Shown here: piece by piece, positions 1-64,000 of the stretch
Position numbering within the stretch: the stretch's first letter is position 1
Layout: every line of letters starts with the position of its first letter
Origin: Shigella phage Sf20
Sequence record: MF327006
Reading direction: 5' to 3' (one strand)
DNA: 64,000 nucleotides
Program-made: the position numbers and the translations under genes
The notes under the pieces: model-generated
Seen by the model: only the letters and a program-made list of their open reading frames with translations
What the model was told of the DNA's origin: nothing
Databases searched by the model: none

Positions 1-1
1 A

Positions 2-142
2 CCAATGAATGAAATGAGCGTTCATGTTGATATTGGGTCGGATAGATTTGGTAGATATACAGATCTGGTGTATGCCGACCTTGTTATGACATTCCAGCGT
101 GACGCTAGCAGTAATTTTTGGTTTTGGTACGCTGTTCCCTGA
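2..142 (+). CDS. 3' end of an ORF entering from upstream of the window (partial, identity unresolved)
   Basis: Open frame from window edge to TGA at 140-142; no recognisable motif. Confidence 0.25.
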   Translation, partial: PMNEMSVHVDIGSDRFGRYTDLVYADLVMTFQRDASSNFWFWYAVP

Positions 143-174
143 ATTAACCCAAAATTCTCCATAAGGAGGAATGC

Positions 175-327
175 ATGAGTAAGAAAGAAAACAGCTATGT
201 TATGACTCGTAAGGAATACAACGAATTGATGTTAGCATTAGCTTATGCCATTATTCGTTCTGATCATGCAATTAATCTGGTAAACAAAGTTAACCGTAGC
301 GTTGATAATGTTTCTAGGAAGAAGTAA
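175..327 (+). CDS. small hypothetical protein (50 aa)
   Basis: ATG preceded by GGAGG Shine-Dalgarno; followed by hairpin terminator; not in ORF track (<60 aa). Confidence 0.4.
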   Translation: MSKKENSYVMTRKEYNELMLALAYAIIRSDHAINLVNKVNRSVDNVSRKK

Positions 328-336
328 GTTTATTTT

Positions 337-358
337 GGAATCCTTCGGATTCCTTTTT
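337..358 (+). terminator. rho-independent terminator hairpin
   Basis: GGAATCC-TTCG-GGATTCC stem-loop followed by T-run. Confidence 0.5.
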
Positions 359-365
359 CTTTTTG

Positions 366-373
366 TATAAATA
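366..373 (+). promoter_or_regulatory. T4-type late promoter (TATAAATA) for gene 24
   Basis: Exact TATAAATA ~40 nt upstream of the gp24 start; T4 late promoter consensus. Confidence 0.6.
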
Positions 374-410
374 TGATATATCCATTAAGGCAAATACAGG
401 ATTCATAAAC

Positions 411-1652
411 ATGACTCATATTTTTACTGAACTGTTGCGGGAATCTACTTCCTCAGTAGCTAACCAGACAGCGCGACCGCAACTATTATCATTAACTCGC
501 GCGGTAAACAACCTGATTTTCTCTGACCTGGTAGCAATCCAGCCAACGGATCAACCAGTATCTGCATTGTACGGACTACGTTATCTTAATCGTGATGGTC
601 AGATGACTTTCCGAACTGCTGCGACCTACGGTGGCGCGGCTGGTGATCGCACAGAGATTGAAGAGTTTTCAAAAGAAAAATCTTATGACGAAGGCGCACT
701 GTTCAAATCAGGCGATGTTGTATACGAAGTTGTGACCGCTGGTACAGTCGGTGAAGATGCCGAAACTCCAGAATCTGCAATCTTTAAAGGCGTAATGACA
801 AACAAAATTCGTTTCTATAGCGATTGTGCATCGGTAGAATACTTTGAAGATAAAAACACCGAAATTTCGTCTACCTCTATGCAGTTTGACAAGTGGCAAG
901 TTAATGTAGGTTCTCGTAAACTGAAAACCTCGTTCACGACCGAATTGATGCAGGATCTTGAGGCAAGCCAAATCAACTCTGAAAACTCTGTAATTGATCT
1001 TCTGGCTACTGTTGCTTCCGAAGAGATCAACAAAGATATTATTCAGAAGTTGATCACTGTATCATCTCGCTATAAAATTAAAGGGATCACTCCTGATGGC
1101 GTACTTTCTCTCGTTAGCGTTCAGGATGCACCAACACAAGCGCGTGAACTTTACCGCTATGCTTGCGAAATGAGCAATCAAATGTTGCGGACTTCCTCCT
1201 TTGCTGGTACATACGTTTTGGCGTCTTCTCGCGTGGTTGGCCTCCTGCAATCTTCCGGTTGGATGGAAGAAACCGACAATGCTCTAAGCGAAGGTCGTCT
1301 ACGTTGCGGTCTGGAAGTGTACGCAGACACGACAACACCTTTCGATTATATGCTCGTTGGTTGTAAGCACATGATCGGTGATATGGAGAGTGTAGGTTCT
1401 CTGTTCTACTCCCCATATACAGAAGCCGACGGCGCTGGCGCGTATAAGAGCGTAATTGACCCTAATAGCTTCCAGCATCATGTAGCTATTATGAATCGTT
1501 ATTCACTCTCTGTCAACCCATACACATCAAAAGTTGATCAGGAAGAACACCAGGTCATCAAGGGTGACGATTGGGGTAAAATGGCTGGACGTTCAGAAAT
1601 GTCCTACATTTTAGGAATCGAACTGCCACCGCTTGAGATTGACAACGCTTAA
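411..1652 (+). CDS. 24: head vertex protein gp24
   Basis: Strong similarity to T4 gp24 along its length (ELLRESTS..., RYACEMS..., C-terminal MAGRSEMSYILGIELP); ORF-track start at 363 lies inside the late promoter, so the ATG at 411 (MTHIF) is preferred. Confidence 0.9.
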   Translation: MTHIFTELLRESTSSVANQTARPQLLSLTRAVNNLIFSDLVAIQPTDQPVSALYGLRYLNRDGQMTFRTAATYGGAAGDRTEIEEFSKEKSYDEGALFKSGDVVYEVVTAGTVGEDAETPESAIFKGVMTNKIRFYSDCASVEYFEDKNTEISSTSMQFDKWQVNVGSRKLKTSFTTELMQDLEASQINSENSVIDLLATVASEEINKDIIQKLITVSSRYKIKGITPDGVLSLVSVQDAPTQARELYRYACEMSNQMLRTSSFAGTYVLASSRVVGLLQSSGWMEETDNALSEGRLRCGLEVYADTTTPFDYMLVGCKHMIGDMESVGSLFYSPYTEADGAGAYKSVIDPNSFQHHVAIMNRYSLSVNPYTSKVDQEEHQVIKGDDWGKMAGRSEMSYILGIELPPLEIDNA

Positions 1653-2240
1653 CTAAATATCTAACCAAGACAAGTCAGATCCGCCCAAGATTTTTTCGAC
1701 GGCGGATCTATTTTCTTGATGATATAAGTTAAAACATGGTATCCCATGTCTACGGGCAACATAAACAGCAATTCGAGTTCCTCCCGAAACGATTCCATTA
1801 ACTTCTTTCGCCCAAAATATCACACAATCTACAGGGTCATCAAGTGTCTCACCTAAGACTTGAGCAACATTTCTGGAAAACAGATTTTGCATGTATAGCG
1901 GTATAGAACGAGGATTATCATAAACGTGTTCTAATTCATCCATCGCCAGATTCTTTTGTTCTAAGGTTTGCCATGCAATAACATCATGACCGTTATGCTT
2001 GTGGTCATAAAACTTCCAATTTGGAATGAAAATTTTTCTATAATCTGGATCGTAATACTTCATGAAAGCATTGTCCATACCGTAAGCCCCTCCAGAATGC
2101 GCTACAACGCGATTTTCTGACAATACCCTCCCAATGGTACTAGCCATTATCAAAATGTCGCTAGGCGCTTTTCTAGAGCCGATTAAAGCACATCTACGAA
2201 GTGGTTTTACTCCAAATAGATCTTGTAACTGGTCAAACAT
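1653..2240 (-). CDS. Rossmann-fold DprA/SLOG-like protein (hypothetical)
   Basis: GSRKAPSDIL...HSGGAYGMDNAF resembles DprA/SLOG nucleotide-binding cores; GGAGG RBS upstream. Confidence 0.4.
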   Translation of the reverse strand: MFDQLQDLFGVKPLRRCALIGSRKAPSDILIMASTIGRVLSENRVVAHSGGAYGMDNAFMKYYDPDYRKIFIPNWKFYDHKHNGHDVIAWQTLEQKNLAMDELEHVYDNPRSIPLYMQNLFSRNVAQVLGETLDDPVDCVIFWAKEVNGIVSGGTRIAVYVARRHGIPCFNLYHQENRSAVEKILGGSDLSWLDI

Positions 2241-2392
2241 AATATTTCCTCCATAGAAAGCAATATCATACTACAAGTTAATAACAAATACAAGTATCCG
2301 CGTAGCGGAAGCGAGCACAGCGAGCAATAAAACACTTCCAGTAATTGACTAATAAATGTTCGAAACAAATTTTTATTATTCTATAAGATAAG

Positions 2393-2418
2393 TCTTCGTT
2401 TTGATCATAATTTAATCA
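2393..2418. repeat. 26-nt direct repeat copy 1 (TCTTCGTTTTGATCATAATTTAATCA)
   Basis: Identical 26-mer recurs at 2542-2567 in a ~410-bp non-coding region. Confidence 0.7.
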
Positions 2419-2541
2419 TACATGTAAAAACTACACAAAAGGATATCGCTTCGCGAACTCCTACGGAGTATAACATTTGTGTTACAATATGTAGTGATTA
2501 ATAATTAACCAAAGATACATTTTCTATGTTCTAAAGATCTT

Positions 2542-2567
2542 TCTTCGTTTTGATCATAATTTAATCA
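2542..2567. repeat. 26-nt direct repeat copy 2
   Basis: Identical to 2393-2418. Confidence 0.7.
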
Positions 2568-2620
2568 AACAGTATTAATATTGTGCACATGTAAACTAAA
2601 ATTATGTTAATAACAGATAC

Positions 2621-2645
2621 AAAAAAGCCGCCCCGAAGGACGGCT
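2621..2645 (-). terminator. rho-independent terminator hairpin (AGCCG...CGGCT) flanked by A/T runs
   Basis: Stem-loop with A-run on + strand (T-run on - strand), directly downstream of the - strand ORF ending at 2654. Confidence 0.5.
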
Positions 2646-2653
2646 AATGTTAA

Positions 2654-3091
2654 TTATTTGTTGATAACGATCTGATTTCGGCGAATGGTAACATTACTCT
2701 TAGAGATGATCAGATCATCCGGCACTACGTTAGTTTTGTATGGCTGGAAGCGAACAAGCATCTGATTGCGTTTAGACCCTTCCTTAATCTTGATTTCCAT
2801 CTGGATATTGTTGCCTACGTGAGCAACCGCAATTTCACCTTTATTCTCATAGACCCACTTGCTGGTAACGTCTCCTGCAAAAGCCTTAATAACTTGCAAT
2901 GCTTCGTCGTATGCGGTAGAGCTGTGAACTTTCAGAAGGCCAGCCGTAGCAAGACGGGAGCAGGTGATCGCCGGAGATTGCCAAACATCAACATTAATTT
3001 GCTCAATCAGAGTAACACCGCCCGGATCAACTGCTTTGAATGCTTCGAACATTGCCTTTTTCATTGCTACGTGGTTTTTACGGAATTTCAT
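2654..3091 (-). CDS. hypothetical protein (145 aa)
   Basis: ORF with AGAGGTGA RBS upstream, terminator downstream. Confidence 0.5.
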   Translation of the reverse strand: MKFRKNHVAMKKAMFEAFKAVDPGGVTLIEQINVDVWQSPAITCSRLATAGLLKVHSSTAYDEALQVIKAFAGDVTSKWVYENKGEIAVAHVGNNIQMEIKIKEGSKRNQMLVRFQPYKTNVVPDDLIISKSNVTIRRNQIVINK

Positions 3092-3137
3092 AATTAGTCA
3101 CCTCTATTGATTAGTTATTCAGAATATTAATTACAAA

Positions 3138-3413
3138 TCAGGACATTGCCCGTTTGAATGCGTCCATTATAACAGTGTTATTTGGCTTGTCAACACGTTT
3201 TTGAACTTTATTTTTAAATTTTTTGTTGATGTGGTGTTTACGATAAACAACCTTTTCACGGTTGGCGTAAGCCTCGCGTGCGTCTTTTACCATCAACCAT
3301 GCCTTAGCCGCATCTTGTCCGCTGATCCCGCCAATCTTCTTAGCAATATCAACAAAATTAAGACCGTGGTCTTCGCGTAGCATGTAAACCATTAACGCTG
3401 TTTTCTTGTCCAT
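3138..3413 (-). CDS. hypothetical protein with possible helix-turn-helix (91 aa from internal Met)
   Basis: Start MDKKTAL overlaps the upstream stop by 1 nt (TGATG coupling); NFVDIAKKIGGISGQDAAKAW resembles an HTH. Confidence 0.4.
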   Translation of the reverse strand: MDKKTALMVYMLREDHGLNFVDIAKKIGGISGQDAAKAWLMVKDAREAYANREKVVYRKHHINKKFKNKVQKRVDKPNNTVIMDAFKRAMS

Positions 3414-3610
3414 CACTTCGCCCCATTGACGATTAACAGGATAGTGATCAGTACCGGAAACTGGATCATGACAGTGCCAAAAAACCGGATAAACGCATTT
3501 TCTGATTTCCATACATGACATGCGACTAGCTGATAGACCATTGTTGCAACCAAAGCCAGAAAATACATCTCGATTGGTGTTTCTTTGATCAATCGTACAA
3601 TCTCATTCAT
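3413..3610 (-). CDS. small membrane protein (65 aa)
   Basis: Hydrophobic segments; GAGGTGA RBS. Confidence 0.5.
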   Translation of the reverse strand: MNEIVRLIKETPIEMYFLALVATMVYQLVACHVWKSENAFIRFFGTVMIQFPVLITILLIVNGAK

Positions 3611-3737
3611 ACTTCACCTCATACATTCATAAACACAACAACGAATAATACAGTAACAGTTATCAACGCCATTTTCAACCCCATATTCATAATATTTTCT
3701 TCGCCTCACTATGGACAGTAGCATGTCGATGCGTGCC

Positions 3738-3765
3738 ATTATAGGCATCTAAATCGCTCTGTCAA
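3738..3765 (-). promoter_or_regulatory. sigma70-type early promoter (TTGACA-16 nt-TATAAT on - strand)
   Basis: Perfect consensus hexamers read on the - strand, upstream of the 3413..3610 operon. Confidence 0.5.
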
Positions 3766-3769
3766 GCAC

Positions 3770-3801
3770 TAAAAACAAAAAAGCCACCCCGAAGGATGGC
3801 T
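3770..3801 (-). terminator. rho-independent terminator after hoc
   Basis: AGCCACCCCGAAGGATGGCT hairpin with flanking A/T run, just downstream of the hoc stop. Confidence 0.5.
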
Positions 3802-3812
3802 GATAGATTTAA

Positions 3813-5039
3813 TTAAGCAGGATGCGTTTCACGAATGCATAGAACTCGCTCTAACGTATCTCGGTCCAGTTTATGTAAATCTTTGGAATGATACATGAAA
3901 CCATTGCGAGATTCCATGCAAGTGCAATCACTATATTTTTCTTCCGCTGCCGCGATTGTCTCCAGATCTTTGGCGTACTTGCTGGTAGAATAAACTTCTC
4001 GGTCACGCCACTCTAACCCAGCCTCATTGAATTTAACAATCTCGTCAAATACCCACCATCCAATGTAGATAAATGAAGTTTTGCGCCACGGGATCGGGTG
4101 TACGTAACGAAACATTTTATGAAGAGATTCAACAACTTCCATTGAACATTTTCTGCTTGTACTTGATGCAACTTCTACTGTTTCCTCTTCGATCTGTTGA
4201 TATAGTTTAGCAACACACCAGAATTTGGCTGTGTCATCGTAAGTAGCACTCTCTTTGAACAGATGACCGTCTGGCATGATAGAAAATCCTTCCTGTGCTT
4301 CGCCGACCTCACTACCGATCAGAGTCGGTGAGAGTTGCCCCTCGCGCTGCAAATACCAGTTATATTTGATCGTCAAATTAGGCATACCGCTAGAATCGCC
4401 TACAATGTCCTCTGACACAACATAATTAAGTAAAATCTCATTACCTAGTGCCACGGTCTTTGATTCCGCCACATCCTGATCTACGTTCATTGTTGCCAGC
4501 ATGATTTTAGTCGATGCGCTATCGGCTGAATCTTCCGACTCACCCCACACTTTTACAGTATACACGCCGTTTTTATCTGCTGTAAATTCTTTGATTGTAA
4601 TATTCTGTTTTGTGTCTATAACTTCTTCGCCCTTACTCCAACTATAATGTAGTTCATAGTTGTCTGCTGGAGTCTTCCCACCCGAAAATTTTACTGTTGC
4701 ATGTAATTCTACGTCTTTTTGTGATGATACGTAGAAATGCGGCGGTTCGGTGATATTTACGATTAATTCAGCTTCTTCCATGAGGAAAACGTCAGATTCT
4801 ACTGATGTCGTCGTATCGGTATCTTGTACCGTTACTTTATAGCTACCCGCATTTTCACTTGTTGCGTCTGCTACAGTTAGCGTAGCTGTGCTATTTTCAT
4901 GCGGTTGGTCGTCTTTTGTCCATGTATATGTCAAATTGCTGGGTAATGGTTCGTCACCCGTTACAGTCGCCGTTAAGGTGAAACCATCGCCAGCAAGAAA
5001 ACATCTTTTGTCAGATTTAATTGATACTGTGAAAGCCAT
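3813..5039 (-). CDS. hoc: Hoc-like head outer capsid decoration protein (Ig-like repeats plus capsid-binding C-terminus)
   Basis: C-terminal YVHPIPWRKTSFIYIGWWVFDEIVKF...ESRNGF matches the T4 Hoc capsid-binding region; N-terminal repeated Ig-like modules (TYTW, YSWSKGE). Confidence 0.8.
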   Translation of the reverse strand: MAFTVSIKSDKRCFLAGDGFTLTATVTGDEPLPSNLTYTWTKDDQPHENSTATLTVADATSENAGSYKVTVQDTDTTTSVESDVFLMEEAELIVNITEPPHFYVSSQKDVELHATVKFSGGKTPADNYELHYSWSKGEEVIDTKQNITIKEFTADKNGVYTVKVWGESEDSADSASTKIMLATMNVDQDVAESKTVALGNEILLNYVVSEDIVGDSSGMPNLTIKYNWYLQREGQLSPTLIGSEVGEAQEGFSIMPDGHLFKESATYDDTAKFWCVAKLYQQIEEETVEVASSTSRKCSMEVVESLHKMFRYVHPIPWRKTSFIYIGWWVFDEIVKFNEAGLEWRDREVYSTSKYAKDLETIAAAEEKYSDCTCMESRNGFMYHSKDLHKLDRDTLERVLCIRETHPA

Positions 5040-5208
5040 ATAAAGCCACTCCCATAGAAAATCCGAATTTAATTAATTGAAATAGTTGATTGCCATCAAC
5101 CAGATAACCATTGCGAGATTCCAATACATGAGTATTAGAATAGTGATGCAACGAGGCCGAAATAGTATCGATCTCGTCTGGGTATTTGTTCTGTTTGATG
5201 TAATACAT
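5017..5208 (-). CDS. small ORF with Hoc C-terminus-like ESRNGY motif (possible remnant)
   Basis: YYIKQNKYPDE...ESRNGYL echoes the Hoc/neighbour C-termini; no clear RBS. Confidence 0.25.
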   Translation of the reverse strand: MYYIKQNKYPDEIDTISASLHHYSNTHVLESRNGYLVDGNQLFQLIKFGFSMGVALYGFHSIN

Positions 5209-5304
5209 TGATTTTGTTAGACATGTAGTATCCTCTTTTTAATTGCATAACGGAACTACAATTAAAATTATAACAAATATTTCACAACTTTTATCACCCA
5301 AAAA

Positions 5305-6030
5305 TTACTTGAGTGTGTGGAATTGGCTATGTTTAGTCTCTCGCACCTTGACAGACCCATCGCGTTTGATATAATAGATCAGTGACTTGAGGGTGTCGTG
5401 TACATACGCGTGCGGGAAACGCTCTGGATACTTCTTCCAATCTGGAGTATTAACGATCCAGTCGAAAATCCACCACGGGCAGGAGTAGTAACCACGACCG
5501 CCACCGATCAAGCAAATGGTCGGACGGAAGCCAGTAAGATCGCAAAATGAATCAGTGTCATGTGCTGGGGAACGATGCTCTGCTTCGTTAGAGAAAATGT
5601 TGGCTACCGGAGATTCCACTTTAACTTCCGGTGCTTCTTCAACATCTGACTTAACTTCTTCGACCACTGGTTCAACTGCTGGAGATTCTTCTTTTGTTTC
5701 TTCAATGGCGATCTCAGGTTCTTTCATTGCTTCAACCAGAGACGGATCAACTTCGTCGAATACCACTTTATCATCTGCGGTGTCTGCTGCCAGAATAAGA
5801 TCGTTAATACTGGTTCCTTCTGCCGGAGTTTCTTCTTCCATTTCGGAAGCCAGTTTAGTTAATTCGGTTTCTACGAACTCGATCATGTTCTCTAGTGATA
5901 AAGTCTTTTTGACCTTAATATCAAATTGTTTTGCGTAGTCAGCTAATTCTGTTTTAGCTGTTTTCTGTGCTTCTTTGTCGTCGGACGCCGCAATAGCGCG
6001 GAGTTCTTCGAAATATTCTTTATCAAACAT
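5305..6030 (-). CDS. acidic head-associated protein with Hoc-like C-terminal module (Inh-like by position)
   Basis: Acidic low-complexity middle; C-terminal GYYSCPWWIFDWIVNTPDW resembles Hoc IGWWVFDEIVKF; sits between hoc and uvsW as inh does in T4. Confidence 0.45.
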   Translation of the reverse strand: MFDKEYFEELRAIAASDDKEAQKTAKTELADYAKQFDIKVKKTLSLENMIEFVETELTKLASEMEEETPAEGTSINDLILAADTADDKVVFDEVDPSLVEAMKEPEIAIEETKEESPAVEPVVEEVKSDVEEAPEVKVESPVANIFSNEAEHRSPAHDTDSFCDLTGFRPTICLIGGGRGYYSCPWWIFDWIVNTPDWKKYPERFPHAYVHDTLKSLIYYIKRDGSVKVRETKHSQFHTLK

Positions 6031-6056
6031 GTTATTCTCCTGATTGGGGGTGTTTG

Positions 6057-6064
6057 TATAAATA
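6057..6064 (+). promoter_or_regulatory. T4-type late promoter (TATAAATA) for uvsW
   Basis: Exact TATAAATA ~37 nt upstream of the uvsW ATG. Confidence 0.55.
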
Positions 6065-6100
6065 TTTGTATACTGTATTTATTGAGTGAGGCTATTCGCT

Positions 6101-7603
6101 ATGCAAGATATTAAAATTCACTTTCTGAACTACTCCCATGTTCAAATTGAATGTAGCGATTCAATTTTATTAGAAATGCGAGATTATTTTAGTTTTGAAG
6201 TCGAGGGAGCGCGGTTTCAAAAAAGATTTAAGTATGGTGGATGGGATGGGCGTATTCGTCTTTTAGATTACAACGGAAAGCTGCCAATCGGCCTAACTAA
6301 AACCGTGGGAATCTTCGCTAAAAATATGGGCTATAGCGTATGGGTAGATCCTCGCTTATTCGAAAAAGAACAAGTTACAGAAGAAGAAATTACAAAATGG
6401 TGTAATGACTTAGAATTATATTCCGGTGCTAACAGGATCACCCCGCATTGGTATCAATCAAAGGCTGTCTTTGAAGGTATCCATCATAAACGCCGTATGT
6501 TAGTTTTGCCTACGTCCGCTGGTAAATCTGCGATTGCTTGTATGTTGTCTCGCTGGTACTTAGAGAACTACGAAGGGAAAGTGCTGATCATCGTTCCTAC
6601 CACGTCGCTAGTGCTGCAAATGCGTGATGATTTTGTTGATTATCGCCAGTTTCCGTATGAAGCAATTCATACTATCATGAGCGGTACTAGTAAACACGTA
6701 GGTGATCGCCTGATCGTTGTTAGTACGTGGCAATCAGCATGTAAACAGCCTCGTGAGTGGTTCCAACAATTTGGGATGGTAATTGTTGATGAATGTCACA
6801 AAGCCACTGCTAAAAACCTGCTAAACATCGTTACTGATATGGCTCATTGCCAATTTAAGATCGGCATGACTGGTTCCCCTCGTGACGGGAAAGCTAACAT
6901 GATGCAGTATGTCGGGCTTTTCGGTGATATTTCCAAGATCGTGAGTATTGACCGCCTGATGGAAGAAGGGCAGGTGACAAAACTGAAAATTAACTGTCTT
7001 TTCCTTCGTTATACCGATGAGGAATGTAGCGCGGTTAAGGGGCGAGAATATGCGGAAGAGATCAAGTATATTACGTCTAACCCACGACGAAATAAGTTTG
7101 CTTGTAATTTGGCGCTAAAACTCGCTAAGAAGGGCGAAAACGTATTCCTTATGTTCCGCAATACTAAGCACGGAAAACTTATGTATGACGCGTTACAGAA
7201 GGTACACGACAAGGTTTATTATATTGACGGTGGAGTTAAGACAGAAGAACGTGATGAATTTAAGAAAATGGCGGAGGGTGACACCGGGATCATTTGTGTT
7301 GCGTCTTATGGTGTATTCTCTACTGGTGTTTCAATTAAGAATTTGCATCATGTTATTTTCGGTCATCCAGTGAAGGAATCAACTATCGTTCGTCAGAGTA
7401 TCGGTCGTGCATTGCGTAAACATGGTTCGAAAGACATTGCAACGGTCTGGGATCTTATAGATCATCTGGCGGTGAAGACAAAGAGCAAGAATGCTAAGAA
7501 ACAGTTTAGCCACCTTAATTATGCTCTTAAACATGCGCTTGAAAGAATAAAAATTTATAACACCGATCGATTCGAATATGTCACGAAAACAATCGAGATT
7601 TAA
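6101..7603 (+). CDS. uvsW: UvsW RNA-DNA/DNA-DNA helicase (SF2)
   Basis: Near-colinear with T4 UvsW (MQDIKIHF..., PTSAGKS Walker A, DECH box, GKANMMQYVG); ORF-track start at 6086 is a GTG, ATG at 6101 matches the T4 N-terminus. Confidence 0.9.
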   Translation: MQDIKIHFLNYSHVQIECSDSILLEMRDYFSFEVEGARFQKRFKYGGWDGRIRLLDYNGKLPIGLTKTVGIFAKNMGYSVWVDPRLFEKEQVTEEEITKWCNDLELYSGANRITPHWYQSKAVFEGIHHKRRMLVLPTSAGKSAIACMLSRWYLENYEGKVLIIVPTTSLVLQMRDDFVDYRQFPYEAIHTIMSGTSKHVGDRLIVVSTWQSACKQPREWFQQFGMVIVDECHKATAKNLLNIVTDMAHCQFKIGMTGSPRDGKANMMQYVGLFGDISKIVSIDRLMEEGQVTKLKINCLFLRYTDEECSAVKGREYAEEIKYITSNPRRNKFACNLALKLAKKGENVFLMFRNTKHGKLMYDALQKVHDKVYYIDGGVKTEERDEFKKMAEGDTGIICVASYGVFSTGVSIKNLHHVIFGHPVKESTIVRQSIGRALRKHGSKDIATVWDLIDHLAVKTKSKNAKKQFSHLNYALKHALERIKIYNTDRFEYVTKTIEI

Positions 7604-7646
7604 TAAATAGGGGCTTTAATGCCCCTTTATTCTACGGAGATTAAAA

Positions 7647-7883
7647 ATGATTAGCTTTAAACGTTTTTTGGTTGAGGCCGCTATTGACGGTTTCATGCGT
7701 AAGATTTATTCTTGTAATACTATCGAGGGATTAAATGAACTTGAGGCATATTATGAGAAGCGCAAGAAAGAAACAGAATTGAAACCTGCTGATGATATTT
7801 CGATCCGTGATGCCATCGCCGGACGCCGTAAGCAATTGGAAGCGGACAACGAGCCAGAAGATGAGCCGGAAGAGGATTTTTAA
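7647..7883 (+). CDS. uvsW.1: UvsW.1-like small protein
   Basis: 78-aa ORF immediately after uvsW, GGAGA RBS; acidic C-terminus. Confidence 0.6.
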   Translation: MISFKRFLVEAAIDGFMRKIYSCNTIEGLNELEAYYEKRKKETELKPADDISIRDAIAGRRKQLEADNEPEDEPEEDF

Positions 7884-7896
7884 GATATAAAAAAGC

Positions 7897-7915
7897 CCCA
7901 TCATTGATGGGGCAA
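7897..7915. terminator. bidirectional terminator hairpin (GCCCCATCA/TTGATGGGGC)
   Basis: Perfect 9-bp stem flanked by A-run and T/A-rich sequence between convergent genes. Confidence 0.5.
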
Positions 7916-7946
7916 AATAAACCAATTAAAATCGGTTATCAACAAA

Positions 7947-8123
7947 TTACATTAACAGCATTGTTTGCTCTACGAGTTGTTCTTGTTCTTCGCCGTTCGC
8001 ATCTTCACTAATCGAACGTTCTGTTACTAGCTGTAAGCAGTAGCCAGTGTGAACAACGCCGTTTTCTGTCTGGACGGATAACGCATCCTCGACAGGTTGT
8101 TTACAACAAATACAGATTTTCAT
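7947..8123 (-). CDS. small Cys-rich protein (58 aa), downstream of uvsY
   Basis: AGGAGG RBS; MKICICCKQP...YC cysteine cluster; not in ORF track (<60 aa). Confidence 0.4.
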   Translation of the reverse strand: MKICICCKQPVEDALSVQTENGVVHTGYCLQLVTERSISEDANGEEQEQLVEQTMLLM

Positions 8124-8144
8124 AAAAATTCCTCCTGCATGTAT

Positions 8145-8552
8145 TTAGCGTCCAGATTCCAGCATACGCAATTCTATAGCATTCTTGATCGCAAATCCAC
8201 GAGATTTAACGATATCAAGTGCGCGACCAGCAAAATCCATTACCATCTGGTAATATGCAATTTTCGTATCAAGCGGTAAGATCTCGTCGTCTGCTGCCAT
8301 GACAACTTTCAATTCTGATTTCTCATATTCAGCGCGACACCAGTCATCACTGCGGTTAGTGTAAAAATCAAGACGATTTTTCATAGCCTTTTTCTTTTTA
8401 GCCTCAAGTGCAATCGTCTCTCTTTTCGCCTCGCTGTAAATCCTTAACCACTTTGAGTATACTACCGGATTATTCAGCGCCTCCCATTGCAACTTAGTCG
8501 CATCGATCTTCATGTCAGCTTCTAATTGTTCTTTCAAATCGTTTAGGTCCAT
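8145..8552 (-). CDS. uvsY: UvsY recombination mediator
   Basis: Similarity to T4 UvsY (KLQWEALNN, LDFYTNRSD, KSRGFAIK). Confidence 0.85.
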   Translation of the reverse strand: MDLNDLKEQLEADMKIDATKLQWEALNNPVVYSKWLRIYSEAKRETIALEAKKKKAMKNRLDFYTNRSDDWCRAEYEKSELKVVMAADDEILPLDTKIAYYQMVMDFAGRALDIVKSRGFAIKNAIELRMLESGR

Positions 8553-8599
8553 AATATCCCCTTATTCACACTAAGACCTATATCATATCACACACAAAA

Positions 8600-8998
8600 T
8601 CACTTTGCAAGTCTTATGCGTAGTTGTTCAAGATCATCTGGGTTGTCTATTACTGAAAAGTAGATTGATACTATGATTGAGTTATCGTCGTACTGCGGAG
8701 TTACTTCTACTGTCAGGTTTCGGACCCGTGGTTCATAGTTTCGGATCGCCTCATTGATGTTTTTTGATAAGGTATCCACTGTCAGTGGGTTCATGTTCTC
8801 AAACAGTGATTTATTGAGATCGCATCCAAACAGTGGATCAAATGGACGAGATCCCTTGCGAGTAGTCACGATCAGTAGAATAGAATCCTTAACCGCTTTA
8901 ATCCCTATGTTCTTTTTAACGTCGTTATTCCACGATCTGGATATATTGAGATCCAAATCAGTATACATCTGATTAATAGTTGCCATGTTATACCTCAA
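8600..8998 (-). CDS. 25: baseplate wedge protein gp25
   Basis: TTRKGSRPFDPLFGCDL and FSVIDNPDDLEQ match T4 gp25; same length (132 aa). Confidence 0.9.
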   Translation of the reverse strand: MRYNMATINQMYTDLDLNISRSWNNDVKKNIGIKAVKDSILLIVTTRKGSRPFDPLFGCDLNKSLFENMNPLTVDTLSKNINEAIRNYEPRVRNLTVEVTPQYDDNSIIVSIYFSVIDNPDDLEQLRIRLAK

Positions 8999-9624
8999 AG
9001 AATTTTAAGGAAACTGGATAGACCTGATAATGAATATACACCAGATTCCCCGCATTCGCACTTGATCGGTACTGCCAGCGTGATTTGATTTCTTGTTAGC
9101 TCGTCGATCACTTCTTCCACTTTATCCGTGGTAAGCATATCCAGCACGCGGTCAAAGTCCTGTGCGTTCAGGTCGTCTATATTGAATTGCTGATCTCCGA
9201 TCACGATATATTCGATACATGCAATTACCATCTGCATAATATCAACATCTTCTGTAAACTTAGGTTGACGAAATTTGATTTTTACTTGCCCTAAGTCCAG
9301 AATATACGGTTCAACTTCTGGTATCTGTGTGCGTGAAACATCAAGAGAGTATACTTTCTCTTTATTGCATACACCACACACCCAAGTAGCATCAAATTTC
9401 ATCTTATTGAGGCTGTGACACCATAAGAGAAGAAAAATATATTCTGCTTCGCATTTCTCTAGCTCTAATGCATTGATCCCCGTACATTCATGTATGGTCT
9501 CTATAACAACCTCTGACAGCTTGCCAGTCTCTTTTGCTGCTACCAGTTTTTGAAATTCGCCGAAGGTGAAAGCACGGGCGTGTATCAACTTTTCGCCTAA
9601 TTGGATCTTGAACAAGTATTGCAT
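8995..9624 (-). CDS. 26: baseplate hub protein gp26
   Basis: Position and size (209 aa); CxxC motifs; overlaps the gp25 start by 4 nt. Confidence 0.75.
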   Translation of the reverse strand: MQYLFKIQLGEKLIHARAFTFGEFQKLVAAKETGKLSEVVIETIHECTGINALELEKCEAEYIFLLLWCHSLNKMKFDATWVCGVCNKEKVYSLDVSRTQIPEVEPYILDLGQVKIKFRQPKFTEDVDIMQMVIACIEYIVIGDQQFNIDDLNAQDFDRVLDMLTTDKVEEVIDELTRNQITLAVPIKCECGESGVYSLSGLSSFLKIL

Positions 9625-9666
9625 AATAAAACACCCTTTATAAACACATAGAATTATTTAGTATTT

Positions 9667-9674
9667 TATAAATA
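9667..9674 (+). promoter_or_regulatory. T4-type late promoter (TATAAATA) for gene 51
   Basis: Exact TATAAATA ~20 nt upstream of gene 51 in the divergent 26/51 intergenic region. Confidence 0.55.
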
Positions 9675-9694
9675 CCCGAAAGGGGGATTATACC

Positions 9695-10465
9695 ATGAAT
9701 ATTATCCGAATAAAACTACCGGAAGGTGTGCAGAGATTTAAACCATTCACGGTAAAAGATTATAGAGATTTCCTTCTGGTGTCAACTGAAATTAAGATGA
9801 ATCCAGAAGAAGAACAAACGATTCTTGATGAGCTATTAGAAGAAATATATCCAGACGTAGATCCGGCATTTCGTGAATATATTTTCCTGAATGTCTTTAC
9901 TAGTTCAATTGGTAAAACTAAGATACCGCTTTGTTTTACTTGCCCGACTTGCAACAAAGAAAGAAGAATGTTGCTTAACTTACAGGTTGAAGCCCTAAAA
10001 CCAATCGTTCTAGAGGCCGCAGGGCTTAAAATAACTTTCCGGTATGTTAAACCATCAACCGACTATGCAAAAACGTTTCTGGATGCGATAGAGCGTGTAT
10101 CTGATGGTATTAATGATTATCTATGGACTGAATTACCGGAAGAAGTTAGAGAACAGGTTATCGATTCAATCTCATTTGCTGAATTTGAAGAAGTTGTCAA
10201 GCAGATGCACACAATCAAGATCGAACAAAAGATATCTTGTTGTGAAAGTCATGACCTGAAATACATAGGTCTTCTTCCATTATTCAAATTGTTGTTGAAT
10301 CCAGATGAGTTATTCATCTTTTATCGAATAAACCATCTATTGGCAAAATCAAATTATTCTATCAGTGATCTTATGGATATGTTACCCGTCGAGAGAAACA
10401 TTGCACTGACACTGGTCGAGAAAGACGTAAAAGAGGCAAATAATGCAAAGAACGGGGTTTCCTAA
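9695..10465 (+). CDS. 51: baseplate hub assembly protein gp51
   Basis: Position between 26 and 27; CxxC...CxxC motif paralogous to gp26. Confidence 0.7.
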   Translation: MNIIRIKLPEGVQRFKPFTVKDYRDFLLVSTEIKMNPEEEQTILDELLEEIYPDVDPAFREYIFLNVFTSSIGKTKIPLCFTCPTCNKERRMLLNLQVEALKPIVLEAAGLKITFRYVKPSTDYAKTFLDAIERVSDGINDYLWTELPEEVREQVIDSISFAEFEEVVKQMHTIKIEQKISCCESHDLKYIGLLPLFKLLLNPDELFIFYRINHLLAKSNYSISDLMDMLPVERNIALTLVEKDVKEANNAKNGVS

Positions 10466-11552
10466 TGTCTCAATAAAACTTTATCAGGATTATGAGGCAT
10501 TTCTAAATCATCGCTTTATAGAATTGGGCGCTACCTTTGTTACAATGACTCTGCGTGATTCGATTCGTGGGGTGAACGAAGGATTGTTGCAATTCTATGA
10601 TAATAAGGCGATGCATACAAAATTAAACGGGAGAGAGATCATTCAGATTTCGCTATCCACTGCTAATACAGATGAAGTGTTTAACCGAATCTATGGGATC
10701 TCTCATAGTAATGTAACAATTGACCAAAAATCCGACAACATTTTAACATTCCAGTTAAAGAGCTATCACGAATCATTAAACCTTAAATTTTCTCGCTCAT
10801 TGACAAATAACGCGGTTAATAACGTAACTAGCATGATTGATGCCATCTATAAGGAAGTTCCTTTATGGAAACCTACTATAAAGGGTGATAACGTTGTTAT
10901 TCCTCGTTGTCCGTGGGTTAGTACCATAAATGACTATATGGATTTTGTGAGGGCATACGGGCAAAGCGTAGAAACCGAGTCTTTCGTGTATTGCTGGGAA
11001 GATTTTGATGGTATAACGATCGCTGGACACGATACAATATTAAAAAATGAGCCAATACCAGCTATAATCTGTGAGCCTAGACTCATGGGGCAGTTTATTG
11101 ATATGTCGCCTAATCTGATGGTTTTTAATTTCGAGTGGCAGACTAAGAGCAATGCTAAAGTTAAAAATTCATTTAGCAATGTGACATACACAACTATTGA
11201 TTTTGTTACTAAGCAGTATAATAAAATTATTGTTGGTAATGGGGATAATATTGCACACTTTGCTCATGGTGGCGCTTATGGCGATTTAACTTATAAGAAT
11301 GCGTTTTTGGAAGGTTCTAAACTTGCCACAATAGAACAATATGATTCATATGCTACCGCCGTGTGTCACGGTAATTTTTCGTTGCGCCCCGGCATGGTTA
11401 TTCGATTCTTTGATGAGAAGCAACAAGCACGCAATGATTTTATTGTTGACGAAGTGGTGCATGAAATTAGCCGAGAGCAATCATTAACTCACCTGTATAT
11501 GATCGGTAATAGCGAAGAATTACAGGAAGTCAAATTTGAAGGTAAGATATAA
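10443..11552 (+). CDS. 27: baseplate hub protein gp27
   Basis: N-terminus MQRTGFPNVSIKLYQDYEAF...TMTLRDSIRGVNEGLLQFYD matches T4 gp27. Confidence 0.9.
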   Translation: MQRTGFPNVSIKLYQDYEAFLNHRFIELGATFVTMTLRDSIRGVNEGLLQFYDNKAMHTKLNGREIIQISLSTANTDEVFNRIYGISHSNVTIDQKSDNILTFQLKSYHESLNLKFSRSLTNNAVNNVTSMIDAIYKEVPLWKPTIKGDNVVIPRCPWVSTINDYMDFVRAYGQSVETESFVYCWEDFDGITIAGHDTILKNEPIPAIICEPRLMGQFIDMSPNLMVFNFEWQTKSNAKVKNSFSNVTYTTIDFVTKQYNKIIVGNGDNIAHFAHGGAYGDLTYKNAFLEGSKLATIEQYDSYATAVCHGNFSLRPGMVIRFFDEKQQARNDFIVDEVVHEISREQSLTHLYMIGNSEELQEVKFEGKI

Positions 11553-12070
11553 TGACAGAAACTAAACCTATGTTAAAATTTGTTGTTCCTGTAAAAAAAT
11601 TAGAGATAAACGGGAAACATATCAAGATCCCAAAAATGGGGATTAAGCAACATCGATTATTAAAAGATGTTCGTAGCTGTGATGAAACATTAAAGATTCT
11701 TCTTGATTCAATCTGTCCTGGGTTAAACGCTGCCGAGTCTGAATTGGTTATGCTTAACCTTTGTGCGTTTAATGGTAAGTGTCTGGAAGAAAAAGATGGT
11801 CTTAAGCTGTCTGATGTGTATATTTGTACAGAGACTGAATTTACTTTAAATGGTAAAGTCTTTAAATTTAAAAATCCAATGTATACTTCTGACCCCATTA
11901 TCGATGACGCTGATTTCTTGAGTCATCATTATCACGATCCTAGCGTAGACTTCCATGATTTCCCAGCTTTTATTATGGATTGGGCTACAGGATTAAGAAA
12001 AACTATTGCACTGGATACACCGGAAGGTACTATCTATGGTGGAATTAACATATTGGATCGCCTATCATGA
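11552..12070 (+). CDS. 28: baseplate hub distal subunit gp28
   Basis: Size and synteny (27-28-29); translationally coupled. Confidence 0.7.
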   Translation: MTETKPMLKFVVPVKKLEINGKHIKIPKMGIKQHRLLKDVRSCDETLKILLDSICPGLNAAESELVMLNLCAFNGKCLEEKDGLKLSDVYICTETEFTLNGKVFKFKNPMYTSDPIIDDADFLSHHYHDPSVDFHDFPAFIMDWATGLRKTIALDTPEGTIYGGINILDRLS

Positions 12071-13800
12071 ATGACGCATTAACATCATTTCGCGGGATGC
12101 GCAAGGAAGCGGAAGAAAACCCGATTGATAAACTTAACAAATTAGATAAACTTGATTCTATTGATAATTTGCAAGCCGCTACCGAATTGGTGGCTGAGAC
12201 AGTGGAACAAAAATCTAATGAAGTTGTTGGTGCGGTAGAGGATAACACCGCAGCCAATGAATTGACGGCAGAAAATACACAATCTACCGCTGGCAATACC
12301 CAAAAAACTTATGAAGAATTGCAAAAACTCAATAATTTCTCTTCTCAGATGAATGAGAAATTACGTGGTTTTGGTGTTATGATGGAACGTAGATTTGGTG
12401 TTGTCAGTAAAATGGCTAGCGGTATTGGTGCGATTGAAGAAGCATTGAAAAAACCGGAACAACCGCAAACAATGCCATCACCTCAGCCAGTTTTGCCTAC
12501 TGTGCCGGAACAGCCTAATAATGACAACTATCAAGGTCTTCCAAAGAAAAAACCAGATGTTGAGGAACGGAAGAAAAAGAACGCCACAGATAAGCGTAAT
12601 GCAGATTCTATGGAAAATCTTCTTAAAGTTGTTCGTGGAGGATTTAAAGAAACCATAGGTATCTCTAATAAGGTCTTAGGGATGTTATTTAAGATCACTT
12701 TGACCGCTATGGCAGAAGCCGCAAAATGGGGTGCTATTTTGATGGGTATTGTTTTTGTCATTGATACCCTGATGGTTCATTTCAGATATTGGAGCGATTT
12801 ATTCGAGACAAAGTTCAGTGAATTTATGGATAAGGCCGGAGAATGGGCTGGTCCTATTAGCGATATTTTAACTACTGTTCGTCAGGTTCGAGATTATTGG
12901 TCTAAAGGCGAATATGGGGAGTTAATTAAATCTCTTGTTATGGGTATTGGTGATGCATTCTATAAAACCTTTATCCAACTTGATCGAATTATCACTACTG
13001 GTATTGCTAAAATTCTTCGCATGATCCCTGGTATGGGTGATTATGCCGATAAGTTAGAATATGGTGCTTTAAAATCTGCTGTCGCTCAAGGCTATACGCC
13101 AAATGAAAGAGAACTCGAATTAATGGATAAGATCGAGTCTGAACACGAAGAAGACAAATATGGAGAGCGCACAGGATGGACAGGAAAAGCCCGTGATATT
13201 GGCGAAGCTATTGGGGATTCTATTAAGGATAAAGTTAACGAAGGTCTTGTTAGTCTGGGCTGGAGAGATCAAAAGGATGTTGACGCAGAGAAACGACAAG
13301 AAGAATTAAAACGCGGGGAATATAAGTCTGTTTCTGCTGAACAACGATCTGCTAGTCGTAAACTTAGAATTAAAAGCGAGGGCGCGATCAATAATATTAA
13401 TGAAGTTATGGAGAATTTGAGCGGTGACTATGACAAAGAAAGAATGGGAGAGTTGAAAAAGGATATTGATGTTTACCGTGAGCAAGTTCAAGATCCTACA
13501 TTAGTTGAAAGTGATCGTTCTCAGTTAGAGCGTCTTATTGAAAAATTTGATGAGATGTATGCTGATAAAACTAAGGGTGTGGTTCCAACTAATCCTGTTC
13601 CTGCAACTGAAACGGAAACAGCAAAACAAGCGGAACGTACTGAACAAATGCAGAAACAAGCTGCAATCCAGCAACAAACGACAAATCAGACCTCAAACGT
13701 AAATAATACACAAATTGTAACAAACAATAGAACTATTAAACAGGGTGCACCAACAACTAGAATTGATGCTCCCGGTACAATTAATATGGGGAACTTTTAA
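12067..13800 (+). CDS. 29: baseplate hub / tail length determinator gp29
   Basis: Size (577 aa), synteny, coiled-coil rich. Confidence 0.8.
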   Translation: MNDALTSFRGMRKEAEENPIDKLNKLDKLDSIDNLQAATELVAETVEQKSNEVVGAVEDNTAANELTAENTQSTAGNTQKTYEELQKLNNFSSQMNEKLRGFGVMMERRFGVVSKMASGIGAIEEALKKPEQPQTMPSPQPVLPTVPEQPNNDNYQGLPKKKPDVEERKKKNATDKRNADSMENLLKVVRGGFKETIGISNKVLGMLFKITLTAMAEAAKWGAILMGIVFVIDTLMVHFRYWSDLFETKFSEFMDKAGEWAGPISDILTTVRQVRDYWSKGEYGELIKSLVMGIGDAFYKTFIQLDRIITTGIAKILRMIPGMGDYADKLEYGALKSAVAQGYTPNERELELMDKIESEHEEDKYGERTGWTGKARDIGEAIGDSIKDKVNEGLVSLGWRDQKDVDAEKRQEELKRGEYKSVSAEQRSASRKLRIKSEGAINNINEVMENLSGDYDKERMGELKKDIDVYREQVQDPTLVESDRSQLERLIEKFDEMYADKTKGVVPTNPVPATETETAKQAERTEQMQKQAAIQQQTTNQTSNVNNTQIVTNNRTIKQGAPTTRIDAPGTINMGNF

Positions 13801-14858
13801 TGAAAATTAGTGTTATCAATGATGCCGTTGATAGCTTTAAAGCGGGGGTTAAAACCTCCGCTGGTTTTACCTCAAAAAATAAAGGGAAAACATTAACCGC
13901 TCAATTCCCCGCTGAACGTGCTAGCGGTAATGATGCTAGCGGTTATTATATCAACGACTTATATAATAATGGTCTGTTATTCACTGCATACGATTATACA
14001 TCTCGTACTACTGGTTCGTTGCGTGATTTCAGGAAAAAGAAAAATGTTGCTAGCGGTTTTGGCGGTAGCGTTAATATCGCTGGTTTTGATTTAAATTTGG
14101 GTGGGAGAAATGCTGCATTTGACCGAGAGGCAATTGCTAATATTCTTCTTCCTCGTAGTCAATCTGACGTTGACGCTGCCAGCCATAAGTTTAATGATGT
14201 TGGTGAATCTGTTATTTCTCGCGGCGGTGGTACTTTAGGCGGTGCTCTTTCTAATATGGCATCTACTGCCGTTTTTGGTGGTATCGAAAGTATTACTGGT
14301 GGATACCTTGCCGATCACGGTGAACAGATTTATAATACTGCGCGAAGCATGTATGCGGGTGCTGACGCACGAACGAAAAACTACGTATGGCATCTAACCC
14401 CACGTAGTATTGAAGACCTTCGCAATATTCTGATCATATACGAAACGTTTTTAGAATTGTCTTATGGTTCTAGTGGTATTTCCAGCACCGCAAAAGAATT
14501 AAAAGCGGAAGTTGATGCGTGGTATAAAAATACACTATTGAGAAAATCCACTCCAGAGGAAGCGAAGAGAAATGATACTATGTTTGAAGGGATCACCGAT
14601 TTTCTATCAAACGTAATTACTGTATCTAACCCGACAATATGGATGATCTCTAACTTCGGCAAGCGTACATCGTTTGAAGGGCGTAGCGATGCATTTGGTC
14701 CCGCTCAGATCTCAAGTGTACGTCTGGACAAGTCGCCTGATGGTAAGTTTAATGGCCTTGCTATTTCTCCTAACTTGCCGAGTACCTTTGTTCTGGAAGT
14801 AACATTTAGAGAGATCTTGACACTTTCCCGTGGTACTATATTTGGGAGTGCGGCATAA
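13800..14858 (+). CDS. 48: baseplate tail tube cap gp48
   Basis: Size and synteny 29-48-54. Confidence 0.8.
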   Translation: MKISVINDAVDSFKAGVKTSAGFTSKNKGKTLTAQFPAERASGNDASGYYINDLYNNGLLFTAYDYTSRTTGSLRDFRKKKNVASGFGGSVNIAGFDLNLGGRNAAFDREAIANILLPRSQSDVDAASHKFNDVGESVISRGGGTLGGALSNMASTAVFGGIESITGGYLADHGEQIYNTARSMYAGADARTKNYVWHLTPRSIEDLRNILIIYETFLELSYGSSGISSTAKELKAEVDAWYKNTLLRKSTPEEAKRNDTMFEGITDFLSNVITVSNPTIWMISNFGKRTSFEGRSDAFGPAQISSVRLDKSPDGKFNGLAISPNLPSTFVLEVTFREILTLSRGTIFGSAA

Positions 14859-15790
14859 TGTTTGATTTAAATGACTTTAACGAACAAGCCGCTAACCTTG
14901 ACTTTCAGCGATCTAACTTATTCAGCGTGGCATTTGCCACCACTCCAAGTAATAAGACACAAGCGATCCTAGAAAGTATGGGTGGTGCGGTATATGATAT
15001 TATACCAAATGCATTAAATGACTATTTCGGGATTACTCGTGGTGATTATACTGACGCATTAACAAATCTTGCTGTACAGGGTGTTAGGCGTGCTGTTGAT
15101 TCATCTGGTGTCAAAAAGTATCTTTTAGGTGCAATGTCATCCCGCGTAGTTCAATCTCTTCTGGGGCAATTTGATGTTGGTACGTATGCTCTTGACTGGT
15201 TCAATATGGCATATAAGACAAGCGGTCTTCTGGTGTATGCTGTTAAGGTTCCAGAAAACAGATTGAATTATGAAATGGACCGTAACCACAATGCGCCAAA
15301 CATTCGAATTACCGGACGTGATTTTGATCCGCTTGTATTGAGCTTTAGAATGGACTCTAGCGCATCAAACTATAGAGCAATGCAGGATTGGGTTAACTCA
15401 GTAGAAGACCCCGTTACAGGGCTTCGTGCGCTTCCTGTTGACGTTGAAGCAGATATTCAGGTCAACTTACATAACCGAATGGGAGTTCCTCACACGATCA
15501 TGATGTTTAATGGTTGTGTTCCTGTTGGTGTGAGTGCACCGGAATTAAACTATGAAAACAACAACGAAATCACAACATTCGATGTTACTTTCGCATATCG
15601 TTCTATGCAAACTGGTGCTGTAGGAGAGCAAGCCGCGCGAGAATGGATTGAGGATAAGGCAATAAACGCAATAACAAACACTTTCGGCAATAATTTACTT
15701 GATAGTGGGTTATCTGCTGCTGGTAATGCTTTATCGCGTCTAAATGGCGTTGGTGGGCGTGTGGTGAATACTGTCACTAACTGGTTCTGA
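14858..15790 (+). CDS. 54: baseplate tail tube initiator gp54
   Basis: Size and synteny. Confidence 0.8.
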   Translation: MFDLNDFNEQAANLDFQRSNLFSVAFATTPSNKTQAILESMGGAVYDIIPNALNDYFGITRGDYTDALTNLAVQGVRRAVDSSGVKKYLLGAMSSRVVQSLLGQFDVGTYALDWFNMAYKTSGLLVYAVKVPENRLNYEMDRNHNAPNIRITGRDFDPLVLSFRMDSSASNYRAMQDWVNSVEDPVTGLRALPVDVEADIQVNLHNRMGVPHTIMMFNGCVPVGVSAPELNYENNNEITTFDVTFAYRSMQTGAVGEQAAREWIEDKAINAITNTFGNNLLDSGLSAAGNALSRLNGVGGRVVNTVTNWF

Positions 15791-15798
15791 TAAGCGAA

Positions 15799-15826
15799 AG
15801 GCGGGGATTATCCCCCGCCTTTTTAT
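15799..15826. terminator. bidirectional rho-independent terminator (GGCGGGGATTATCCCCCGCC + T-run)
   Basis: GC-rich hairpin between convergent gene 54 and the - strand lipoprotein gene. Confidence 0.6.
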
Positions 15827-16308
15827 TTTGCTAAATCATTGCAATATTTTAGTGCCTTAGTTTGAAATTCTGCGCTGTTAAGTTCTTCATAACGGTCATA
15901 ATCACCGTTTAATGCTGCCTTTCTTGCTTCTTGCTCTATCTGCATGTCAGACATGATAATACAGCGATCCCGTGCTTTCATCTTCTCAAGTTGTATAGAC
16001 TCTTCTTTCTGCTTGCGCAATTCTTCTTGACGCTTCTTTTCTTCTTGTGCTTTCTCTTCCCGCGCTTCTTTGATTGCATCCTTGAACATCTGCGTTTGTG
16101 GTGCTAAACCAACTTTAACGCGATCCACGTCTCGACGTTCCATTTTAGAAATAAAGCACGATTCGATCTGATCATCACTTGCATATGCTGCTTTACATTC
16201 ACGAAGCAAGAAAACCGGATCTGATTTAGCATTCATCATAGCTTCCATGTTGGCACAACCAGTAAGCATGAATGCAGCCGCAAGACCAATCAGTTTAATC
16301 ATTTTCAT
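15823..16308 (-). CDS. putative lipoprotein
   Basis: Signal peptide with lipobox LTGC near N-terminus; lysine/glutamate-rich coiled region. Confidence 0.55.
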   Translation of the reverse strand: MKMIKLIGLAAAFMLTGCANMEAMMNAKSDPVFLLRECKAAYASDDQIESCFISKMERRDVDRVKVGLAPQTQMFKDAIKEAREEKAQEEKKRQEELRKQKEESIQLEKMKARDRCIIMSDMQIEQEARKAALNGDYDRYEELNSAEFQTKALKYCNDLAK

Positions 16309-17129
16309 TTAGTCACCTCACCGAAAATTGTAAATTGTCTACGATTCTCATCGCCGAAAGATTCTACTACGTCGTTTACCTTGACGCAAGTCCCGCGCGG
16401 TAAAATTACTTCACATTCGCAAGGGTTCCATGCAATTGACCCAACAACAAAACCTTTATGATCTTTTACGTCAATTACCCATGATACATTACAAGAATGT
16501 TGCATCTTTCCGGTCATTGATTCATATCGATTCTCACAATAAAGGCTAGTGCTGTTTGATAGCCATCCTCCAAAGATGATCGGTGTCATGCTGGTCGATA
16601 CAAAGTTTTTAAAGGTAAACTCCTTATCTTCAATGATGCGCTCTATTGTCTGAATGTCAAGATGTTGACCGCGATAAAGAGTACCGTTTAACTTTTCGGT
16701 TTTATCCATGACACAATCCATCAAATCAACAATCTCTGATATCTCATCGGTCATGTCTTCTTCCCCTAAGAGAGCACCATTTACCCATTCGTATTGCTCA
16801 GACACATAATCACATATTGCATTATATTCTGCTGGGGTTATGTTGTTATGTTTGTAATGTTTGAATACATTATCTCCAAAGTCTTCGGAGTGTACTTCAT
16901 ACATCACATTAATGATTTTCTTGACAAATCCATAATCTTGTGTCTCACGCTCAAGGAAGCGGATAACCTTCACATAATCATCAAAGTTAATCTGATCGCT
17001 GATCATCTCAGTGATCATGTAACCATTAATCCCCTCAATGTCATATGTTTCGATGTAATTATCCATACGTTCCATCATTGATTCGCGTGATTCTTCTGAA
17101 AGACGAAAATCCTGTAATTTCTTGAACAT
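16305..17129 (-). CDS. ADP-ribosyltransferase (Alt/Mod family paralog)
   Basis: R-S-E triad context: LYRGQHLD, FVSTS, ECEVILPRG; closely mirrors the C-terminal catalytic region of the adjacent alt gene. Confidence 0.65.
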   Translation of the reverse strand: MFKKLQDFRLSEESRESMMERMDNYIETYDIEGINGYMITEMISDQINFDDYVKVIRFLERETQDYGFVKKIINVMYEVHSEDFGDNVFKHYKHNNITPAEYNAICDYVSEQYEWVNGALLGEEDMTDEISEIVDLMDCVMDKTEKLNGTLYRGQHLDIQTIERIIEDKEFTFKNFVSTSMTPIIFGGWLSNSTSLYCENRYESMTGKMQHSCNVSWVIDVKDHKGFVVGSIAWNPCECEVILPRGTCVKVNDVVESFGDENRRQFTIFGEVTK

Positions 17130-17152
17130 TTTAAGCCTCCCATATAACAGAA

Positions 17153-17181
17153 AACGGGGCTAGTATAAAACTAGTCCCCGT
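17153..17181 (-). terminator. terminator hairpin downstream of alt
   Basis: ACGGGGCTAGT...ACTAGTCCCCGT stem-loop with T-run on the - strand. Confidence 0.5.
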
Positions 17182-17207
17182 TTGAGTCAACCATTATTTC
17201 TTAAAAA

Positions 17208-19333
17208 TTACATTTTAAATTTATCTGGCATTGCGTCTACAGATACCAGGTCAGCGATAAGCTGACGTAGAGTTGCCTTATCTGCTTTCTTACGTTCGGT
17301 TTTAGCTTCGCTAATGAAGCTGGAGAAAGACAGGTCAGAAGCAGGTTTAACAACACCTTCACGGATGAATGCATCACCGTCCGCGATCATCTCGCCAGAT
17401 TCTTGTAATGCTGCCAGTTCATTTTTGTTCATAATATGTGCCTCAATGTAATAAGTTTCTTGTGAATCCGTCGATGCCGTAGCACGAGTTACCGTATCAA
17501 AGGATAACACAACACCGCGAGGAAGTAAAATCTCGCATTCTTTGTAAGCAAATGCTTTGTTACCTACTGGCAAGACAGGGATGTTTTCCGCGCCAGCAAT
17601 GGAGAAAGCAACATTAGCGCCACCTTCACCGCGAGAGCCAGCCATAGAATCAACACCAGCAACGGCACTAGCCACGTTTGCATTCCAGCCGCCAAAAATT
17701 CACCGCGAGAGCCAGCCATAGAATCAACACCAGCAACGGCACTAGCCACGTTTGCATTCCAGCCGCCAAAAATGTTAGGTGCAAGGGAAGTGCTCACATA
17801 GTTTTTAAAGTAAAACGCTTTTTGCTTACGTGCAGTTTCCCACATTTGCGACCGGAAGTCCATACCACGATACAGAATAGTACCCGGATCAAGTTTAACA
17901 CCATAGTTAGAGAAGGCATTATCCAGTGCATCGCACATCTTGACCAATTCTTCTGGATCTGCGATTCCCTCAAACTCTTCCAGCTTACGATCAGTTAGGA
18001 AGTTGTTCATATTGATGTATGCTGCATCGGCATATTCGCTCAACACAAAACCTTCCGCGCCTGGCAGATCAAGATCAATATCTGCCATCATTTCACCCAT
18101 GTTGCTAGCAATTGCTTCAAACATACCGGAGGCAACATTACGTAGGGCATCGGTTTTAATCTGGGTGATATGACTACGCAGCATTTCAGCTTTTACATCT
18201 GCTGGCATAGACTGGTCTACTCGATCCATTGCCAAGGCGGTGATCTTGTTTTCGAATACTTCCTCGCTCATGATTTCTTTTAAGCGTTTGACCGAGGCTG
18301 CGATAACTTCCGCAGACAATGGGTCATATTGATCCTGAACTTTTACCAGTTCGCTTACTGCGTATTTTGCATCGGCTTCGCTTTCAAAAATAGTACGCAT
18401 GAAACCATAGCGAGTGATAATATCACTTGTCCAGTCATTCAGAGAACGGGCGGTTGAACGTTCTAAGGCTTGACGGTCAATCAGAGTATTAAACTGTTTC
18501 TTAGGTTCTGCTTCGGTGATATCTTCTTCCGGTTTAAGATTAATTTTTTCTGGATGATTCACATAGTCGCTGTTATAGGTCGCTTGAGTTTTCAGCATTT
18601 CTTCTTTAGTCAAACGAGATTTAGCCGCTACGCGTTGTTCTGCTTCCGCGTTTCGTTCTTCTTCTGACACAAGACTAGCCGCATACGCCTCATCTTTAGT
18701 CAGAGATTCACCAGTAGCCTTAGATACCCAGCGATCACCTAAATCACTTTCTACTTTAGTGAACAAGGATTCATCAAGTTTAATCCCTTTAATCTTATCA
18801 ATCGCCATCCCGCGACGCTTGACAACAACTAAAGCGATCTTTTTGCTGGTCATTACTTCCTGCTGGAATACTTCAAACTTCGGTGTACGACGCACCAAAC
18901 GCTCTATAACGCGCTTAACCAGTTCGGTCTTACCTTTCATGCGGGATACGTTAAAACGGAACATAACAGCGTCTAATTGAGCTTTACGGGCTGTTTCCAT
19001 AACCACATCAAAAGCACTTGCCATAACTGCAATCGGGTTATCGCCTAGACCATTTTTAAGCTGTATAATACGACCGCTTTTGTTCATTTCGCACAGTACA
19101 ACATGTGCGGTCTTGTCACCCATACGAATGATTTTAGGTGTTTTGTTGGTGAAGTTGCAAAGACGGACAATCACATCTTTATCGCGTGTCTGTACTGCAA
19201 AAAGCTGTTTAGGATTCTGCTTAGGCTTTAAGCACTGTACAGGAGCAATACTGCCAAAGTTTTCTTCCTCTTCCGTCAACAGCCATTTCTCGAAAGATTC
19301 AATCATTAGATCGTCGATTTCTAAGTTAAACAT
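17208..19333 (-). pseudogene. alt: alt ADP-ribosyltransferase, reading frame split by a 74-bp tandem duplication (ORFs 17564..19333 and 17208..17675)
   Basis: Upstream ORF ends ...FKNYVSTSLAPNIFGG...VAGVDSMAGSRGE then garbage; downstream ORF begins ASAVAGVDSMAGSRGE... and carries ECEILLPRG; removing one repeat copy gives a 684-aa protein (T4 Alt is 682 aa). Confidence 0.75.
17625..17772. repeat. perfect tandem duplication, 2 x 74 bp (17625-17698 and 17699-17772)
   Basis: Unit TTCACCGCGAGAGCCAGCCATAGAATCAACACCAGCAACGGCACTAGCCACGTTTGCATTCCAGCCGCCAAAAA repeated head-to-tail; 74 is not a multiple of 3. Confidence 0.9.
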
Positions 19334-19379
19334 TTTATATCCTCTAGTTGATAACCTATAAACCTATATTTATGAAAAC

Positions 19380-19400
19380 GGGGCTTAACGCCCCCTTTTT
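19380..19400. terminator. bidirectional terminator hairpin (GGGGCTTAACGCCCC + T-run)
   Basis: GC stem with A-run before and T-run after. Confidence 0.5.
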
Positions 19401-19401
19401 A

Positions 19402-19614
19402 TTATAATGCACCATCAAGCAATTGCTCTAAGGTGTATCCTGAATAGTCTTTTTCAATCAGGATATATTTTCCTACTCGTTTAATACAACCACGCATTTC
19501 AACGTATTCTGCGTAGTTGATGGTACGAGTTGTTCCATCTTCCAGTAATGCAGTACCGATTTCGTTAATGCGGTCATAAGTTACGTCGGTAATGATGATT
19601 TCGATGTTAGCCAT
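19402..19614 (-). CDS. hypothetical protein (70 aa)
   Basis: Internal ATG with AGGAG RBS directly downstream of a palindromic-spacer promoter; the ORF-track start lies inside that promoter. Confidence 0.5.
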   Translation of the reverse strand: MANIEIIITDVTYDRINEIGTALLEDGTTRTINYAEYVEMRGCIKRVGKYILIEKDYSGYTLEQLLDGAL

Positions 19615-19650
19615 TTGATACTCCTTAGTAGTTCGTTTCGGTATGTGTGC

Positions 19651-19679
19651 ATTATAGGGGATCACCGATCCCCTGTCAA
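19651..19679 (-). promoter_or_regulatory. early sigma70-type promoter with palindromic spacer (stem-loop type)
   Basis: On - strand: TTGACA, 17-nt spacer GGGGATCGGTGATCCCC (perfect palindrome), TATAAT; A-rich UP-like tract upstream. Confidence 0.55.
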
Positions 19680-19686
19680 CAACTTT

Positions 19687-20241
19687 TTAGTTATTTTTTA
19701 ATTGTTCATCTTGCAATAATGCAATCACATGCTGGCGATGTTCTTCCGATTGAGGTACACCGAAAAAGTTTGTTTTGTAGAAATACTCTAATCGGTCTTC
19801 TCGTGTGCTCTCTTCCATCATGATCGCGGGTAGTCCGAGATTTCGGAAACGTCGCTTTTCTGCTGGCGTAAAATCACTGTAATACAACATAGAATCATCA
19901 TTACAAGCAATGCTAAACTCATCCTTCATAAAGGAGAATATTGCGTTTAAACGCTGTTTACCGTCCACGATTTCGATCTCATAGCGAGAGCCATCATCAA
20001 TCTTAGCCATTGCGATAGCACCAACCGGAAAATCATTAATCAGGTTTTCAATAAACATACGTTTGTTTTCGGTGTCCCATACTAAAGGACGCTGATAATC
20101 TGGGTTCATGTTGATATAGCCATCTTCTAACCATGCTTCGTAAACAGAGATAACAAAGTTTTTAGTATTGGTATAGTAGCGGCGTTTAGGCGTTAAACGG
20201 TTCATGTTATAGTCTCCTGAATGGGTCATCACGTAAATCAA
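19687..20241 (-). CDS. DUF262 (ParB-like nuclease superfamily) domain protein
   Basis: DYQRPLVWD and IVDGKQRL motifs resemble the DUF262/GmrS N-terminal domain signature (DGQQR). Confidence 0.55.
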   Translation of the reverse strand: MIYVMTHSGDYNMNRLTPKRRYYTNTKNFVISVYEAWLEDGYINMNPDYQRPLVWDTENKRMFIENLINDFPVGAIAMAKIDDGSRYEIEIVDGKQRLNAIFSFMKDEFSIACNDDSMLYYSDFTPAEKRRFRNLGLPAIMMEESTREDRLEYFYKTNFFGVPQSEEHRQHVIALLQDEQLKNN

Positions 20242-20536
20242 TATCTTTTAAGAACTCATCCCATGAATGGCGGATATTGTTCTTAATTCTCCAGATGAGC
20301 GCAGGGATTGAACGCTCTCCCATCTGGAAGTATGGATCATATGATCCGTATGCCCAATATGCTACTACAATTCCACAATCAGAGCAATAGTATTCTATTT
20401 CACTTGCTGGCGACCAAAGTCCATCAATATGATCGGTGATCTTGCTTTCGATGTTATGGCTATGACAATCAGGGCAACGGATGCAATGACCTTGTTTATC
20501 GTAATTTGACGTTAGCGAATACTTAAACAATCTCAT
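20207..20536 (-). CDS. zinc-ribbon protein (two CxxC pairs)
   Basis: CIRCPDC...CSDCG; overlaps the downstream gene start, operon-like. Confidence 0.45.
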   Translation of the reverse strand: MRLFKYSLTSNYDKQGHCIRCPDCHSHNIESKITDHIDGLWSPASEIEYYCSDCGIVVAYWAYGSYDPYFQMGERSIPALIWRIKNNIRHSWDEFLKDIDLRDDPFRRL

Positions 20537-21252
20537 TATAGATCCTTATTTGCTTCAAATACTGCCTTTGCGAATCCTCGCGGGGTAAGTGACCTTATAG
20601 TCTTTGTTTTCGTTCCTTTCCCGCCTAGCTTAGAATGCTGTTTACTGTACCCTTTATTAATCTGCAACGGTTTCTTTTCTGGCATTATAAAGCCTTGTCC
20701 GGTCCATAAGCAAGTCTTTTTTGGGTACATATCACGGGCGGCAATATACTCAGGAAACGTAGGATGCTTATCATCTTCCGGCAAATAACCGCCATATTCC
20801 CACGGATGGAACATATAATCAGGCTTACGCCACATGCTAGAGATAACGCTTACAGGATTCTCTATCATGTAGGGAACTCCTAGCCATTCACCCAAATAAG
20901 CGGTTATTTTAGCTGCCCGTACATCATGAACTTGAATCAATGGTCCTTGTTCTCGTTTCTTTCGTTCAAAGTGCGCAGCGCCACTAACAGCTAAATTGGT
21001 GCACGGTGGGAATGCAAAGATAATATCCGGTTTCCCCCATTCAAGGTCCATTGCTCTTTCCAGCCAGTTCAAATCAATCCATGTGTTTACATAGGTAATG
21101 TTTGGATGTTCAAATCTGGTATTATACTTTTTGTATGTGCCGTGGTCGCCATCATCAGCATTAAAGCAGATCACCTTATGACCTGCTTTAGCCCATTCTA
21201 GCCCCATTATCCCCGATCCGTCAAAGTTACAGAATATTAATTTTTGTTTCAT
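20536..21252 (-). CDS. DNA cytosine-5 methyltransferase-like protein (catalytic core only)
   Basis: Motif I-like FDGSG, motif IV-like PPC (catalytic Cys), motif VI-like ENP, with spacing typical of C5-MTases; no large target recognition domain. Confidence 0.45.
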   Translation of the reverse strand: MKQKLIFCNFDGSGIMGLEWAKAGHKVICFNADDGDHGTYKKYNTRFEHPNITYVNTWIDLNWLERAMDLEWGKPDIIFAFPPCTNLAVSGAAHFERKKREQGPLIQVHDVRAAKITAYLGEWLGVPYMIENPVSVISSMWRKPDYMFHPWEYGGYLPEDDKHPTFPEYIAARDMYPKKTCLWTGQGFIMPEKKPLQINKGYSKQHSKLGGKGTKTKTIRSLTPRGFAKAVFEANKDL

Positions 21253-21494
21253 ATACGCCCCTTTAATCCAACACAGATTTTAGAAGGTTCTTTGCCGTGC
21301 CACATTAAGTAAAGTCCGTTAATGCGGCCTTGTTTTGTATATGATTCTTTTCTGATCTTCTTATAGTGTCGTGTTTCCTCAGCCGATTGTTTAGAATACC
21401 AATCATAAAGGAAGATGAACAAAGGCCACCCATTAGCGGCCTTAATGCAGTTATTCAAAAATTCCTTATTGCGTTTAATTAATTTTCTTTTCAC
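21249..21494 (-). CDS. hypothetical protein (81 aa)
   Basis: ORF translationally coupled to the MTase-like gene. Confidence 0.4.
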   Translation of the reverse strand: MKRKLIKRNKEFLNNCIKAANGWPLFIFLYDWYSKQSAEETRHYKKIRKESYTKQGRINGLYLMWHGKEPSKICVGLKGRI

Positions 21495-21742
21495 GCTGCC
21501 CCCATTGGTTTGATAGTAACAGAATCTAAAAGACCTTTGTTAGCCAGTTCGCGGCAAGTTTTCAGATCCGCAACTTCCCAACCAGCCGCAATCAGGTTAT
21601 CAATCAGGCTGTTAGCAACTTCTTCGCTCATGAAAGAGCACTGTTTGCCGATGGTGTAGCGTACACGCTGTAATTTCAGTTTACGGAAGCCTTTAACGTT
21701 CAGGTCTTTAGCGATTTTCTTTGCGGTTTCGATGTTAGCCAT
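21491..21742 (-). CDS. hypothetical protein (83 aa)
   Basis: ORF with GGAGAATCAAAC RBS and promoter upstream. Confidence 0.45.
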   Translation of the reverse strand: MANIETAKKIAKDLNVKGFRKLKLQRVRYTIGKQCSFMSEEVANSLIDNLIAAGWEVADLKTCRELANKGLLDSVTIKPMGAA

Positions 21743-21782
21743 TGTTTGATTCTCCTAAGTGGTATCTCGTCTTGATGGTTGT

Positions 21783-21811
21783 ATTGTAGGGGAGTTATCC
21801 TCCCCTGTCAA
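21783..21811 (-). promoter_or_regulatory. early promoter with stem-loop spacer
   Basis: - strand: TTGACA, spacer GGGGAGGATAACTCCCC, TACAAT. Confidence 0.5.
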
Positions 21812-21825
21812 CACTTTTTATAAAA

Positions 21826-21993
21826 TTATTTGTTAATTTCTGGTGCGTTGCTAGGATAGTAACCTTCTTTAACACCCAGATATTTTGCAACCATCCCTAC
21901 AATCTTCTGTGCTACTACAATGTCAAATTTCAGATAATCTTCGCCGTGGGTTTCAATGATATATGCTTCACATGCTGCTTTAGTCTCGAACAT
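21826..21993 (-). CDS. small hypothetical protein (55 aa), paralog of 25593..25760
   Basis: MFETKAACEAYIIETHGEDYLKFDIVVAQK... ~85% identical to the 25593 copy; GGAGAATCAAA RBS; below the ORF-track cutoff. Confidence 0.5.
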   Translation of the reverse strand: MFETKAACEAYIIETHGEDYLKFDIVVAQKIVGMVAKYLGVKEGYYPSNAPEINK

Positions 21994-22026
21994 TTTGATT
22001 CTCCTATTTCGTTTCGTTATGTGTGT

Positions 22027-22055
22027 ATTATAGGGGATCTCCCGATCCCCGTCAA
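22027..22055 (-). promoter_or_regulatory. early promoter with stem-loop spacer
   Basis: - strand: TTGACG, spacer GGGATCGGGAGATCCCC, TATAAT. Confidence 0.5.
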
Positions 22056-22069
22056 CAACTTTTTTAAAA

Positions 22070-22351
22070 TTATTCGTGATTAGTTTCGATGTTGTGCATT
22101 TTGCACCAGTTCAGCCAATCACCCAGATCCTGATAGTTAATGCTTTTATCTGCTGCCATCGTTTTTGTCTTGATACCCATATGTGCGTTATGAGTAAGCA
22201 TTTTTACAGTGAACTCAATTTTATCACCTTTAGCTTTAACATCAACCAGTTTGGTCCACTGGCTACCAGCGCCGCGAATGTTCATACCAACGATGTTTCC
22301 GATGTATGCTTCTTTGTTTTTCAGGATTTCGGTTGCTTTGATGAATTTCAT
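22070..22351 (-). CDS. hypothetical protein (93 aa)
   Basis: ORF behind its own promoter and RBS. Confidence 0.45.
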   Translation of the reverse strand: MKFIKATEILKNKEAYIGNIVGMNIRGAGSQWTKLVDVKAKGDKIEFTVKMLTHNAHMGIKTKTMAADKSINYQDLGDWLNWCKMHNIETNHE

Positions 22352-22372
22352 TTTTGATTCTCCAGTTCGTTT

Positions 22373-22401
22373 CGGTATGTGTGTATTATGCTATGTTCTT
22401 A
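22373..22401 (-). promoter_or_regulatory. early sigma70-type promoter
   Basis: - strand: TTGACA, 17 nt, CATAAT, A-tract upstream. Confidence 0.45.
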
Positions 22402-22421
22402 CTTTGGTGTCAACAACTTTT

Positions 22422-22691
22422 TTAGATATTTTCAGAAATAAATTTTAAAACTTGACGTAAATGTTTCTCATCTTTGATAGTCGCCGGAAGTTCTTCTTTT
22501 ACTTCCTGTGCAAGATAGATATTTCCGTTCCAAGTGAAAGATCCGTCTTCGTTTACGCGATAGCTGAACATCCACTCGCAATCATTTTCGATTTCATATA
22601 CACACAGAAGGGTGTAATCGTTAAAGCTATTGATTTCAAGGTCGAAGCCGTGACGTTTTGCAAAGTTGGTAGTGGTTTTAGTCAGAGCCAT
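22422..22691 (-). CDS. hypothetical protein (89 aa)
   Basis: ORF with AGGAGAATCAAACA RBS. Confidence 0.45.
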   Translation of the reverse strand: MALTKTTTNFAKRHGFDLEINSFNDYTLLCVYEIENDCEWMFSYRVNEDGSFTWNGNIYLAQEVKEELPATIKDEKHLRQVLKFISENI

Positions 22692-22728
22692 TGTTTGATT
22701 CTCCTAAATGGTATCTCGTTTCGATGGG

Positions 22729-22757
22729 TGTATTATGCTATAGGCCGGATCTGGTGT
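22729..22757 (-). promoter_or_regulatory. early sigma70-type promoter
   Basis: - strand: TTGACA, 17 nt, CATAAT; conserved leader CATCGAAACGAGATAC. Confidence 0.5.
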
Positions 22758-22767
22758 CAATGCCTTT

Positions 22768-22797
22768 TTTAAAAAAGCCGACACTAAGGTCGGCACA
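22768..22797. terminator. terminator hairpin GCCGACACTAAGGTCGGC (same hairpin recurs near 23270)
   Basis: Perfect 6-bp GC stem flanked by A-run and T-run. Confidence 0.5.
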
Positions 22798-22799
22798 TT

Positions 22800-23111
22800 T
22801 TAAAAATTCTTGCTATATATGCAAGCCTCATAATCTAGAGGATGACCGCCAATCCTACCCGGCTTAATATTCCAACCGCATCGATATTTGCTGACCATGC
22901 TAACAGTTTCGGTTCTTAGAGCATTTCTTTGCAAATCATACCCCCTAAATTCTTGTCTATAAGGACAGTCCGCTTTGCAAGTTGGCGGTTCTACGTCATT
23001 TAGAGGGTCGGAAGCAGTTGGCTTTATTATCAATTCTTTGTTTGCAATAATCATAAGCACATCCCATTGAAGACAATTTAACATCTTCGCAATAAGTGTT
23101 GAATCCGTCAA
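22800..23111 (-). CDS. hypothetical Cys-containing protein (start uncertain)
   Basis: ORF overlaps the upstream gene by >100 nt; true start probably internal. Confidence 0.3.
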   Translation of the reverse strand: MTDSTLIAKMLNCLQWDVLMIIANKELIIKPTASDPLNDVEPPTCKADCPYRQEFRGYDLQRNALRTETVSMVSKYRCGWNIKPGRIGGHPLDYEACIYSKNF

Positions 23112-23187
23112 ACACGATCACTTCGTATTTGACTCCATCAGCGATAGCTTTTACTTTATACCATCCATGCTTGTATAAAATCTTCAT
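22996..23187 (-). CDS. hypothetical protein (63 aa)
   Basis: GAGGA RBS; promoter upstream. Confidence 0.45.
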   Translation of the reverse strand: MKILYKHGWYKVKAIADGVKYEVIVFDGFNTYCEDVKLSSMGCAYDYCKQRIDNKANCFRPSK

Positions 23188-23304
23188 CTTTATTTCCTCG
23201 ATCTCGTTTCGATGGGTGTATTATGCTATAGGCTAGACCAGGTTGTCAACAACTTTTTTAATTTTTTGGAAATAAAAAGCCGACACTAAGGTCGGCTAAT
23301 AAAA

Positions 23305-23613
23305 TCATTTAGACAAGTAATCATTCTGTGCAATACGGTCGGCGTATGCTGGTGTTATGTCAATCGCCAGCACTTTAACGCGTGCTTTCTTGCGACCTGG
23401 GTTTTCTCGTAACCAGTGCTCATGACCGTGAACATTTTTATACTTTGATGCTTCTTCAAATGTACGGATCGGACCTGGGTAATCAGCGTAAAGGATCTCT
23501 AGGTCTTCGGTGATGTAAAAATATACATCGTAATTACTGTTCTCTAGTTTAAGCAGAGAGTTGCGAAATTGTGGTAAATTCTCGCGGGTAAATTCAACTA
23601 CAAGATTTTTCAT
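23305..23613 (-). CDS. HxHW-motif family protein, copy 1
   Basis: HGHEHW...VKVLAIDI shared with five neighbouring paralogs. Confidence 0.5.
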   Translation of the reverse strand: MKNLVVEFTRENLPQFRNSLLKLENSNYDVYFYITEDLEILYADYPGPIRTFEEASKYKNVHGHEHWLRENPGRKKARVKVLAIDITPAYADRIAQNDYLSK

Positions 23614-23663
23614 AGTGATATCCTCATTCAGATAGATTAAAAGGGGGCTTAACGCCCCGTATA

Positions 23664-23951
23664 TTAAAACAGTCCTTCCTGTACACCGTAGTAGAGTTCA
23701 TCGCTGATAATTTCATTAATGCGACGGTGTGCATATTCCTGATTTGCGAAGTTATCAGCAAGTTCTACTTTAGTTTCGCCGTCATGAGTCCATTTAGTGA
23801 TAACTTTACCATCTGCAAATTTGAAGTTGAACTCTTTAGCTACTGCATCGCGTACCAGACGTGCGAACTTGTTGTTACGGATTGCATTATCGGTTTCGTG
23901 TGCAGCGTGAGCGAATTTGTTAACTTTCAGAGTGATAGTAATGTATGCCAT
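23664..23951 (-). CDS. hypothetical protein (95 aa), AKEFN-motif family
   Basis: LVRDAVAKEFNFKF resembles LIREVRKALAKEFNTKI of 26978..27289. Confidence 0.45.
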   Translation of the reverse strand: MAYITITLKVNKFAHAAHETDNAIRNNKFARLVRDAVAKEFNFKFADGKVITKWTHDGETKVELADNFANQEYAHRRINEIISDELYYGVQEGLF

Positions 23952-24032
23952 AATTTGATTCTCCTAGTTAGAAAGTGTATCTCGTTTCGATGGGGATATT
24001 ATGCTATATCCCCGATCCGGTGTCAACACTTT

Positions 24033-24311
24033 TTATAAAATAATTTTTTGATATTTTTCTATGATGTTCGTGTAAGTCACATCAACCGCTAGCACCGTTG
24101 CTTCGAATCCACCGTTTAGCCAATGGCTATGATCATGATCGTGAAAGAAACCTAGACCAGTACGAAGACCTTCTTTATATTCTGCGCGTACATTCAGTTT
24201 GTCGTCGATAAACAGATAAAACCATGAATTTTTACTAGGATTGATGATACAACCTTTCAGATTAGGGAGAATATCACGACTAAGAATAAACTTATCACCT
24301 ACTTTGAGCAT
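24033..24311 (-). CDS. HxHW-motif family protein, copy 2
   Basis: Internal start MLKVG with GAGGAAA RBS; HDHDHSHW...TVLAVDV. Confidence 0.5.
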   Translation of the reverse strand: MLKVGDKFILSRDILPNLKGCIINPSKNSWFYLFIDDKLNVRAEYKEGLRTGLGFFHDHDHSHWLNGGFEATVLAVDVTYTNIIEKYQKIIL

Positions 24312-24325
24312 AATATTTTCCTCAC

Positions 24326-24634
24326 TTATAAAGTTTGACCGTTGTTTTTCGCGTAATGCTGAATGCGTGCTTGATCTGCTTCCGCTGGTGATAGATTCCA
24401 TGCGATCACTACAACTTCTGACGCATCATGATCATTATCACTTACCCAATGATTATGATTCATACAATTGTTTGCTATCGCGTGAGCAAATGATCTCATT
24501 ACCGGAGACGTATAATCATAGTAACGGATTTTCAGATTTTCATCAACGTACAAGTAGATCGTATACGGCTTATATTCAGTAACCAGTAACAGACAGTTAC
24601 GCAATTCTGGGAAAATCTTTTTAGTTAATTTCAT
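24326..24634 (-). CDS. HxHW-motif family protein, copy 3
   Basis: Internal start MKLTKK with GAGGA RBS; NHNHW...VVVIAWN. Confidence 0.45.
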   Translation of the reverse strand: MKLTKKIFPELRNCLLLVTEYKPYTIYLYVDENLKIRYYDYTSPVMRSFAHAIANNCMNHNHWVSDNDHDASEVVVIAWNLSPAEADQARIQHYAKNNGQTL

Positions 24635-24635
24635 T

Positions 24636-24854
24636 TTATAATCCTCGGTCGCGGCTATAGTAAACGGTACGCCATACAATTTCATGTTTCGTGTCGCTCC
24701 AGCACACGATCTCATTTACTCTTAAATCTTTGTTATCAACAAAAGATGAACATTGTGACGCTTCTTTCATCATTTTATCTGCTGTTTTCTCATCAAATAC
24801 AGCACAGATTTCTTTATACACTCGATAATCTTTGAATTGACTCTGAATACCCAT
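24636..24854 (-). CDS. hypothetical protein, KMMKEAS family copy 1
   Basis: Paralogous to 24814..25077 (SQFKDYRVYKEI...KMMKEASQC); start uncertain. Confidence 0.4.
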   Translation of the reverse strand: MGIQSQFKDYRVYKEICAVFDEKTADKMMKEASQCSSFVDNKDLRVNEIVCWSDTKHEIVWRTVYYSRDRGL

Positions 24855-25077
24855 AATTAACACCATTCCAACCAATTGTTTTTGAGAAAACGTTTATCCA
24901 CTGTTGAGTGTAACATGTTTCTTTCCATGATACAATACGAGTAGAATAATGGTTTTTGTTTCCAGAAAAGGACGGGCATTTTGATGCATCTTCCATCATC
25001 TTTTCGGCGAACTCTGGTGCGTATACTCGCAGGATCTGTTGATATGCTTTGTATTCTTTAAATTTGCTCATAATCAT
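24814..25077 (-). CDS. hypothetical protein, KMMKEAS family copy 2
   Basis: SKFKEYKAYQQI...KMMEDASKC. Confidence 0.4.
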   Translation of the reverse strand: MIMSKFKEYKAYQQILRVYAPEFAEKMMEDASKCPSFSGNKNHYSTRIVSWKETCYTQQWINVFSKTIGWNGVNYGYSESIQRLSSV

Positions 25078-25336
25078 TCACTACCTTATCAGCTTCTTTT
25101 GTTGTTTTTACATCAACTGCGATAACTCGTAAAGGTTCGTCATGGTTCCACCAGTGGTCATGAATATCAGCTTGTGATTTATCACCAAAGGAATCACGAA
25201 TATCATTTTTACATTTATAGCTAATGTGACCTTCATAGTCAACATAAAGGTAATTATCGAAAATCGGCGTTTTTAAGATCATACCGAAAAATCTTTCTTT
25301 GTGTGTCTTATCCAGCGTTGCAGTAATTCGCATCAT
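25058..25336 (-). CDS. HxHW-motif family protein, copy 4
   Basis: IHDHWW...RVIAVDV. Confidence 0.5.
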   Translation of the reverse strand: MMRITATLDKTHKERFFGMILKTPIFDNYLYVDYEGHISYKCKNDIRDSFGDKSQADIHDHWWNHDEPLRVIAVDVKTTKEADKVVNDYEQI

Positions 25337-25592
25337 AATATATTCCTCTTAGAAAGGGATGGTCATTTCTTGAGCTTGTACGTTCTCGTTAGGATTAAAC
25401 TTCATCCAGCCGATATTGTCTACCAGCATATGCACATTTTTATCATATCCTACGTGGGTAGTCAATACTGTATGTGCTTTACCTTCAATGATGAGTTCCA
25501 TGTACTTCTGAACTTCGATAGCTTTCATTTTGATTCTCCGTTTGTTGTCTTGATGGGAGTATCTTACTACTCCCTTTAATCATTGTCAACTA

Positions 25593-25760
25593 TTATTTGT
25601 TAATTTCTGGTGCGTTGCTCGGATAGTAACCTTCTTTAACACCAAGATATTTTGCAACCATTCCGGTGATCTTCTGTGCTACTACGATATCGAATTTCAG
25701 GTAGTCTTCACCGTGGTTTGCTACAATGTACGCTTCGCATTCTGCTTTAGTCTGGAACAT
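25593..25760 (-). CDS. small hypothetical protein (55 aa), paralog of 21826..21993
   Basis: MFQTKAECEAYIVANHGEDYLKFDIVVAQK...; internal start directly downstream of a palindromic-spacer promoter. Confidence 0.5.
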   Translation of the reverse strand: MFQTKAECEAYIVANHGEDYLKFDIVVAQKITGMVAKYLGVKEGYYPSNAPEINK

Positions 25761-25804
25761 TTTTGATTCTCCTATATCTCGTTGGTATGTGTGCATTATA
25801 GGGG

Positions 25805-25833
25805 ATCGGTGATCCCCTGTCAACAACTTTATA
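25805..25833 (-). promoter_or_regulatory. early promoter with palindromic spacer
   Basis: - strand: TTGACA, GGGGATCACCGATCCCC, TATAAT. Confidence 0.55.
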
Positions 25834-26122
25834 ATGCTTTATATGCGTATTTCATAAATTTGTCTGCCACTTCATTGGCATGTTCAGATTCTACGCCTGA
25901 TTCGAGAACAATAGCTAGGTCGGTTTCGTCATTCCCGCCGTACCAATGATTTGATGTTCGATTTTTTTCAATTGGAAAGTGGTCACTTTTATCTGTGCGA
26001 CAAAATACATCTAAATGCTCGTCGATGTAAAAGATCCAATCTTCATAAAGAATAACGGTATTAGCAAGATTTTTATTGCCTTCAACGAAAGGTTCGGCTA
26101 CAAACAAATTAGTATGTTCCAT
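25829..26122 (-). CDS. HxHW-motif family protein, copy 5
   Basis: Internal start MEHTNLF with GAGGAAAA RBS; TSNHW...LAIVLESG. Confidence 0.45.
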   Translation of the reverse strand: MEHTNLFVAEPFVEGNKNLANTVILYEDWIFYIDEHLDVFCRTDKSDHFPIEKNRTSNHWYGGNDETDLAIVLESGVESEHANEVADKFMKYAYKAL

Positions 26123-26138
26123 AGTATTTTCCTCAAAA

Positions 26139-26330
26139 TTATACAGCTTCGTAAACTTCCCAATGTCCAACACCAGCACGCTTAACGAAAAGGTTTTCTT
26201 TGATGTTATTCATAAACGTCTGGATGGATTTAATGCGGTTTGAAGGTTTCCATTCTTCGTTGGCATTGCGTCGATACATCATAACATTACCAGTTCGCTT
26301 ATATTCAGCAACCATTTTAAGACCACACAT
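26139..26330 (-). CDS. hypothetical protein (63 aa)
   Basis: ORF in operon-like spacing. Confidence 0.35.
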   Translation of the reverse strand: MCGLKMVAEYKRTGNVMMYRRNANEEWKPSNRIKSIQTFMNNIKENLFVKRAGVGHWEVYEAV

Positions 26331-26387
26331 AATATTATCCTCAATTTGTGGGAGAGTATTACCCCTCCCAATGATTGTTATGTTATA

Positions 26388-26708
26388 TCACACAAAATGG
26401 CGTGTCAATGCTTCTTTTGCGGTTCCGCTAAGACTTTCGATCTCGCCTGGCATAACATCAACCGCCAGAACTTCTACAACATCCTCGGACCCTAACCAGT
26501 GAGTATGACCTTTGTAGAACTTGATAACCAGACTACCTTCCTCGTCCCATTTAACGCTATCGCTAGCCCACCACACATCACAGTCGATAAAGTTGATGTA
26601 AAGCACACTACGCCACATTGAATTAATTACTTTCAATATTGCGCCTTTCATCTCTTCCACGGTATGGTCTTCCATTTTGAAGACCTCACCTACCTGAACT
26701 TTTGCCAT
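26388..26708 (-). CDS. HxHW-motif family protein, copy 6
   Basis: GHTHWLGSEDVVEVLAVDV. Confidence 0.5.
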   Translation of the reverse strand: MAKVQVGEVFKMEDHTVEEMKGAILKVINSMWRSVLYINFIDCDVWWASDSVKWDEEGSLVIKFYKGHTHWLGSEDVVEVLAVDVMPGEIESLSGTAKEALTRHFV

Positions 26709-26725
26709 TTAGTCACCTCTCTTTA

Positions 26726-26905
26726 TTACATAACAATCACGCCAGCCGTTGAAAGTTGATGTTTCAACTGAGCATTTTCTGCTACCGTCAAATCAATGAT
26801 TTCTTGTGACGCTGCAATCATATAGCCATTGGTGATATTGTTTTGCATCAGTTCAATGGTTTCTTCGTTGTAGCGGATTTTAGCGATGATTTCGTTGAAG
26901 TTCAT
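26726..26905 (-). CDS. small hypothetical protein (59 aa)
   Basis: ATG with AGGAGAATCAATT RBS; promoter upstream. Confidence 0.4.
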   Translation of the reverse strand: MNFNEIIAKIRYNEETIELMQNNITNGYMIAASQEIIDLTVAENAQLKHQLSTAGVIVM

Positions 26906-26939
26906 AATTGATTCTCCTAGTTCGTTTCGGTATGTGTGT

Positions 26940-26969
26940 AGTATAGGGGAGTTTAACCTCCCCTGTCAA
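26940..26969 (-). promoter_or_regulatory. early promoter with stem-loop spacer
   Basis: - strand: TTGACA, GGGGAGGTTAAACTCCCC, TATACT. Confidence 0.5.
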
Positions 26970-26977
26970 CAACTTTT

Positions 26978-27289
26978 TTAAAGTTTTTCCATGATAACGG
27001 TCATAATTACATCTTCTGCGCGAGCGGTCAGATTATCAGCGTCAGCATGTGGGCGGTTGGTTGTTACAGAGATAACACCGTTGCGCACTGGTTTGATATT
27101 GATATCAAGATGATCCGCGAAACGTTCGCCAGTTACAGAATGAATTTTGGTGTTAAATTCTTTTGCCAGTGCCTTGCGAACTTCACGAATCAGGATAGCG
27201 TTTTTCAGTTGGTTCTCCGCGCTCATGGTCTTCTGGGTGTTCATGGTTCCGTCGAAGTCAATCATTGGCAGCGTTACGATGTATTTCAT
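26978..27289 (-). CDS. hypothetical protein (103 aa), AKEFN-motif family
   Basis: Paralogous motif with 23664..23951. Confidence 0.45.
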   Translation of the reverse strand: MKYIVTLPMIDFDGTMNTQKTMSAENQLKNAILIREVRKALAKEFNTKIHSVTGERFADHLDINIKPVRNGVISVTTNRPHADADNLTARAEDVIMTVIMEKL

Positions 27290-27334
27290 TTTTGATTCTC
27301 CGTTTAAGAAAGTGTGTTTCGTTTTGATGTGTGT

Positions 27335-27363
27335 AGTATAGGGGATACGTGATCCCCTGTCAA
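27335..27363 (-). promoter_or_regulatory. early promoter with palindromic spacer
   Basis: - strand: TTGACA, GGGGATCACGTATCCCC, TATACT. Confidence 0.5.
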
Positions 27364-27376
27364 CAACTTTTTTGAA

Positions 27377-27721
27377 TTATTTTTTCATGAGCTTAATGGC
27401 TTCTTCCATAGCCAGCACATTTCGATAGTTAGGGTATCGTGTTAGATCGTCATACATTCGCTTAAGGGTGGAAACTTCCTCAAACTCTGGGTTTTCTAGA
27501 TACAGTTGAACAAATTGTTTCTCTACCATCTCTGCTTTTAGCTTGTCTGCTTGTTCCTGTTCATATGATTTCGTTGGACCCAACACCAACAAAATGATAA
27601 AGGTGATCAACGGGCTAATGATCAATGATAGGATAACATAACCGATAACGCTACGGTTTAAACGGCTTGCATACATGCCTACCAGGAAAACAAAAAGGAT
27701 ATAGATAAACAGAAAGAACAT
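27377..27721 (-). CDS. membrane protein (two N-terminal TM helices)
   Basis: Hydrophobic N-terminal 50 aa followed by a charged coiled region. Confidence 0.5.
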   Translation of the reverse strand: MFFLFIYILFVFLVGMYASRLNRSVIGYVILSLIISPLITFIILLVLGPTKSYEQEQADKLKAEMVEKQFVQLYLENPEFEEVSTLKRMYDDLTRYPNYRNVLAMEEAIKLMKK

Positions 27722-27728
27722 ATAATGG

Positions 27729-28202
27729 TTACTCCTTATTTTCGCGCTCGTACTTTTCGAAATAAAATTCTACTGGCTGGTCATTAATTGACAGCAATCC
27801 AAAGCGTTTAGCCGCTCGCAATCCCATATTGCGCTGAATGTACTTCTGGAAGTTCTCGCGTATACACTTACGCCAGTATTCTAAGCCCATACAGCTTTTA
27901 TAAAGATTGCATTGCACACACGCCGGATTCATGTTATCAAGTATATCATGTTCCGGTTTATGCATTCCTACAACCTTATACTTCCACGATCCATCATCAT
28001 TACGGGCAATTCGTCCATTTTCATCATAGACTACCTTTGAGCGTCGCAATACTGGTTTGATGTGGTCTGCGTGCCAGCGATCCCCTAGTTCCTCGCCACA
28101 ATAGGCACAACGTCCACCATATTTCATTTTCAGGATCTGTCGTTGCTCTTTCTTTGACAATTTTTTAGGTTTAGGGGCTTTCGCCCCTTCATTATCACAC
28201 AT
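27729..28202 (-). CDS. HNH endonuclease (freestanding homing-endonuclease-like)
   Basis: CAYCGEELGDRWHADHIKP...CVQCN: HNH/zinc-finger signature. Confidence 0.7.
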   Translation of the reverse strand: MCDNEGAKAPKPKKLSKKEQRQILKMKYGGRCAYCGEELGDRWHADHIKPVLRRSKVVYDENGRIARNDDGSWKYKVVGMHKPEHDILDNMNPACVQCNLYKSCMGLEYWRKCIRENFQKYIQRNMGLRAAKRFGLLSINDQPVEFYFEKYERENKE

Positions 28203-29697
28203 CGAATACCTCTTTTACTGTATTTGCAGTGGTCTTGTCGTAGCGAATACGTTTGATGATTGGGAGAAATAAAGAGAACTCCGGTTCATCTTCTTTACGT
28301 GATTTGCTGCGAATGTACCCGTTGCATGTCATCTCAATGACTTTTCCAATCAGGTTATGACGGTCAGCCCATAACATTTCTCGGTCGAGTTCATTTCGAC
28401 GATCGAACGGAATTACACGTTCAGTACCATCATCACCTTTTTCGGTTGTAGTGTCGGTTAATCCCGATCCGGTGTTAGTCATCATTCGTCCGCACGCACT
28501 ACGGACAGTAAAACCGCCTACCTTATTGGGGTCTTTACTATGCGGATATACATCAACAATTTCCGCGTCGAAGTCAATCACTTCTTTAAATTTAACCTGA
28601 TCTTTACTACGGCGATCTTCAAATACACCATGTAAATTTTTAAGGATAATACCTTCTAAGCCCATGTTTACATAGCGATGATATACTTCGCGAGCTTCAT
28701 CTATATTGTTAACTACAGTGTTTTCGATTATCTGAACACGAGGATCGTTAAGTTCTTCAACAATCTGTTTTAGTTCTTCGAATCGATCTTTATATTGCTT
28801 CGTTGCTTTCTCGTTTCCGTAATACACATCACGGTCGATAACATCCCAGACAGTGTAAACAATACATTGGGCTTCTTCTTTTGGAATAGTTCCTTTCAGT
28901 GATTTGTTGAGGATACCATTTCCGGTCTGACGATCTGCAACAACGGATTCTTTTACTGCTTCCGCTACTGGCGTTAATGGCATTTCCTCTTCTTCAAATA
29001 TCCATGACAGAGTACCATCATAAACGCTTTCAACGAAGTTCTGCGCTGGTGTTTGCGAAAGGGTAGGCATATATACCAATTCCCCATCTAGAACAATTCC
29101 ACGGCCTCGTAGACGCTCTAGAACAGCAAACAAATCATCAAGTCCCTGATAGGTATTACCTGAACGGGTATAGATTGCTAATGTTTCCCCGTCAATATCA
29201 GCCATCCCACGAGCGCCATCGCTTTTAAGTTGTGCATACGCCGGATACTTGATATTAGCAATAGTCTTATCAGAACATGACGATGCAAGGTGGCACGGTT
29301 GCTGAGGGATCAGTTTCTTCCATACCTTGTTTGCAGTGGTAGCGGAACAACCACATTCCAGATCACGATTCAGGACCATCATTGCAACTTTAGCATCATC
29401 CTCTGACAAGCAAGTCAGAGTATCGGTAACTAGCTGTAATGCTGCATTACCAGTTACTTGACGCGTGGCAAGTTTATTTTTAAAGACCTGTAATGCACCG
29501 GATAAAGACAATACAGACGAATAGCGAGATGGTTTATCGTATTTCTTTACGCCAAACGTAACCTGTTTGCAATATGCCAGATAAAAGCATTCTTTCAGCG
29601 TTTCATTGCTTGCTGATTCTTTCAGAATCTTTTCTTTCAGCGATGTTTTGTCTGTTGCTGCAAGCTGATTAATGATATTAAGAATTGACATTTTCAC
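28195..29697 (-). CDS. 30: ATP-dependent DNA ligase gp30
   Basis: Adenylation motif KSDGARG (KxDGxR), size 500 aa, synteny alt-30-31. Confidence 0.85.
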   Translation of the reverse strand: MKMSILNIINQLAATDKTSLKEKILKESASNETLKECFYLAYCKQVTFGVKKYDKPSRYSSVLSLSGALQVFKNKLATRQVTGNAALQLVTDTLTCLSEDDAKVAMMVLNRDLECGCSATTANKVWKKLIPQQPCHLASSCSDKTIANIKYPAYAQLKSDGARGMADIDGETLAIYTRSGNTYQGLDDLFAVLERLRGRGIVLDGELVYMPTLSQTPAQNFVESVYDGTLSWIFEEEEMPLTPVAEAVKESVVADRQTGNGILNKSLKGTIPKEEAQCIVYTVWDVIDRDVYYGNEKATKQYKDRFEELKQIVEELNDPRVQIIENTVVNNIDEAREVYHRYVNMGLEGIILKNLHGVFEDRRSKDQVKFKEVIDFDAEIVDVYPHSKDPNKVGGFTVRSACGRMMTNTGSGLTDTTTEKGDDGTERVIPFDRRNELDREMLWADRHNLIGKVIEMTCNGYIRSKSRKEDEPEFSLFLPIIKRIRYDKTTANTVKEVFDV

Positions 29698-30157
29698 CTC
29701 GTTTTGTTAAACGTTCACGAATATCATTGAGGATACTACAAAATTCCGATTCAGTCAATATAGTCTTTAACGGATCAGTTCCACCTATACTATGACGTAA
29801 TTTCTTATTTCCGGTAGAGAGTAATGCTTTACAAAATTCTGGGTTATTCCGTGCCATCGTAACAAATGCCAGATGTACCAGTCTGTAATAATGCTCACTC
29901 ATTCGATGAATAGGGCGACCCTGAAAATATAACATGTGATTCTCAATCTTTTCAGTTCTTCCGGTTCTTTTTGCTTTGCCACCGTGCATCAAAAAGATTT
30001 CTCTTTGTCTCTGAGGGTTCTTAAATCTTAGCCCCTGTAAAAATCCTTCTGTGCTGTTAATATCGCAACCAAATAGACGGAATGGTCTTTTATTGAAATT
30101 ACTCAATTCACCCGATGGATAAGGTCCACCCGCATAGATATCAATTTCAGAAGTCAT
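29678..30157 (-). CDS. NADAR/YbiA-like (DUF1768) protein
   Basis: LSNFNKRPF...EGFLQGLRF and ALLSTGNKKL match the YbiA/NADAR family signature. Confidence 0.65.
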   Translation of the reverse strand: MTSEIDIYAGGPYPSGELSNFNKRPFRLFGCDINSTEGFLQGLRFKNPQRQREIFLMHGGKAKRTGRTEKIENHMLYFQGRPIHRMSEHYYRLVHLAFVTMARNNPEFCKALLSTGNKKLRHSIGGTDPLKTILTESEFCSILNDIRERLTKRGENVNS

Positions 30158-30393
30158 TGAAACTAATCTCGCTAATCAGAGAGAACGGATCATAATCGTC
30201 ATTAGGAATATCGATAGTAATCGAATGAGGATTTACCCATACACCAAACTGGTCTTCTTCGGTGAATACTTCGGTATGGATTTCGTGGATGTTTACATTC
30301 ATAGTTTTCATAATAAAATTCCTTAATAATCAATAACTTACAAAATCATATAGCCAAAATATAGGCGGGATTATTTCCCGCCGTTTAAAATCA

Positions 30394-30717
30394 TTAACCG
30401 TAAACTACCACAATATTCTGTTTGTGCGTTACAGTCCATTTCAGGTCGATCTCTTCTTCCTTCTTAACGCCGTTAATAACGTCTGGATGAGGAACTTTAT
30501 TCATCTTGCCATGTGGCAGTAGAACAGTTTTACCCAGCAATTCTTTATCTACCGTCTCGCCAATATCAATAATCTTACCTACCAGCGGAATCTCGCCCAT
30601 AGTGCGCTTTTGCTCAATAATGATTCCCATAGAGCTTTTTACTTCGGTCCCTGCGCTTTCTGCTTTAGCTTCGATAATTACATAATCACCAAGTGCTTTA
30701 GGAGTTTTAACGGTCAT
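30394..30717 (-). CDS. 31: gp31 head assembly co-chaperonin (GroES-like)
   Basis: ALGDYVIIE, GIIIEQKRTMGEIP, KVPHPDV align with T4 gp31; size 107 aa. Confidence 0.7.
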   Translation of the reverse strand: MTVKTPKALGDYVIIEAKAESAGTEVKSSMGIIIEQKRTMGEIPLVGKIIDIGETVDKELLGKTVLLPHGKMNKVPHPDVINGVKKEEEIDLKWTVTHKQNIVVVYG

Positions 30718-30758
30718 AATTTTATTACCTCTTCAAATCAATACAGTTTAATGATGAA

Positions 30759-31079
30759 TTATTTATAAATTTCGACGATCTGCGCTGGAGTCAGCCCGTC
30801 TACATTAATCAGACTATCAAGCCCAAAACTACGGAAACCTTCAACTGCAATTTCATATACTGGCAAAGATGTTTCTGATTCTTTACGCGGTTTTTCAACA
30901 TTAGGAACTAACCACTTTTCGTATGTTTCAAACGGCATCAGTGCCGGATCTCGCGTGGCGATCATCTCACGGACAGTACCATCTTTCTTAGTAAACTGCA
31001 AAGAGTGAGTACCGACCGAAAACATTTTCTTTAGTGCTTCACGAAGTGCGATATTATCAACTTGTTCAGTCATTATCAA
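30759..31079 (-). CDS. hypothetical protein (106 aa)
   Basis: ORF between gene 31 and cd. Confidence 0.45.
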   Translation of the reverse strand: MIMTEQVDNIALREALKKMFSVGTHSLQFTKKDGTVREMIATRDPALMPFETYEKWLVPNVEKPRKESETSLPVYEIAVEGFRSFGLDSLINVDGLTPAQIVEIYK

Positions 31080-31572
31080 TACCCTTCAAATCAGTCAATA
31101 ATGCTTTTGGAATACGCGTGATCGTAATATCTGCATTATTCAGAATATCAGCCCAATCACGCCCACCATTTCGGTCATATGTGTCGCAATAGTATAAATG
31201 TTTAATTCCACTGTTTGCAATTGCTTTAGCGCAATCTGGACACGGTGAAGCAGTACACCACATACTAGCGCCTTCAATCGATACCCCGCTACGGGCAGCA
31301 AACAAAATAGCATTTAATTCAGCGTGGATCTCGTTTTTCTGTGACCATGCACTATGCTCTGGTCGTTTTTCTGGGATCATTTTGCCGTCATCATCCAGCC
31401 AACCGTTTTTATGTGCATGACAGCTACAATTTACTTGCCCTGCTGGAGTTCCGTTAAATCCAGTAGAAATGATTCGCCCGTCTTTTTCGATCAGTGCGCC
31501 TACCTTCCACGAAACACATTTAGAGTTCTTTGCGATCAGATAGGCGATCTGCATGTAAGTTTGTGACAACAT
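31066..31572 (-). CDS. cd: dCMP deaminase
   Basis: Zinc-binding deaminase motifs HAELNAI and PCPDC. Confidence 0.85.
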   Translation of the reverse strand: MLSQTYMQIAYLIAKNSKCVSWKVGALIEKDGRIISTGFNGTPAGQVNCSCHAHKNGWLDDDGKMIPEKRPEHSAWSQKNEIHAELNAILFAARSGVSIEGASMWCTASPCPDCAKAIANSGIKHLYYCDTYDRNGGRDWADILNNADITITRIPKALLTDLKGIDND

Positions 31573-31593
31573 AATATAATCCTCACATAGTAA

Positions 31594-31797
31594 TTAACCG
31601 TATACGCGAAAGTATTCTACTGATCCGTCGCTATACTGTTTTACATTGAATGTATTCACACCATGATTATTTCTCATGATGACATATACACTGCGACGTT
31701 CATCGCTAAACGGCATAACTGGCGCTGGTTCAATATCAACACTAAAACCACGTTTAGCAAGTGCTTCGCCTAATTGCTTGAGTTTATCGGTAAACAT
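31594..31797 (-). CDS. hypothetical protein (67 aa)
   Basis: ORF coupled to pseT. Confidence 0.4.
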   Translation of the reverse strand: MFTDKLKQLGEALAKRGFSVDIEPAPVMPFSDERRSVYVIMRNNHGVNTFNVKQYSDGSVEYFRVYG

Positions 31798-32675
31798 TAA
31801 AAGTCTCCGTAGTTAACCTGAAAACATTCTACACCAATTGAGCGGTACATGTCAACCACTTGATCACGGTCATCTACTGCCAAAACAACATGATAACGCG
31901 GTGCAATTTCAGAGAAGAAAATCTCTTTCTTTACTTCATGATCAGGACGACGATCATTAGTTTCACGCTGGAAGTGATCGCTAGGTTCAATACCCTGTTC
32001 ACGCAGCCATTGCAGAGTATCTTCTTCGCAAACATCCTCACGCCCTGAGCATGTAATGATACGATAACCATTATCACGATACAGTTTAAGCATTTCGATC
32101 ACTTGCGGACGCGGTTTATCTTCTTTGACCTTTGTCCAGTCAAACGGATGACGACCGCCCTTATCCGCTAATGTCCCATCAATATCAAAGATCACCGCTT
32201 TCGGTAGCATGGTATTCGGTTTGTATACTTCTTGACCCATATATTCCTGCATCAGATAAAATTGGTTACGCAAATGAGAAAGTGGAATTGCTTTCTCGCC
32301 GCGATAGAAATTACGTTTCTTTAGTGTCTCAAACGGTTCATTGAACACTTGTTCAGTATACACCGCGTTAAATTCTTTTGCAAGTTCTTTGTAGAATACA
32401 CGATGTTTTTCTTTCAGGTTGGTATCAGAGATAATGAGACTCAATCCGCGTGATAGAGTCTCACGAGCAATCATTCTCTGAATAGACTCTACCAGCTTTT
32501 CTTTTTCCTTAGTATACTTGTATTTCAAAAGTGAGTCAACACCAAACAACATAAGACGAAGATCATCACGATTCACATTACGATAATTACTAAACCGTTT
32601 ACATGTTTCCATAGCCCATGTAGTTTTACCGGACCCAGAACAACCAACGGTTAAAATCACTTCACATTTCGGCAT
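31797..32675 (-). CDS. pseT: polynucleotide 5'-kinase/3'-phosphatase
   Basis: P-loop GCSGSGKTTWA, HAD motif IFDIDGTLA, C-terminal LAVDDRDQVVDMYRSIGVECFQV as in T4 Pnk; start MPKCEV with AGGAG RBS. Confidence 0.9.
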   Translation of the reverse strand: MPKCEVILTVGCSGSGKTTWAMETCKRFSNYRNVNRDDLRLMLFGVDSLLKYKYTKEKEKLVESIQRMIARETLSRGLSLIISDTNLKEKHRVFYKELAKEFNAVYTEQVFNEPFETLKKRNFYRGEKAIPLSHLRNQFYLMQEYMGQEVYKPNTMLPKAVIFDIDGTLADKGGRHPFDWTKVKEDKPRPQVIEMLKLYRDNGYRIITCSGREDVCEEDTLQWLREQGIEPSDHFQRETNDRRPDHEVKKEIFFSEIAPRYHVVLAVDDRDQVVDMYRSIGVECFQVNYGDF

Positions 32676-33127
32676 TATTTCTCCTTCGGTTTGCACCGTT
32701 CCTCATTAAGTTCTTTGCGATAATAACACATGATCAACTTACTTTCAAGTGTATATCTCTTGATATCCGCAAGCCAGACTCTGAATTTTTGGGAGTCCTC
32801 CCACGACATAGAAACTCTAGGTTTACCGTCTATTGTATCCACTTTCAGGTCAATGTCAACTTTTTCTATTGGTGCTGGTAGTGGTGGATGTAATTTCGGT
32901 TCCTGTGAATAATGGTCCATTGTACACGAAGAAAGAGCAAATACAATAGGCACAGCGAAGACATGGATTATGGCGGTCTGAAAATTCTTATGTGCTTTCT
33001 TAAACAACCAGTGTATCACGAAAATTGAAAACACCATAAGGATAATAATGCTTGCACCTATCCCCAGATAATCAACCAGATTAAAATTGCTTATCTGCTC
33101 TTGCGTAGGCAATATTTCTATGCTCAT
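32675..33127 (-). CDS. putative outer-membrane spanin / lipoprotein
   Basis: Hydrophobic N-terminus then lipobox-like LSSC and a Pro-rich segment; adjacent to i-spanin-like gene, as pseT.2/pseT.3 are in T4. Confidence 0.35.
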   Translation of the reverse strand: MSIEILPTQEQISNFNLVDYLGIGASIIILMVFSIFVIHWLFKKAHKNFQTAIIHVFAVPIVFALSSCTMDHYSQEPKLHPPLPAPIEKVDIDLKVDTIDGKPRVSMSWEDSQKFRVWLADIKRYTLESKLIMCYYRKELNEERCKPKEK

Positions 33128-33447
33128 TTAGTAGCCTCCTTTAATTCTTCGGTAAACTCCTTAAATGAATCATTAAGCTGTTTCTCTACCAACTTGGGTT
33201 TTTGTGCTACTACATATCCTCGTGTAGCGTCTTTCATTGCTTTGTTTTGTTCTTCTGCAAACTTAGTTCTTATTCCGTACATCTCCTTTTGTAGTGAGTC
33301 TACAACCTTCATCTTTTCATCTGTCTTTTTCTTATACTCTGTAAATTCCTGATTCAGTCGATCTACCTCCTTTTTATTTTCCCACCACATATTGCCACCT
33401 ACCCCCAGCAACACAGATATGATAACAATGTATATCAGCTTTGACAT
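33124..33447 (-). CDS. putative inner-membrane spanin (N-terminal TM plus coiled coil)
   Basis: Start MSKLIYIVIISVLLGV (TM) then charged coiled coil; position next to pseT. Confidence 0.4.
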   Translation of the reverse strand: MSKLIYIVIISVLLGVGGNMWWENKKEVDRLNQEFTEYKKKTDEKMKVVDSLQKEMYGIRTKFAEEQNKAMKDATRGYVVAQKPKLVEKQLNDSFKEFTEELKEATK

Positions 33448-33491
33448 ATTACCCCCAACGACAAAAGGCGGGGAACTAGCCCCGCTTATTA

Positions 33492-34661
33492 TTACCAATC
33501 AATCTTATCAGCCGGAATCAGTTTCTTATAATTCCGTAGATAGTAAGTTTTCATTGAAGCCAGAATACGGTCATAATCAAGACCATCAAATGCAATCATC
33601 AGACACATGAAAATATATGCTTGTGCATCACCGTGTTTACGTGATTCGATAGTCGCATTTGATGCATATGTCTTTCTGTCTTCTCCCGCGTGTGCGTTAT
33701 AAAATTCTGTTGCTGTCGTGAAGGCATTGCGAAGAATAGACCTGAATGCTTCCTCGAATAGCTCGATTCGTTCCAGTGCTTCCGGTTCGCCTTCATATGC
33801 AGCACGCAAATCATCGGTTTCGCTTTCTACGACATAGTAGATCAGGTTATTAGGAAACATCGATGTGTTTTTAATGTTATGCACACCAATATACCATTCA
33901 CTCTTCACTTTGAACAGTTGACCGTCTTTAGTGCGTGCAACAATTCCTTCGATACCTTCTGCGGTCCGAACTTCATCAAGAATATTGCTAAAACGCGCTG
34001 AATCAACCTGTAGCGCATTTACCAGATGAGGACGTAGGATTGCGTCAGCAAATAGCATTTGATGCGGTACGTACTCTCCTGTGACGTTATGGCGTACATT
34101 CAGAAGTGTTAGCGACGGTTCAGAATATTCTACAACAATTCGGTTGCTGGGTGCTGTATATTCAAAGTTGAAAGTATAATCAGACCCAATATCAGCAATC
34201 TTAGCGCGTAGATCCGCATACTTCTCTGAATACAGAAGACCGTTTGCTCTCTCTGCCTGGCTTGAGTACAAGGCCGCTTTAGACTTCAACTGAACATAGC
34301 CGTTATCAATGTATGTGCTTACTAGACTACCGTCCATTTTGTCCATGACCATTTCCACATCTTCCGGCTTAAAGCGAGCGCGATCATTCTCACCCAAATT
34401 AAAAAACTTCTCCATAGGACGAGATGCGATGCGGACCGGACGACCTTTATCGTCAATTTCAAACATGATCCCGCGACACTCTAACGCATCTGGTTTATTC
34501 CACATTTCAGGTTTGCTCAAGTACAGATAGCTAAAAATGCGCATACGGGTTTGCATCGCCGTAATTTCATCTTTGTAATAGAACGTATCAGATCCGTCAC
34601 ATAGTGCCATCAGATTTTTGAACAATGCTAAAACTTTTTTGTTGTTTTCTTTTGTTGACAT
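33492..34661 (-). CDS. rnlA: RNA ligase 1
   Basis: Nucleotidyltransferase lysine motif KMDGSL; size 389 aa; synteny. Confidence 0.8.
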   Translation of the reverse strand: MSTKENNKKVLALFKNLMALCDGSDTFYYKDEITAMQTRMRIFSYLYLSKPEMWNKPDALECRGIMFEIDDKGRPVRIASRPMEKFFNLGENDRARFKPEDVEMVMDKMDGSLVSTYIDNGYVQLKSKAALYSSQAERANGLLYSEKYADLRAKIADIGSDYTFNFEYTAPSNRIVVEYSEPSLTLLNVRHNVTGEYVPHQMLFADAILRPHLVNALQVDSARFSNILDEVRTAEGIEGIVARTKDGQLFKVKSEWYIGVHNIKNTSMFPNNLIYYVVESETDDLRAAYEGEPEALERIELFEEAFRSILRNAFTTATEFYNAHAGEDRKTYASNATIESRKHGDAQAYIFMCLMIAFDGLDYDRILASMKTYYLRNYKKLIPADKIDW

Positions 34662-35058
34662 AATTTGTGTTCCATTCTGGTTTAAATTTGGTGATCAAAA
34701 CAGGTTCTTCGATATCGGCAGTGCTTATAATATCTTTACCCGTTGGATTCTCAATATATAACTCAAAGCACTGGCGGTAATAGAATGTTACTGTCTTACC
34801 TTCCTCTAGCGCCTTATGAATATTCTTACTCTTGCGAGTATCCGCTGTTGGTGTTTGTCTGTTAATGCTAGTCCGGTAATAATTGATCCGCTTTCTGAGA
34901 TTGACAGTCTGACCAATATATACCAGTTCATCATCAACAACAATAGCGTAAAGAACATTTAAACGGTTCTTCTGAGGCGGCAGAATCACATCACCATCTT
35001 TACACTCTAAACATGAATATTTAACGAATCCATAGTTTTCTATTAGCTCATTAATCAT
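34597..35058 (-). CDS. denA: endonuclease II (GIY-YIG family)
   Basis: NVLYAIVVDDELVYIGQTVNLRKRINYYRT closely matches T4 EndoII. Confidence 0.8.
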   Translation of the reverse strand: MINELIENYGFVKYSCLECKDGDVILPPQKNRLNVLYAIVVDDELVYIGQTVNLRKRINYYRTSINRQTPTADTRKSKNIHKALEEGKTVTFYYRQCFELYIENPTGKDIISTADIEEPVLITKFKPEWNTNYVNKRKQQKSFSIVQKSDGTM

Positions 35059-35108
35059 TATCCTTTCCTCACGTCACAACAAAGGCGGGATTTCTCCCGC
35101 CCACCTTA

Positions 35109-35507
35109 TTAACTTTCCAGAATATCGCGAGCTTCGTTACGATCCTTGATGATTTTCAAGACAAATTCCAGTTTTTCTTTGTTCAGCGTTCCATTTTCCA
35201 TTGCTTCTTTGACGGTAAACACTCCGCCACCTTGCCCGTATACAGTGACAGTGATTTCACCTAACATCGTGGTATGAAAACCGCCAATTTTCGGTGATTC
35301 GAAAGAAACAATTACCTCGCGAACAGTATTACCGTCGTTGATTTCTGAGAGGGTAATGTCGTTTTTGTAGGCGGTTGCTTTAACCATACGGATCAGCATA
35401 GTCTGATCTGGGGAGATGGTCATTTTGTCCATTGCATGTTGCAATGCAGCGTAACCGAAAACTTTAACGAAGTCCAGAACGTCTTTGCGAGTTTGAAATT
35501 TAATCAT
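35109..35507 (-). CDS. hypothetical protein (132 aa)
   Basis: ORF behind promoter-like element at ~35541-35569. Confidence 0.45.
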   Translation of the reverse strand: MIKFQTRKDVLDFVKVFGYAALQHAMDKMTISPDQTMLIRMVKATAYKNDITLSEINDGNTVREVIVSFESPKIGGFHTTMLGEITVTVYGQGGGVFTVKEAMENGTLNKEKLEFVLKIIKDRNEARDILES

Positions 35508-35540
35508 CTTGATACTCCTTAGTTGTTTTGGTATGGGAGT

Positions 35541-35569
35541 ATCTTACTACTCCCGTGATATGCTGTCAA
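35541..35569 (-). promoter_or_regulatory. early promoter overlapping stem-loop GGGAGTAGTAAGATACTCCC
   Basis: TTGACA on - strand with hairpin in the spacer/-10 region; same hairpin recurs at ~25541 and ~62470. Confidence 0.4.
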
Positions 35570-35794
35570 CTGCTTTTTTATGCAACCGCAAACATCAACA
35601 TTTGAACATTCTTGGCTGTCTGGCTTTCAAAGTTCTGACATTCTTTGATAATGTCCTCTACTTTCTCGCCGGAGATCTCCGCGTAAGTTTCGATTGCCAT
35701 TTTCAGTACCGCGTCAAAGTTGTTCATTTGATTCTCCTTAAAGTGTATTTCGTTTCGATGGGGGTATATTACTACCCCCGTTTCATGCTGTCAA

Positions 35795-36013
35795 CTACTT
35801 TTTAATGACAAGTTCGAATTTTGCTACCTTGCGTCCTCGTTTATTGAAAGCAACCCACGGACGGTTTTCAATGTAGAACAATTCTTCACCAATAATGAAT
35901 ACTGGCTGATTGTAAAGGCGACCCATCAGGTCACGCTGGCGAATGGTAGTAGATTCGTATACTTCGCCTACTACAAAGTGCTTGCTGATAGAGTCGGTGC
36001 AAGTAAATTTCAT
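35795..36013 (-). CDS. hypothetical protein (72 aa)
   Basis: ORF with promoter cassette upstream. Confidence 0.4.
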   Translation of the reverse strand: MKFTCTDSISKHFVVGEVYESTTIRQRDLMGRLYNQPVFIIGEELFYIENRPWVAFNKRGRKVAKFELVIKK

Positions 36014-36082
36014 TTTGATTCTCCTTTGTTTCGTTTCGATGGGGGTATATTACTACCCCCGTTATTCAGTGTCAACTACTTT

Positions 36083-36301
36083 TTACTTGTTGTATTCATT
36101 CCACCATTGGGTTAGCTTATCAATTATTTTTGTGTTTCTATCCAACTTCTCCCACCGTTTTCTAGGGTTTATCAACCGGAATAGGTAAGGTGTACTTGTT
36201 AAGTGAACTCGGTCAATGTAGTGATTGATGTACTGCTTTTCGATTCTAAGTTTCATCTTTTTACGATGAAAATATGCAATGACTTGTTCTTCTGTTTCCA
36301 T
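36083..36301 (-). CDS. hypothetical protein (72 aa)
   Basis: ORF with promoter cassette upstream. Confidence 0.4.
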   Translation of the reverse strand: METEEQVIAYFHRKKMKLRIEKQYINHYIDRVHLTSTPYLFRLINPRKRWEKLDRNTKIIDKLTQWWNEYNK

Positions 36302-36402
36302 ATGTTCCTCCGTTTCGATGTGCGTATTATGCTATGGTAAGATCAGATTGTCAACACCCAATAACAAAAAAAGTCGCCACTATGGGCGACTTTGAACAAA
36401 CA

Positions 36403-36879
36403 TTAATCATGACCGTGATTTGCAATATCCGCTCGCGTCTTATCTTTGTGATTTCCTACGTCAAAGACACGATAACCATTTTCACGCAAAACTTTAATCA
36501 CTTCTGGGTTATCCTCAAAGACTCCGACAACTTCATCTTTATCAAAGGATTTAATTACCTCTAATTTGATGTGATAGTCTTTACGGGAATCGGTACGGCC
36601 TCTCATAAAGATTTTATCAAAACACACCCCGTTAGAAATCAACCAATCAATTGTTTCCATGTAAGCATGTGAACTTCGTCCGGTGAGGATGTAAATCAAA
36701 TGCCCGTTGTCGGAAAGAGCATTAATAACACGAATTACATCGTAAATGGGGGAATCTCCCCCACATGCCTTGTTATATTCGATCCATGACTCGACTTTAT
36801 CAAGATTTTCGGTTGGCATCTTTGCTAGTCGATGTGTTGGATCTGTGATTGTAAAATCTAAATCGACAAAATATATCAT
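36403..36879 (-). CDS. HAD-superfamily phosphatase-like protein
   Basis: N-terminal DxDxT motif (VDLDFTIT) and ILTGRS motif II. Confidence 0.55.
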   Translation of the reverse strand: MIYFVDLDFTITDPTHRLAKMPTENLDKVESWIEYNKACGGDSPIYDVIRVINALSDNGHLIYILTGRSSHAYMETIDWLISNGVCFDKIFMRGRTDSRKDYHIKLEVIKSFDKDEVVGVFEDNPEVIKVLRENGYRVFDVGNHKDKTRADIANHGHD

Positions 36880-38036
36880 AGATATTTCCCGAATCGGTTG
36901 TAGTCATCGTCTGTTAAATCGGTATTAACCTGAGATACCAGATACATAATCTCTACTTCCTGCGCTGCATTCTGTACTTCGTCAGAGTTCAACCATTTAC
37001 GCATCCACGGTAACGGATGACGACGAACACTAAACGGGCTTTTCAGTCCGGCAGCACGCATACGGGAATCTGCCAGGTATTCTACATAGGTTTTCAGAAT
37101 TTCCGGTGACAGGTTAGGAATTGCCCCCATTGCGAATAGGTGGTCTACCCATTCTTTTTCTTGCTCGACAACATCCAGAAAGATTTTCGTTGCTTCGCCT
37201 TCAAGTTCTTCCGCAATCTGTTTCCACTCATCACCATCAACCCCCGTTTGCCATTGACGAATAATGTATTGTGTGCCTTTTAAGTGAAGTTGTTCATCAC
37301 GCGCAATAAATTTCATGATCTTCGCGTTACCTTCCAGTAAACCACGTTCGGCAAAGCTGAAAGTACATGCAAAGGACACATAAAAACGAATTGCTTCCAG
37401 TGCATTGACGCAGTGTGCACACAGATAAATCGAAGCCATCAGATCTCGTTTTGTATCTTCAAAAAATCTTCTTGCATCATCTAATGCTGTCTGGTCGTCT
37501 CGTTCTTCCCAATAGCGGAGATCTTCTTTTGCATTCTCATACTTACGAATCCAATAAAGAACATCATCATAATATTTCCCGATAGATTCCGCTCGCTTCA
37601 TGATAGCAGGGTTATCGATGATCTGGTCGAACTCACTAGCCGGATCAATGAAACAGTTACGCATAATGTGTGTATAGCTTCGGCTATGAATCGTTTCGCT
37701 GAATGTCCATGTTTGCAACCATGTATCGAGAGTTGGATCAGATACAATTGGACCAAATGCTGCGGACGGTGCGCGACCTTGAATAGAATCAAGTAATGTC
37801 TGATACTTCAAGTTTTCAGTAAAGAAACGCTTTTCAACGTCACCCATATTAAGATATTGAATGCGGTCGGTTGCAAGTGAAATTTCTTCTGGACGCCAGA
37901 AAAATGACAATTGCTTTTCGATCAGTTCTTCAAATACTTGATGACGCTGAATATCATAGCGAGCGATACCCAACCCACTACCCAGAAACATTGGTTCGTT
38001 CATAATATCAACATGTTCGCGGTTAAATACGCTCAT
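36876..38036 (-). CDS. nrdB: ribonucleotide reductase small subunit
   Basis: Di-iron/tyrosyl radical protein architecture, size 386 aa, synteny with nrdA. Confidence 0.85.
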   Translation of the reverse strand: MSVFNREHVDIMNEPMFLGSGLGIARYDIQRHQVFEELIEKQLSFFWRPEEISLATDRIQYLNMGDVEKRFFTENLKYQTLLDSIQGRAPSAAFGPIVSDPTLDTWLQTWTFSETIHSRSYTHIMRNCFIDPASEFDQIIDNPAIMKRAESIGKYYDDVLYWIRKYENAKEDLRYWEERDDQTALDDARRFFEDTKRDLMASIYLCAHCVNALEAIRFYVSFACTFSFAERGLLEGNAKIMKFIARDEQLHLKGTQYIIRQWQTGVDGDEWKQIAEELEGEATKIFLDVVEQEKEWVDHLFAMGAIPNLSPEILKTYVEYLADSRMRAAGLKSPFSVRRHPLPWMRKWLNSDEVQNAAQEVEIMYLVSQVNTDLTDDDYNRFGKYL

Positions 38037-38050
38037 TAATTCACCTCACT

Positions 38051-38218
38051 ATCACTTTTTAACACAAAAGAACTTAGTATTTCTGTTTATTTCGTTATCC
38101 TGTTGCAATTCCTGCACGGCTTCAAAACAGCTTTGATGTGATGAAAACTCCACGCTGGTAACAGTTCCTTTATTATATGATCCTACGCTAACGGAAAGCA
38201 ATAACCATAATGTAGCCA
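38051..38218 (-). CDS. small protein MATLWLL... (55 aa), tandem paralog A
   Basis: Hydrophobic N-terminus; paralogous to 38218..38391; TAATG coupling. Confidence 0.4.
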
Positions 38219-38391
38219 TTAGTTCACCTTTTGTTTTTCAACGCAATATAGATTCATAAAGCGTTTATTGTCTTCGCGGATAATCTCGCGAGCTTTAACG
38301 CAATCCTGCTTTGTTGCAAACTCAATGATTGACATATTTCCGTAATTATACATTGAATTGCTTATTGCAATCAATAACCATACAGTAGCCA
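38218..38391 (-). CDS. small protein MATVWLL... (57 aa), tandem paralog B
   Basis: Same architecture as 38051..38218 (MATxWLL, EF, C...C). Confidence 0.4.
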
Positions 38392-38559
38392 TTATCCTAC
38401 AACCTCAAAACATTTATCATCGGGAAGAATAACCCATTCTACGCCGTATTCATCCTCAACGTAGTAGCAAGTCCCATCATATCGAGCCTCATATACATTA
38501 CCGACAACAAAGCTATCAGCTAGCTCAAAATCTACAGCAACACATTTTAATTTGGTCAT
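38392..38559 (-). CDS. small hypothetical protein (55 aa)
   Basis: Internal start MTKLK with GAGGA RBS downstream of a promoter cassette. Confidence 0.4.
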   Translation of the reverse strand: MTKLKCVAVDFELADSFVVGNVYEARYDGTCYYVEDEYGVEWVILPDDKCFEVVG

Positions 38560-38627
38560 AATAAAATCCTCACTTGTTTTTGATGGTTGTATTATAGCGG
38601 GGATTTCTCCCCGCGTCAACACTTATT

Positions 38628-40871
38628 TTACAGCTTGCAAGATGAGCACTCGCTAGCGTCTTCCGTACCATCTGCACCGTCGCGAACGTTCGCATAATAC
38701 AGGGTTTTCAGACCGTAATATTGAGCAAACAACATATCATCTAACACATCAGCAATATCGACTTTACCAGTCTTATAAGTGCTTGGATCGTATGATGTAT
38801 TGGAACTAATCGCCTGATCCACAAACTTCTGCATGATCGCTGCCAGTGTCAGATAGGGCTTGTTACCTTTCTTGATCAGTGTCCAAAGCAGGTCAATAAC
38901 ATCAGCATTATTCTCTACGTTCGGAATAACCTGATTAAATTGCCCTTCTTTCGATCCTTTAACCGATACAATCCCGCGAGGCGGTTCAATACCGTTTGTG
39001 CTGTTAGATACCTGAGAAGACGACTCACAAGGCATCAGAGCCGAAAGCGTACTATTACGAATGCCATATTTTTTCAGGTCTTCGCGCAGTTCTTCCCAAT
39101 CCATCTCATACACAGGATCAACCAGTTCATCTACTGTCTTTTTGTACCAGTCGATAGGCAGTTCACCGCGTCCATAACGTGTTTCGTGCATCAGTTCGCA
39201 AGCACCCTTCTCTTTAGCCAGTTGCACACTAGCCTTAATCAGAGCATATTGCAAGCGTTCAAACGTTTTATGCGTAAACTCGTTAGCGTCTTCATATGTG
39301 AAGAAATTATCCGCTAGATATGACGCAAAGTTAGTCACACCAACACCCAGAGAGCGACGTTTTTTGGCTGTCAGAGCTTGTTCTACAGGATAATCCTGAT
39401 AATCTAACAGGTTGTCAAGTGCACGCACCATAACCATAGCAATGCGTTCTACTTCTTCCATGTTTTCGATATCGAAATTACCTAAAACATATGCTGCCAA
39501 AGTACATAGGCTAATTTCTGAATCATCACGACCCATCGGTTTTGTAGGCAGAGCAATTTCACAACACAGGTTAGATTGTTTAATCGGTGCTACATTACGA
39601 ATAAACGCCCCGTGATTGTTCATGTTGTCTGTGAACGTTGGGTAGATTCGACCAGTGTTAAAACGTTCAATTGCCACCGCTAAAAACAGGTCTTCGGCTT
39701 TAACACGAGTTTTACGAACACTCGGATCTTTTTCCAGTTTTTCGTAAAGCTGGCGGAAACCTTCCTCATCTCGGAAGTATAGATCCCACAACAAGCCACC
39801 TGCAATATCTGGACTAAACAGAGTAATGTAATCCCGTTTAAGGAATCGCTCTACCATCAGGTTATTAATCTGTACGCCGTAGTCAAGATGGCGAATGCGG
39901 TTATCTTCCACGCCCTTATTGTTCTTTAACACAATCAGACTTTCAAACTCTAAATGCCACATTGGGTAATAGAGTGTCGCTGCCCCGCCACGAATACCGC
40001 CTTGTGAGCATGACTTAACGGCAGTCTGAAAATGTTTCCAGAATGGGATAACGCCAGTATGACGAACTTCACCATGCCCGATCTTAGATCCTTCCGCGCG
40101 AATCATGCCAGCGTTGATACCGATACCAGCACGCTTGCTAATATACTTAATGATTGCATTTGCGGTTTCATTAATACCCTGCAATGAGTCATCACTTTCA
40201 ATCACCACACACGAACTAAATTGGCGTGTTGGAGTACGCACACCCGCCATAATCGGAGTAGGCAGAGAGATTTGCTTATTCGCAACAGCATTATAAAAAT
40301 CAATCACATGTTCAAGTCGATTTTCTGTCTCTTCTTGATGCAAGCACATACCGATCAGCATATACGCAAATTGCGGTGTTTCAATGATTTTCTTAGTGCT
40401 GCGATCCTGAACAAGATATTTCTCTTTTAACTGCATCGCACCAGCATAGGTCATTTTAAAATCAAGTTTATGGTCGATGAATTTCTCCAGATATTCCACT
40501 TCTTCACGGGAATACTTTTGCAGAATTTCGCGATCATATTTTCCGGTTGCAATATTACGCTCAATATGGCTGTAAAAATCAATCGGTTGGAATTGACCGT
40601 ATACTGATTTGCGAAGCGCGAACATTGCAAGGTTACTTGCTACATATTGATAATCGGGTGTTTCTACAGTGATGTTATCTGCGGCGACCTTAATCAATAC
40701 TTTCTGGATATCATTGGTAGACATACCTTCTGTCAGAAGTGGTTCAACCATATCAAACAATTCATATGGATCAACGTTATGACCTTCGGCTGCCGCTTCC
40801 AGAATTTTCATCACTTTTTCTTTTTCAAACGGAACAGTCAGACCGGAAGACTTAACAACATTTTTAATCAT
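38628..40871 (-). CDS. nrdA: ribonucleotide reductase large subunit
   Basis: 747 aa; N-terminal ATP-cone, catalytic NLCCEI and C-terminal Cys pair CSSC. Confidence 0.9.
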   Translation of the reverse strand: MIKNVVKSSGLTVPFEKEKVMKILEAAAEGHNVDPYELFDMVEPLLTEGMSTNDIQKVLIKVAADNITVETPDYQYVASNLAMFALRKSVYGQFQPIDFYSHIERNIATGKYDREILQKYSREEVEYLEKFIDHKLDFKMTYAGAMQLKEKYLVQDRSTKKIIETPQFAYMLIGMCLHQEETENRLEHVIDFYNAVANKQISLPTPIMAGVRTPTRQFSSCVVIESDDSLQGINETANAIIKYISKRAGIGINAGMIRAEGSKIGHGEVRHTGVIPFWKHFQTAVKSCSQGGIRGGAATLYYPMWHLEFESLIVLKNNKGVEDNRIRHLDYGVQINNLMVERFLKRDYITLFSPDIAGGLLWDLYFRDEEGFRQLYEKLEKDPSVRKTRVKAEDLFLAVAIERFNTGRIYPTFTDNMNNHGAFIRNVAPIKQSNLCCEIALPTKPMGRDDSEISLCTLAAYVLGNFDIENMEEVERIAMVMVRALDNLLDYQDYPVEQALTAKKRRSLGVGVTNFASYLADNFFTYEDANEFTHKTFERLQYALIKASVQLAKEKGACELMHETRYGRGELPIDWYKKTVDELVDPVYEMDWEELREDLKKYGIRNSTLSALMPCESSSQVSNSTNGIEPPRGIVSVKGSKEGQFNQVIPNVENNADVIDLLWTLIKKGNKPYLTLAAIMQKFVDQAISSNTSYDPSTYKTGKVDIADVLDDMLFAQYYGLKTLYYANVRDGADGTEDASECSSCKL

Positions 40872-40940
40872 ATTACCTCACTTCATATTTTAGCAGGAAC
40901 AAGTTTATCCTCCATATTGGGGGCTTTCGCCCCCCTTTGT

Positions 40941-42173
40941 TTATACTGCCATTTGAGCGGTGATTGCTGGATGGCTTTGATAGTTGTGAATTTTAAAGTC
41001 TTTCGGAGTCTTTGTCAATACCTCATCTAAAGATTTAAATTCCGGCAACTCAATTGTTGGTTTATCAAACGGAACACGGCTTAACTGTTCCATAACTTGA
41101 TCAAAGTGGTTTTTGTAAATGTGAGTATCTCCACCAGAGAAAATCAGTTCTCCTACCTCAAGATCACACATTTTCGCTATGATGTGAGTTAACAGCGCAT
41201 AGCTGGCGACGTTAAAGGGCAAGCCCAAAAAGCTATCTACGCTTCTCTGAAACCACATGCAAGATAGTTTACCTTCATTGACATAGAATTGCACGAAAGG
41301 ATGACATACACCTAATACAGCATTATGTGTTCCTTGTACGTTCCATGAGTCAATGATGATACGTCGATCCGTTGGATTGTTTTTAATTTGTTCAATCACG
41401 TTTTGTAACTGGTCTTCCCAAATCTTCGGGCGATAGACATATTCTTCATCGTCTTTAGTGCTCGATGTGTCTACGTCCATACTAGCAAAGATCGTGGTAT
41501 CTGGTGCTAAAATATCCCCACCCAGATAATCACTATCAAGCAGATAACCGAAATAACCATCATCTACCCATTCCTGGAATCCCCACAAGCAATATGCATC
41601 ATTAACAAAATTAGATTGAGTCTTCCAGTGATCGGCTACTAAGAATTGATTATATTCAGAATCAAACTCTTCATAACGCATACCACGCCAGATAGCACAT
41701 AAACGGTCTTCTGTGTCATTGGTTGGCGTAAAGTCTTCTACCCACGGGTGTTTAAATGTATGTGTATATTTGCTCTTAACGCGCTTAATTTTGATTTCAC
41801 CATGTGGATGAATCGGTTTGCGTCGCCACGCCATACCATACATATTGCCGACATTATAACCATTGAATCGCAAAGGATTCTTTTCTTTCATATCAAGACA
41901 GTTGCCGCGCCAAATGTCGAAGGCTTCTTCGTCAAACTTGCCGCGTGTAATTTCTTGTAAGCGACGGCGATCAAGTGATCCCTCCATAAACCATAGCAAC
42001 TCGCCAATTACAGAGGCTGTAGCCATCTTTTTAGTGGTCAGTAAGGGGAAACCCTTGCTTAAGTCAATTCGCATTTCTGCACCGAATTTAGAGAGCGTAC
42101 CTACCCCCGTGCGGTCTTCACGAGGCCAGCCATTATCAAGAACATCACGCAACAGTTTCAAATATTCTTTCAT
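40941..42173 (-). CDS. td: thymidylate synthase with ~100-aa internal insertion
   Basis: DRTGVGTLS, DRRIIIDSWNV, CHPFVQFYV, LPFNVASYALL; extra ~100 aa between WRR and DQLQNVIEQ. Confidence 0.85.
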   Translation of the reverse strand: MKEYLKLLRDVLDNGWPREDRTGVGTLSKFGAEMRIDLSKGFPLLTTKKMATASVIGELLWFMEGSLDRRRLQEITRGKFDEEAFDIWRGNCLDMKEKNPLRFNGYNVGNMYGMAWRRKPIHPHGEIKIKRVKSKYTHTFKHPWVEDFTPTNDTEDRLCAIWRGMRYEEFDSEYNQFLVADHWKTQSNFVNDAYCLWGFQEWVDDGYFGYLLDSDYLGGDILAPDTTIFASMDVDTSSTKDDEEYVYRPKIWEDQLQNVIEQIKNNPTDRRIIIDSWNVQGTHNAVLGVCHPFVQFYVNEGKLSCMWFQRSVDSFLGLPFNVASYALLTHIIAKMCDLEVGELIFSGGDTHIYKNHFDQVMEQLSRVPFDKPTIELPEFKSLDEVLTKTPKDFKIHNYQSHPAITAQMAV

Positions 42174-42408
42174 CCCACTTCCCCTTTTTCTTTGCTTTCT
42201 TACGCAGTTTTGCTACTGTCTCGCTAATGTTAATAAAAATATCGTCTGGACCGAATACAGTAACAGGTCTTGATATATCGCTATTTTCTTGTACAGGAAA
42301 CCATGACGCTTTCGATTCATCATAGAGATATTGCAACCCGTAAAGATCTTCTGCTACTGCGTAGTTTTCATGGGTTGCCGACCATAATCGAATAATATTG
42401 ATTTTCAT
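42145..42408 (-). CDS. hypothetical protein (87 aa)
   Basis: ORF between frd and td. Confidence 0.4.
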   Translation of the reverse strand: MKINIIRLWSATHENYAVAEDLYGLQYLYDESKASWFPVQENSDISRPVTVFGPDDIFINISETVAKLRKKAKKKGKWDERIFETVA

Positions 42409-42501
42409 TATTGTTCCCGTCCGCAGTGTAAACACCGACTACCAGCAAACATCAAAGATTCACCACAATGTTTGCACTCATAATCTGTCAGAATTTTCAT
42501 G

Positions 42502-43071
42502 TTACGCCTTCTTACGTTCTAAAATTTGTTCGCTGATCAGGTAATCATCAAGGAAGTAATTATGTTCTTCTTTTGTTGCAAAGTCAAAATATAATTCCTG
42601 AATCATTTCCTTAGAGATACCAACATCATATTCGAACGGATCATTAATTCCTGCTCGTTGAACATACGTTAACACAATACGGTCCGCAAAGTCAACCGCT
42701 TTTTCAATCAGGGAAGGTCCGCCGATAACACTTACCAAACCTTGCGTTTTCTCTAGGGCTTTTAACAGATCCTTCAATTCAATTCCAGTATACACATCAG
42801 GTTGGTCGCCGTTTTTAGCTTTCGGTTCTGGCTTGTTGGTATCGGTGCTAACAACCACATTCAAACGTCCCCAAAGTGCTTTAGGCAGACTTTCAAAGGT
42901 ATTGCGTCCCATTACTACCGCAGAAAAATCAACCTCGCCAATAGTGCGCATTTTAAAGTTTTCCATGTCCTTTTTGATTGGACGCCCCCACGGTAAACCG
43001 CCTTTAAAACCAAAAGCCCAATTTTCATCTGACATTTTAGTGTCACCAATCGCAAATACACATTGAATCAT
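42502..43071 (-). CDS. frd: dihydrofolate reductase
   Basis: GGLPWGRP motif and size 189 aa; synteny frd-td. Confidence 0.85.
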   Translation of the reverse strand: MIQCVFAIGDTKMSDENWAFGFKGGLPWGRPIKKDMENFKMRTIGEVDFSAVVMGRNTFESLPKALWGRLNVVVSTDTNKPEPKAKNGDQPDVYTGIELKDLLKALEKTQGLVSVIGGPSLIEKAVDFADRIVLTYVQRAGINDPFEYDVGISKEMIQELYFDFATKEEHNYFLDDYLISEQILERKKA

Positions 43072-43086
43072 AATATAAATCTCCCA

Positions 43087-43449
43087 TCAAATCAGTTTGA
43101 AATAGTTTTCGTTTACATTTTCTTCTGTGATTGCTGTCTTAAATTCTTGACCGTTATCCGGTGTGATGAAATAACGGTCAGAATAATCACGAAAACGTTT
43201 TAAGTGAGATACCCCAACATTAACACCATTTTCCCAAAAACGAAAGGTAATCATTTTTGGTTCATATCGATAGTCGCTGGTTAACACAGTACCATCACCG
43301 CGACGGGCTTCATAAACCGTAATACATTCACGATTAGCGGCTTTAAGACATTCTTCAATAGTGCCGCACGAGATAATACTTAATTTTTCATCTACGATTT
43401 GTTCTACAGTCCACATAATATAATCCTCTCTTTGTTTCGATATGTGCAT
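43087..43449 (-). CDS. hypothetical protein (120 aa)
   Basis: ORF. Confidence 0.45.
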   Translation of the reverse strand: MHISKQREDYIMWTVEQIVDEKLSIISCGTIEECLKAANRECITVYEARRGDGTVLTSDYRYEPKMITFRFWENGVNVGVSHLKRFRDYSDRYFITPDNGQEFKTAITEENVNENYFKLI

Positions 43450-43463
43450 TATACACTATTGCG

Positions 43464-44309
43464 TTACGCTGTCAACTCTTTTTCAAAAGATTTTACGATA
43501 TACATTAAATTTCTAATTTCGGACGGTGGGATTGTCTCTGTCCACCCGTCCGGCATAACTTTTTGCGATACGTGGCGTGTTTTATTACTAAGTTTTTGTC
43601 GAACAATACCCTCTAATTTTAGGGGTATGTTTCCATCTTTAGTTGTTAACGTATGGAATATAAAGTGACGAACGGAAGACACGCTGGATTGCTGTTTCAT
43701 CCTTTCCTCGGCTTTTTTGTTAGTGATTCCGAACTTATACCCGACAATACAACCCCAATTATCAACCAGTTTTTGTATATAAAAGGTTCCTGGTTTTCTT
43801 TTATCATAACCTCCTTTTTGAGTGGGACATTTCGGACACTGCATATCATCTAAAGATGCGACATATTTGCCATGAACGCAGCAATCCATACTTAGATTCT
43901 TTTCTCTTGCATTAATATACCCATTAATAAATCCATTGGATTTTACTTTTTCATTATGAGAACAAAATTCATCAATTCGTATATTTGCTGATATAACATT
44001 TTTTCTTCTCATTCGTTCCATCCAACATTCTTGACAACCACCTCCCCCATTTTTAAGTATATCGATAGTGGTTAATTTTTGCTTGTGGTTTGGATTTAAT
44101 CCACAAGCAATTTTAATTTTAGATCGTACACCAGACCACTCATAGAATCCCAAATATATCATATCTCCGCTTTTTATTTTTGGCGAATTTAATGCTTCAT
44201 TTTCAATCTCAATTGGAGATTTTGAATTATAGTAATGGATATATTCTATATCTTTAGCAAATCTGGTGTTCATTTTGTCCTCCGTTGTTTCTATGCTTGC
44301 ATTATACAT
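43464..44309 (-). CDS. T5orf172/GIY-YIG-like domain protein with Cys-rich N-terminal region
   Basis: C-terminal GTFYIQKL...VGYKFGITNKKAEERMK...GWTETIPP resembles T5orf172 (MUG113) domain; N-terminal CQEC and CPKC pairs. Confidence 0.45.
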   Translation of the reverse strand: MYNASIETTEDKMNTRFAKDIEYIHYYNSKSPIEIENEALNSPKIKSGDMIYLGFYEWSGVRSKIKIACGLNPNHKQKLTTIDILKNGGGGCQECWMERMRRKNVISANIRIDEFCSHNEKVKSNGFINGYINAREKNLSMDCCVHGKYVASLDDMQCPKCPTQKGGYDKRKPGTFYIQKLVDNWGCIVGYKFGITNKKAEERMKQQSSVSSVRHFIFHTLTTKDGNIPLKLEGIVRQKLSNKTRHVSQKVMPDGWTETIPPSEIRNLMYIVKSFEKELTA

Positions 44310-44328
44310 TATCTCGGATCAGTGTCAA
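44301..44328 (-). promoter_or_regulatory. early sigma70-type promoter
   Basis: - strand TTGACA, 16 nt, TATAAT upstream of 43464..44309. Confidence 0.45.
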
Positions 44329-44354
44329 CACCTTTTTCATAAAAATTTAGGCAA

Positions 44355-44381
44355 TAAAAAAGCCTCCCCTTCGGGGAGGCT
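44355..44381 (-). terminator. terminator hairpin after gene 32 (AGCCTCCCC-TTCG-GGGGAGGCT)
   Basis: Perfect GC stem followed by T-run on - strand. Confidence 0.6.
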
Positions 44382-44391
44382 ATAAAATTCA

Positions 44392-45366
44392 TCACATCGC
44401 TAACAGAGAGTCCAGGTCATCCAGATCAGAAGCGGAGGAAGTACCGCCACCCAGGTCCAGAGATGCCATCAGGTCATCAGCGGAAGAATCTAACGCCGTG
44501 CTAGCTGCATTAATACCAACTACAGTGCTAGCTGCGGTCATACCAGAATCGAATGCATTCATCTGTGCGTCAAAATCGTCAAGCTGGCTGTTAATCGCTG
44601 CCGCAGCACTGGAAGCCGCAGCACCAGCTACCATAGAAACGCCCATAGTTTTCTTAAATTTGGTTTCCAGTTCATCGAACGGTTTAAACTGGCTAGGCGC
44701 TACAATCTCACTCAGATCAACCATGTTTTCCATCAGATATTTCTGATATGCTTCGTCTTCAATTTTCGGAAGCTGTGATTGCTGCATGAAACGAGAATCA
44801 TCATAGTTCTGGTGTTTATCAACCTTCTTAGCTTTCAGGAGGAAGTTAGCACCAGAGAACACACAAGTTACATCGACCGGAACTTCGCCCATATCGGTAT
44901 TCACGTTAACCATTGCAACGATCTTATCATAAATTTTCTGACCGAAGCGGAATTTGAATACCTTACCTTCATTTTCTGGTGCTTGAGGATCTTTCAGTAC
45001 CAGAATATTTGCGTAGTAAGACGCTTTACGCTTAATCAGTTGCCATTCGGTTTTATCGGTATTGTACAGGTCTTTTTCGTTAATATATTTGCACACAGGG
45101 CAAGAATCAAAATCACCGTGGGTGCTGGAGCAGTTTTCCCAATACCATTTACCATTAACTTTGAAGGAATGGTTTACCAGTTTCACAATCGGCAGACCGT
45201 CTTCTGTCTTAGACGGCAGGAAGCGAATCAGTGCTTCACCGTTACCTGCTGCATCAGTCTTAATCTTCCACTCTTTCGGATCTTCTTTGGAGAAACCGTT
45301 GCCACCTTTCAGTGCGGCCAGTTGAGCTTGCAGTTTGGAAGAATCTTGGCGTTTAAACATATTCAC
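44392..45366 (-). CDS. 32: single-stranded DNA-binding protein gp32
   Basis: Extensive identity to T4 gp32 ([47 protein letters not shown]). Confidence 0.95.
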
Positions 45367-45396
45367 TATTCCTTCTTTTGATTGATTTACTAGACT

Positions 45397-45424
45397 ATTA
45401 TACAGATTTAAATTTACTTGTCAA
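45397..45424 (-). promoter_or_regulatory. sigma70-type promoter upstream of gene 32
   Basis: - strand TTGACA, 16 nt, TATAAT. Confidence 0.45.
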
Positions 45425-46101
45425 CTATTTGTTTCGGCTTTTAATTGAGATATTTCTTTACACTCTTTAACTACTTTAACAAATAATGCTCTTGCTTTTG
45501 CGGCGTCAATAACAAGTAGTTTCTTGTACGCCTTCATTTTAACACTATAAGTTTGCCAAATCAAGTCTTTGGCTACCTTATCGTGTTCGTCGATTATATT
45601 TAGAAAGCTATCTAACAACATAAACGACTCAAACGATATAATCCGATTTTGCAGTAGTTTAAAAATACCGCTTGTTTCGGTTGCGGGATTATATGTAATT
45701 AGCTCTTTAAGAGTAACCCCGCGTTTCTCGGAGAAGTATACCAGACTTTTAATGTCATCGTCAAATCGTGTTGCTGCATCGGTTATCTTTCCTATGTATT
45801 CCATATAAAAGCCGTATGCGTCAACATCAGTGATTTCACCTACCCATGCATCGGTATTAGCTACCAGATTGCTTAGGAATAGGAAGTATAATTCTCTTAG
45901 ATTGTACTTTTCCGCTAATTTTGCGAAATAATACTTATCTCTGCGTTTATTGAATGCGGCATCAGACAACCGCATCCTCCAATTGTATTTTACGCAATCA
46001 TAACGCCCGTTCATGTGAGCTTTCATCATGCAATATAACATATACACAGATTTAGCATTAATTCGCATATCTGGATCTGGAGGAAGACGGTTTCTGATCA
46101 T
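45421..46101 (-). CDS. 59: gp59 helicase loader
   Basis: KSVYMLYCMMKAHMNGRYDCVKYNW...RRDKYYF...FLSNLVAN...SFLNIIDEHD match T4 gp59. Confidence 0.9.
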   Translation of the reverse strand: MIRNRLPPDPDMRINAKSVYMLYCMMKAHMNGRYDCVKYNWRMRLSDAAFNKRRDKYYFAKLAEKYNLRELYFLFLSNLVANTDAWVGEITDVDAYGFYMEYIGKITDAATRFDDDIKSLVYFSEKRGVTLKELITYNPATETSGIFKLLQNRIISFESFMLLDSFLNIIDEHDKVAKDLIWQTYSVKMKAYKKLLVIDAAKARALFVKVVKECKEISQLKAETNS

Positions 46102-46110
46102 ACATACCCC

Positions 46111-46365
46111 TTAAATATCGAGAGTGTTGGTCGGTTCGTCGATCACTCCCTTCCTGAGCGTTCTATTTACTATACATTCTTGTGTGATCTTGTCAATAAT
46201 GGACACCGGAATATACTTCTGATAGTGACCATATTCTATAGAGTTTTCCTCTACAAACTGAGTTGTCGCTTCAAGATAAGTCAATCCCTCTTCAACAACC
46301 AGTTTTTCGATTGCAAGACCGTTTGCTGTTTTATTCGCGGCTTTTACCGCATGTTCATTAAGCAT
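46111..46365 (-). CDS. 33: gp33 late transcription co-activator
   Basis: YLEATTQFVEENSI matches T4 gp33; synteny 59-33-dsbA. Confidence 0.65.
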   Translation of the reverse strand: MLNEHAVKAANKTANGLAIEKLVVEEGLTYLEATTQFVEENSIEYGHYQKYIPVSIIDKITQECIVNRTLRKGVIDEPTNTLDI

Positions 46366-46633
46366 TGAACACCCGATCATAGAGTTCTACCGCTTCATCG
46401 CGTTCTGCTTCGAAGGTTTCGCGCTGTTGCTGGTGATACAGTTTAAACAGAATGCCCCACATTTTACCATCTACGCCTAATTCTTCTTTAGCACGCTGTT
46501 TGATCTCTTTGATCTTATCGCCATATGCTTCTTGAATGGTTTTCTGATCGCTGGCTTCTTTAATCAGTTGTGCCAGGGTGTTTCCGTGCACTGCTTCGTC
46601 AAATACTACTTTTTCTTTTTTCTGTTCAGTCAT
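46358..46633 (-). CDS. dsbA: DsbA dsDNA-binding protein
   Basis: VFDEAVHG...IKEASD...AKEELGVDGKM...FEAE...VELYDRVF match T4 DsbA. Confidence 0.8.
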   Translation of the reverse strand: MTEQKKEKVVFDEAVHGNTLAQLIKEASDQKTIQEAYGDKIKEIKQRAKEELGVDGKMWGILFKLYHQQQRETFEAERDEAVELYDRVFNA

Positions 46634-46637
46634 AATA

Positions 46638-47237
46638 TTAACCCTCTTTAGTCATTAATTGAAAACCACGTTCAGCTTTTGATATTTCGCTAGGACTTAA
46701 ATCGTCACCAACATATCCTAGCATCATTTCTCGGATAATGTCAAGTGCTTTTTCATCACCTGATTTTAACTCGAACTCAAGTTCATAATGAGCAGTGTCG
46801 CCCAATCCTTCGCCTACTTTGCCATAATAGAAAGTGTCTTTGCACATTTCCACTATACCACAACCCATATCTAGAGTCAATGACTTGCGATATGTCATTA
46901 CTTGCATTATTGCAGTGATATAGTCGGAGTTTACCCCTAGACAATCAATAAAATGGACGAACTCATCCCAATTTGAAAATGTCATTTCCTCGCGGTTGAA
47001 TAGTCCAGATTCATTATCACCCATTTTGACCATGATCTCTGATTTTCTACAGTCAAGTCGTGCATAAATTCCTTTTTGACGTAGCGCATGATCTTCGGTA
47101 TCATAATAAAATTCGTGTTTTAATATGTTATCTCGGTCTAATAGATTGTACCCGTCATACATTGCCACCCACAAATCACAGATTGTTTCTACACCATCCT
47201 GTGAATGGGCATAGTATTTTAATTCAAGTTCTTTCAT
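46638..47237 (-). CDS. CYTH-like (triphosphate tunnel metalloenzyme) domain protein
   Basis: N-terminal ExExK-like KELELKYY and a later acidic strand ELEFELK; ~200 aa. Confidence 0.45.
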   Translation of the reverse strand: MKELELKYYAHSQDGVETICDLWVAMYDGYNLLDRDNILKHEFYYDTEDHALRQKGIYARLDCRKSEIMVKMGDNESGLFNREEMTFSNWDEFVHFIDCLGVNSDYITAIMQVMTYRKSLTLDMGCGIVEMCKDTFYYGKVGEGLGDTAHYELEFELKSGDEKALDIIREMMLGYVGDDLSPSEISKAERGFQLMTKEG

Positions 47238-47247
47238 ATGTCAACCC

Positions 47248-48195
47248 TTAGAACTCACCAATTTTCTGCAACATTTTAACTAACGCATTTGTTACAAAAT
47301 AGTTATAAATTTTACCGCGTGGTGCTGGTTTAGATTTCTCCCATGCTAACAAAATTTCATATTCGATGTTATCAGGAATAAATTCAAAATCAATAAGTTC
47401 GCGGTTTTCGTCAAAGCGTCGTGCTTCTTCCTCTGTCATCAAAGACTTTGGATCTTCGGCATCGAAAATTTGCTCTAACCATTTGGTTGCAATTGGTTTA
47501 GCTCTTTCTCCTTCCAGTCGTGAGATAATGAAATCACTACGGCACTTGATCGAAGCCACACCGTCTTTTGCGTCACCCTTAACACATTTTACCATAAGGT
47601 CTTTGTAAGGGCTACCATATTTGCATTTCTTCCATGCTTTCTGTACTGGTGCCCACTGTTTCACATTTTTGTATTTGTGTAACTGTGTGTAGTCACCATC
47701 GCCGGAGTTGATTAGCACCTGGCGACCTTCTACAGAAAACTTTTTAGTTAACACAGCGATTATATCATCCGCTTCAACTTTGTCAACCTTAATAACGTGA
47801 TAAGGCATGTTCTCTTTAAACTCTTCGGTGATCTTATTGATCGCAGCAAAGATCATCTCCCAATCACGCGGATCTGCGTCTCGTTTTTCCTTACGGTTGC
47901 GTTTATAGTAAGGTGCGATATCACGTCGCCAGTAACCTTTGCTTGAATCAAAGGCAAGTACCGTAATTGGGTATTGCTCTTTGAATTTTGTCATATTATA
48001 ACGCATGGTGTCAAGGATAAGATGACGAATCATGCCTTCATTAATAGGATCTTCCGGTTTAAAGGTATGCGAGATAGTAGCAATCATAAGCTGCGACATA
48101 TCAATCAAATGCACACCTTCCGGCAGTTTATCTTCTGGATCATCAAAAAAATCATTAAGTGTAGCGGTAGTTTTTGTAAACGGGTTATACGTCAT
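47248..48195 (-). CDS. rnh: RNase H (5'-3' exonuclease, FEN family)
   Basis: GYWRRD, YYKRNR, VDKVEADDIIAV, SGDGDYTQLHKY, PPRGKIYNYF match T4 RNase H. Confidence 0.9.
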   Translation of the reverse strand: MTYNPFTKTTATLNDFFDDPEDKLPEGVHLIDMSQLMIATISHTFKPEDPINEGMIRHLILDTMRYNMTKFKEQYPITVLAFDSSKGYWRRDIAPYYKRNRKEKRDADPRDWEMIFAAINKITEEFKENMPYHVIKVDKVEADDIIAVLTKKFSVEGRQVLINSGDGDYTQLHKYKNVKQWAPVQKAWKKCKYGSPYKDLMVKCVKGDAKDGVASIKCRSDFIISRLEGERAKPIATKWLEQIFDAEDPKSLMTEEEARRFDENRELIDFEFIPDNIEYEILLAWEKSKPAPRGKIYNYFVTNALVKMLQKIGEF

Positions 48196-48197
48196 AA

Positions 48198-48383
48198 TTA
48201 AGTTCTCTCCACTCTCACAACAACATATTCGCCAAACGAGTTAGATACTTCACGATCATACCCGTATTTCTCCATAACTCGCAGAATTGCATTGTTTAAT
48301 TCGGCACGGAAATAATTATAATCCTTATCAGGGATTCTGTCAACTACCCATTTTGCACCTTCTGACAAATCAACTTTAACCAT
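48198..48383 (-). CDS. hypothetical protein (61 aa)
   Basis: ORF coupled to rnh. Confidence 0.35.
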   Translation of the reverse strand: MVKVDLSEGAKWVVDRIPDKDYNYFRAELNNAILRVMEKYGYDREVSNSFGEYVVVRVERT

Positions 48384-48421
48384 AATATATCATCCTCTTT
48401 TGTTTCTATCAAGCCTCATTT

Positions 48422-48429
48422 TATAAATA
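48422..48429 (+). promoter_or_regulatory. T4-type late promoter (TATAAATA) for gene 34
   Basis: Exact TATAAATA ~30 nt upstream of the gene 34 ATG; AAGGAGA RBS follows. Confidence 0.6.
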
Positions 48430-48457
48430 TGAACATACTATAAAAGGAGACCCAATA

Positions 48458-51400
48458 ATGGCAGATTTTTCTCAACATTTCAAGGCCACATTTGGCTTTG
48501 ACGCTGGTAATGAAAAGGTCGTCAATGTAGCATTGGCTGATAAGAATGTCAACACCGATGCGGTCAACGTTGAATTTTTCAATTACCATAATGGTATTAC
48601 TCAGTATGACACAACTCGCGGTTATGATCAATACGGAACTACAATCTATCAAAACCGTCCGTATTATGCAAAAGAAGATATCACAAAGCCAGCAGGTGAT
48701 TTTGACCCGACTAAATGGCAAGCACTGCGCACGGACCCACGTTGGGATTATATTGCAGCAACTTCCGGTGATACTCCTTTAAAGTCTGGTGATTATATCG
48801 CAGCAGATGGTCAATTTGCAAACTTGACTTTCTCTATGCCAACTAAACCAGCAGAGGGAGACACTATAACAGTAAAAGATATCGGTGGCAAGTGTGGTGT
48901 TAACGAATTATCGTTCTTGAGTTCAGGACATGAGTTTTACCATAACGGTAATGTGTATAACCGAAAATGGTATTGCACTACCCCGTATGCAATGAACTAT
49001 TTCATCTTTGTTCGTAATCGTTGGCATGTTTATCAGACGGGAACAGAGCCGCGCGGTGTGTACGCACAGCCAGCGATTGATGCTATTCAAATGCAGAATG
49101 GTGATCAGGTATTTCGTCGTAGTTCGTTGGGTAATATTACCTTAGTGCTTCCTAAGTTTGCCAACAATGGCGACATGATCCAGACTACAGACCTTGACGG
49201 ATTAACCGCAACCAACCACGTTACGGTTAAAGTTCATGAGCACGCAGAAGAACAATCAATTGGCACGTCCGGTCTAAAAGAGATTATCGGTAAGCGTAGC
49301 GGTCATGGTGTATTCATCTTTGACAAGACGGAAAACTTATGGCGTTTGTGGGATGGTGATCAGTCTGTTCGTCTTAAACCGATCATCGATGACACTCGCT
49401 TGCAACCTAATAGCTATGTTGCTGTATTTGGTGATCGTGATGTTACTCTGACGCTGCCGACCAATGTCGAGCCGGGTGATCGTATTCAAGTTTCTATGCA
49501 GTATATGCACGGAAACCAGAATTGCCGTATTATCACCGCCACAGAGGATACAAAAATCCTTATGCCGAAAAACATGGTTCAGTTTCCGAAGCGTAGCGAG
49601 TACCCATTCAACGGGACCGACACATGGAAGGAAGTGTCTGAATTGTCGTTCAATGCGGCTAGTGATTATGTACCTTATCTGGAGTTCTCTTATTCAGAAG
49701 GTGATGATGGTAAGAAATACTGGTTGGTGGCACATGCTCACCCGATTGTAGAACGAGTAGATCCGACTCGTAAAGATCGTGTTGGTGTAATTGCACTGGC
49801 TACCCAGGATGAAACAAACAAAAACCATGAAGAGAATCCTAGCGACGAAGTTGCGGTAACACCAAAAATGCTGGCTAATAAAACCGCCAACGAAACTCGA
49901 CGCGGTATTGCTCGCATTGCGACTCAAGCGGAAACGCATCAAGATACTGGTTCCAACTTCCTGGATGATGTTATCGTTACGCCTAAAAAGTTAAATGACT
50001 GTGTTGCTACCGAAGCCCGTCGTGGCGTGATGGAAATTGCAACCCAGCACGAAACCAATGAAGGTTTAGACGATACCCGCGCTATTACTCCTAAGAAATT
50101 AGAAGAACGTCGCGCTTCCGAAGATCTCGCTGGTATTGCTGAAATTGTTCAGGCTGGCGGTAGTGCTGCCGCTCGACGTGGCGAAGCTGGTACAGGGATC
50201 TATAACATCAACGACCATGTTAAAATTGTTACGCCACAAAACATCAACGAAGTCAAGGCGACCGAAACTTCCCGTGGTGTTGGCTATCTGGCAACTGACG
50301 CGGAAGTGCAAGGGGCTACAGAATCAACCCCGCAAGATGCTTTACTAATCACGACTCGCACGCTAACGAAACGTACTGCTACCGAATCGCGCACTGGTAT
50401 CGCTGAAATTGCAACTCAGGAAGAAACAAACTTAGGTCAAAGTGATAGCCATATCATCACGCCTAAAAAGCTGCATACTCGCCGCGCAACGGAAACTTTA
50501 CATGGTTTAGCAGAAATTGCAACTCAACCGGAATTTGACGCAGGTCTTGACGATGCTCGCATTTCTACCCCATTGAAGATTAAAACCTTCTTTGAGAATG
50601 CACAGCGTTTGAAAGTAGATCCGACTCAGGGGCTTAACCTTACTGGTGATTTGTGGCAAGGTATCATGATCAGCGGTCTGGATGCAACCGAAGACACAAA
50701 AGGTGTCGCTAAAGTTGCTACTACTCAGCTTACGGATGCTGGTCAAGATGATACTACAATCATCACGCCTAAAAAGCTGCAAGGCAAAAAGGCAACCGAA
50801 GGTAAAGAAGGTATTATCCGAGTTGGTACTCAAGCCGAAACCGTGGCTGGTGCACTGGCTAATGTAGCAATTTCTCCGAAGAACTTCAAATATGTTGTTC
50901 AGACAGAGGATACATGGAAAGCAACCGAATCGCGTCGTGGCTTCTTGAAAGTTGCTACTCAGGAAAACTGTTTTGTTGGTGATAATCTGCAAGGTTCTAC
51001 TCAAGAACTAGGAAACTACCAGCATGACGGAATTGCTGTTACCCCGAAAGGATTAAACTACGCACTTGCTAATTTCTTACCTAAGATGGCAACCGCTCAG
51101 AATAGTTTGAAATTGGGTAACGTAGAGGCCGCTAAATGGGCGCGTAGAGACATTGACCAGACCATAGAGAGCAATTACACGTTTAATAAAAAAGTTAACG
51201 TGAAGGGCGATTTAGAGTGCTTAAAATCAGGTTCCTTTGAAACTCTGTCTGTGACTAAGAACTCGACCGATGTTCCGAGTAATGGTCATCTGGTGTTGGG
51301 TGAGCGTGGAGTTGACGGTCACACCGGAATTACTCTGCATGGCACAACCGCATCGGAAGGCATGAAAAACTCTTGGTCGATTATCGTTGGTGGTACGGGA

Positions 51401-52530
51401 ACAGCGCAAGTTGTTGATAGTGATGCTATCGCTTTCGGTAAAATCAATGATGGTGGAGTCGTTGAGCATTACGCCTTTGCTATGAAACACAATGGCGACG
51501 CGACAGCATATAGAGACTTTATTGCAGGTCGTAACCTGTATGCGAAACAAGGCGGTTTATACATTGTTGACCAGTCTAATCCGGCAATGACTCGTTCCCC
51601 AGATGGTATGCTGAATATCGGTCACGGTGGAAGTGTTAACATCAAGGCAGGTCATCAAACGTTAACTACAGAGATCGCCGGACAGAAATATCAGATCGTA
51701 CACGCAGGAAACGCTGACGAAGTTCTTAACCGTCAGTTTGTTAAGAATGCTGGCGATACAATGGTCGGTAAGCTGACTATGGATAATGCGCCTATTGTTT
51801 CTGTTAAGCATGAAGCTAGCGCGGCAACCGCTCCGGCAATCGGTAACATCGGTTTCTGGAATATGCGAGTTACTACCCAGAACATCAAAGAAACTTATCC
51901 AGAGAAGAAAAACGGTACTCTGATGCAATGGGGTACTGACGCGGACGGGCTTACCCAGCTTTGGTCCCCTGATGGTACTCATAAACATTATATCCGTTCC
52001 GGTACTGGCGGGGACAGAAATATCAGATCGTACACGCAGGAAACGCTGACGAAGTTCTTAACCGTCAGTTTGTTAAGAATGCTGGCGATACAATGGTCGG
52101 TAAGCTGACTATGGATAATGCGCCTATTGTTTCTGTTAAGCATGAAGCTAGCGCGGCAACCGCTCCGGCAATCGGTAACATCGGTTTCTGGAATATGCGA
52201 GTTACTACCCAGAACATCAAAGAAACTTATCCAGAGAAGAAAAACGGTACTCTGATGCAATGGGGTACTGACGCGGACGGGCTTACCCAGCTTTGGTCCC
52301 CTGATGGTACTCATAAACATTATATCCGTTCCGGTACTGGCGGTCAATGGACCGCATGGGGTGAAATTTACACCAAACAGAACAAACCTACCGCTCAGGA
52401 AATCGGGGCAGTAGTTGCAGAAGGTGGTTTAATGAACTCTATGACGGTTCGTGATTGGATCAAAGTTGGTAATGTTAAAATCATCGCCAATAATCTGACT
52501 CGTACCGTAGACTTTATCTGGGAAGACTAA
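48458..52530 (+). pseudogene. 34: long tail fiber proximal subunit gp34, reading frame interrupted by a 332-bp tandem duplication (ORFs 48458..52108 and 52093..52530)
   Basis: 1216-aa ORF ends ...GTHKHYIRSGTGG + out-of-frame tail; next ORF repeats MVGKLTMDNAP...HYIRSGTGG then continues; deleting one repeat copy restores ~1246 aa (T4 gp34 is 1289 aa). Confidence 0.75.
51680..52343. repeat. perfect tandem duplication, 2 x 332 bp (51680-52011 and 52012-52343)
   Basis: Both copies read identically by eye from GGACAGAAATATCAGATCG... to ...CCGTTCCGGTACTGGCGG; 332 is not a multiple of 3. Confidence 0.85.
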
Positions 52531-52563
52531 TTAAAGGGGGCGAAAGCCCCCTATGGGGTTATT

Positions 52564-53703
52564 ATGACACAAGATATAGAATTACGCAACACTGGAATTA
52601 GGTTTGCGCATTTCGACGAAGACTCTGCGACATTTACCAGCATTTCAGAAAATAACTCTGTGATGTATAAGCTGGAAGTGCGCGGATCTAATGCGGATTC
52701 TACCAAACCAGCAAGGATTAGATTTAATGGAGTGGAGATCGTTGGCGCTGGCTATGAAAATGGCCTAAATTTGAAAGTTCTTACTCCAACTGGACAACTA
52801 CACGAAGAAAAGGTATTCTATGGTCGCGGTGCTGTTTTGGCAATGCGTGATTATCTTTCTTTGCTGAAAGGTGATTATATCATTGCGATGGCAACTCATG
52901 GAGAATTGTTTGCAGATCCGATAAGTGATGTTGTATTTTCTAAGATGGGATCTGTATCATTCCCGAATCACATTTTGTTACAGCAAATGCCTCGTGTATC
53001 ATATGCAGCAATTTATTCTACTAAAATGGGTAAAATTGTGTGCGAAGGGATGCAAGCGACCCACGGGGAAGGACAAGATTCATCTATACAAATTGAGAAG
53101 GTTTATGATACTATAGATGATCTTGCTATAACAGGAACACCACAACGATTTTTAGATTATCCGGTTGAGTATGTTAGCGAAGATGCCGAACATTTCGAGC
53201 TAATACAATGGCCTCATGATGAGATCAGCGCACCACTTGAATATTTTAACATAAAGGCAGGTGACAAACTATCATTATCATTTGAATTGTTCCGTGATAG
53301 TGCCGCAGCCGCAGCCAACGTAACAGCGCGTTTCTATCACAACTATTTTACTGATGGACAATACAAAACTGGCGTTCGATACAATGCCAGCAAAAAAGAT
53401 CAATGGGAAAAGTTTGAAGCCGTCTATACCGTGCCGGAAGGTGTCGATAGTGTAGTAACTGGTTGTATCAGATATCCAACCAACTCAAATGAAGGTATTG
53501 TTAAAATTAGAAACATACTAATAACGCCGATCAGTGGAGTCGTCAAAACTACTGGTCCTACTTCATTTGGTGTTAATGGTGTTAGAACAACTCATATTCA
53601 GGATAACGGTGATTTTACTAACCCTGTAATGAGTCTTCTTAAGCTGCCTAGAGACAATAAACATATCACATCCAACAACTTTAAAGAGTTCGATGTTGAT
53701 TAA
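52564..53703 (+). CDS. 35: long tail fiber hinge connector gp35
   Basis: Size (379 aa) and synteny 34-35-36-37. Confidence 0.65.
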   Translation: MTQDIELRNTGIRFAHFDEDSATFTSISENNSVMYKLEVRGSNADSTKPARIRFNGVEIVGAGYENGLNLKVLTPTGQLHEEKVFYGRGAVLAMRDYLSLLKGDYIIAMATHGELFADPISDVVFSKMGSVSFPNHILLQQMPRVSYAAIYSTKMGKIVCEGMQATHGEGQDSSIQIEKVYDTIDDLAITGTPQRFLDYPVEYVSEDAEHFELIQWPHDEISAPLEYFNIKAGDKLSLSFELFRDSAAAAANVTARFYHNYFTDGQYKTGVRYNASKKDQWEKFEAVYTVPEGVDSVVTGCIRYPTNSNEGIVKIRNILITPISGVVKTTGPTSFGVNGVRTTHIQDNGDFTNPVMSLLKLPRDNKHITSNNFKEFDVD

Positions 53704-53713
53704 CATTTTTAAC

Positions 53714-53745
53714 AAGCCGATCCATGTGGTCGGCTTTATTTTTAT
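53714..53745 (+). terminator. terminator hairpin after gene 35 (AAGCCGATC...GGTCGGCTT + T-run)
   Basis: Stem-loop followed by TTTATTTTTAT. Confidence 0.5.
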
Positions 53746-53864
53746 ACAGTTGGTTAAATTGTAACCAAAACGAAGAAAGATCTTTAGAATATAGAAAAGT
53801 TTGTTTCGGTTAAAAATTAGTCAGTGCCGTAGGCACGTCGCGAAGCGATATTTTGTTAACATTC

Positions 53865-53872
53865 TATAAATA
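53865..53872 (+). promoter_or_regulatory. T4-type late promoter (TATAAATA) for gene 36
   Basis: Exact TATAAATA ~35 nt upstream of the gene 36 ATG. Confidence 0.55.
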
Positions 53873-53905
53873 CTCGGAACTATAACTAATTTTTGAGGTT
53901 ACTTT

Positions 53906-55396
53906 ATGGCAGATTTGAAACATGGATCTACTGTAGGCGGATCTCCCATTTGGACGCAAGGAAACTTGACGATCCAGCCAGCGGGGGATCAGCTTTTCTA
54001 CAAAGGTCATAAAATCTATACCGCTTTTGATAGACCTTCGGCTACCGATTTTGATGCTGTTAGTGCATCCGAAGGTGGCACATTTCAAAAGCAAGTTCAT
54101 TTCGAGGAAGGTTTAAGCGTAGGTAGCGCATCGGCTGGAGAAACCAAAAAGAATGGTATCTTTAAAGGTCAGAGCGACGCTGCTAATTTTGACGGCGTAA
54201 GCTGGGGTTTGCATTCATGGAAGTCAATCGGCTTTGTTAATGCCCGTGATGGCGTTATCATGGCGTATATTGACACCACAACGGGCGAATTTAAGTCTAA
54301 AGGGACTATCGAAGGGACAACCATTAAAGACACAGGTCAACGCGTCTATAGCCCTGTTAATAAACCAACGAATAATGATTTAGATTTGGTGTCTCGTCGC
54401 GGTGATACCCTAACAGGAACATATAATTTAAACACTGTCACTGTTAAACTATCGGTTGATTCGAAATTAATTGCAAGGGAACGTGATTTAATTAATTTTG
54501 ATGCGACTAAGATCTATTATGGTAACGTTCTTGATACGTTGGTCTTCCGAAGTAAAGATGAGCCTACCATTTTTGTTAATGGCAGAGAAGGTCGTTTTTA
54601 TCACACCAACAATAAACCAACTAAAGCCGATGTTGGGCTAGGCAATGTCACCAATGATGCACAGGTTAAACGTGCTGGTGATATTATGGAAGGTAACTTG
54701 CAAGCGCCTAGAATGTTGGCGACAAACGATCCTGCTGGTCCTAATGAATTGGTTCGTTTGAGCTACTTTGAGAGAAAATCAATGGTAGCAAATCCAACCA
54801 TCATTGGAAACGTTGATTGGAACACTCTTATTAATCGCGGTATCTATCGTGTGGAAAATGCTGGGTCGGGTACTAATAAACCGTCTGATAGCTATTATAA
54901 TGGCGTTTTGATGGTATATCGCCCAGAAGATGCGGTCGGTACTCGTCGAATTGTTCAGGTGTATTATCCTGAATCTATTGACCATCCGATGTGCTGGCGT
55001 TCGTGTTCTAATGAATCCTGGACTGCATGGAACTATGTAGATCACCGTAAATTAGCCGATATTCGCTATGTTAACGTAACTGGCGATACCATGACAGGAC
55101 CGTTAACTGTTCCGGCTGCAAATGGCGTTAGAACAGCTAAAACTAACTATAACGGGGATAACTGTTATGCGGCGTTAAGCGGTGCTGATGGCACTGCGAT
55201 GATTCACCGCATTAGTGATATTAAAGGGACCGAAAAGCTGGGGATCACCCACGACTCAAAGGTCGTGTTTTTCCGTTCTAGAAACAATACTCAAACCGTG
55301 GACCGCTATCAGCTTTATCATGAAGGTAATAAACCTACTCCGGCTGATGTTGGAGCGGTTCCACTTAATGCGGTGATTGATTTTGGTACTTTCTAA
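53906..55396 (+). CDS. 36: long tail fiber distal subunit gp36 (extended, 496 aa)
   Basis: N-terminus MADLKHGSTVGGSPIWTQGN matches T4 gp36 MADLKVGSTTGGSVIWHQGN. Confidence 0.8.
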   Translation: MADLKHGSTVGGSPIWTQGNLTIQPAGDQLFYKGHKIYTAFDRPSATDFDAVSASEGGTFQKQVHFEEGLSVGSASAGETKKNGIFKGQSDAANFDGVSWGLHSWKSIGFVNARDGVIMAYIDTTTGEFKSKGTIEGTTIKDTGQRVYSPVNKPTNNDLDLVSRRGDTLTGTYNLNTVTVKLSVDSKLIARERDLINFDATKIYYGNVLDTLVFRSKDEPTIFVNGREGRFYHTNNKPTKADVGLGNVTNDAQVKRAGDIMEGNLQAPRMLATNDPAGPNELVRLSYFERKSMVANPTIIGNVDWNTLINRGIYRVENAGSGTNKPSDSYYNGVLMVYRPEDAVGTRRIVQVYYPESIDHPMCWRSCSNESWTAWNYVDHRKLADIRYVNVTGDTMTGPLTVPAANGVRTAKTNYNGDNCYAALSGADGTAMIHRISDIKGTEKLGITHDSKVVFFRSRNNTQTVDRYQLYHEGNKPTPADVGAVPLNAVIDFGTF

Positions 55397-55401
55397 TTTT
55401 A

Positions 55402-55427
55402 GCGGGGATTATCTCCCCGCTTTTCTA
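55402..55427 (+). terminator. hairpin AGCGGGGATTATCTCCCCGCT + T-run
   Basis: GC-rich stem-loop between genes 36 and 37. Confidence 0.45.
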
Positions 55428-55466
55428 AATAATGTTATTCTAATAACCGTTTAAGGATTTTATAAA

Positions 55467-58406
55467 ATGGCAGATTTAAGCAGAATCCAATTTAAACGTA
55501 CTAGCACTAAAGGCCGTCGACCTGATGCTGGTACGATGAATCCGGGGGAATTGGCAATCAACCTTGCGGATCAATATCTTCTTACTAAAAATGATTCCGG
55601 TGCTATTATCAATTTAAGTTGTCCTCCGGTTTATGACCGCGATGTTACAATGGCAGGTAAGGTTAAAGGTAATAATTATATCTTAAGTAAAACCGCCAAC
55701 TATCTGGAAGATCAGACAGCGAGAGACCTTAACTACTTTGGTGCTTTCCGTACCAATGGTCTTGACGGTTTTCTCGAACTCACGCTAAACGTTCCTCATT
55801 CTTCTGGTGTTCAGCATGGTCGAGGATTTACTTTCCAGTATGGACACACAGGAAACCGTGTAGAAACTTATGGTTATAATAAAGAAGGACAAAAAGCATT
55901 TAGCTATAAAATGTATCATGAAGGTGATAAACCTACCCCATCGGAATTGAACGTTTATAGCAAACAAGAAGTTGACCGTATGTTTGTTAAAACCGTTAAA
56001 CTTGCTACAGTTCCTGTTGATATCGTTGACGGTTATTTTAAATTAGCAACTGCAATGATTCCGCAAAACGGTCGTAGTGTATTTTTCCGTATTCATGGTG
56101 GTAACGGATATAACGTTACCGCATACGATCAAGTTGATATTGTAGAAATTGTTATTCGCAGTGGAAATAATCGTCCTAAAGGTGTTAACGTTATTGCATA
56201 CCGACGAAATACAAACAAATCATTTGATGTTTTGGCTGTTAATACTTCTGGTGATAACTATGATATCTACGTGAAATATCAGCGTTACACTGATAACGTT
56301 ATTGTTGAATTTGGTAAAAGTGTTGATGTTGATCTGGTAGTCCATGACGTTCCCGACTTTGTTGTTGATCGTCCTGCTGGCGATAATGTTATTGGCGGTC
56401 GCGCGGTAACTCTTTTCAACACAGAAAATAAACGTGGTGTGTTGAGTTTTGACGATAACACACAAAATAGTTATGATATTGTTCACTTGAGTAATGATAA
56501 AGGTACTGGTCGGAAATATATTCGTAAATTCCGCAGTAACTATAATGAAATGATCTGGCATGAGACGGTTCAAGGTTCTACCTATCGACTCGCCACGGGT
56601 AGTACCGATGCTCAGGAGATTCTAACCGTTGAATCTGTTAGCTCAATTGCTGGAACTCATAAAGGTAATATTATTTCTGGACGTATGCTGTTAAATGGCG
56701 GTAGTAATGTTATTACCTTGCGGCGTCCTGCTGGTCAATCCAACCATATTGCGTTTCAAGATAATCGTACTGGAGATATTACCCGTCAAGGATGGATCGG
56801 TTATGCCAATGCTGATACTAACATTTTTGAATGGTATAGTGATGTAGGTGGCAGTTCTATTCGTCAACATATTGACGGACAGATCGAACTTGCAACCGGT
56901 AACACAAAACGCGTTTATACTAACGCTCAATTCATCTCAATGAATAGCGACGCCTACCGCATGCTCTACGGTAATTATGGTGCATTCTGGCGTAATGACG
57001 GCGTTAAAGTTTATCTTCTTTCTACTGCCGAAAATGATAAATTGGGCGGGTGGAATGCCTATCGTCCATTCATTTATGATTTAACTTCCGGTAACGTTCA
57101 ATTAGGCGGTGATGGTAACGAAGAAGCATTAACGTTAGAACGTGCTTCTCGTGCCGCTCGATTTAGTAATGACGTTTACATTAAGAAAGGGCTTTTGACT
57201 TTCGACGCTGGTCGTGCTGGATCTCGCGATTATATTCGATTTAATCATTGGGGTGATAGCAATAATGCTCGTGATAACGTTTTGTACATAGAAGATAGTC
57301 AAGGCCGACATTTTAGTACAGAACGTGCGATGGGTACTGGTGCTCTTAAAGCATACTTCTTAGGCGATCTTGAAGTCGGTGGTAAGTTTACTTGGGGTAA
57401 AAATACAGCTACATCTAGCTTTAATATCCGTGCATGGGGTGCTGATGCTCGTAAACAGGTATTAGAATGTGCTGATGAAAGCGGTTGGCATTGGTATACC
57501 CAACGACCGGGCGGTCCTGGTACTGATGCAATTGAATTTTCTATTAACGGTACGGTTAAGCCTAAAGCAATTCATACTGGCGGCAATATCACTATCAACG
57601 GTGCTGATATTGAGTTTAAACGCGCTGGCAATAAGCATTTATGGTTTAGAGATCCAAACGGATTAGAATTGGGTTTGATTTATTGTGATGATGCTGGTGT
57701 TATTCGTGTCCGTGGTGAGAAGTCGACCGAAGTGTGGAAATTCTCGGCAAAACAGATTCATTTAGAAACGGGTACTGCTGGTAACGGTGTTGGTTTAATC
57801 CGTGGTGCAGTTGGTGGTGGTGCGTGGACTCAATGGAGAGACCGTGGTACTGGCTTACAGGTTGACTGCCAACAATCAGAAAACTCAGCACACAACATAT
57901 GGCGAGCGACTCATCAAGGTAAGTACCATCTTGCAGCAATGGGTGTTCATGCATCTGGTGGTAGTGTTGCTAATACCGTTGTTCGCTTACATGTTCATGA
58001 CTCAAACTATGATTTCACTGCTGTTGGTGACTTCACCGCAGGTCGTAACGGTTCGTTTAACGATGTGTACATTCGTTCTGATGCTCGCCTTAAAATCAAC
58101 AAGGAAGAGTATAAAGAGAATGCCACCGATAAAGTTAATCGCTTAACTGTATACACCTATGACAAGGTTAAATCTTTAACCGACCGTACTGTCATTGCTC
58201 ATGAAGTTGGCATTATCGCACAGGATCTTGAGAAAGAATTGCCGGAAGCAGTAACAACCTCGAAGATCGGAGACGGTGATACACCAGAAGAGATCTTAAC
58301 AATTTCTAACTCTGCTGTCAACGCTCTTTTAATTAAGGCGTTTCAGGAAATGAGCGAAGAATTGAAAGCCGTTAAAGCTGAACTAGCGGAACTTAAAAAG
58401 AATTAA
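55467..58406 (+). CDS. 37: long tail fiber distal subunit / receptor-binding protein gp37 with C-terminal intramolecular-chaperone-like domain
   Basis: N-terminus MADLSRIQFKRTSTKGRRPDAG...GELAINL matches T4 gp37; C-terminal ~110 aa begins SDARLK and ends in a coiled coil, resembling peptidase S74 chaperone domains. Confidence 0.8.
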   Translation: MADLSRIQFKRTSTKGRRPDAGTMNPGELAINLADQYLLTKNDSGAIINLSCPPVYDRDVTMAGKVKGNNYILSKTANYLEDQTARDLNYFGAFRTNGLDGFLELTLNVPHSSGVQHGRGFTFQYGHTGNRVETYGYNKEGQKAFSYKMYHEGDKPTPSELNVYSKQEVDRMFVKTVKLATVPVDIVDGYFKLATAMIPQNGRSVFFRIHGGNGYNVTAYDQVDIVEIVIRSGNNRPKGVNVIAYRRNTNKSFDVLAVNTSGDNYDIYVKYQRYTDNVIVEFGKSVDVDLVVHDVPDFVVDRPAGDNVIGGRAVTLFNTENKRGVLSFDDNTQNSYDIVHLSNDKGTGRKYIRKFRSNYNEMIWHETVQGSTYRLATGSTDAQEILTVESVSSIAGTHKGNIISGRMLLNGGSNVITLRRPAGQSNHIAFQDNRTGDITRQGWIGYANADTNIFEWYSDVGGSSIRQHIDGQIELATGNTKRVYTNAQFISMNSDAYRMLYGNYGAFWRNDGVKVYLLSTAENDKLGGWNAYRPFIYDLTSGNVQLGGDGNEEALTLERASRAARFSNDVYIKKGLLTFDAGRAGSRDYIRFNHWGDSNNARDNVLYIEDSQGRHFSTERAMGTGALKAYFLGDLEVGGKFTWGKNTATSSFNIRAWGADARKQVLECADESGWHWYTQRPGGPGTDAIEFSINGTVKPKAIHTGGNITINGADIEFKRAGNKHLWFRDPNGLELGLIYCDDAGVIRVRGEKSTEVWKFSAKQIHLETGTAGNGVGLIRGAVGGGAWTQWRDRGTGLQVDCQQSENSAHNIWRATHQGKYHLAAMGVHASGGSVANTVVRLHVHDSNYDFTAVGDFTAGRNGSFNDVYIRSDARLKINKEEYKENATDKVNRLTVYTYDKVKSLTDRTVIAHEVGIIAQDLEKELPEAVTTSKIGDGDTPEEILTISNSAVNALLIKAFQEMSEELKAVKAELAELKKN

Positions 58407-58448
58407 GGAAAACTCCCAGGGAAGGGAAACTACTAAGGAGAAACGGCT

Positions 58449-58688
58449 ATGGTCTATAATATCGTCATTGGTGCTTTGTCTAGTTTCGGAATGAAACTAT
58501 TGTCAAAGTTAATTAGTGAAAAGATGCTCACTAAAATTTTCTTCTATTGCGCTCGTCGTCTTGCGGCCTATACCAATACGCCAATTGATGATCGTTTTGT
58601 GGAAGAACTTTATAAGGAGTTTAATAAAGATCAGTCAGAAGATAGTAACGAGCAAGATAAACCTAGTGATAGTCAACTACCTAAATAA
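58449..58688 (+). CDS. hypothetical small protein (79 aa) in the position of gene 38
   Basis: GGAG RBS; hydrophobic N-terminus, acidic C-terminus. Confidence 0.4.
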   Translation: MVYNIVIGALSSFGMKLLSKLISEKMLTKIFFYCARRLAAYTNTPIDDRFVEELYKEFNKDQSEDSNEQDKPSDSQLPK

Positions 58689-58721
58689 GAGTACACTGTC
58701 ATAGTTATCTTAGGGCATTAT

Positions 58722-59378
58722 ATGCAAGTTTCTGAAAAAGGGAAAGACTTTGCTATCTCAAATGTCCTGCGCGCTATTTTCACAACTAAAAGCACGGAGT
58801 TGCTCGTACTTCGTGTTTTTGCTGCCGTCGTGTTGTCCATATTGGCATTTGTCGTTTATAGTAAAAACGAGTTATTTGCGCTTTATAAAGAGACTCGTTA
58901 TGAGACTTATGCTCACATTCTCCAGGTAGAGAAAGACCGCAATTTTGATAATGCAGCACAGGAGCAGTTACAGATAGTTCATGTGTCGGCTGATGCCGAT
59001 TTTTCTGCTGTTTTTAGTTTTCGTCCGAAAAACCTAAACTATTTTGTTGATTTGGTGGCATATGAAGGAAAGCTACCGCATACAATCGATGAAAAGAATT
59101 TAGGCGGATTCCCTATCAATAAAACGAGTGAAGAATATCGTAGACATCTTTTAGGTAAATCATATTTTACCGATAAAGATTTCCAGTATATTCCATCAAG
59201 AGAAAAGAAATTAGAGAATATCGATATAGGTTTCATGTATTCTTGTCCTATATTCAATCTCGATAATGTCTATTCTGGTAGTATCGCCATTTCATGGAAG
59301 AATAAACCGGATATTGACATTGAGAATTTAGATACTCTTTGCAATCAATCTGCCAGAATCCTCGGAAGGATTAGATAA
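58722..59378 (+). CDS. t: holin T
   Basis: 218 aa, same length as T4 T; KNELFALYKETRYETYAHILQVEKDR...QLQIVHVSADADFSAVFSFRPKNLNYFVDLVAYEGKLP...YSCPIFNLDN...ARILGR match T4 holin. Confidence 0.9.
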   Translation: MQVSEKGKDFAISNVLRAIFTTKSTELLVLRVFAAVVLSILAFVVYSKNELFALYKETRYETYAHILQVEKDRNFDNAAQEQLQIVHVSADADFSAVFSFRPKNLNYFVDLVAYEGKLPHTIDEKNLGGFPINKTSEEYRRHLLGKSYFTDKDFQYIPSREKKLENIDIGFMYSCPIFNLDNVYSGSIAISWKNKPDIDIENLDTLCNQSARILGRIR

Positions 59379-59384
59379 CTTAAA

Positions 59385-59415
59385 GGGGAAGCCTTTCGGC
59401 CTCCCCTTCTTTTTA
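59385..59415 (+). terminator. rho-independent terminator after t
   Basis: GGGGAAGCC-TTTC-GGCCTCCCC hairpin followed by TTCTTTTTATT. Confidence 0.55.
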
Positions 59416-59661
59416 TTGGCGCATAGAAGCCCCTGAATCACATTTTGACGCTGTATGATGAAAACATGTAGCGTACCAGTCATCGGCTTGTTTGTCTTCG
59501 TCAGAAAACGCGTAATTGCGTTGTATGCCGTTTTCTACTTTGACCAGTGCAATAGCTGTTTCTGGAAGATCAATCAATCGGACAAAATCACCGTCTTCCC
59601 ACTCCACACGGGCAATATCATAGCCCATCTCAAAGTATACAATCGCTTGTTCTAATTTCAT
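59413..59661 (-). CDS. hypothetical protein (82 aa)
   Basis: ORF. Confidence 0.4.
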   Translation of the reverse strand: MKLEQAIVYFEMGYDIARVEWEDGDFVRLIDLPETAIALVKVENGIQRNYAFSDEDKQADDWYATCFHHTASKCDSGASMRQ

Positions 59662-59987
59662 TCTGGAAACTTCCCGTAAACATTCTCTGCCAGCTTACGT
59701 GCATCTTTTACAATATCTTTCATATAATGACTATAATTTTTAGCTAGATCAATGATGCAATCAACAAAGAAGTAATAGCGTCGCAGTGCTACCAGCTCAA
59801 CATCTTCAAGATGACCATTTTCTCCAATCGCTGAAATATGTTTAAATTCCTTTCGGATCGCGTCCATCGCTACATTAACTTCTTTTATAATATCTTTCGT
59901 ATTATATGCACCTCGACTAATCAAAATTTTGGTTAGGTCTTCTGCTTTTTCGTGAAAGTTGTCAATTTCAAACTCGATCATAATCAC
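59658..59987 (-). CDS. hypothetical protein, ENxxGKF family copy 1
   Basis: Paralogous to 60096..60428 (C-terminal AENVYGKFPE vs TENIFGKF). Confidence 0.45.
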   Translation of the reverse strand: MIMIEFEIDNFHEKAEDLTKILISRGAYNTKDIIKEVNVAMDAIRKEFKHISAIGENGHLEDVELVALRRYYFFVDCIIDLAKNYSHYMKDIVKDARKLAENVYGKFPE

Positions 59988-60095
59988 CTCTCATAATTTC
60001 ACGCTGTTGTTTCAACATTTTTTCGTGGTTTGCTAATTCTATACCTTGTAATAGCATAACCAGTGCAATTTTCAATGATTCATCATCTTTCATAA

Positions 60096-60428
60096 TCAAA
60101 ATTTACCGAAAATATTCTCTGTCATAATTCTTGCTTCGTCGATTATTTTCGTCATGTTCATGGTGTAGTTATGATCATTTAGTGCTTTAATAACAACGAG
60201 CAAGGAATCTAAAAACACTCGATACCGGGTATATTCTACGCTATTTGTGAATACCGATGTTTTCTCTACTTTATCGATCAGATAGCCTAAAGCCGATAGC
60301 GCCTCGTTTACTTCCCTTGTTACTTTATCGGCGCTAAACAACACCGGATAAAGACGCGGTGTGATTAACCGCGCTGCCTCTTTCAATTCGGTCGCTTTCC
60401 ATGATTCATATTTGTCATAGTTAAACAT
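60096..60428 (-). CDS. hypothetical protein, ENxxGKF family copy 2
   Basis: Paralog of 59658..59987. Confidence 0.45.
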   Translation of the reverse strand: MFNYDKYESWKATELKEAARLITPRLYPVLFSADKVTREVNEALSALGYLIDKVEKTSVFTNSVEYTRYRVFLDSLLVVIKALNDHNYTMNMTKIIDEARIMTENIFGKF

Positions 60429-60440
60429 TGTATAATCTCC

Positions 60441-60773
60441 TTACAGATGAAAACCTGTTACGATCACCGCATCGATCATACCGTTAGGAATAAACGGTTC
60501 GCCATCTTTTATTTCAACTTTGAATTGATGCCATTTCGCTAATACTTCTTCCGGTACACCCAGCGATTCAGCGTCTGCTTTAGTTTCATCCATAATCCAA
60601 CTAGGCTGCATGAGAGCATAGTTTACATAGTCCATTTCTGGGGTCATGTCATCAATGTTAATATATTTGCAGTTGACGCGTTTCAGAATTTCAAATTCTT
60701 TATTGTCAACCTGTACCATGTATAATTCAGTAGTTTCTGGAATCAGTTCCCACACAATCAGTACATTTTTCAT
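60441..60773 (-). CDS. hypothetical protein (110 aa)
   Basis: ORF. Confidence 0.45.
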   Translation of the reverse strand: MKNVLIVWELIPETTELYMVQVDNKEFEILKRVNCKYINIDDMTPEMDYVNYALMQPSWIMDETKADAESLGVPEEVLAKWHQFKVEIKDGEPFIPNGMIDAVIVTGFHL

Positions 60774-60781
60774 AGTTCACC

Positions 60782-61150
60782 TCACTTAACAAAGATTTTC
60801 TTTAATGCTTTCAGGATCGTTGCTTCCGGCGCTTCTTCCGGTGGAGGAAGCAATTCTACCACTTCCTCTTCCAACTCGATATAGTCTACCAGATATTCTA
60901 CATAGAATGCAAGTGCTTCCATGAAATTAGATGCTACATCCGATTCACCACACGCGCCTACATGCATTGTATAAACATCACTGCGATCAAGTTTGTGGAT
61001 GCTTCCCAGATAGTTTCGGTTATACCAGACTTCCCACACTTTCAACTTTCCGGTTTTTGTTGATGTTTTATAATCGGTTTCGTAATGATGTAATTGACGT
61101 TGCAGATCATTGATAATAACACATTTTTCGTAATTGTTTTGAATTTCCAT
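60782..61150 (-). CDS. hypothetical protein (122 aa)
   Basis: ORF. Confidence 0.45.
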   Translation of the reverse strand: MEIQNNYEKCVIINDLQRQLHHYETDYKTSTKTGKLKVWEVWYNRNYLGSIHKLDRSDVYTMHVGACGESDVASNFMEALAFYVEYLVDYIELEEEVVELLPPPEEAPEATILKALKKIFVK

Positions 61151-61160
61151 GATGCAATCC

Positions 61161-61352
61161 TCACTTATCGTTCAGAAGTTCTAAAACTTTCTGTCGTACT
61201 TTGTCAATATTAGTTGATTCAAAAACTGTACGGTATCCCCAGCTTTGACCGTATGAGCGGTTGCAATCTCCATATCCCCATTGTTCAACCTGATAGTATT
61301 CAAGGAATGGGTGCTGCCGAACTATGATACCATCGCGATTAAAAATTACCAT
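61161..61352 (-). CDS. hypothetical protein (63 aa)
   Basis: ORF. Confidence 0.35.
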   Translation of the reverse strand: MVIFNRDGIIVRQHPFLEYYQVEQWGYGDCNRSYGQSWGYRTVFESTNIDKVRQKVLELLNDK

Positions 61353-61375
61353 AATATAATCCTCACGTCAACAAC

Positions 61376-61663
61376 TTATTTTCGGTTGTGGTCACGATAT
61401 GTTTTAAAATATCCCTCGTACCACGGTAAAATATCTGGATTTTTACCACTATACAGACCTTTAACCATCATGTCAATAAGGCCATCTGGTGTTTGATAGT
61501 TTCCCGCTTTTATAAGCTCTCTGATTAAAATCTCTCTGTATATGTCTTTCGGATCTTCGTAATCAACTTGTATTGTGGTTGTGGTCTCATTCAATTTGGT
61601 TTCTGGAGTATCTCGGATCGCATCCCACCAATCTTTTGTGATCTTCATGTTATTGAATTGCAT
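61376..61663 (-). CDS. hypothetical protein (95 aa)
   Basis: ORF. Confidence 0.4.
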   Translation of the reverse strand: MQFNNMKITKDWWDAIRDTPETKLNETTTTIQVDYEDPKDIYREILIRELIKAGNYQTPDGLIDMMVKGLYSGKNPDILPWYEGYFKTYRDHNRK

Positions 61664-61674
61664 AATTTAACCTC

Positions 61675-62433
61675 TTACTTGCAAACGTATTGATCTACAT
61701 CAATTGCGCCACCGAATGTAGGATGACGTTTTTCGAATCGAATAGTTCCGTCGTTTGGTTCGAAAACGGAGTATTCATATAGATCTTTCTTGCCAACATT
61801 CTTATAAAACCCGCCTTTAGTCATAACGGTTTCTTGTACGTTTGCTTTGTGTACGTTGTATTCATCAATGTATACAAAATCAACCATCTTCCCATTTTTA
61901 ATGGTTACTTTAAGATCTCCTGGTTGGTTTCCATATTTTGCATACAGTGGGGCTTCTTTAATTTTGGTGGAAATTCCATCTTTCATACTCCACTCATAAC
62001 GAACGGTGCATTGATAGGTAAAAGTTTCGACCTTCGGTTCTTCTACCACTTTTGCTTCCTGTTTCGGTTGTTCTTCTTCAACCTTCGCAGAAGTCTCTGA
62101 ATAGCTTTCTGACGCGGTTTCTTCTTTAGGTAATACATTCATCAAGTTTTGGATTTGAGCGTTATATACAGCCTCCAGTGGCTGAATCTGCCCGATATTG
62201 ATCATTGTATCACGAACAGTTTTATTCCAGTTGCGTTGCTCTTGTTTAAGAGACGGATCAATCTTAACAGCCTTAACATACACCTCATGAAGTTTAGAGT
62301 CCAGTGCGGAGATAGACTCATTAGCACAAATAAACTTCTCTGATTTGGTAGTAGCTTTAGCGCAATCAAAGGACGCAGCGTTAGCACCGAAAGCAGTAGC
62401 AGAAAGAACGATAGCAGCGATAATGTTTTTCAT
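61675..62433 (-). CDS. secreted protein with DUF1311 (LprI-like) N-terminal domain
   Basis: Signal peptide MKNIIAAIVLSATAFGANA; FDCAKATTKSEKFICANESISALDSKLHEVY resembles the DUF1311 C...C...L.Y signature. Confidence 0.5.
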   Translation of the reverse strand: MKNIIAAIVLSATAFGANAASFDCAKATTKSEKFICANESISALDSKLHEVYVKAVKIDPSLKQEQRNWNKTVRDTMINIGQIQPLEAVYNAQIQNLMNVLPKEETASESYSETSAKVEEEQPKQEAKVVEEPKVETFTYQCTVRYEWSMKDGISTKIKEAPLYAKYGNQPGDLKVTIKNGKMVDFVYIDEYNVHKANVQETVMTKGGFYKNVGKKDLYEYSVFEPNDGTIRFEKRHPTFGGAIDVDQYVCK

Positions 62434-62507
62434 AATATATTCCTCAGTGTTTTGTCTTGATGGGAGTATCTTACTACTCCCTTAATCCGGTGTCAACTAC
62501 TTTTAAA

Positions 62508-62768
62508 TTATTTTCGCCATTCACCGGAAACAATAAAGTTTGTAAAGTGAACGTGGTCCGTGATAACGTCATTAAGTACCATATGCGGATATGCTTTAGT
62601 GTAATCACGTTTACGATCAGTCATCCAACCAACGAAAGTCGGTGCAAAGTACGGCACACCGTCAGATGATGCCATATTAAACCATTTATCAGCCATAAAT
62701 GCAGCCGCCCTAAGATTTTTAATTGAAGTAGTGCGACTAATTTCAAAAACTTTATCGGTAAAATTCAT
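62508..62768 (-). CDS. hypothetical protein (86 aa)
   Basis: ORF behind promoter cassette at ~62470-62500. Confidence 0.4.
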   Translation of the reverse strand: MNFTDKVFEISRTTSIKNLRAAAFMADKWFNMASSDGVPYFAPTFVGWMTDRKRDYTKAYPHMVLNDVITDHVHFTNFIVSGEWRK

Positions 62769-63028
62769 TTTAAGCCCCCCGCTCGTGCATTAATACGCAT
62801 TTTCTGCATAGCCATGATCTGGTTTACTGCTTCTTCTTTACGTTCTTGCGTGATAACGTGACCAGATTCCGTAAACTCTCCCGCAACTTCTTCTACGATC
62901 TCGCGAACTTGAGAACGTCCAAAGATGCGGTTTCCTTCGTAGCTCATAAATTCAGTCACTACTTGCTCGATAGATTTCATGTGATTCTCCTTCTTTCGTT
63001 TGGTATGGGAGTATAATACTACTCCCAT
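62765..63028 (-). CDS. hypothetical protein (87 aa)
   Basis: ORF behind promoter cassette at ~63015-63045. Confidence 0.4.
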   Translation of the reverse strand: MGVVLYSHTKRKKENHMKSIEQVVTEFMSYEGNRIFGRSQVREIVEEVAGEFTESGHVITQERKEEAVNQIMAMQKMRINARAGGLK

Positions 63029-63044
63029 TTCTTTACGTCAACAA

Positions 63045-63206
63045 CTATTTTAAATTATTTTCGACCTTCACCCATTCCGCGTATTCTTGCGCGGCTACTT
63101 TCGGATTTAGTCCGTCTTCGTACATTGCATCAAGTAATTCTTTGTCGGTGGGCTTATACCCTAGATAAGCCTCCACCTGATTTTTCCAAATTTTATACCA
63201 GTTCAT
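63045..63206 (-). CDS. hypothetical protein (53 aa from internal Met)
   Basis: Start chosen to abut the upstream gene stop; the ORF-track start has no RBS. Confidence 0.3.
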   Translation of the reverse strand: MNWYKIWKNQVEAYLGYKPTDKELLDAMYEDGLNPKVAAQEYAEWVKVENNLK

Positions 63207-63210
63207 ATTA

Positions 63211-63483
63211 TCACCAGTCAAGAGCGCGTGTCTCTGCGTCTTCCCATGCTTGATCCATAACAGCCTTGAAAACATATTCTAAAGTATCATCTTTAGAGAA
63301 TCCGAAGATTTTAGACGGAATATCTTCAATTGCTACTCCCGCAACTTCTGCATTACGCGCTTGACAATAATGCAACTCTAAGTTATCGAGATAGCGACCG
63401 CCTAATTTCTCCATATCATCCCAGCATTTCCAGTAACCTACTTTATTTGCAATTGCTAACACTTTGCTGTTTTCGTTGCTCAT
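63211..63483 (-). CDS. hypothetical protein (90 aa)
   Basis: Start MSNENSKV with AAGGAGA RBS directly downstream of a promoter. Confidence 0.45.
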   Translation of the reverse strand: MSNENSKVLAIANKVGYWKCWDDMEKLGGRYLDNLELHYCQARNAEVAGVAIEDIPSKIFGFSKDDTLEYVFKAVMDQAWEDAETRALDW

Positions 63484-63593
63484 CTTTGATTCTCCTTTTG
63501 TTTGGTATGTGTGTATTATGCGAGGCTGGATTCGTGAAGTCAACAACTTTTTAAAATAAAAAAGCCGACCACAAGGATCGGCTTAATAATCAG

Positions 63594-63989
63594 TTACTTA
63601 CTAAATTTCTTTTTGGCTTCGTCTACCGCATGAGATGCCAGTACCGCAGCCGCATGTGCGCTTTTATCTGTGTTGCAGAGAACGCCCAGATAAACATCAC
63701 GCCAAAGTTTAATCATCTCGTAGATCATATCAATATCATTTTCTTGTTTGTTGGCGATGCTATTCGTCGTTATCTGGTAAGGTAACGGCTTGATCTGTAC
63801 TGGTTCCGCCATCGGGCTAATCGGTTTCGGATCAGTCATAATAGGTGCTGTTGTGGGTGGTGTTTTCCATACATCATTATTCCACGGTTTAATCGTTGTA
63901 TCGTAAAGTTTATAAGGATTTTTGTCTGGATTAACCATCCAGGCATGATGAGTACCCAAACCATTTGAAGTAATGCGTCGTTCAGTCAT
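63594..63989 (-). CDS. hypothetical protein (131 aa)
   Basis: ORF preceded by terminator hairpin GCCGACCACAAGGATCGGC at ~63565-63585. Confidence 0.45.
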   Translation of the reverse strand: MTERRITSNGLGTHHAWMVNPDKNPYKLYDTTIKPWNNDVWKTPPTTAPIMTDPKPISPMAEPVQIKPLPYQITTNSIANKQENDIDMIYEMIKLWRDVYLGVLCNTDKSAHAAAVLASHAVDEAKKKFSK

Positions 63990-64000
63990 ACTTTCCCTCC

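Follow-up and report, generated by a model that had tools for sequence, protein, structure and literature searches.

A conserved noncoding module with paired Fis-type sites in RB49-like T4-type phages, a candidate promoter and replication origin

T4-type phages replicate mostly by recombination, which makes it difficult to show that a given site is or is not an origin. Only for T4 have origins been defined, and there they share no common sequence motif (PMC3016281). The minimal forms of T4 oriF (uvsY) and oriG (34) span about 100 bp, combine a promoter that lacks a -35 element and depends on an activator with an A+T-rich DNA unwinding element (DUE), and are located in late-gene regions near strand switches (PMC3016281). 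A review of T4 lists the origin mechanism and the control of origin use among the open questions (PMC3016281). RB49 and RB43, which lack MotA, are without known origins, and no middle-promoter consensus has been found in them.

Two further kinds of element resemble parts of the locus described here. High-affinity Fis sites have G at -7 and C at +7, a pyrimidine-purine step at ±3/4, an A/T-rich centre and a base other than T at +4 (PMC4784862). GCGNAGC and CCGAAGG motifs occur at priming and initiation sites, and the GCGAAGC hairpin is far more stable as DNA than as RNA (PMC13037366). We analysed a 64,000-nt stretch of DNA (hereafter the window) from Shigella phage Sf20 (MF327006), an RB49-like Krischvirus, and describe a ~120-bp noncoding module of RB49-like T4-type phages that is conserved and was previously undescribed.

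A repeated unit in intergenic DNA

A preliminary description of the window had singled out a 413-bp noncoding region (2241-2653) with an exact 26-nt direct repeat 149 bp apart, and both statements hold. The repeat, TCTTCGTTTTGATCATAATTTAATCA, has two exact copies in the 64-kb window (2393-2418 and 2542-2567, offset 149 bp), and 100 shuffles gave no match even with up to three mismatches. Likeness reaches beyond the 26 nt, with 34 of 38 positions identical over 38 nt. The similar element said to come after each copy, ACATGTAAA, does follow both, but at different distances: 1 nt at 2420-2428 and 19 nt at 2587-2595.

The 26-nt repeat is the left arm of two tandem units of ~120-150 nt, A and B, which lie on the - strand between the terminator of ORF 2654-3091 and a predicted sigma70 promoter of a DprA-like gene (1653-2240) (Table 1). 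The terminator in which the region was thought to end is real, and is also annotated in G37-3 and in the Nolan 2006 supplement, but it sits on the - strand at the upstream end. It belongs to ORF 2654-3091, the RB49p165 homologue, and not to the repeats, and it marks the 5' bound of the module region. At the other end, the predicted promoter of the DprA-like gene is absent from published promoter lists; its spacing is kept in other lineages (TTGTTT-17-TATGAT in X, TTGATT-17-TATAGT in Y, TTGTGT-17-TATAAT in W). Published RB49 promoter predictions have no entry in the region of units A and B.

Coding and known RNA families do not account for the region. Neither RB49 nor G37-3 has an annotated gene in 2241-2653, and a 53-aa TTG ORF (2207-2368, - strand) overlaps the gap mechanically. 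Reading frames across the units, translated by eye, are not conserved: the frame QNEERSLE(H/Y)RK of units A and C lacks a start codon and meets a stop in unit D, and MIKTKKDL is not kept in unit C. The window contains no tRNA or tmRNA. Rfam 15 covariance models run over the whole window gave no match at gathering score, and the best sub-threshold matches were to the terminator only.

A third copy, unit C, lies elsewhere in the window, and a fourth, unit D, lies upstream of gene 3, outside it. All share a common plan of two 15-bp Fis-type sites, a 40-50-bp A+T-rich spacer, a -10-like hexamer and one or two GC-rich hairpins. The RB49 genome has exactly four unit copies with eight arms, and no strays.

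Table 1. Positions of the units and neighbouring signals in the window
Feature	Positions	Strand	Description
Intrinsic terminator	2621-2645	-	8-bp stem, 6 GC pairs, TTCG loop, T6
Unit A core	2494-2568	-	left Fis-type site, AT-rich spacer, right Fis-type site; holds repeat copy 2542-2567
Unit A left Fis-type 15-mer	2552-2566		GATTAAATTATGATC, as read on the - strand; strict match to GNNYRWWWWWYRNNC
Unit A -10-like hexamer	2528-2533	-	TAGAAC; weak, final T missing
Unit A right Fis-type 15-mer	2496-2510		GGTTAATTATTAATC
Small AT hairpin	2471-2484	-	TAACA-CAAA-TGTTA; A-type units only
Unit A mini-hairpin 2	2457-2469	-	ACTCC-GTA-GGAGT; 5-bp stem, GNA triloop; covariation
Unit A mini-hairpin 3	2446-2456	-	TCGC-GAA-GCGA; holds GCGAAGC motif (PMC13037366)
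Unit B core	2345-2419	-	holds repeat copy 2393-2418
Unit B left Fis-type 15-mer	2403-2417		GATTAAATTATGATC
Unit B -10-like hexamer	2378-2383	-	TAGAAT; start 27 bp from left-site centre
Unit B right Fis-type 15-mer	2347-2361		GAACATTTATTAGTC; sequence unlike unit A, pattern kept
B-type conserved motif	2311-2325	-	GCTCGCTGTGCTCGC
Unit B terminal hairpin	2297-2309	-	TCCGC-TAC-GCGGA, then T-rich tract
Predicted sigma70-type promoter, DprA-like gene	2265-2293	-	TTGTAT (2288-2293), N17, TATGAT (2265-2270)
Unit C (third copy)	53750-53848	+	between gp35-like and gp36-like tail-fibre genes
Unit C left site	53752-53766	+	one G in centre
Unit C hexamer	53785-53790	+	TAGAAT
Unit C right site	53808-53822	+	
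Unit C hairpin 2	53824-53836	+	
Unit C hairpin 3	53838-53848	+	
Late promoter	53865-53872		TATAAATA; downstream of unit C

Comparison with related phages, one of the checks suggested in the preliminary description, finds the repeats conserved in 58 Krischvirus genomes and five metagenomic sister lineages. All four units are present in each of the 58 Krischvirus records. The metagenomic lineages (X, Y, Z, W and V), recovered from a protein-cluster database, carry units at orthologous loci and have DprA-like proteins 50-87% identical, and the tandem order of A-type and B-type units is preserved across this divergence. Two wider scans, of IMG/VR by pattern and of metagenomes by the DprA-like protein, yielded little besides Krischvirus. 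The small AT hairpin of A-type units recurs in Z_1, and X_A carries an ACAT/ATGT variant; the B-type motif GCTCGCTGTGCTCGC has as homologues GCTCACTGCGTTCGC (lineages Y and W) and TTCGCTTCGCTCAC (lineage Z and Pseudotevenvirus).

More distant phages have related or substituted elements. In Pseudotevenvirus (the RB43 group) related elements occur at three sites per genome, upstream of both gene 3 and rnh and beside gene 24/uvsW, all in divergent intergenic regions. In one sister lineage about ten 11-bp direct repeats (iterons) replace the unit at the gene 3 locus, and Citrobacter phage Moon, whose genes 2 and 3 are only 84 nt apart, has no unit there. A homing-endonuclease gene has entered the DNA that separates unit D from the gene 3 late promoter, leaving unit D intact. 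The cores show concerted evolution, being near-identical within a genome and diverged between lineages, and unit C of one Krischvirus resembles a C/D recombinant.

Fis-type sites, unstable duplex and mini-hairpins

The preliminary description had read the repeats in three possible ways, as paired promoters, as the locus of a small RNA or as an array of binding sites. The last is the best supported: the repeat holds a putative 15-bp Fis-type site, of which each unit has two. Unit arms conform to the Fis motif of E. coli, G NN YR W5 YR NN C, with paired sites 53-65 bp apart. In the 413-bp region there are four strict matches to GNNYRWWWWWYRNNC against 0.115 in local shuffles, and none of 5000 shuffles reached four; the motif is degenerate and was recognised only after the sequences had been inspected. 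The window as a whole has nine strict matches (13.6 expected), five of them inside units. In RB49, 6 of the 26 genome-wide strict matches fall inside units, and six of the eight arms are strict, the other two having one non-A/T base in the centre; the eight arms of a genome are homologous copies and do not count as independent events.

Arm sequences keep the features described for high-affinity Fis sites. All of the 34 distinct arm 15-mers have G-7, Y-4, A-3 and C+7; at +3, 32 of them have T, at +4 none does, and -6/+6 are free. By sequence, the arms have the core of high-affinity Fis sites (PMC4784862) as well as the flanks that Fis prefers (T/A at ±8, outer A-tracts, no G at -8): left sites are flanked as TTT-core-AAA(A) and right sites as (T)TT-core-A, with C at -8 in the right sites of K_C and K_D. 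Centre-to-centre spacing is 55-56 bp in K, 60-65 in Y, 63 in W and 53 in X, so that the sites keep no fixed helical phase. Upstream of the left arm, at 19-20 bp, lineages X, Y and Z have additional Fis-type sites, and each Pseudotevenvirus element has a single, relaxed site. From this pattern we infer that Fis may bind the units. Most genes for non-canonical bases are missing from RB49 and RB43, so their DNA would contain ordinary cytosine and be accessible to host DNA-binding proteins.

The two arms of a unit can also pair with each other, as would be expected of a structured RNA. RNAfold gives a 7-8-bp outer stem with inner stems in most units (z down to -6.6 in V_1 and -5.3 in Y_B), the sense strand folds with equal or better energy than the antisense in 13 of 16 units, and the altered right arm of unit B still pairs with its left arm. 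Against this, two palindromic protein sites are complementary by construction, and about a third of aligned arm positions are mismatched, including 112 transversions. A protein site is favoured over a hairpin because arms that differ keep the pattern while their N positions are non-complementary.

In nine units of lineages K, Y, Z and V the spacer has a hexamer that agrees with TATAAT at 5-6 of 6 positions and begins 25-27 bp from the left-site centre; the distance is 20 bp in lineage X and 33 bp in Pseudotevenvirus. Units have no -35 element, and the left Fis-type site stands in its position. The - strand boxes on which the preliminary description based its promoter pair do exist, GTTTAC in unit A or GTTTTTAC in unit B, each with TATGAT, but they are 32 and 14 nt apart, which is not sigma70 spacing. 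That TATGAT lies within the Fis-type site and is not retained in units C and D, and we rejected these promoters. The promoter-like -10 elements are instead TAGAAC in unit A, which lacks the critical last T, and TAGAAT in unit B, a geometry suggesting that the units may have promoter activity.

The duplex at the units is among the least stable of the RB49 genome. GC content falls to 0.23 at 2500-2599 (unit A) and 2350-2449 (unit B). Ranked among 80-bp windows of the whole RB49 genome, unit D is the least stable, B second, A fourth and C in the top 1%; other promoter regions are likewise among the least stable windows of RB49, and A+T-rich intergenic DNA is generally unstable.

Units end in mini-hairpins in which a C-G-closed GNA triloop caps a short G+C stem. 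Hairpin 2 reads CCGTAGG or CCGAAGG, or the complement of either, and GCGAAGC occurs in two units of the window, A and C, as well as in lineages X, Y and Z; lineage W has GCGTAGC. The stems covary: 100% of cells are paired, four of five pairs show double changes, and there are no wobble pairs. GTA loops alternate with TAC, and GAA loops with TTC. RNA folding and covariation had been suggested as a check on the region, and the covariation is clear in these stems, but the fold z-scores of the window units reach only -1.5 to -2.1.

A promoter with an unwinding element, weighed against other functions

The existence and conservation of the repeat family are established, as are the Fis-type pattern of its arms, the instability of the duplex and the covariation of the hairpins. 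By analogy with T4 oriF and oriG, we propose, with a probability of roughly one in three, that each unit combines an activator-dependent promoter with a DUE, Fis taking the place of MotA. Fis is assigned this part because RB49-type phages lack MotA; no motA orthologue was found in RB49. A Fis dimer bound at about -38 would replace the missing -35 element and bend the DNA. RNA polymerase would then melt the unstable spacer and send a short transcript into the A+T-rich downstream segment. Transcript or open complex could serve as the entry point for replication, comparable to the R-loop primer at T4 oriF/oriG, and the mini-hairpins may stabilise the unwound state or mark the transcript end.

The same analogy raises the possibility, which we hold tentatively and with some doubt, that the units are replication origins of cytosine-DNA T4-type phages, in which Fis holds the role of MotA and firing is tied to host physiology. 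Origin function of this kind would extend to Krischvirus, its uncultured relatives and, in diverged form, Pseudotevenvirus.

A small RNA locus remains a rival, if a rather unlikely one. Each unit would transcribe a 60-95-nt trans-acting RNA, making the units a multicopy sRNA family: the spacer -10, aided by Fis or another factor, would drive transcription through the right arm and the mini-hairpins to a U-rich tail, and GCUCGCUGUGCUCGC of B-type units would act as seed. The promoter-like geometry serves this reading as well as our main model. All units are co-oriented with flanking genes and, like an inserted gene, sit between a strong upstream terminator and the promoter of the next gene. Their 3' hairpins covary, and unit D stays intact though parted from the late promoter. 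Transition mismatches between the arms read as G-U more often in the sense (36) than in the antisense direction (18), but G-U pairs are absent from the hairpin stems. The 3' ends speak both ways. At the end of B-type units a GC hairpin of 5-7 bp runs into a U-rich tract, and the hairpin of unit B is terminator-like, but units A, C and D finish in 3-5-bp stems with weak U-tracts, and a 3-4-bp GCGAAGC stem without an adjacent U-run (K_D, Y_D) is a poor terminator. Real terminators of this phage have long stems and UUCG loops, and the GCGAAGC hairpin is much less stable as RNA than as DNA (PMC13037366). Rfam has no matching family, the units have no homology to T4 rnaC/rnaD, candidate seeds differ strongly among lineages, and complementary targets in the phage genome occur at chance level only (11-14-nt matches).

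Alternatively, the units might be a Fis or Fis-like architectural or regulatory array for neighbouring genes, with neither a transcript nor an origin role of its own, a reading we consider improbable. Such an array could activate the promoters of the DprA-like gene, gp36 and gene 3 from upstream, insulate them topologically or make them responsive to growth phase. It would draw on the best-supported feature, the Fis-type sites, with the extra upstream sites of lineages X, Y and Z. A promoter lies immediately downstream of every unit, and in K, X, Y and W the proximal site keeps a distance of -94 to -100 to the start predicted for the DprA-like promoter. Spacing relative to the late promoters ranges widely, from -52 to -99, and the homing-endonuclease insertion has moved unit D ~620 bp away from the gene 3 promoter with the unit still in place; on these two grounds we rejected an upstream activating region for late promoters. 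We know of no upstream activators of gp55-dependent late promoters. The late promoter TATAAATA itself has only partial matches within units, the real ones being downstream of C and D. An array of this kind would also leave the conserved -10-like hexamer and the mini-hairpins unexplained.

Still less probable is a selfish or neutral palindromic repeat (MITE-like), or a PeSL-like recombination cassette, its copies homogenised by gene conversion and with no dedicated function. Concerted evolution of the cores, the recombinant-like unit C and the flipping of hairpin loops (GTA/TAC, GAA/TTC) would fit, and shuffling at repeated regulatory cassettes is known from RB49-type genomes (PMC2839356). But the same three loci and the tandem order are kept in lineages whose flanking proteins are 50-87% identical, the 58 genomes show no presence/absence polymorphism, and the arm pattern persists through sequence change. 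Target-site duplications, sought by eye, were not seen, although inverted arms exist, and unselected tandem direct repeats would be expected to vanish fast in a highly recombinogenic phage.

Least probable of all, and very unlikely, is a cis-acting structured RNA in which the arms pair into a long, imperfect hairpin on read-through transcripts and serve in RNase III-type processing or in transcript stability, like the T7 intergenic RNase III sites, since the fold z-scores are weak in the window units and about 0 in X_A, X_B and W_2, lineage X swaps the inner stem for two local hairpins so that the shape is not conserved, and strong terminators upstream, with a divergent gene upstream of D, would leave scant read-through RNA.

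Comparison with known systems

Several regulatory elements resemble the units in part and were rejected as identities. Like the units, the PeSL cassettes of RB49 and phi1 are composite regulatory elements that recur in the intergenic DNA of these phages, and the gene upstream of 2241-2653 has one (TTGACA-N16-TATAAT at 3193-3166). PeSLs are marked by a near-perfect TTGACA-N17-TATAAT promoter, G(n)-loop-C(n) stems and a place in hyperplastic early regions, and the units lack all three. A promoter scan of 1500-3300 found no near-consensus - strand site within 2241-2653, the sole 12/12 site being that at 3193-3166, and the unit hairpins (ACTCC/GGAGT, TCGC/GCGA, TCCGC/GCGGA) are not poly-G/poly-C. 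The PeSL papers Arbiol 2010 and Comeau 2014 do not mention the units.

Enhancers of the Hin/Gin/Cin type likewise consist of two Fis sites that end a ~60-bp segment, and unit C lies in the tail-fibre cluster. Their Fis sites are 48 bp apart in strict phasing and act together with a serine invertase and inverted crossover sites, and the variable 53-65-bp spacing of the units led us to reject this identity; no invertase gene is annotated in RB49, and no inverted recombination sites were seen. Sites for FNR, CRP, Fur, ArcA, PurR and IHF were set aside, as their half-site spacing or core appeared not to match the units. Hairpin 2 of unit C resembles the stem of a type I-F repeat, and hence an anti-CRISPR RNA mimic, a likeness we judged to be chance because the stems covary freely between units.

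Further parallels come from Fis-dependent promoters and single-stranded initiation hairpins. E. coli promoters that depend on Fis have, as the units appear to, a Fis-type site over the -35 position, a good -10 and a poor -35. At proP P2, a class II case, the Fis site is at -41, and rrn and tRNA promoters have upstream Fis sites. Units differ in belonging to a lytic phage, in a site centre at about -37/-38 and in a second site at about +18. Mini-hairpins of the phage G4 origin, RSF1010 ssiA and the N4 virion-RNAP promoters share the GCGAAGC, CCGAAGG and CCGTAGG heptamers with the units, and in both sets the hairpins have a 5-bp stem and a 3-nt loop (PMC13037366). In those systems the hairpins work in single-stranded DNA together with dedicated primases or polymerases of a kind not known from Krischvirus, and about half of the unit hairpin-2 loops, unlike theirs, place GNA on the opposite strand.

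Repeats also bring T4 oriE into the comparison. The oriE repeats map to the gene 4-53-5 region, near gene 3. They are evenly spaced 12-nt repeats (PMC3016281), whereas the iterons that one sister lineage has at its gene 3 locus are 11 bp long and of other sequence. Such an array is absent from the phage analysed here, and the function of the T4 oriE iterons is itself unproven (PMC3016281).

The promoter-plus-DUE reading finds its nearest counterpart in T4 oriF and oriG. Like these, the units are ~100-bp modules, with a candidate sigma70-type -10 and a putative activator site replacing the -35 element. T4 origins are several per genome, lie in late-gene regions near strand switches and are individually non-essential (PMC3016281), traits that the units would share. 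A+T-rich DNA of the unwinding-element type is present in the units, as the GC content of 0.23 and the instability ranks attest. The putative activator site differs in being Fis-type and centred near -38 instead of -30, and no MotA box (TGCTT at -30) was seen on reading the unit sequences. Units also add a second, downstream site and then mini-hairpins, and their copies share sequence with one another, which T4 origins do not. Units A/B and C lie between co-directional genes, C being 5 kb from the nearest strand switch.

An origin, a promoter or another function, the module would explain a conserved 400-bp gap that annotations now leave empty or fill with spurious ORFs. Were it an sRNA family or a Fis switch instead, it would be, as far as we know, the first module for a host nucleoid protein to be recognised in a lytic T4-type phage. 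Taken as a promoter with an unwinding element, it offers a concrete and cheaply testable origin candidate, in positions that recall T4 oriE, oriF and oriG.

A four-copy intergenic module in Krischvirus

The 413-bp non-coding region has matches in 58 GenBank phage records at 95–99.8% identity, all of them RB49-like T4-type Krischvirus myoviruses. No tRNA gene was found in the region, and no Rfam family matched it. The 26-nt exact direct repeat of the preliminary description is present where none is expected by chance, and similarity between its copies extends to 38 nt. The element ACATGTAAA does follow both copies, although at differing distances. The terminator said to end the region lies on the - strand, so it terminates the upstream gene and opens the region instead of closing it. 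The suggested interpretation is right in part, as a binding-site array and possibly as promoters or RNA, but the specific -35 and -10 boxes proposed are not credible.

A BLAST comparison of the region with the window showed that a longer unit has a third, diverged copy (unit C), between the terminator of a gp35-like tail-fibre gene and the gp36-like late promoter TATAAATA. A profile built from three cores found exactly one further copy in the whole RB49 genome, unit D, which lies upstream of gene 3 and is divergent from a small ORF. All four units (A and B being the tandem copies within the 413 bp) point in the same direction as the genes that follow them. By blastn the family is confined to the 58 Krischvirus genomes, most often with four places per genome. 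The units form a conserved, hitherto undescribed, four-copy intergenic module, comprising two Fis-type sites, an exceptionally unstable spacer with a -10-like hexamer, and covarying mini-hairpins. They differ from the PeSL cassettes of RB49 and phi1, which carry a consensus sigma70 promoter and poly-G/poly-C stems; the units lack both.

Three observations concern neighbouring genes. A perfect PeSL-type promoter, the sole 12/12 match within 1500-3300, lies upstream of ORF 2654-3091. The mechanical ORF at 3138-3521 is longer than the annotated 24.3/DUF2774 gene, which leaves the start codon uncertain. The small ORF divergent from unit D, RB49p130, codes for a conserved protein that is heptad-rich and looks coiled-coil-like by eye. 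The late-type box AATAAATA lies upstream of the ORF, which despite its position in an apparent gap is probably a real late gene.

Features of the window and of comparison sequences (L-numbers are handles of the latter)
Feature	Sequence	Coordinates	Strand	Remarks
Downstream gene, DprA-like	window	1653-2240	-	RB49p164; adjoins 3' end of capsid vertex gene 24
Non-coding region	window	2241-2653		units A and B
26-nt repeat, two copies	window	2393-2418; 2542-2567
Terminator	window	2621-2645	-
Upstream gene (ORF)	window	2654-3091	-	RB49p165
Mechanical ORF	window	3138-3521		127 aa
PeSL-type promoter	window	3166-3193	-	TTGACA-N16-TATAAT, TG extension
Third copy	window	~53738-53851	+	unit C, 53750-53848
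24.3/DUF2774 gene, annotated	L002	4898-5173		RB49p166; 91 aa
RB49p130	L004; L016	13937-14191; 760-1003		~84 aa
rnlB locus, Morganella phage vB_Mm5	L027	1956-3588
Extra segment, lineage X	L013	1300-1490		~150 nt
Homing-endonuclease insertion	L014	574-1170		IMG/VR 3300045988_033703
Iteron-like array, lineage U	L030	940-1500		Logan SRR29026054_4852, 152.8 kb
Early-type promoter, EcL22g	L039	162660-162760		TTGACC-N17-TATAAT

Arms, spacer and mini-hairpins

The sense-strand core of a unit spans 70–85 nt and runs from a left arm (e.g. TTGATTAAATTATGATCAAAACG) through a spacer of 40–50 nt, with ~23% GC and a TATAAT-like hexamer, to a right arm (e.g. TTTGGTTAATTATTAATCAC). High-affinity Fis sites share a 15-bp motif in which ±7 are G/C, ±3/4 form a pyrimidine-purine step, the centre is rich in A/T and T is absent from +4; T/A is preferred at ±8, as are flanking A-tracts (PMC4784862). 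All arms conform to this motif. The strict pattern GNNYRWWWWWYRNNC occurs nine times in the window, against 13.6 expected, and five of the nine matches lie inside units. The 413 bp hold four, compared with 0.115 in dinucleotide shuffles of the region, none of 5000 reaching four. Across the RB49 genome 6 of 26 strict matches fall in units, and the two remaining arms miss the pattern through a single central G or C only. Among 34 distinct arms from six lineages, positions -7, -4, -3 and +7 never violate the pattern and +4 is never T; -6/+6 are free to vary.

The pattern is kept despite very different arm sequences, such as GAACATTTATTAGTC (unit B) and GTGTAATAATTAACC (lineage X, a metagenomic sister lineage), and the N positions of such arms are not self-complementary, as a protein site predicts and a hairpin does not. 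That the arms instead pair into the hairpin of a structured cis-RNA, as their mutual complementarity and a long imperfect hairpin drawn by RNAfold would allow, is improbable and ranks last among the readings discussed here: z-scores of the window's own units are only -1.5 to -2.1, about one-third of aligned arm positions are mismatched, and two local hairpins replace the inner stem in lineage X. The arms are better described as protein sites of Fis type, an assignment by a degenerate motif recognised only after the sequences were seen. Most of the genes for non-canonical bases are missing from RB49 and RB43; we infer that their DNA contains ordinary cytosine and could thus be read by host proteins.

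The spacer has promoter-like geometry. Units B, C and D, like lineages Y, Z and V, have a TATAAT-like hexamer (5–6 of 6 positions) that starts 25–27 bp from the left-site centre. This puts the left site at about -38, the usual -35 place; no -35 hexamer is conserved in the units. Exceptions are unit A (TAGAAC), lineage X (at 20 bp) and Pseudotevenvirus (at 33 bp). When all 80-bp windows of the RB49 genome are ranked by nearest-neighbour duplex stability, from the least stable upwards, units D, B and A come first, second and fourth, and unit C falls within the top 1%.

One or two short hairpins follow each core. A-, C- and D-type units have a 3-nt loop on a 5-bp stem and then (T)CGC-GAA-GCG(A); B-type units have the conserved motif GCTCGCTGTGCTCGC and then a 5–7-bp hairpin. 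Covariation supports them, as 11 distinct hairpins are 100% paired, with both-side changes at four of five pairs and no wobble pairs. Nearly all three-base loops are GNA on either strand (GTA/TAC, GAA/TTC, TCC), the only exception seen being TAT in unit W_2; in unit Y_A the loop has four bases, GATA. The heptamers of the units are the DNA mini-hairpin motifs GCGNAGC and CCGAAGG. As DNA these are far more stable than in RNA form, and they have been reported from the G4 origin, RSF1010 ssiA and N4 early promoters (PMC13037366). As intrinsic terminators they are poor next to the long ones with UUCG loops elsewhere in the phage. GCGAAGC occurs 27 times on both strands of RB49, against ~10 expected from base composition; just two of these are in units.

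Diverged lineages and autonomy of unit D

Lineage X (IMG/VR contigs from one metagenome) carries the complete set of loci: A/B, C and D. Four further lineages (Z, Y, W, V) were reached through DprA-like protein homologues of 50–70% identity. Each has a 330–430-bp gap at the corresponding place, in which a strong terminator precedes two or three units in tandem; in lineage Y, gene 3 is preceded by a unit D as well. Unit cores hardly differ inside one genome and differ strongly across lineages, whereas the flanking hairpins track orthology, a pattern of concerted evolution. Unit C of one Krischvirus resembles a C/D recombinant. The RNA ligase 2 gene (rnlB) of Morganella phage vB_Mm5 sits directly between the p165-like and DprA-like genes, so the Krischvirus non-coding modules fill the slot of this gene. 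Lineage X also has an extra segment, absent from Krischvirus, between the DprA-like promoter and start codon. Strings resembling GTTTTAG(A/T)G recur in this segment, which may also be structured and could be a 5'-UTR element.

In one Krischvirus an HNH/AP2-type homing-endonuclease gene, with its own promoter (TTGACA-N17-TAGATT), is inserted exactly between the last unit D hairpin and the gene 3 late promoter. The insertion leaves unit D intact; the unit is thus autonomous rather than an upstream portion of that promoter. Nor is the spacing between units and downstream late promoters conserved.

Relatives of the module and comparison with T4 origins

In the Pseudotevenvirus RB43, gene 3 is preceded by a related element that shares GCGAAGC, the inverted-repeat-flanked spacer motif CTCTATATATAA, and TTCGCTTCGCTCAC. 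This element is kept in 65 genomes at three places each. In Enterobacter phage EcL22g one copy precedes gene 3, a second separates the divergent genes 55 and rnh, and the third lies between a divergent gene adjoining uvsW/uvsW.1 and the 3' end of gene 24; all three places are divergent intergenic regions, with a promoter after each element. Downstream of the third there is an early-type promoter with no obvious ORF; it points into the 3' end of late gene 24, which is convergent, and suggests early antisense transcription like that described at T4 oriE.

Sister lineage U (gp3 73% identical) has about ten 11-bp iterons at the gene 3 locus, where unit D lies in Krischvirus, in place of a unit: (T/G)GAATCGCTA repeats at 11-bp spacing beside three GC hairpins, with no palindromic unit. 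This array looks like origin or operator iterons.

T4 oriF and oriG are ~100 bp each and combine two parts: a promoter that depends on MotA, its sigma70 -10 accompanied by an activator site in place of the -35, and an A+T-rich unwinding element where a primer R-loop forms (PMC3016281). Neither a motA orthologue nor a middle-promoter consensus was found in RB49. The most likely reading, to which we give a probability of about 0.35, is that the module would be an activator-dependent promoter plus unwinding element of origin type, with Fis replacing MotA. A trans-acting small RNA made from that same candidate promoter is a tentative second. A purely architectural Fis array is unlikely by comparison with both, and a selfish repeat is more doubtful still.

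For the origin-type reading, the likeness to T4 extends to placement. T4 origins lie in late-gene regions, close to strand switches (PMC3016281), and the element positions in Krischvirus and Pseudotevenvirus recall oriE (gene 5 region), oriG (rnh/34) and oriF (uvsY/uvsW). Iterons, too, are found both at T4 oriE (PMC3016281) and at the gene 3 locus of lineage U.

Follow-up and report, generated by a model that had tools for sequence, protein, structure and literature searches.

The ADP-ribosyltransferase (ART) Alt of phage T4, a protein of 682 amino acids, is a head-packaged NAD+:arginine mono-ADP-ribosyltransferase that modifies RNA polymerase alpha among other proteins. The head carries approximately 40 copies of it, both of its ends are processed, and it is non-essential (PMC9026906). 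T4 also makes ModA and ModB, early ARTs of approximately 200 amino acids. In the related phage RB49, an open reading frame (ORF183c or RB49p183; NP_891754.1) lies between alt and a lipoprotein gene, convergent with gene 54, and appears in Nolan et al. 2006 as a paralogue that arose by duplication of alt (PMC1524935). Its record reads 'ADP-ribosyltransferase, similar to C-terminal part of T4 Alt'. Our literature search found no published experiments on ORF183c or any orthologue. A further ADP-ribose enzyme of T4, the NADAR protein gp30.3 (AdfN), takes ADP-ribose off DNA guanine and so counters the host DarT1 toxin (PMC11825919, PMC11125620, PMC11543638), and it is both necessary and sufficient against DarTG1 (PMC11825919, PMC11125620). 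The co-occurrence of ART and NADAR genes in T4-like phages has already been discussed (PMC9503650).

To compare these systems with a further locus, we analysed a stretch of 64,000 nucleotides from Shigella phage Sf20 (MF327006), here called the window. The phage is a Krischvirus, that is, an RB49-like coliphage of the T4 type, and 58 Krischvirus records match it at 95–99% identity. An earlier, sequence-only reading had proposed that a protein of 274 amino acids beside alt shows the Arg, Ser-Thr-Ser and Glu-x-Glu order of an ART, and we located these motifs in the open reading frame at 16305..17129 on the minus strand: R153 in LYRGQHLD, S178-T179-S180 in FVSTS, and E238 and E240 in ECEVILPRG. 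Careful alignment revealed no lost catalytic residue. In an alignment of 64 homologues that reached down to 23% identity, R153, S178, E238 and E240 did not vary, and T179 and S180 were at least 90% conserved. Profile searches placed the protein among ARTs, with a match to Pfam ADPrib_exo_Tox (PF03496) over residues 82–266 (E = 4.3e-16; 59.3 bits, cutoff 23.4) and a full-length match to phrog_15144, 'ADP-ribosyltransferase' (2.6e-198). Both scores are far above chance. The gene is the same as RB49 ORF183c, which occupies the same place, belongs to the same PHROG family and differs from it only synonymously, so that the two 274-residue proteins are 100% identical; the ECD7 protein is also 100% identical.

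An AlphaFold2 model of the protein was confident (pLDDT 91.7, pTM 0.89). When compared with the PDB by Foldseek, it gave 115 matches at E ≤ 1e-3, of which the top ones were Vis, C3bot2, Certhrax, CDTa and iota Ia (E of 1e-10 to 1e-8, TMt 0.6–0.65), and its structural neighbours in BFVD were Alt proteins (TMq up to 0.75). In the structure of the top match, Vis, the enzyme is bound to agmatine, a small-molecule acceptor. The specificity of Vis, CDTa and iota Ia is for arginine, and that of C3 is for asparagine. The model predicts that the phage protein shares its fold and active-site layout with these C3-like and binary-toxin ARTs (Vis, C3bot, Certhrax, CDTa and iota Ia) at only 13–20% sequence identity; unlike them, it carries some 60 additional helical residues at its N-terminus and lacks a secretion signal and a translocation partner. 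From alignment and model together, we conclude that it is an Alt-type ART with a complete C3/VIP2/Alt-type R-S-E active site.

The relationship to Alt is confined to one part of that protein. The catalytic region is homologous to that of T4 Alt (31% identity over 181 residues, E = 1e-23), with the same R, STS and ExE motifs, and the helices ahead of the catalytic core are also common to both, the alignment covering only positions 330–602 of the 674-position Alt profile phrog_802. The N-terminal domain of approximately 330 amino acids (Tevenvirinae_ADPRT, PF26846) is present in Alt proteins, whereas the 274-residue ART and its orthologues carry PF03496 only. A C-terminal tail of approximately 80 residues, which ends in ...P(D/E/Y)KF... 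and is kept in two alt-derived proteins (P0007 and P0008) and in the repaired Alt of the window (see below), is absent from the stand-alone clade, in which the sequence stops right after the last beta-strand. Besides lacking both of these parts of T4 Alt, the ART has another promoter type and falls in a separate deep clade. This stand-alone clade is monophyletic, and in a ranking of 66 by distance the window's own Alt comes only 61st. The order alt, ART, lipoprotein is kept in a relative whose proteins are 46%, 44% and 38% identical, respectively. The 274-residue ART, the genus-wide orthologue of ORF183c, branched off long ago from the catalytic region of Alt. No similarity to ModA or ModB was detectable by BLASTP (best E of 0.41 and 4.9, respectively); judged by size and promoter, these proteins are likely analogues, as small, stand-alone, early-made R-S-E enzymes. 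The single mod gene of RB49 is a different gene, located at the T4 mod locus outside the window, and its 167-residue product is nearer to ModB (8e-11).

Scans for promoters and hairpins, together with conservation, identified a compact element between alt and the ART gene (17152..17190, minus strand), in which the predicted alt terminator hairpin (approximately 17183–17152; −20.6 kcal/mol, z = −3.9) overlaps a putative early-type sigma-70 promoter of the ART (−35 GTTGAC(T) at 17190–17185, −10 TATACT at 17167–17162; scan score 10/12). The element is nearly invariant in a diverged relative (locus L004), with compensatory changes in the stem, though the flanking proteins are only 44–46% identical, which indicates conservation beyond the level of the coding sequences. 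The promoter was called by its match to the consensus, though this match is conserved; the same promoter was annotated independently in phage GEC-3S, and the early −35 preference of RB49 fits GTTGAC (PMC1524935). Inspection of the sequence immediately upstream of the ART gene revealed no late box. The region upstream of alt is arranged differently, with a predicted terminator hairpin (19380–19394) and then a late-promoter-like box, CATAAATA (19374–19367), the two spanning 19367..19394 on the minus strand. The box precedes the alt start codon by approximately 35–40 nt and may be compared with the annotated late −10 boxes of RB49, TGTAAATA, GTAAATA and TCTAAATA; L004 has AATAAATA in its place. 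T4-like genomes share a conserved terminator ahead of alt (PMC1524935). This arrangement is consistent with Alt being synthesized late, packaged and injected.

The sequence-only reading had also noted a lipoprotein gene near the ART, and we found there an open reading frame for 161 amino acids (15823..16308, minus strand) with a predicted signal peptide, an LTGC lipobox, a coiled-coil middle and four further cysteines. The ART and lipoprotein genes overlap by 4 nt (ATGA), which hold the stop codon of the former and the start codon of the latter. The protein belongs to phrog_16112 (function unknown; 9e-110) and matched no family in Pfam, NCBIfam or PADLOC; a metagenomic relative encodes an orthologue, 38% identical, with the same lipobox at the same position. 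Between the lipoprotein gene and the convergent gene 54, the terminator scan detected a GC-rich hairpin (15796..15823) whose 11-bp stem precedes a run of T. It is a predicted bidirectional terminator, annotated as a terminator on both strands in GEC-3S, and would end the ART–lipoprotein transcript.

The missing N-terminal domain and tail, the sigma-70-type promoter and the coupling to the lipoprotein gene together suggest that the ART is synthesized early and de novo, as ModA and ModB are, and is not capsid-borne; its translation would be coupled to that of a lipoprotein predicted to be exported. It is unlikely that the enzyme is instead packaged in the head and injected like Alt, as a second virion-borne effector. 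Its descent from Alt and its place beside structural genes would fit packaging, as would the frequent packaging of ARTs in myovirus virions (PMC9503650), and L-S-E at residues 10–12 resembles the cleavage motif of the gp21 protease (PMC9026906); however, L-x-E tripeptides are frequent by chance, the conserved promoter is of the sigma-70 type with no late box immediately upstream, and the two parts of Alt that are missing are those processed in T4 (PMC9026906).

The alt gene itself (17208..19333, minus strand), whose product in T4-type phages is packaged in the head and ADP-ribosylates RNA polymerase, is interrupted in the window. The sequence-only reading missed that it is split into two open reading frames: one at 17564–19333 encodes 589 amino acids with the R and STS motifs (phrog_802, 8.7e-145), and the other, at 17208–17675, encodes 155 amino acids with ECEILLPRG, the ExE motif (phrog_802, 2.5e-33). 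Tandem Repeats Finder and direct reading of the sequence revealed a perfect tandem duplication of 2 × 74 nt at 17625..17772 (period 74, 100% match), which splits the frame between the STS and ExE motifs, 74 being 2 modulo 3; the junction has 1 nt of microhomology. Removing one copy restored an Alt of 683 amino acids that was 99.6% identical to RB49 Alt without gaps and 27% identical to T4 Alt over 695 residues (E = 4e-61). The duplication was found in none of the 58 Krischvirus records, and searches for its junction in IMG/VR, GTDB genomes, JGI metagenomes and E. coli genomes gave no match.

The tail-fibre gene 34 of the same window carries another perfect, blunt duplication that breaks the frame, this one of 332 nt, and the presence of this second lesion makes both duplications probable artefacts. 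Gene 34 is essential in T4, so a genome with both lesions should be non-viable, an argument that assumes gene 34 to be essential in the window phage as well. The 74-nt duplication is most likely an artefact of sequencing or assembly, or else a very recent lesion, and not a feature of the lineage. Could the disruption be real, making this a natural alt-null phage in which the intact 274-residue paralogue covers the function? The non-essential nature of T4 Alt (PMC9026906) would permit it, the paralogue is intact and fully conserved, and the Acinetobacter phages ZZ1 and Henu6 have genes annotated as 'Split Alt'. We nevertheless consider it quite unlikely, given so perfect a copy with a single nucleotide of microhomology, its absence from the 58 relatives and every collection searched, and the second lesion in gene 34, with which it should not be viable.

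The ARTT motif of the 274-residue ART is E-x-E and not Q-x-E, which suggests that the enzyme transfers a single ADP-ribose from NAD+ to arginines of host proteins. By analogy with Alt, ModA and ModB, the likeliest candidate targets belong to the host apparatus for transcription or translation, and the deep divergence, other architecture and other promoter type of the ART make it plausible that its targets differ from those of Alt. That it is active, which residue it modifies, which proteins it targets, when it is made and that it is missing from the virion are all inferred. Some R-S-E enzymes modify nucleic acids or, like ModB, attach RNA, and arginine–protein specificity is therefore not guaranteed. 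The acceptor might then be DNA or RNA bases, as for ScARP and the pierisins, NAD-capped RNA, as for T4 ModB, or a small molecule. The R-S-E clade does contain nucleic-acid-modifying and RNAylating enzymes (PMC9503650), and the Vis structure holds agmatine, but the ExE motif and the closest sequence relatives, the Alt proteins, point to protein arginine, and similarity to ModA or ModB is undetectable by BLASTP, so that a non-arginine acceptor seems decidedly improbable.

The NADAR protein that had been placed at 29678–30157 (minus strand), adjoining DNA ligase (gene 30; 28195..29697, minus strand; open reading frame, RB49 and T4 annotation), is indeed found there. Its 159 amino acids matched the Pfam family Phage_30_3 (PF08010; E = 6.5e-38, 130.1 bits, cutoff 36), with the generic NADAR family (PF08719; E = 0.02, 15.6 bits, cutoff 35.1) below its cutoff. 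An AlphaFold2 model (pLDDT 88.3) matched only YbiA (2B3W; 9e-6, TM 0.66) and Phytophthora nicotianae PnNADAR (8BAU; 1e-3) when searched against the PDB by Foldseek. The protein is 38% identical to T4 gp30.3/AdfN over the full length (E = 6e-30) and shares with it the Phage_30_3 family and the predicted NADAR fold. E37, which corresponds to the catalytic T4 E36, and H122, the phage-specific histidine of the last strand, are invariant in the alignment with T4 gp30.3, and the modelled C-terminal helix (residues 136–152) is also common to both. This helix is needed for full AdfN activity (PMC11825919). The gene lies in the same gene 30 neighbourhood as in T4, where 30.1 and 30.2 separate the ligase from 30.3, whereas in the window the NADAR gene directly overlaps the ligase gene; RB49 annotates it as '30.3', beside gene 30. 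Family, synteny, alignment and model identify it as a genuine NADAR of the phage type, the syntenic orthologue of T4 gp30.3/AdfN and a predicted DNA ADP-ribosylglycohydrolase.

One residue sets this orthologue apart. R44 replaces the phosphate-binding K43 of T4 AdfN (K95 in the E. coli C7 NADAR); arginine is also found in two close relatives (P0186 and P0187), and all other aligned NADAR homologues have lysine at this position. In the C7 NADAR, K95R kept hydrolysis in vitro and lost rescue from DarT1 in vivo (PMC11543638). Given both observations, it is not assured that the Krischvirus AdfN functions equally to that of T4. The BASEL phages that the AdfN study names, Bas46 and Bas47, are described as RB69 relatives (PMC11825919), and the terms 'Krischvirus' and 'RB49' are absent from that study, so apparently no Krischvirus was among the phages assayed there. 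The natural Lys-to-Arg change might reflect an altered substrate or efficiency of the NADAR.

The sequence-only reading had joined these genes into a toolkit with which the phage would both write and possibly erase ADP-ribosyl marks. This did not hold up as a unit, because AdfN is not known to act on the protein marks of Alt; its role is anti-defence at DNA guanine, and its gene stands in ancestral synteny approximately 10 kb away. That the NADAR removes marks written by Alt or the 274-residue ART, making ADP-ribosylation by the phage reversible, strikes us as very unlikely. Both kinds of gene do occur in one genome, several T4-like phages co-express NADARs and ARTs as early genes (PMC9503650), and we found no published test of a NADAR on arginine-ADP-ribosylated protein. 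Against this, T4 AdfN is necessary and sufficient against DarTG1 and hydrolyses guanine–ADP-ribose on DNA (PMC11825919, PMC11125620), the genes share no operon, the small open reading frames scanned in the interval between alt and the NADAR gene encode no Pfam ADP-ribose-related domain, and the NADAR gene simply follows the ancestral T4 order from ligase (30) to 30.3. By analogy with T4, the NADAR is a module separate from the ART, with a predicted role in anti-defence and not in erasing the phage's own arginine marks.

Selection on the ART gene was also evident. Synonymous and nonsynonymous changes within the genus stood at 13:0, 11:0 and 18:0, dN/dS was 0.10 against an 83% orthologue, and the open reading frame is intact in all relatives, a pattern that indicates purifying selection. 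That the gene is a decaying, functionless leftover of a partial alt duplication, as T4 alt.-1 and alt.-2 are annotated to be (an old broken duplication of the alt start at the equivalent position), has next to no chance of being right and is already effectively refuted by these substitution data, besides the catalytic residues invariant to 23% identity, the conserved promoter and the complete, confidently predicted fold.

Novelty is low: the stand-alone Alt-like ART and gp30.3/AdfN are both real, were both known before and are not linked to each other, and the sole unusual feature of the window is the perfect 74-nt duplication that breaks alt, probably a sequence artefact. On balance, we favour an explanation that combines an early, non-packaged arginine ART, a separate AdfN module that would clear the guanine ADP-ribose set by host DarT1 on phage DNA, and an artefactual duplication in alt. 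More tentatively, and somewhat against the odds, the ART may be a distinct early, non-packaged arginine enzyme with targets unlike those of Alt and the Mod proteins, forming a conserved early 'takeover' operon with the coupled outer-membrane lipoprotein, and the Lys-to-Arg change in the Krischvirus AdfN may perhaps mark a shifted NADAR. If so, the ART–lipoprotein operon of Krischvirus-like phages would take the slot that is held in T4 by the second Mod enzyme.

We found that the gene beside alt (16305-17129, minus strand) encodes a 274-aa protein with the Arg / Ser-Thr-Ser / Glu-x-Glu arrangement of an ADP-ribosyltransferase (ART; motifs LYRGQHLD, FVSTS and ECEVILPRG), as an earlier reading based on the sequence only had claimed. 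The arrangement is not due to chance. The protein matched the Pfam profile ADPrib_exo_Tox at 4.3e-16, well over the curated cutoff, and matched phrog_15144 ('ADP-ribosyltransferase') from end to end at 2.6e-198; it also aligned to positions 330-602 of 674 in the Alt profile phrog_802. Residues R153, S178, E238 and E240 are kept and were invariant among 64 aligned sequences, in which T179 and S180 were kept in at least 90%. The 274-aa ART is the orthologue of RB49 ORF183c (RB49p183, NP_891754), which carries the RefSeq label 'ADP-ribosyltransferase; similar to C-terminal part of T4 Alt', and the RB49 and ECD7 proteins are 100% identical to it. The annotation of this paralogue goes back to the publication of the RB49 genome, and Nolan et al. 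in 2006 already gave RB49ORF183c, 44RRORF188c and T4 alt.-1/alt.-2 as paralogous alt duplications (PMC1524935). Partial duplication or splitting of alt is recurrent in T4-type phages: in T4, the annotation calls alt.-1 and alt.-2 (122742-123450) an old duplication of the alt start, and 'split' Alt annotations are found in the Acinetobacter phages ZZ1 and Henu6 (BFVD matches I3WW50 and A0A410T542).

At 95-99% identity, region 15800-19400 matched 58 phage records, which with few exceptions are named Escherichia, Shigella or Enterobacteria phages (for example RB49, Phi1, JSE, GEC-3S and ECD7). The two whose taxonomy was checked, RB49 and GEC-3S, belong to the genus Krischvirus, and the first 25 kb of the window retrieved the same phage group. 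The gene order is of the T4 type, with genes 48 and 54 on the plus strand followed on the minus strand by a small gene, the 274-aa gene and alt, and with DNA ligase (gene 30) and a 30.3 homologue about 10 kb beyond alt. Judging by alignment breaks at ~19632-19655 and ~22070, the window lacks RB49 segments of ~220 nt and ~540 nt, and at 43570-44272 unrelated sequence stands in place of the region around RB49p240, an annotated endonuclease. Such differences in gene content resemble the usual exchange of mobile or accessory genes.

An AlphaFold2 model of the ART built from the 64-sequence alignment (pLDDT 91.7, pTM 0.89) gave 115 Foldseek matches in the PDB at E ≤ 1e-3, the best of which were Vis toxin (with NAD and with agmatine), C3bot2, Certhrax, CDTa and iota toxin Ia. 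Searches of the PDB by sequence gave weak matches only (Tre1-type toxin 6DRE, E 0.07; Vis, 0.55). Among predicted viral structures, the best match was an identical protein of phage PHB13 (TM 0.93), followed by Alt proteins with a TMq of up to 0.75 over ~340 columns, so the pre-core helices are also common to the ART and Alt. In C3-like enzymes, an ARTT motif of the form E-x-E accompanies an arginine acceptor and Q-x-E an asparagine acceptor. Because its ARTT motif is E-x-E, the 274-aa ART is probably arginine-specific. BLASTP aligned it to the window's Alt, repaired by removing one copy of a duplication, at 37% over 109 aa (E 1e-16) and to T4 Alt at 31% over 181 aa (E 1e-23), and detected no similarity to T4 ModA or ModB. 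NCBIfam had no family for the ART, the adjacent lipoprotein, the NADAR protein near gene 30 or RB49 Alt, and PADLOC gave no match for the ART or NADAR.

Only 87 relatives of the ART were found at E ≤ 1e-3 among 1.84 billion cluster representatives; a handful are stand-alone proteins of ~270-280 aa, and nearly all the others are Alt proteins of 600-712 aa. In a neighbour-joining tree of the catalytic region, a rough distance tree that supports nothing finer than an old split, the stand-alone proteins formed one long-branched clade and the Alt of their own genome was among the sequences most distant from them (rank 61 of 66), so the ART and Alt lineages separated long ago. Recent in-situ duplication of the neighbouring alt is ruled out, as the ART is farther from its own Alt than from most Alts, including that of T4. 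The gene is also no decaying remnant: comparison of the window, RB49 and GEC-3S showed 13, 11 and 18 synonymous changes with 0 nonsynonymous changes, dN/dS against an 83%-identical metagenomic orthologue was 0.10, and the module is conserved in a diverged metagenomic T4-like phage locus (L004). There the layout is the same, running from alt through the ART gene to the lipoprotein gene, convergent with gene 54, at identities of 46% for the alt product, 44% for the ART and 38% for the lipoprotein, with the lipobox retained.

The lipoprotein gene that the same reading had placed beside alt along with the ART is present at 15823-16308 on the minus strand. It encodes 161 aa with a signal peptide and an L-T-G-C lipobox, and its start lies inside the ART stop codon (ATGA). 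The protein is conserved, has a charged coiled-coil centre and four further cysteines, and is translationally coupled to the ART gene; phrog_16112 is its sole family assignment. That it acts in superinfection exclusion or at the cell envelope is no more than a guess. A toxin-immunity pair is ruled out, because the lipoprotein is predicted to be exported and the ART has no signal peptide.

The ART differs from Alt in architecture, as it lacks both the Alt N-terminal domain, assigned in Pfam to a family of its own (PF26846), and the Alt C-terminal tail. In T4, ~40 copies of Alt form part of the prohead core, and the gp21 protease trims both ends of the protein (PMC9026906). Between alt and the ART gene, a 78-nt spacer (17130-17207) contains a hairpin (-20.6 kcal/mol, z = -3.9) followed by a T run, overlapping a GTTGACT-N17-TATACT promoter; GTTGAC is the -35 form of RB49 early promoters according to Nolan et al. 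(PMC1524935), and the authors of the GEC-3S annotation give the same ART promoter. In L004 the spacer (5937-6000) is nearly invariant although the flanking proteins are 44-46% identical, with compensatory changes in the stem, and it is far better conserved than the coding sequence on either side. Upstream of alt are a terminator and CATAAATA, at which position L004 has AATAAATA; the annotated late boxes of RB49 are TGTAAATA and TCTAAATA. These signals suggest that Alt would be made late and then packaged, and that the 274-aa enzyme and the lipoprotein would be made early from their own promoter. We found no Krischvirus virion proteomics, transcript data or ORF183 experiments of use in the published literature. 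Outside the window, RB49 carries one mod gene as well, at the position of mod in T4; it encodes 167 aa and is closer to ModB. With alt and the stand-alone ART, the genus thus has at least three ARTs, as does T4, but the mix differs.

The alt gene (17208-19333, minus strand) is present as claimed, but the sequence-only reading overlooked that it is broken into two minus-strand ORFs, one of 589 aa with the Arg and STS motifs (17564-19333) and one of 155 aa with ECEILLPRG (17208-17675). Read directly in the DNA, 74 nt occur twice in tandem within alt (Tandem Repeats Finder: 17625-17773, period 74, 2.0 copies, 100% identity), and a length of 74 is not divisible by three, so that the reading frame is lost between the STS and ExE motifs. 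With one copy removed, alt encodes a 683-aa protein that aligns to RB49 Alt without gaps at 99.6% identity. The region that holds the duplication spans 281 nt in the window, and its counterpart spans 207 nt in 58 of 58 relatives, none of which therefore carries the duplication; its junction had no match in phage records, IMG/VR, JGI metagenome contigs or complete E. coli genomes, and was not in the GTDB set of one genome per species. Scanning the whole window revealed one further perfect tandem duplication (51680-52343, 2 x 332 nt, 100% identical, 2 mod 3), which frameshifts and truncates gene 34, encoding the proximal long tail-fibre subunit, into ORFs 48458-52108 and 52093-52530. Removing one 332-nt copy restored a 1246-aa frame, and none of the 30 relatives listed has this duplication. 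Both junctions are blunt, with microhomology of 0 nt for gene 34 and 1 nt for alt, and the other indels that separate the window from RB49 are small and ordinary. In T4, gene 34 is essential. T4 alt is non-essential (PMC9026906), and the phage could be a genuine alt-null, which we consider unlikely. Two perfect, unique, frame-breaking duplications within 64 kb, one of them in a gene required for adsorption, find their best explanation in artefacts of assembly or handling, or in a defective genome. Users of the Sf20 sequence should be aware that these interruptions of alt and gene 34 are probably non-biological.

The reading had further proposed a NADAR/YbiA-like protein beside DNA ligase, 10 kb away, and this was confirmed. 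The 159-aa product of 29678-30157 (minus strand), next to gene 30 (28195-29697), matched Pfam Phage_30_3 at 6.5e-38 and reached the generic Pfam NADAR profile at E = 0.02 only. Its model (pLDDT 88.3) has the NADAR fold, the sole fold matches being YbiA (2B3W, TM 0.66) and ADP-ribose-bound Phytophthora NADAR (8BAU); a PDB sequence match to D-alanyl carrier protein ligase (7e-4) is spurious, contradicted by the fold search. The protein is 38% identical to T4 gp30.3 (E 6e-30), and the RB49 gene is annotated as 30.3. This family is functionally solved, its role in T4 having been established in 2024-2025 (PMC11825919, PMC11125620, PMC11543638). T4 gp30.3, renamed AdfN, is necessary and sufficient for DarTG1 resistance and strips ADP-ribose from DNA, with E36, K43 and the C-terminal helix required for full activity (PMC11825919); in vitro it is active on guanine-ADP-ribose and inactive on thymidine-ADP-ribose (PMC11125620). 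In the window protein, the Glu is kept as E37 and the phage-specific His as H122, and the C-terminal helix is present, but Arg44 replaces the phosphate-binding Lys43 of AdfN; in the alignment this Arg is limited to the window protein and its two closest relatives. Schuller et al. found that K95R at the equivalent position of E. coli C7 NADAR kept in vitro hydrolysis and lost DarT1 rescue (PMC11543638), so by analogy a potency equal to that of T4 AdfN should not be assumed. The names 'Krischvirus' and 'RB49' are absent from the text of the AdfN paper (PMC11825919), which suggests that its tests included no Krischvirus.

The proposal that the ARTs write ADP-ribosyl marks that NADAR erases was not supported, and we regard such a joint set as very improbable: the genes are 10 kb apart with ~30 small ORFs between them, the place of NADAR beside ligase is ancestral T4 synteny, the known substrate of AdfN is a host-made mark on DNA, and nothing in this analysis supports an eraser role. 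Co-occurrence of ART and NADAR in T4-like phages was already discussed by Iyer and colleagues in 2022 (PMC9503650), and the NADAR papers cited here report no test on arginine-ADP-ribosylated protein. Pfam showed no ADP-ribose-related domain in ten ORFs between alt and ligase; all the ORFs scanned between the ART genes and NADAR lack such a domain, and among the products encoded there are a DUF262/GmrSD_N protein, a DNA methyltransferase and an HNH endonuclease. At 19687-21252, a 184-aa protein consisting of the GmrSD_N/DUF262 domain alone (Pfam 6e-20; PADLOC NsnA 4e-20, PD-T4-2_A 6e-12), a defence-like nuclease domain within a phage genome, is followed by a 109-aa Cys-rich ORF and then the methyltransferase.

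Apart from the break in alt, the initial observation was therefore real and its interpretation half right. The ART genes and NADAR were already known from RefSeq and PHROGs annotation and from published discussion, so the discovery value is small; the remaining interest lies in the targets and timing of the stand-alone ART and in the effect of the Lys-to-Arg change in AdfN. Because T4-type phages take over host transcription and translation by means of ADP-ribosylation, a third, architecturally different ART in what we take to be a cytosine-DNA relative of T4 would offer a convenient comparison to Alt, ModA and ModB.

Follow-up and report, generated by a model that had tools for sequence, protein, structure and literature searches.

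Exact tandem duplications that break alt and gene 34 in the deposited sequence of Shigella phage Sf20 are probably assembly or finishing errors

Background

The Alt protein of bacteriophage T4 is an ADP-ribosyltransferase (ART) that is packaged in the capsid and modifies Arg265 of one of the RNA polymerase alpha subunits; the gene is dispensable in T4. T4 Alt (682 aa) shares with the Alt of Shigella phage Sf20 both membership of phrog_802 and the PF03496 domain with its R, STS and ExE motifs, though the two are only distantly similar in sequence. The Alt of phage RB49 (RB49p184, NP_891755.1) occupies the same locus as that of Sf20, amongst the same neighbours (gp54, a small ORF, a 274-aa ART and then alt), and is uninterrupted, whereas the alt gene of Sf20, as written in the deposited sequence, has 74 additional bp inside the ART domain.

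T4-type phages are known to undergo tandem duplication, and the described examples, such as the rII duplications and the amplification of tifA under toxIN selection, are kilobase-scale, span genes, involve short homologies and are selected for gene dosage. The repeats that we describe in Sf20 resemble these in lying head-to-tail in a T4-type genome, but are small, intragenic, frame-breaking and without microhomology. A different kind of repeat is produced by assembly itself. Assemblers are documented to leave identical overlaps at phage contig ends, and these must be taken off before a sequence is re-ordered. The false direct terminal repeats left by k-mer assemblers, for whose removal tools such as apc.pl exist, are exact, as in Sf20, originate from circular or permuted genomes and are unrelated to gene structure. 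The Sf20 repeats differ from them in being internal and tandem, in being two in number and in having lengths, 74 and 332 bp, that are not standard values of k, and a model based on overlapping contig ends needs an extra concatenation or re-orientation step to account for them.

We report an analysis of both repeats in Sf20, of the genes that they interrupt and of the corresponding sites in related phages, and we weigh the possibility that they are features of the phage against that of an error in the record.

Results and discussion

The sequence and its exact repeats

The window, by which we mean the whole stretch of DNA that was analysed, comprises 64,000 nt of one strand of the Shigella phage Sf20 record MF327006. 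By its similarity to described genomes it is a segment of a Krischvirus genome (RB49-like, Straboviridae): it is ~98% identical to RB49, vB_Eco_SAP (SAP) and TB34, and the closest match in the phage collection, across the large stretches searched, has an identity of ~98.5%. Approximately 108 annotated RB49 proteins were mapped onto the stop-to-stop ORFs of the window, and 58 related Krischvirus records from the phage collection were used as the comparison set.

In the whole 64 kb, Tandem Repeats Finder (TRF) detects just two arrays, with periods of 74 and 332 bp. When the window was scanned exhaustively for exact tandem duplications of period 15-3000 bp, the same two repeats were the only ones; the search for further exact tandem duplications that a sequence-only reading of this DNA had proposed thus finds none in the 64 kb scanned. 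The two repeats are not the product of chance, since none of five mononucleotide shuffles of the window contained an exact tandem duplication of 15-400 bp period. Neither 74 nor 332 is divisible by 3, the remainder being 2 in both cases.

The 74-bp repeat and the alt gene

The gene alt lies on the minus strand. TRF places the repeat within it at 17625-17773 (period 74, 2.0 copies, 100% matches, no indels), and direct string comparison shows that the units at 17625-17698 and 17699-17772 match base for base, head-to-tail, just as the sequence-only reading had described them. The register of the repeat can be extended by 1 base on the right and by none on the left. In the orientation of the gene, the unit at 17699-17772 (copy 2 in plus-strand order) is the upstream copy, and in it lie the final authentic codons of the N-terminal alt fragment; the unit at 17625-17698 (copy 1) is the downstream copy and encodes ...NANVASAVAGVDSMAGSRGE at the start of the C-terminal fragment. 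The BLAST alignment against RB49 breaks exactly at 17699, with 74 bases of the subject being re-used.

As written, the repeat splits alt into ORFs of 589 and 155 aa, both on the minus strand. The former (17564-19333) begins at the authentic Alt start, carries 545 authentic residues (Alt residues 1-545) up to ...VAGVDSMAGSRGE / ...NANVASAVAGVDSMAGSRGE and then runs out of frame into a tail of 44 aa. The latter (17208-17675; Alt residues ~529-683) opens at an internal GTG, upstream of which there is no clear Shine-Dalgarno sequence, restarts at ...VAGVDSMAGSRGE, repeats ...ASAVAGVDSMAGSRGE and then runs on as far as the authentic C-terminus. ORF analysis thus bears out the earlier account of an upstream ORF that loses its frame and a downstream ORF that restarts with the same peptide and carries ECEILLPRG. 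The YRG (Arg) motif at 17864-17872 (residue 488) and the STS motif at 17786-17794 (residue 514) both lie in the 589-aa ORF and the ExE motif (ECE, 17532-17540) in the 155-aa ORF, so that the Arg and Ser-Thr-Ser motifs are indeed separated from the catalytic Glu in the record, and R, STS and ExE are united in one polypeptide only when one 74-bp copy is removed. Deletion of one copy gives an Alt of 683 aa that is 99.56% identical to RB49 Alt in a gapless 683/683 alignment; the expectation that a single copy would restore the full-length protein was therefore correct, though the length predicted for it, 684 aa, was not, the measured 683 aa being that of RB49 Alt.

The break at residue 545 is inside the single catalytic domain of the protein, PF03496 (ADP-ribosyltransferase exoenzyme). 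Against this profile the restored protein of 683 aa reaches 37.2 bits, above the cut-off of 23.4, with the match spanning residues 425-610. By itself the N-terminal fragment reaches 26.3 bits, matching no more than profile positions 19-126 of 196, and for the C-terminal fragment on its own there was no match to any Pfam family. Both fragments match phrog_802 (Alt-like RNA polymerase ADP-ribosyltransferase), the N-terminal one at positions 2-530 of 674 (E = 8.7e-145) and the C-terminal one at positions 540-674 (E = 2.5e-33), and the C-terminal fragment is 100% identical to RB49 Alt residues 521-683. With the repeat collapsed, the gene belongs to the Alt family on the evidence of its domain and motifs and of its synteny and colinearity with RB49 alt. 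Directly downstream, and untouched by the duplication, lies an ADP-ribosyltransferase paralogue of 274 aa (16305-17129, minus strand), which is intact, has its own YRG, STS and ECE motifs, matches PF03496 (E = 4.3e-16) and also phrog_15144, and is 100% identical to RB49p183.

These results bear on the idea of a functional split, in which the two alt fragments are expressed separately and reassemble, or a programmed frameshift gives an active enzyme with altered regulation. Beyond the presence in the sequence of two overlapping ORFs there is nothing that speaks for such an arrangement, which we consider hardly conceivable: the break is within the one PF03496 domain, leaving a C-terminal fragment that has no Pfam match, the restart would have to use the internal GTG, and the arrangement is found in no relative. 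Nor could a -1 or +1 frameshift repair a shift of +74 without the duplicated 25 residues being translated as well. A functional split ART and a programmed frameshift were accordingly rejected on the domain break, the lack of a ribosome-binding site and the lack of precedent in relatives.

The 332-bp repeat and gene 34

The sequence-only reading had counted two exact, frame-breaking duplications in the window, and the second of these is the 332-bp repeat at 51680-52343 (TRF: period 332, 2.0 copies, 100% matches), which lies in gene 34, encoding the proximal subunit of the long tail fibre, on the plus strand. Its units, 51680-52011 and 52012-52343, are identical strings, the register of the repeat extends by 0 bases to the left and 0 to the right, and the BLAST alignment against RB49 breaks at 52011/52012. 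Gene 34 as written (48458-52108, plus strand) encodes 1185 authentic residues and an out-of-frame tail of 31 aa; its product is without the last 61 residues of gp34 and matches phrog_972 at positions 1-1169 of 1246. The displaced C-terminal end is found in an ORF of 145 aa (52093-52530, plus strand; phrog_972 positions 1077-1246). When one 332-bp copy is deleted, a gp34 of 1246 aa results, which aligns without gaps to RB49 gp34 with 99.2% identity.

The segment that is lost from gp34 aligns with the C-terminal part of T4 gp34, reaching residue 1288 of its 1289. Since this conserved C-terminal cap is missing and gene 34 is essential in T4, we infer that the truncation would be lethal and incompatible with a propagating phage. 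In the crystal structure of T4 gp34 the C-terminal end forms a capping sheet, where gp35/gp36 and the distal half-fibre are likely to make contact (PMC5537660). Elsewhere in the window gp35 and gp36 are intact, and gp37 is full length and divergent. Gene 37 (distal tail fibre; 55467-58406, plus strand) encodes 979 aa with 73% amino-acid identity to RB49, and its closest nucleotide match in the phage collection is at 90% (E26, ECD7); on this comparison gp37 appears to be a distinct receptor-binding variant that is not otherwise recorded.

One rival reading is a mixed origin, in which the 74-bp duplication is a genuine, tolerated loss of alt function and the 332-bp duplication an artefact. It draws on the facts that alt is non-essential in T4 and its paralogue here intact, and that gene 34 cannot be lost. 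The two lesions nevertheless share every one of their unusual properties and one cause is more economical than two, and we regard a mixed origin as very unlikely.

Comparison with relatives and public data

In the comparison with the alt genes of related phages that the sequence-only reading had proposed, all of the 58 Krischvirus records (58/58) proved to be single-copy at the alt site, with spans ~74 bp shorter than the query. The same is true of the gene 34 site, where the spans in 58/58 records are ~332 bp shorter. One IMG/VR contig is also single-copy at the alt site. The novel junctions created by the repeats read …GCCGCCAAAAA/TTCACCGCGAG… and …GTACTGGCGG/GGACAGAAAT…, and neither is present in IMG/VR or in JGI metagenome contigs; for IMG/VR the denominator is small, only one contig there having the exact single-copy sequence of the alt site that was used as query. 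Exact look-ups of three proteins of the window, namely the 589-aa Alt fragment, the 1216-aa product of gene 34 as written and the intact 979-aa gp37, gave no match.

The RB49 genes located in the window are all full length, with the exception of alt, gene 34 and one small hypothetical ORF, of which residues 1-98 of 106 are aligned at 93% identity and the C-terminus is divergent. Small indels relative to RB49 are present and break no other mapped gene. Apart from the two repeats, nothing in the 64 kb clearly breaks a gene. Sequence of generally poor quality, with homopolymer frameshifts, was rejected as an explanation, the other mapped genes being full length bar the one small ORF. A chimera of two phages was likewise left without support: in 1-kb bins, divergence from RB49 and SAP is ~1-2% on either side of each junction and shows no switch, a test that is uninformative where both pieces come from the same phage.

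Some differences from RB49 of another kind were seen. Three small RB49 ORFs (114793-114972, 117423-117899 and 158754-158909 in RB49) have no counterpart in the window, where the corresponding sites are at ~19614-19690, ~22066-22075 and ~62509-62778; these absences look like gene-content mosaicism at sites flanked by intergenic cassettes. The cassettes form families of 50-80 nt between small early genes, and each consists of a GC-rich stem-loop, then TGTCAACAAC and a run of T. They are located at 19629-19688, 21761-21820, 22005-22064, 22363-22422, 25773-25832, 26918-26977, 27313-27372, 35510-35580, 35726-35804, 36007-36085, 38580-38630, 62437-62507, 62982-63052 and 63493-63552, and resemble the early promoter/stem-loop cassettes of RB49-type phages. 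Next to gene 32, an ORF of 281 aa (43464-44309, minus strand) is found where RB49 has the 485-aa endonuclease RB49p240, to which it is ~38% identical; it matches only the C-terminal half of phrog_681 (endonuclease) and no Pfam family, and would seem to be a swapped or truncated mobile endonuclease gene.

A small exact duplication does occur in one other Krischvirus record. In vB_Eco_SAP (OZ034687.1, ~39625-39784; 19826-19985 of the locus) there is a perfect 79-bp x2 tandem duplication, which is private to that record: its sibling TB34, with flanks that are 100% identical, and all other relatives have one copy each. It is similar in size to the Sf20 repeats and, like them, made up of exact copies, but what it duplicates is a complete intergenic promoter/stem-loop cassette lying ~0.5 kb upstream of alt, and it breaks no conserved gene, only a hypothetical CDS of 39 aa (TRBSAP_052) being annotated across it. 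The duplication might be genuine and compatible with viability, or it might be an artefact. A literature search on TB34 and SAP found no mention of this duplication, and a search for tandem duplications in Krischvirus found no papers.

Real duplications or errors in the record

If both Sf20 duplications were real, they would represent two recent events of illegitimate recombination or template switching during the recombination-dependent replication of a T4-type phage, with Alt knocked out and gp34 truncated, and the stock would be a mutant or a defective sub-population kept by complementation. That such phages do undergo tandem duplication, and that the SAP record holds a private and exact one of 79 bp, lends this some plausibility, and the loss of alt could be borne, with a paralogue that is 100% conserved adjoining it. 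We nonetheless judge it unlikely. A gp34 without its conserved C-terminal cap should abolish infectivity and a consensus should not be that of a defective genome; the duplications are missing from 58/58 relatives and from the metagenome and virome collections; and a direct repeat of 332 bp would be expected to disappear quickly from a T4-type phage by homologous recombination. Duplication by slippage or illegitimate recombination would, further, leave microhomology at the junctions, of which there is only 0-1 bp (0/1 bp for the 74-bp repeat, 0/0 bp for the 332-bp repeat).

Both repeats are, in our assessment, probably untrimmed overlaps, or the result of a similar finishing error, in the deposited sequence and not features of the phage. 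The genomes of T4-type phages are circularly permuted and are therefore assembled into contigs with overlapping ends. Were such pieces concatenated, or the sequence re-oriented, without their common ends being trimmed, each join would leave an exact head-to-tail repeat of arbitrary length, placed without regard to genes. Two joins would leave two repeats, which here would flank a piece of 34.3 kb (17699-52011). The same picture would result from an in-silico edit or from the erroneous expansion of a site during polishing or local reassembly. An origin at joins is inferred from the character of the repeats: an artefact is favoured because the copies are exact, are private to the MF327006 record and restore the reading frames when collapsed, and because one of them strikes an essential structural gene at its conserved C-terminal cap. 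A single cause is favoured because the lesions have in common their exactness, the lack of microhomology, the remainder of 2 and their uniqueness to this record. Junction homologies of 1 and 0 bp also fit arbitrary contig ends better than they fit slippage or illegitimate recombination.

There are counter-points to an origin by error. The lengths of 74 and 332 bp are not typical SPAdes k values; a de Bruijn overlap at k = 75, for which 74 is k-1, was considered and set aside as a numerical coincidence, the 332-bp repeat not fitting it. Divergence from relatives is unchanged at both junctions, so that the joins bear no independent mark. A real knockout of alt would be tolerable, the gene being dispensable in T4 and an intact paralogue lying next to it, and, as small exact duplications are found in Krischvirus records (SAP), real ones might occur.

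The sequence-only reading had proposed that the two duplications share a cause, being either a sequencing or assembly problem or the mark of a duplication-prone genome. The first of these is favoured by our results. The second is unsupported, because an essential tail-fibre gene is cut, microhomology is lacking, 58/58 relatives are single-copy and the rest of the 64 kb is unbroken bar one small ORF. In its fullest form it would describe a Krischvirus with unstable, homology-independent tandem duplications that are frequent enough to dominate the consensus, propagated with a truncated gp34 and no Alt, perhaps maintained by complementation at high multiplicity or by rapid reversion through recombination between the copies. 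This strikes us as distinctly improbable; if true, it would mean that a virion enzyme and a fibre gene could be reversibly turned on and off.

Conclusions

The split of alt in the Sf20 record is probably not a real biological feature, that is, neither a new split enzyme nor a sign of a duplication-prone genome. The underlying genome most likely has one copy of each unit, with an intact alt encoding 683 aa and an intact gene 34 encoding 1246 aa, and the phage almost certainly possesses an ordinary alt and gene 34 like those of RB49.

The biological weight of the finding is therefore small and its weight lies with data quality, in that from the record as it stands alt would be annotated as split or as a pseudogene, and the tail-fibre gene as truncated. 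Such misannotation could mislead comparative and host-range studies, and any screening of therapeutic phages that depends on structural genes being intact. An exact tandem repeat that gives back a reading frame when collapsed is a cheap and general flag for untrimmed joins in phage assemblies.
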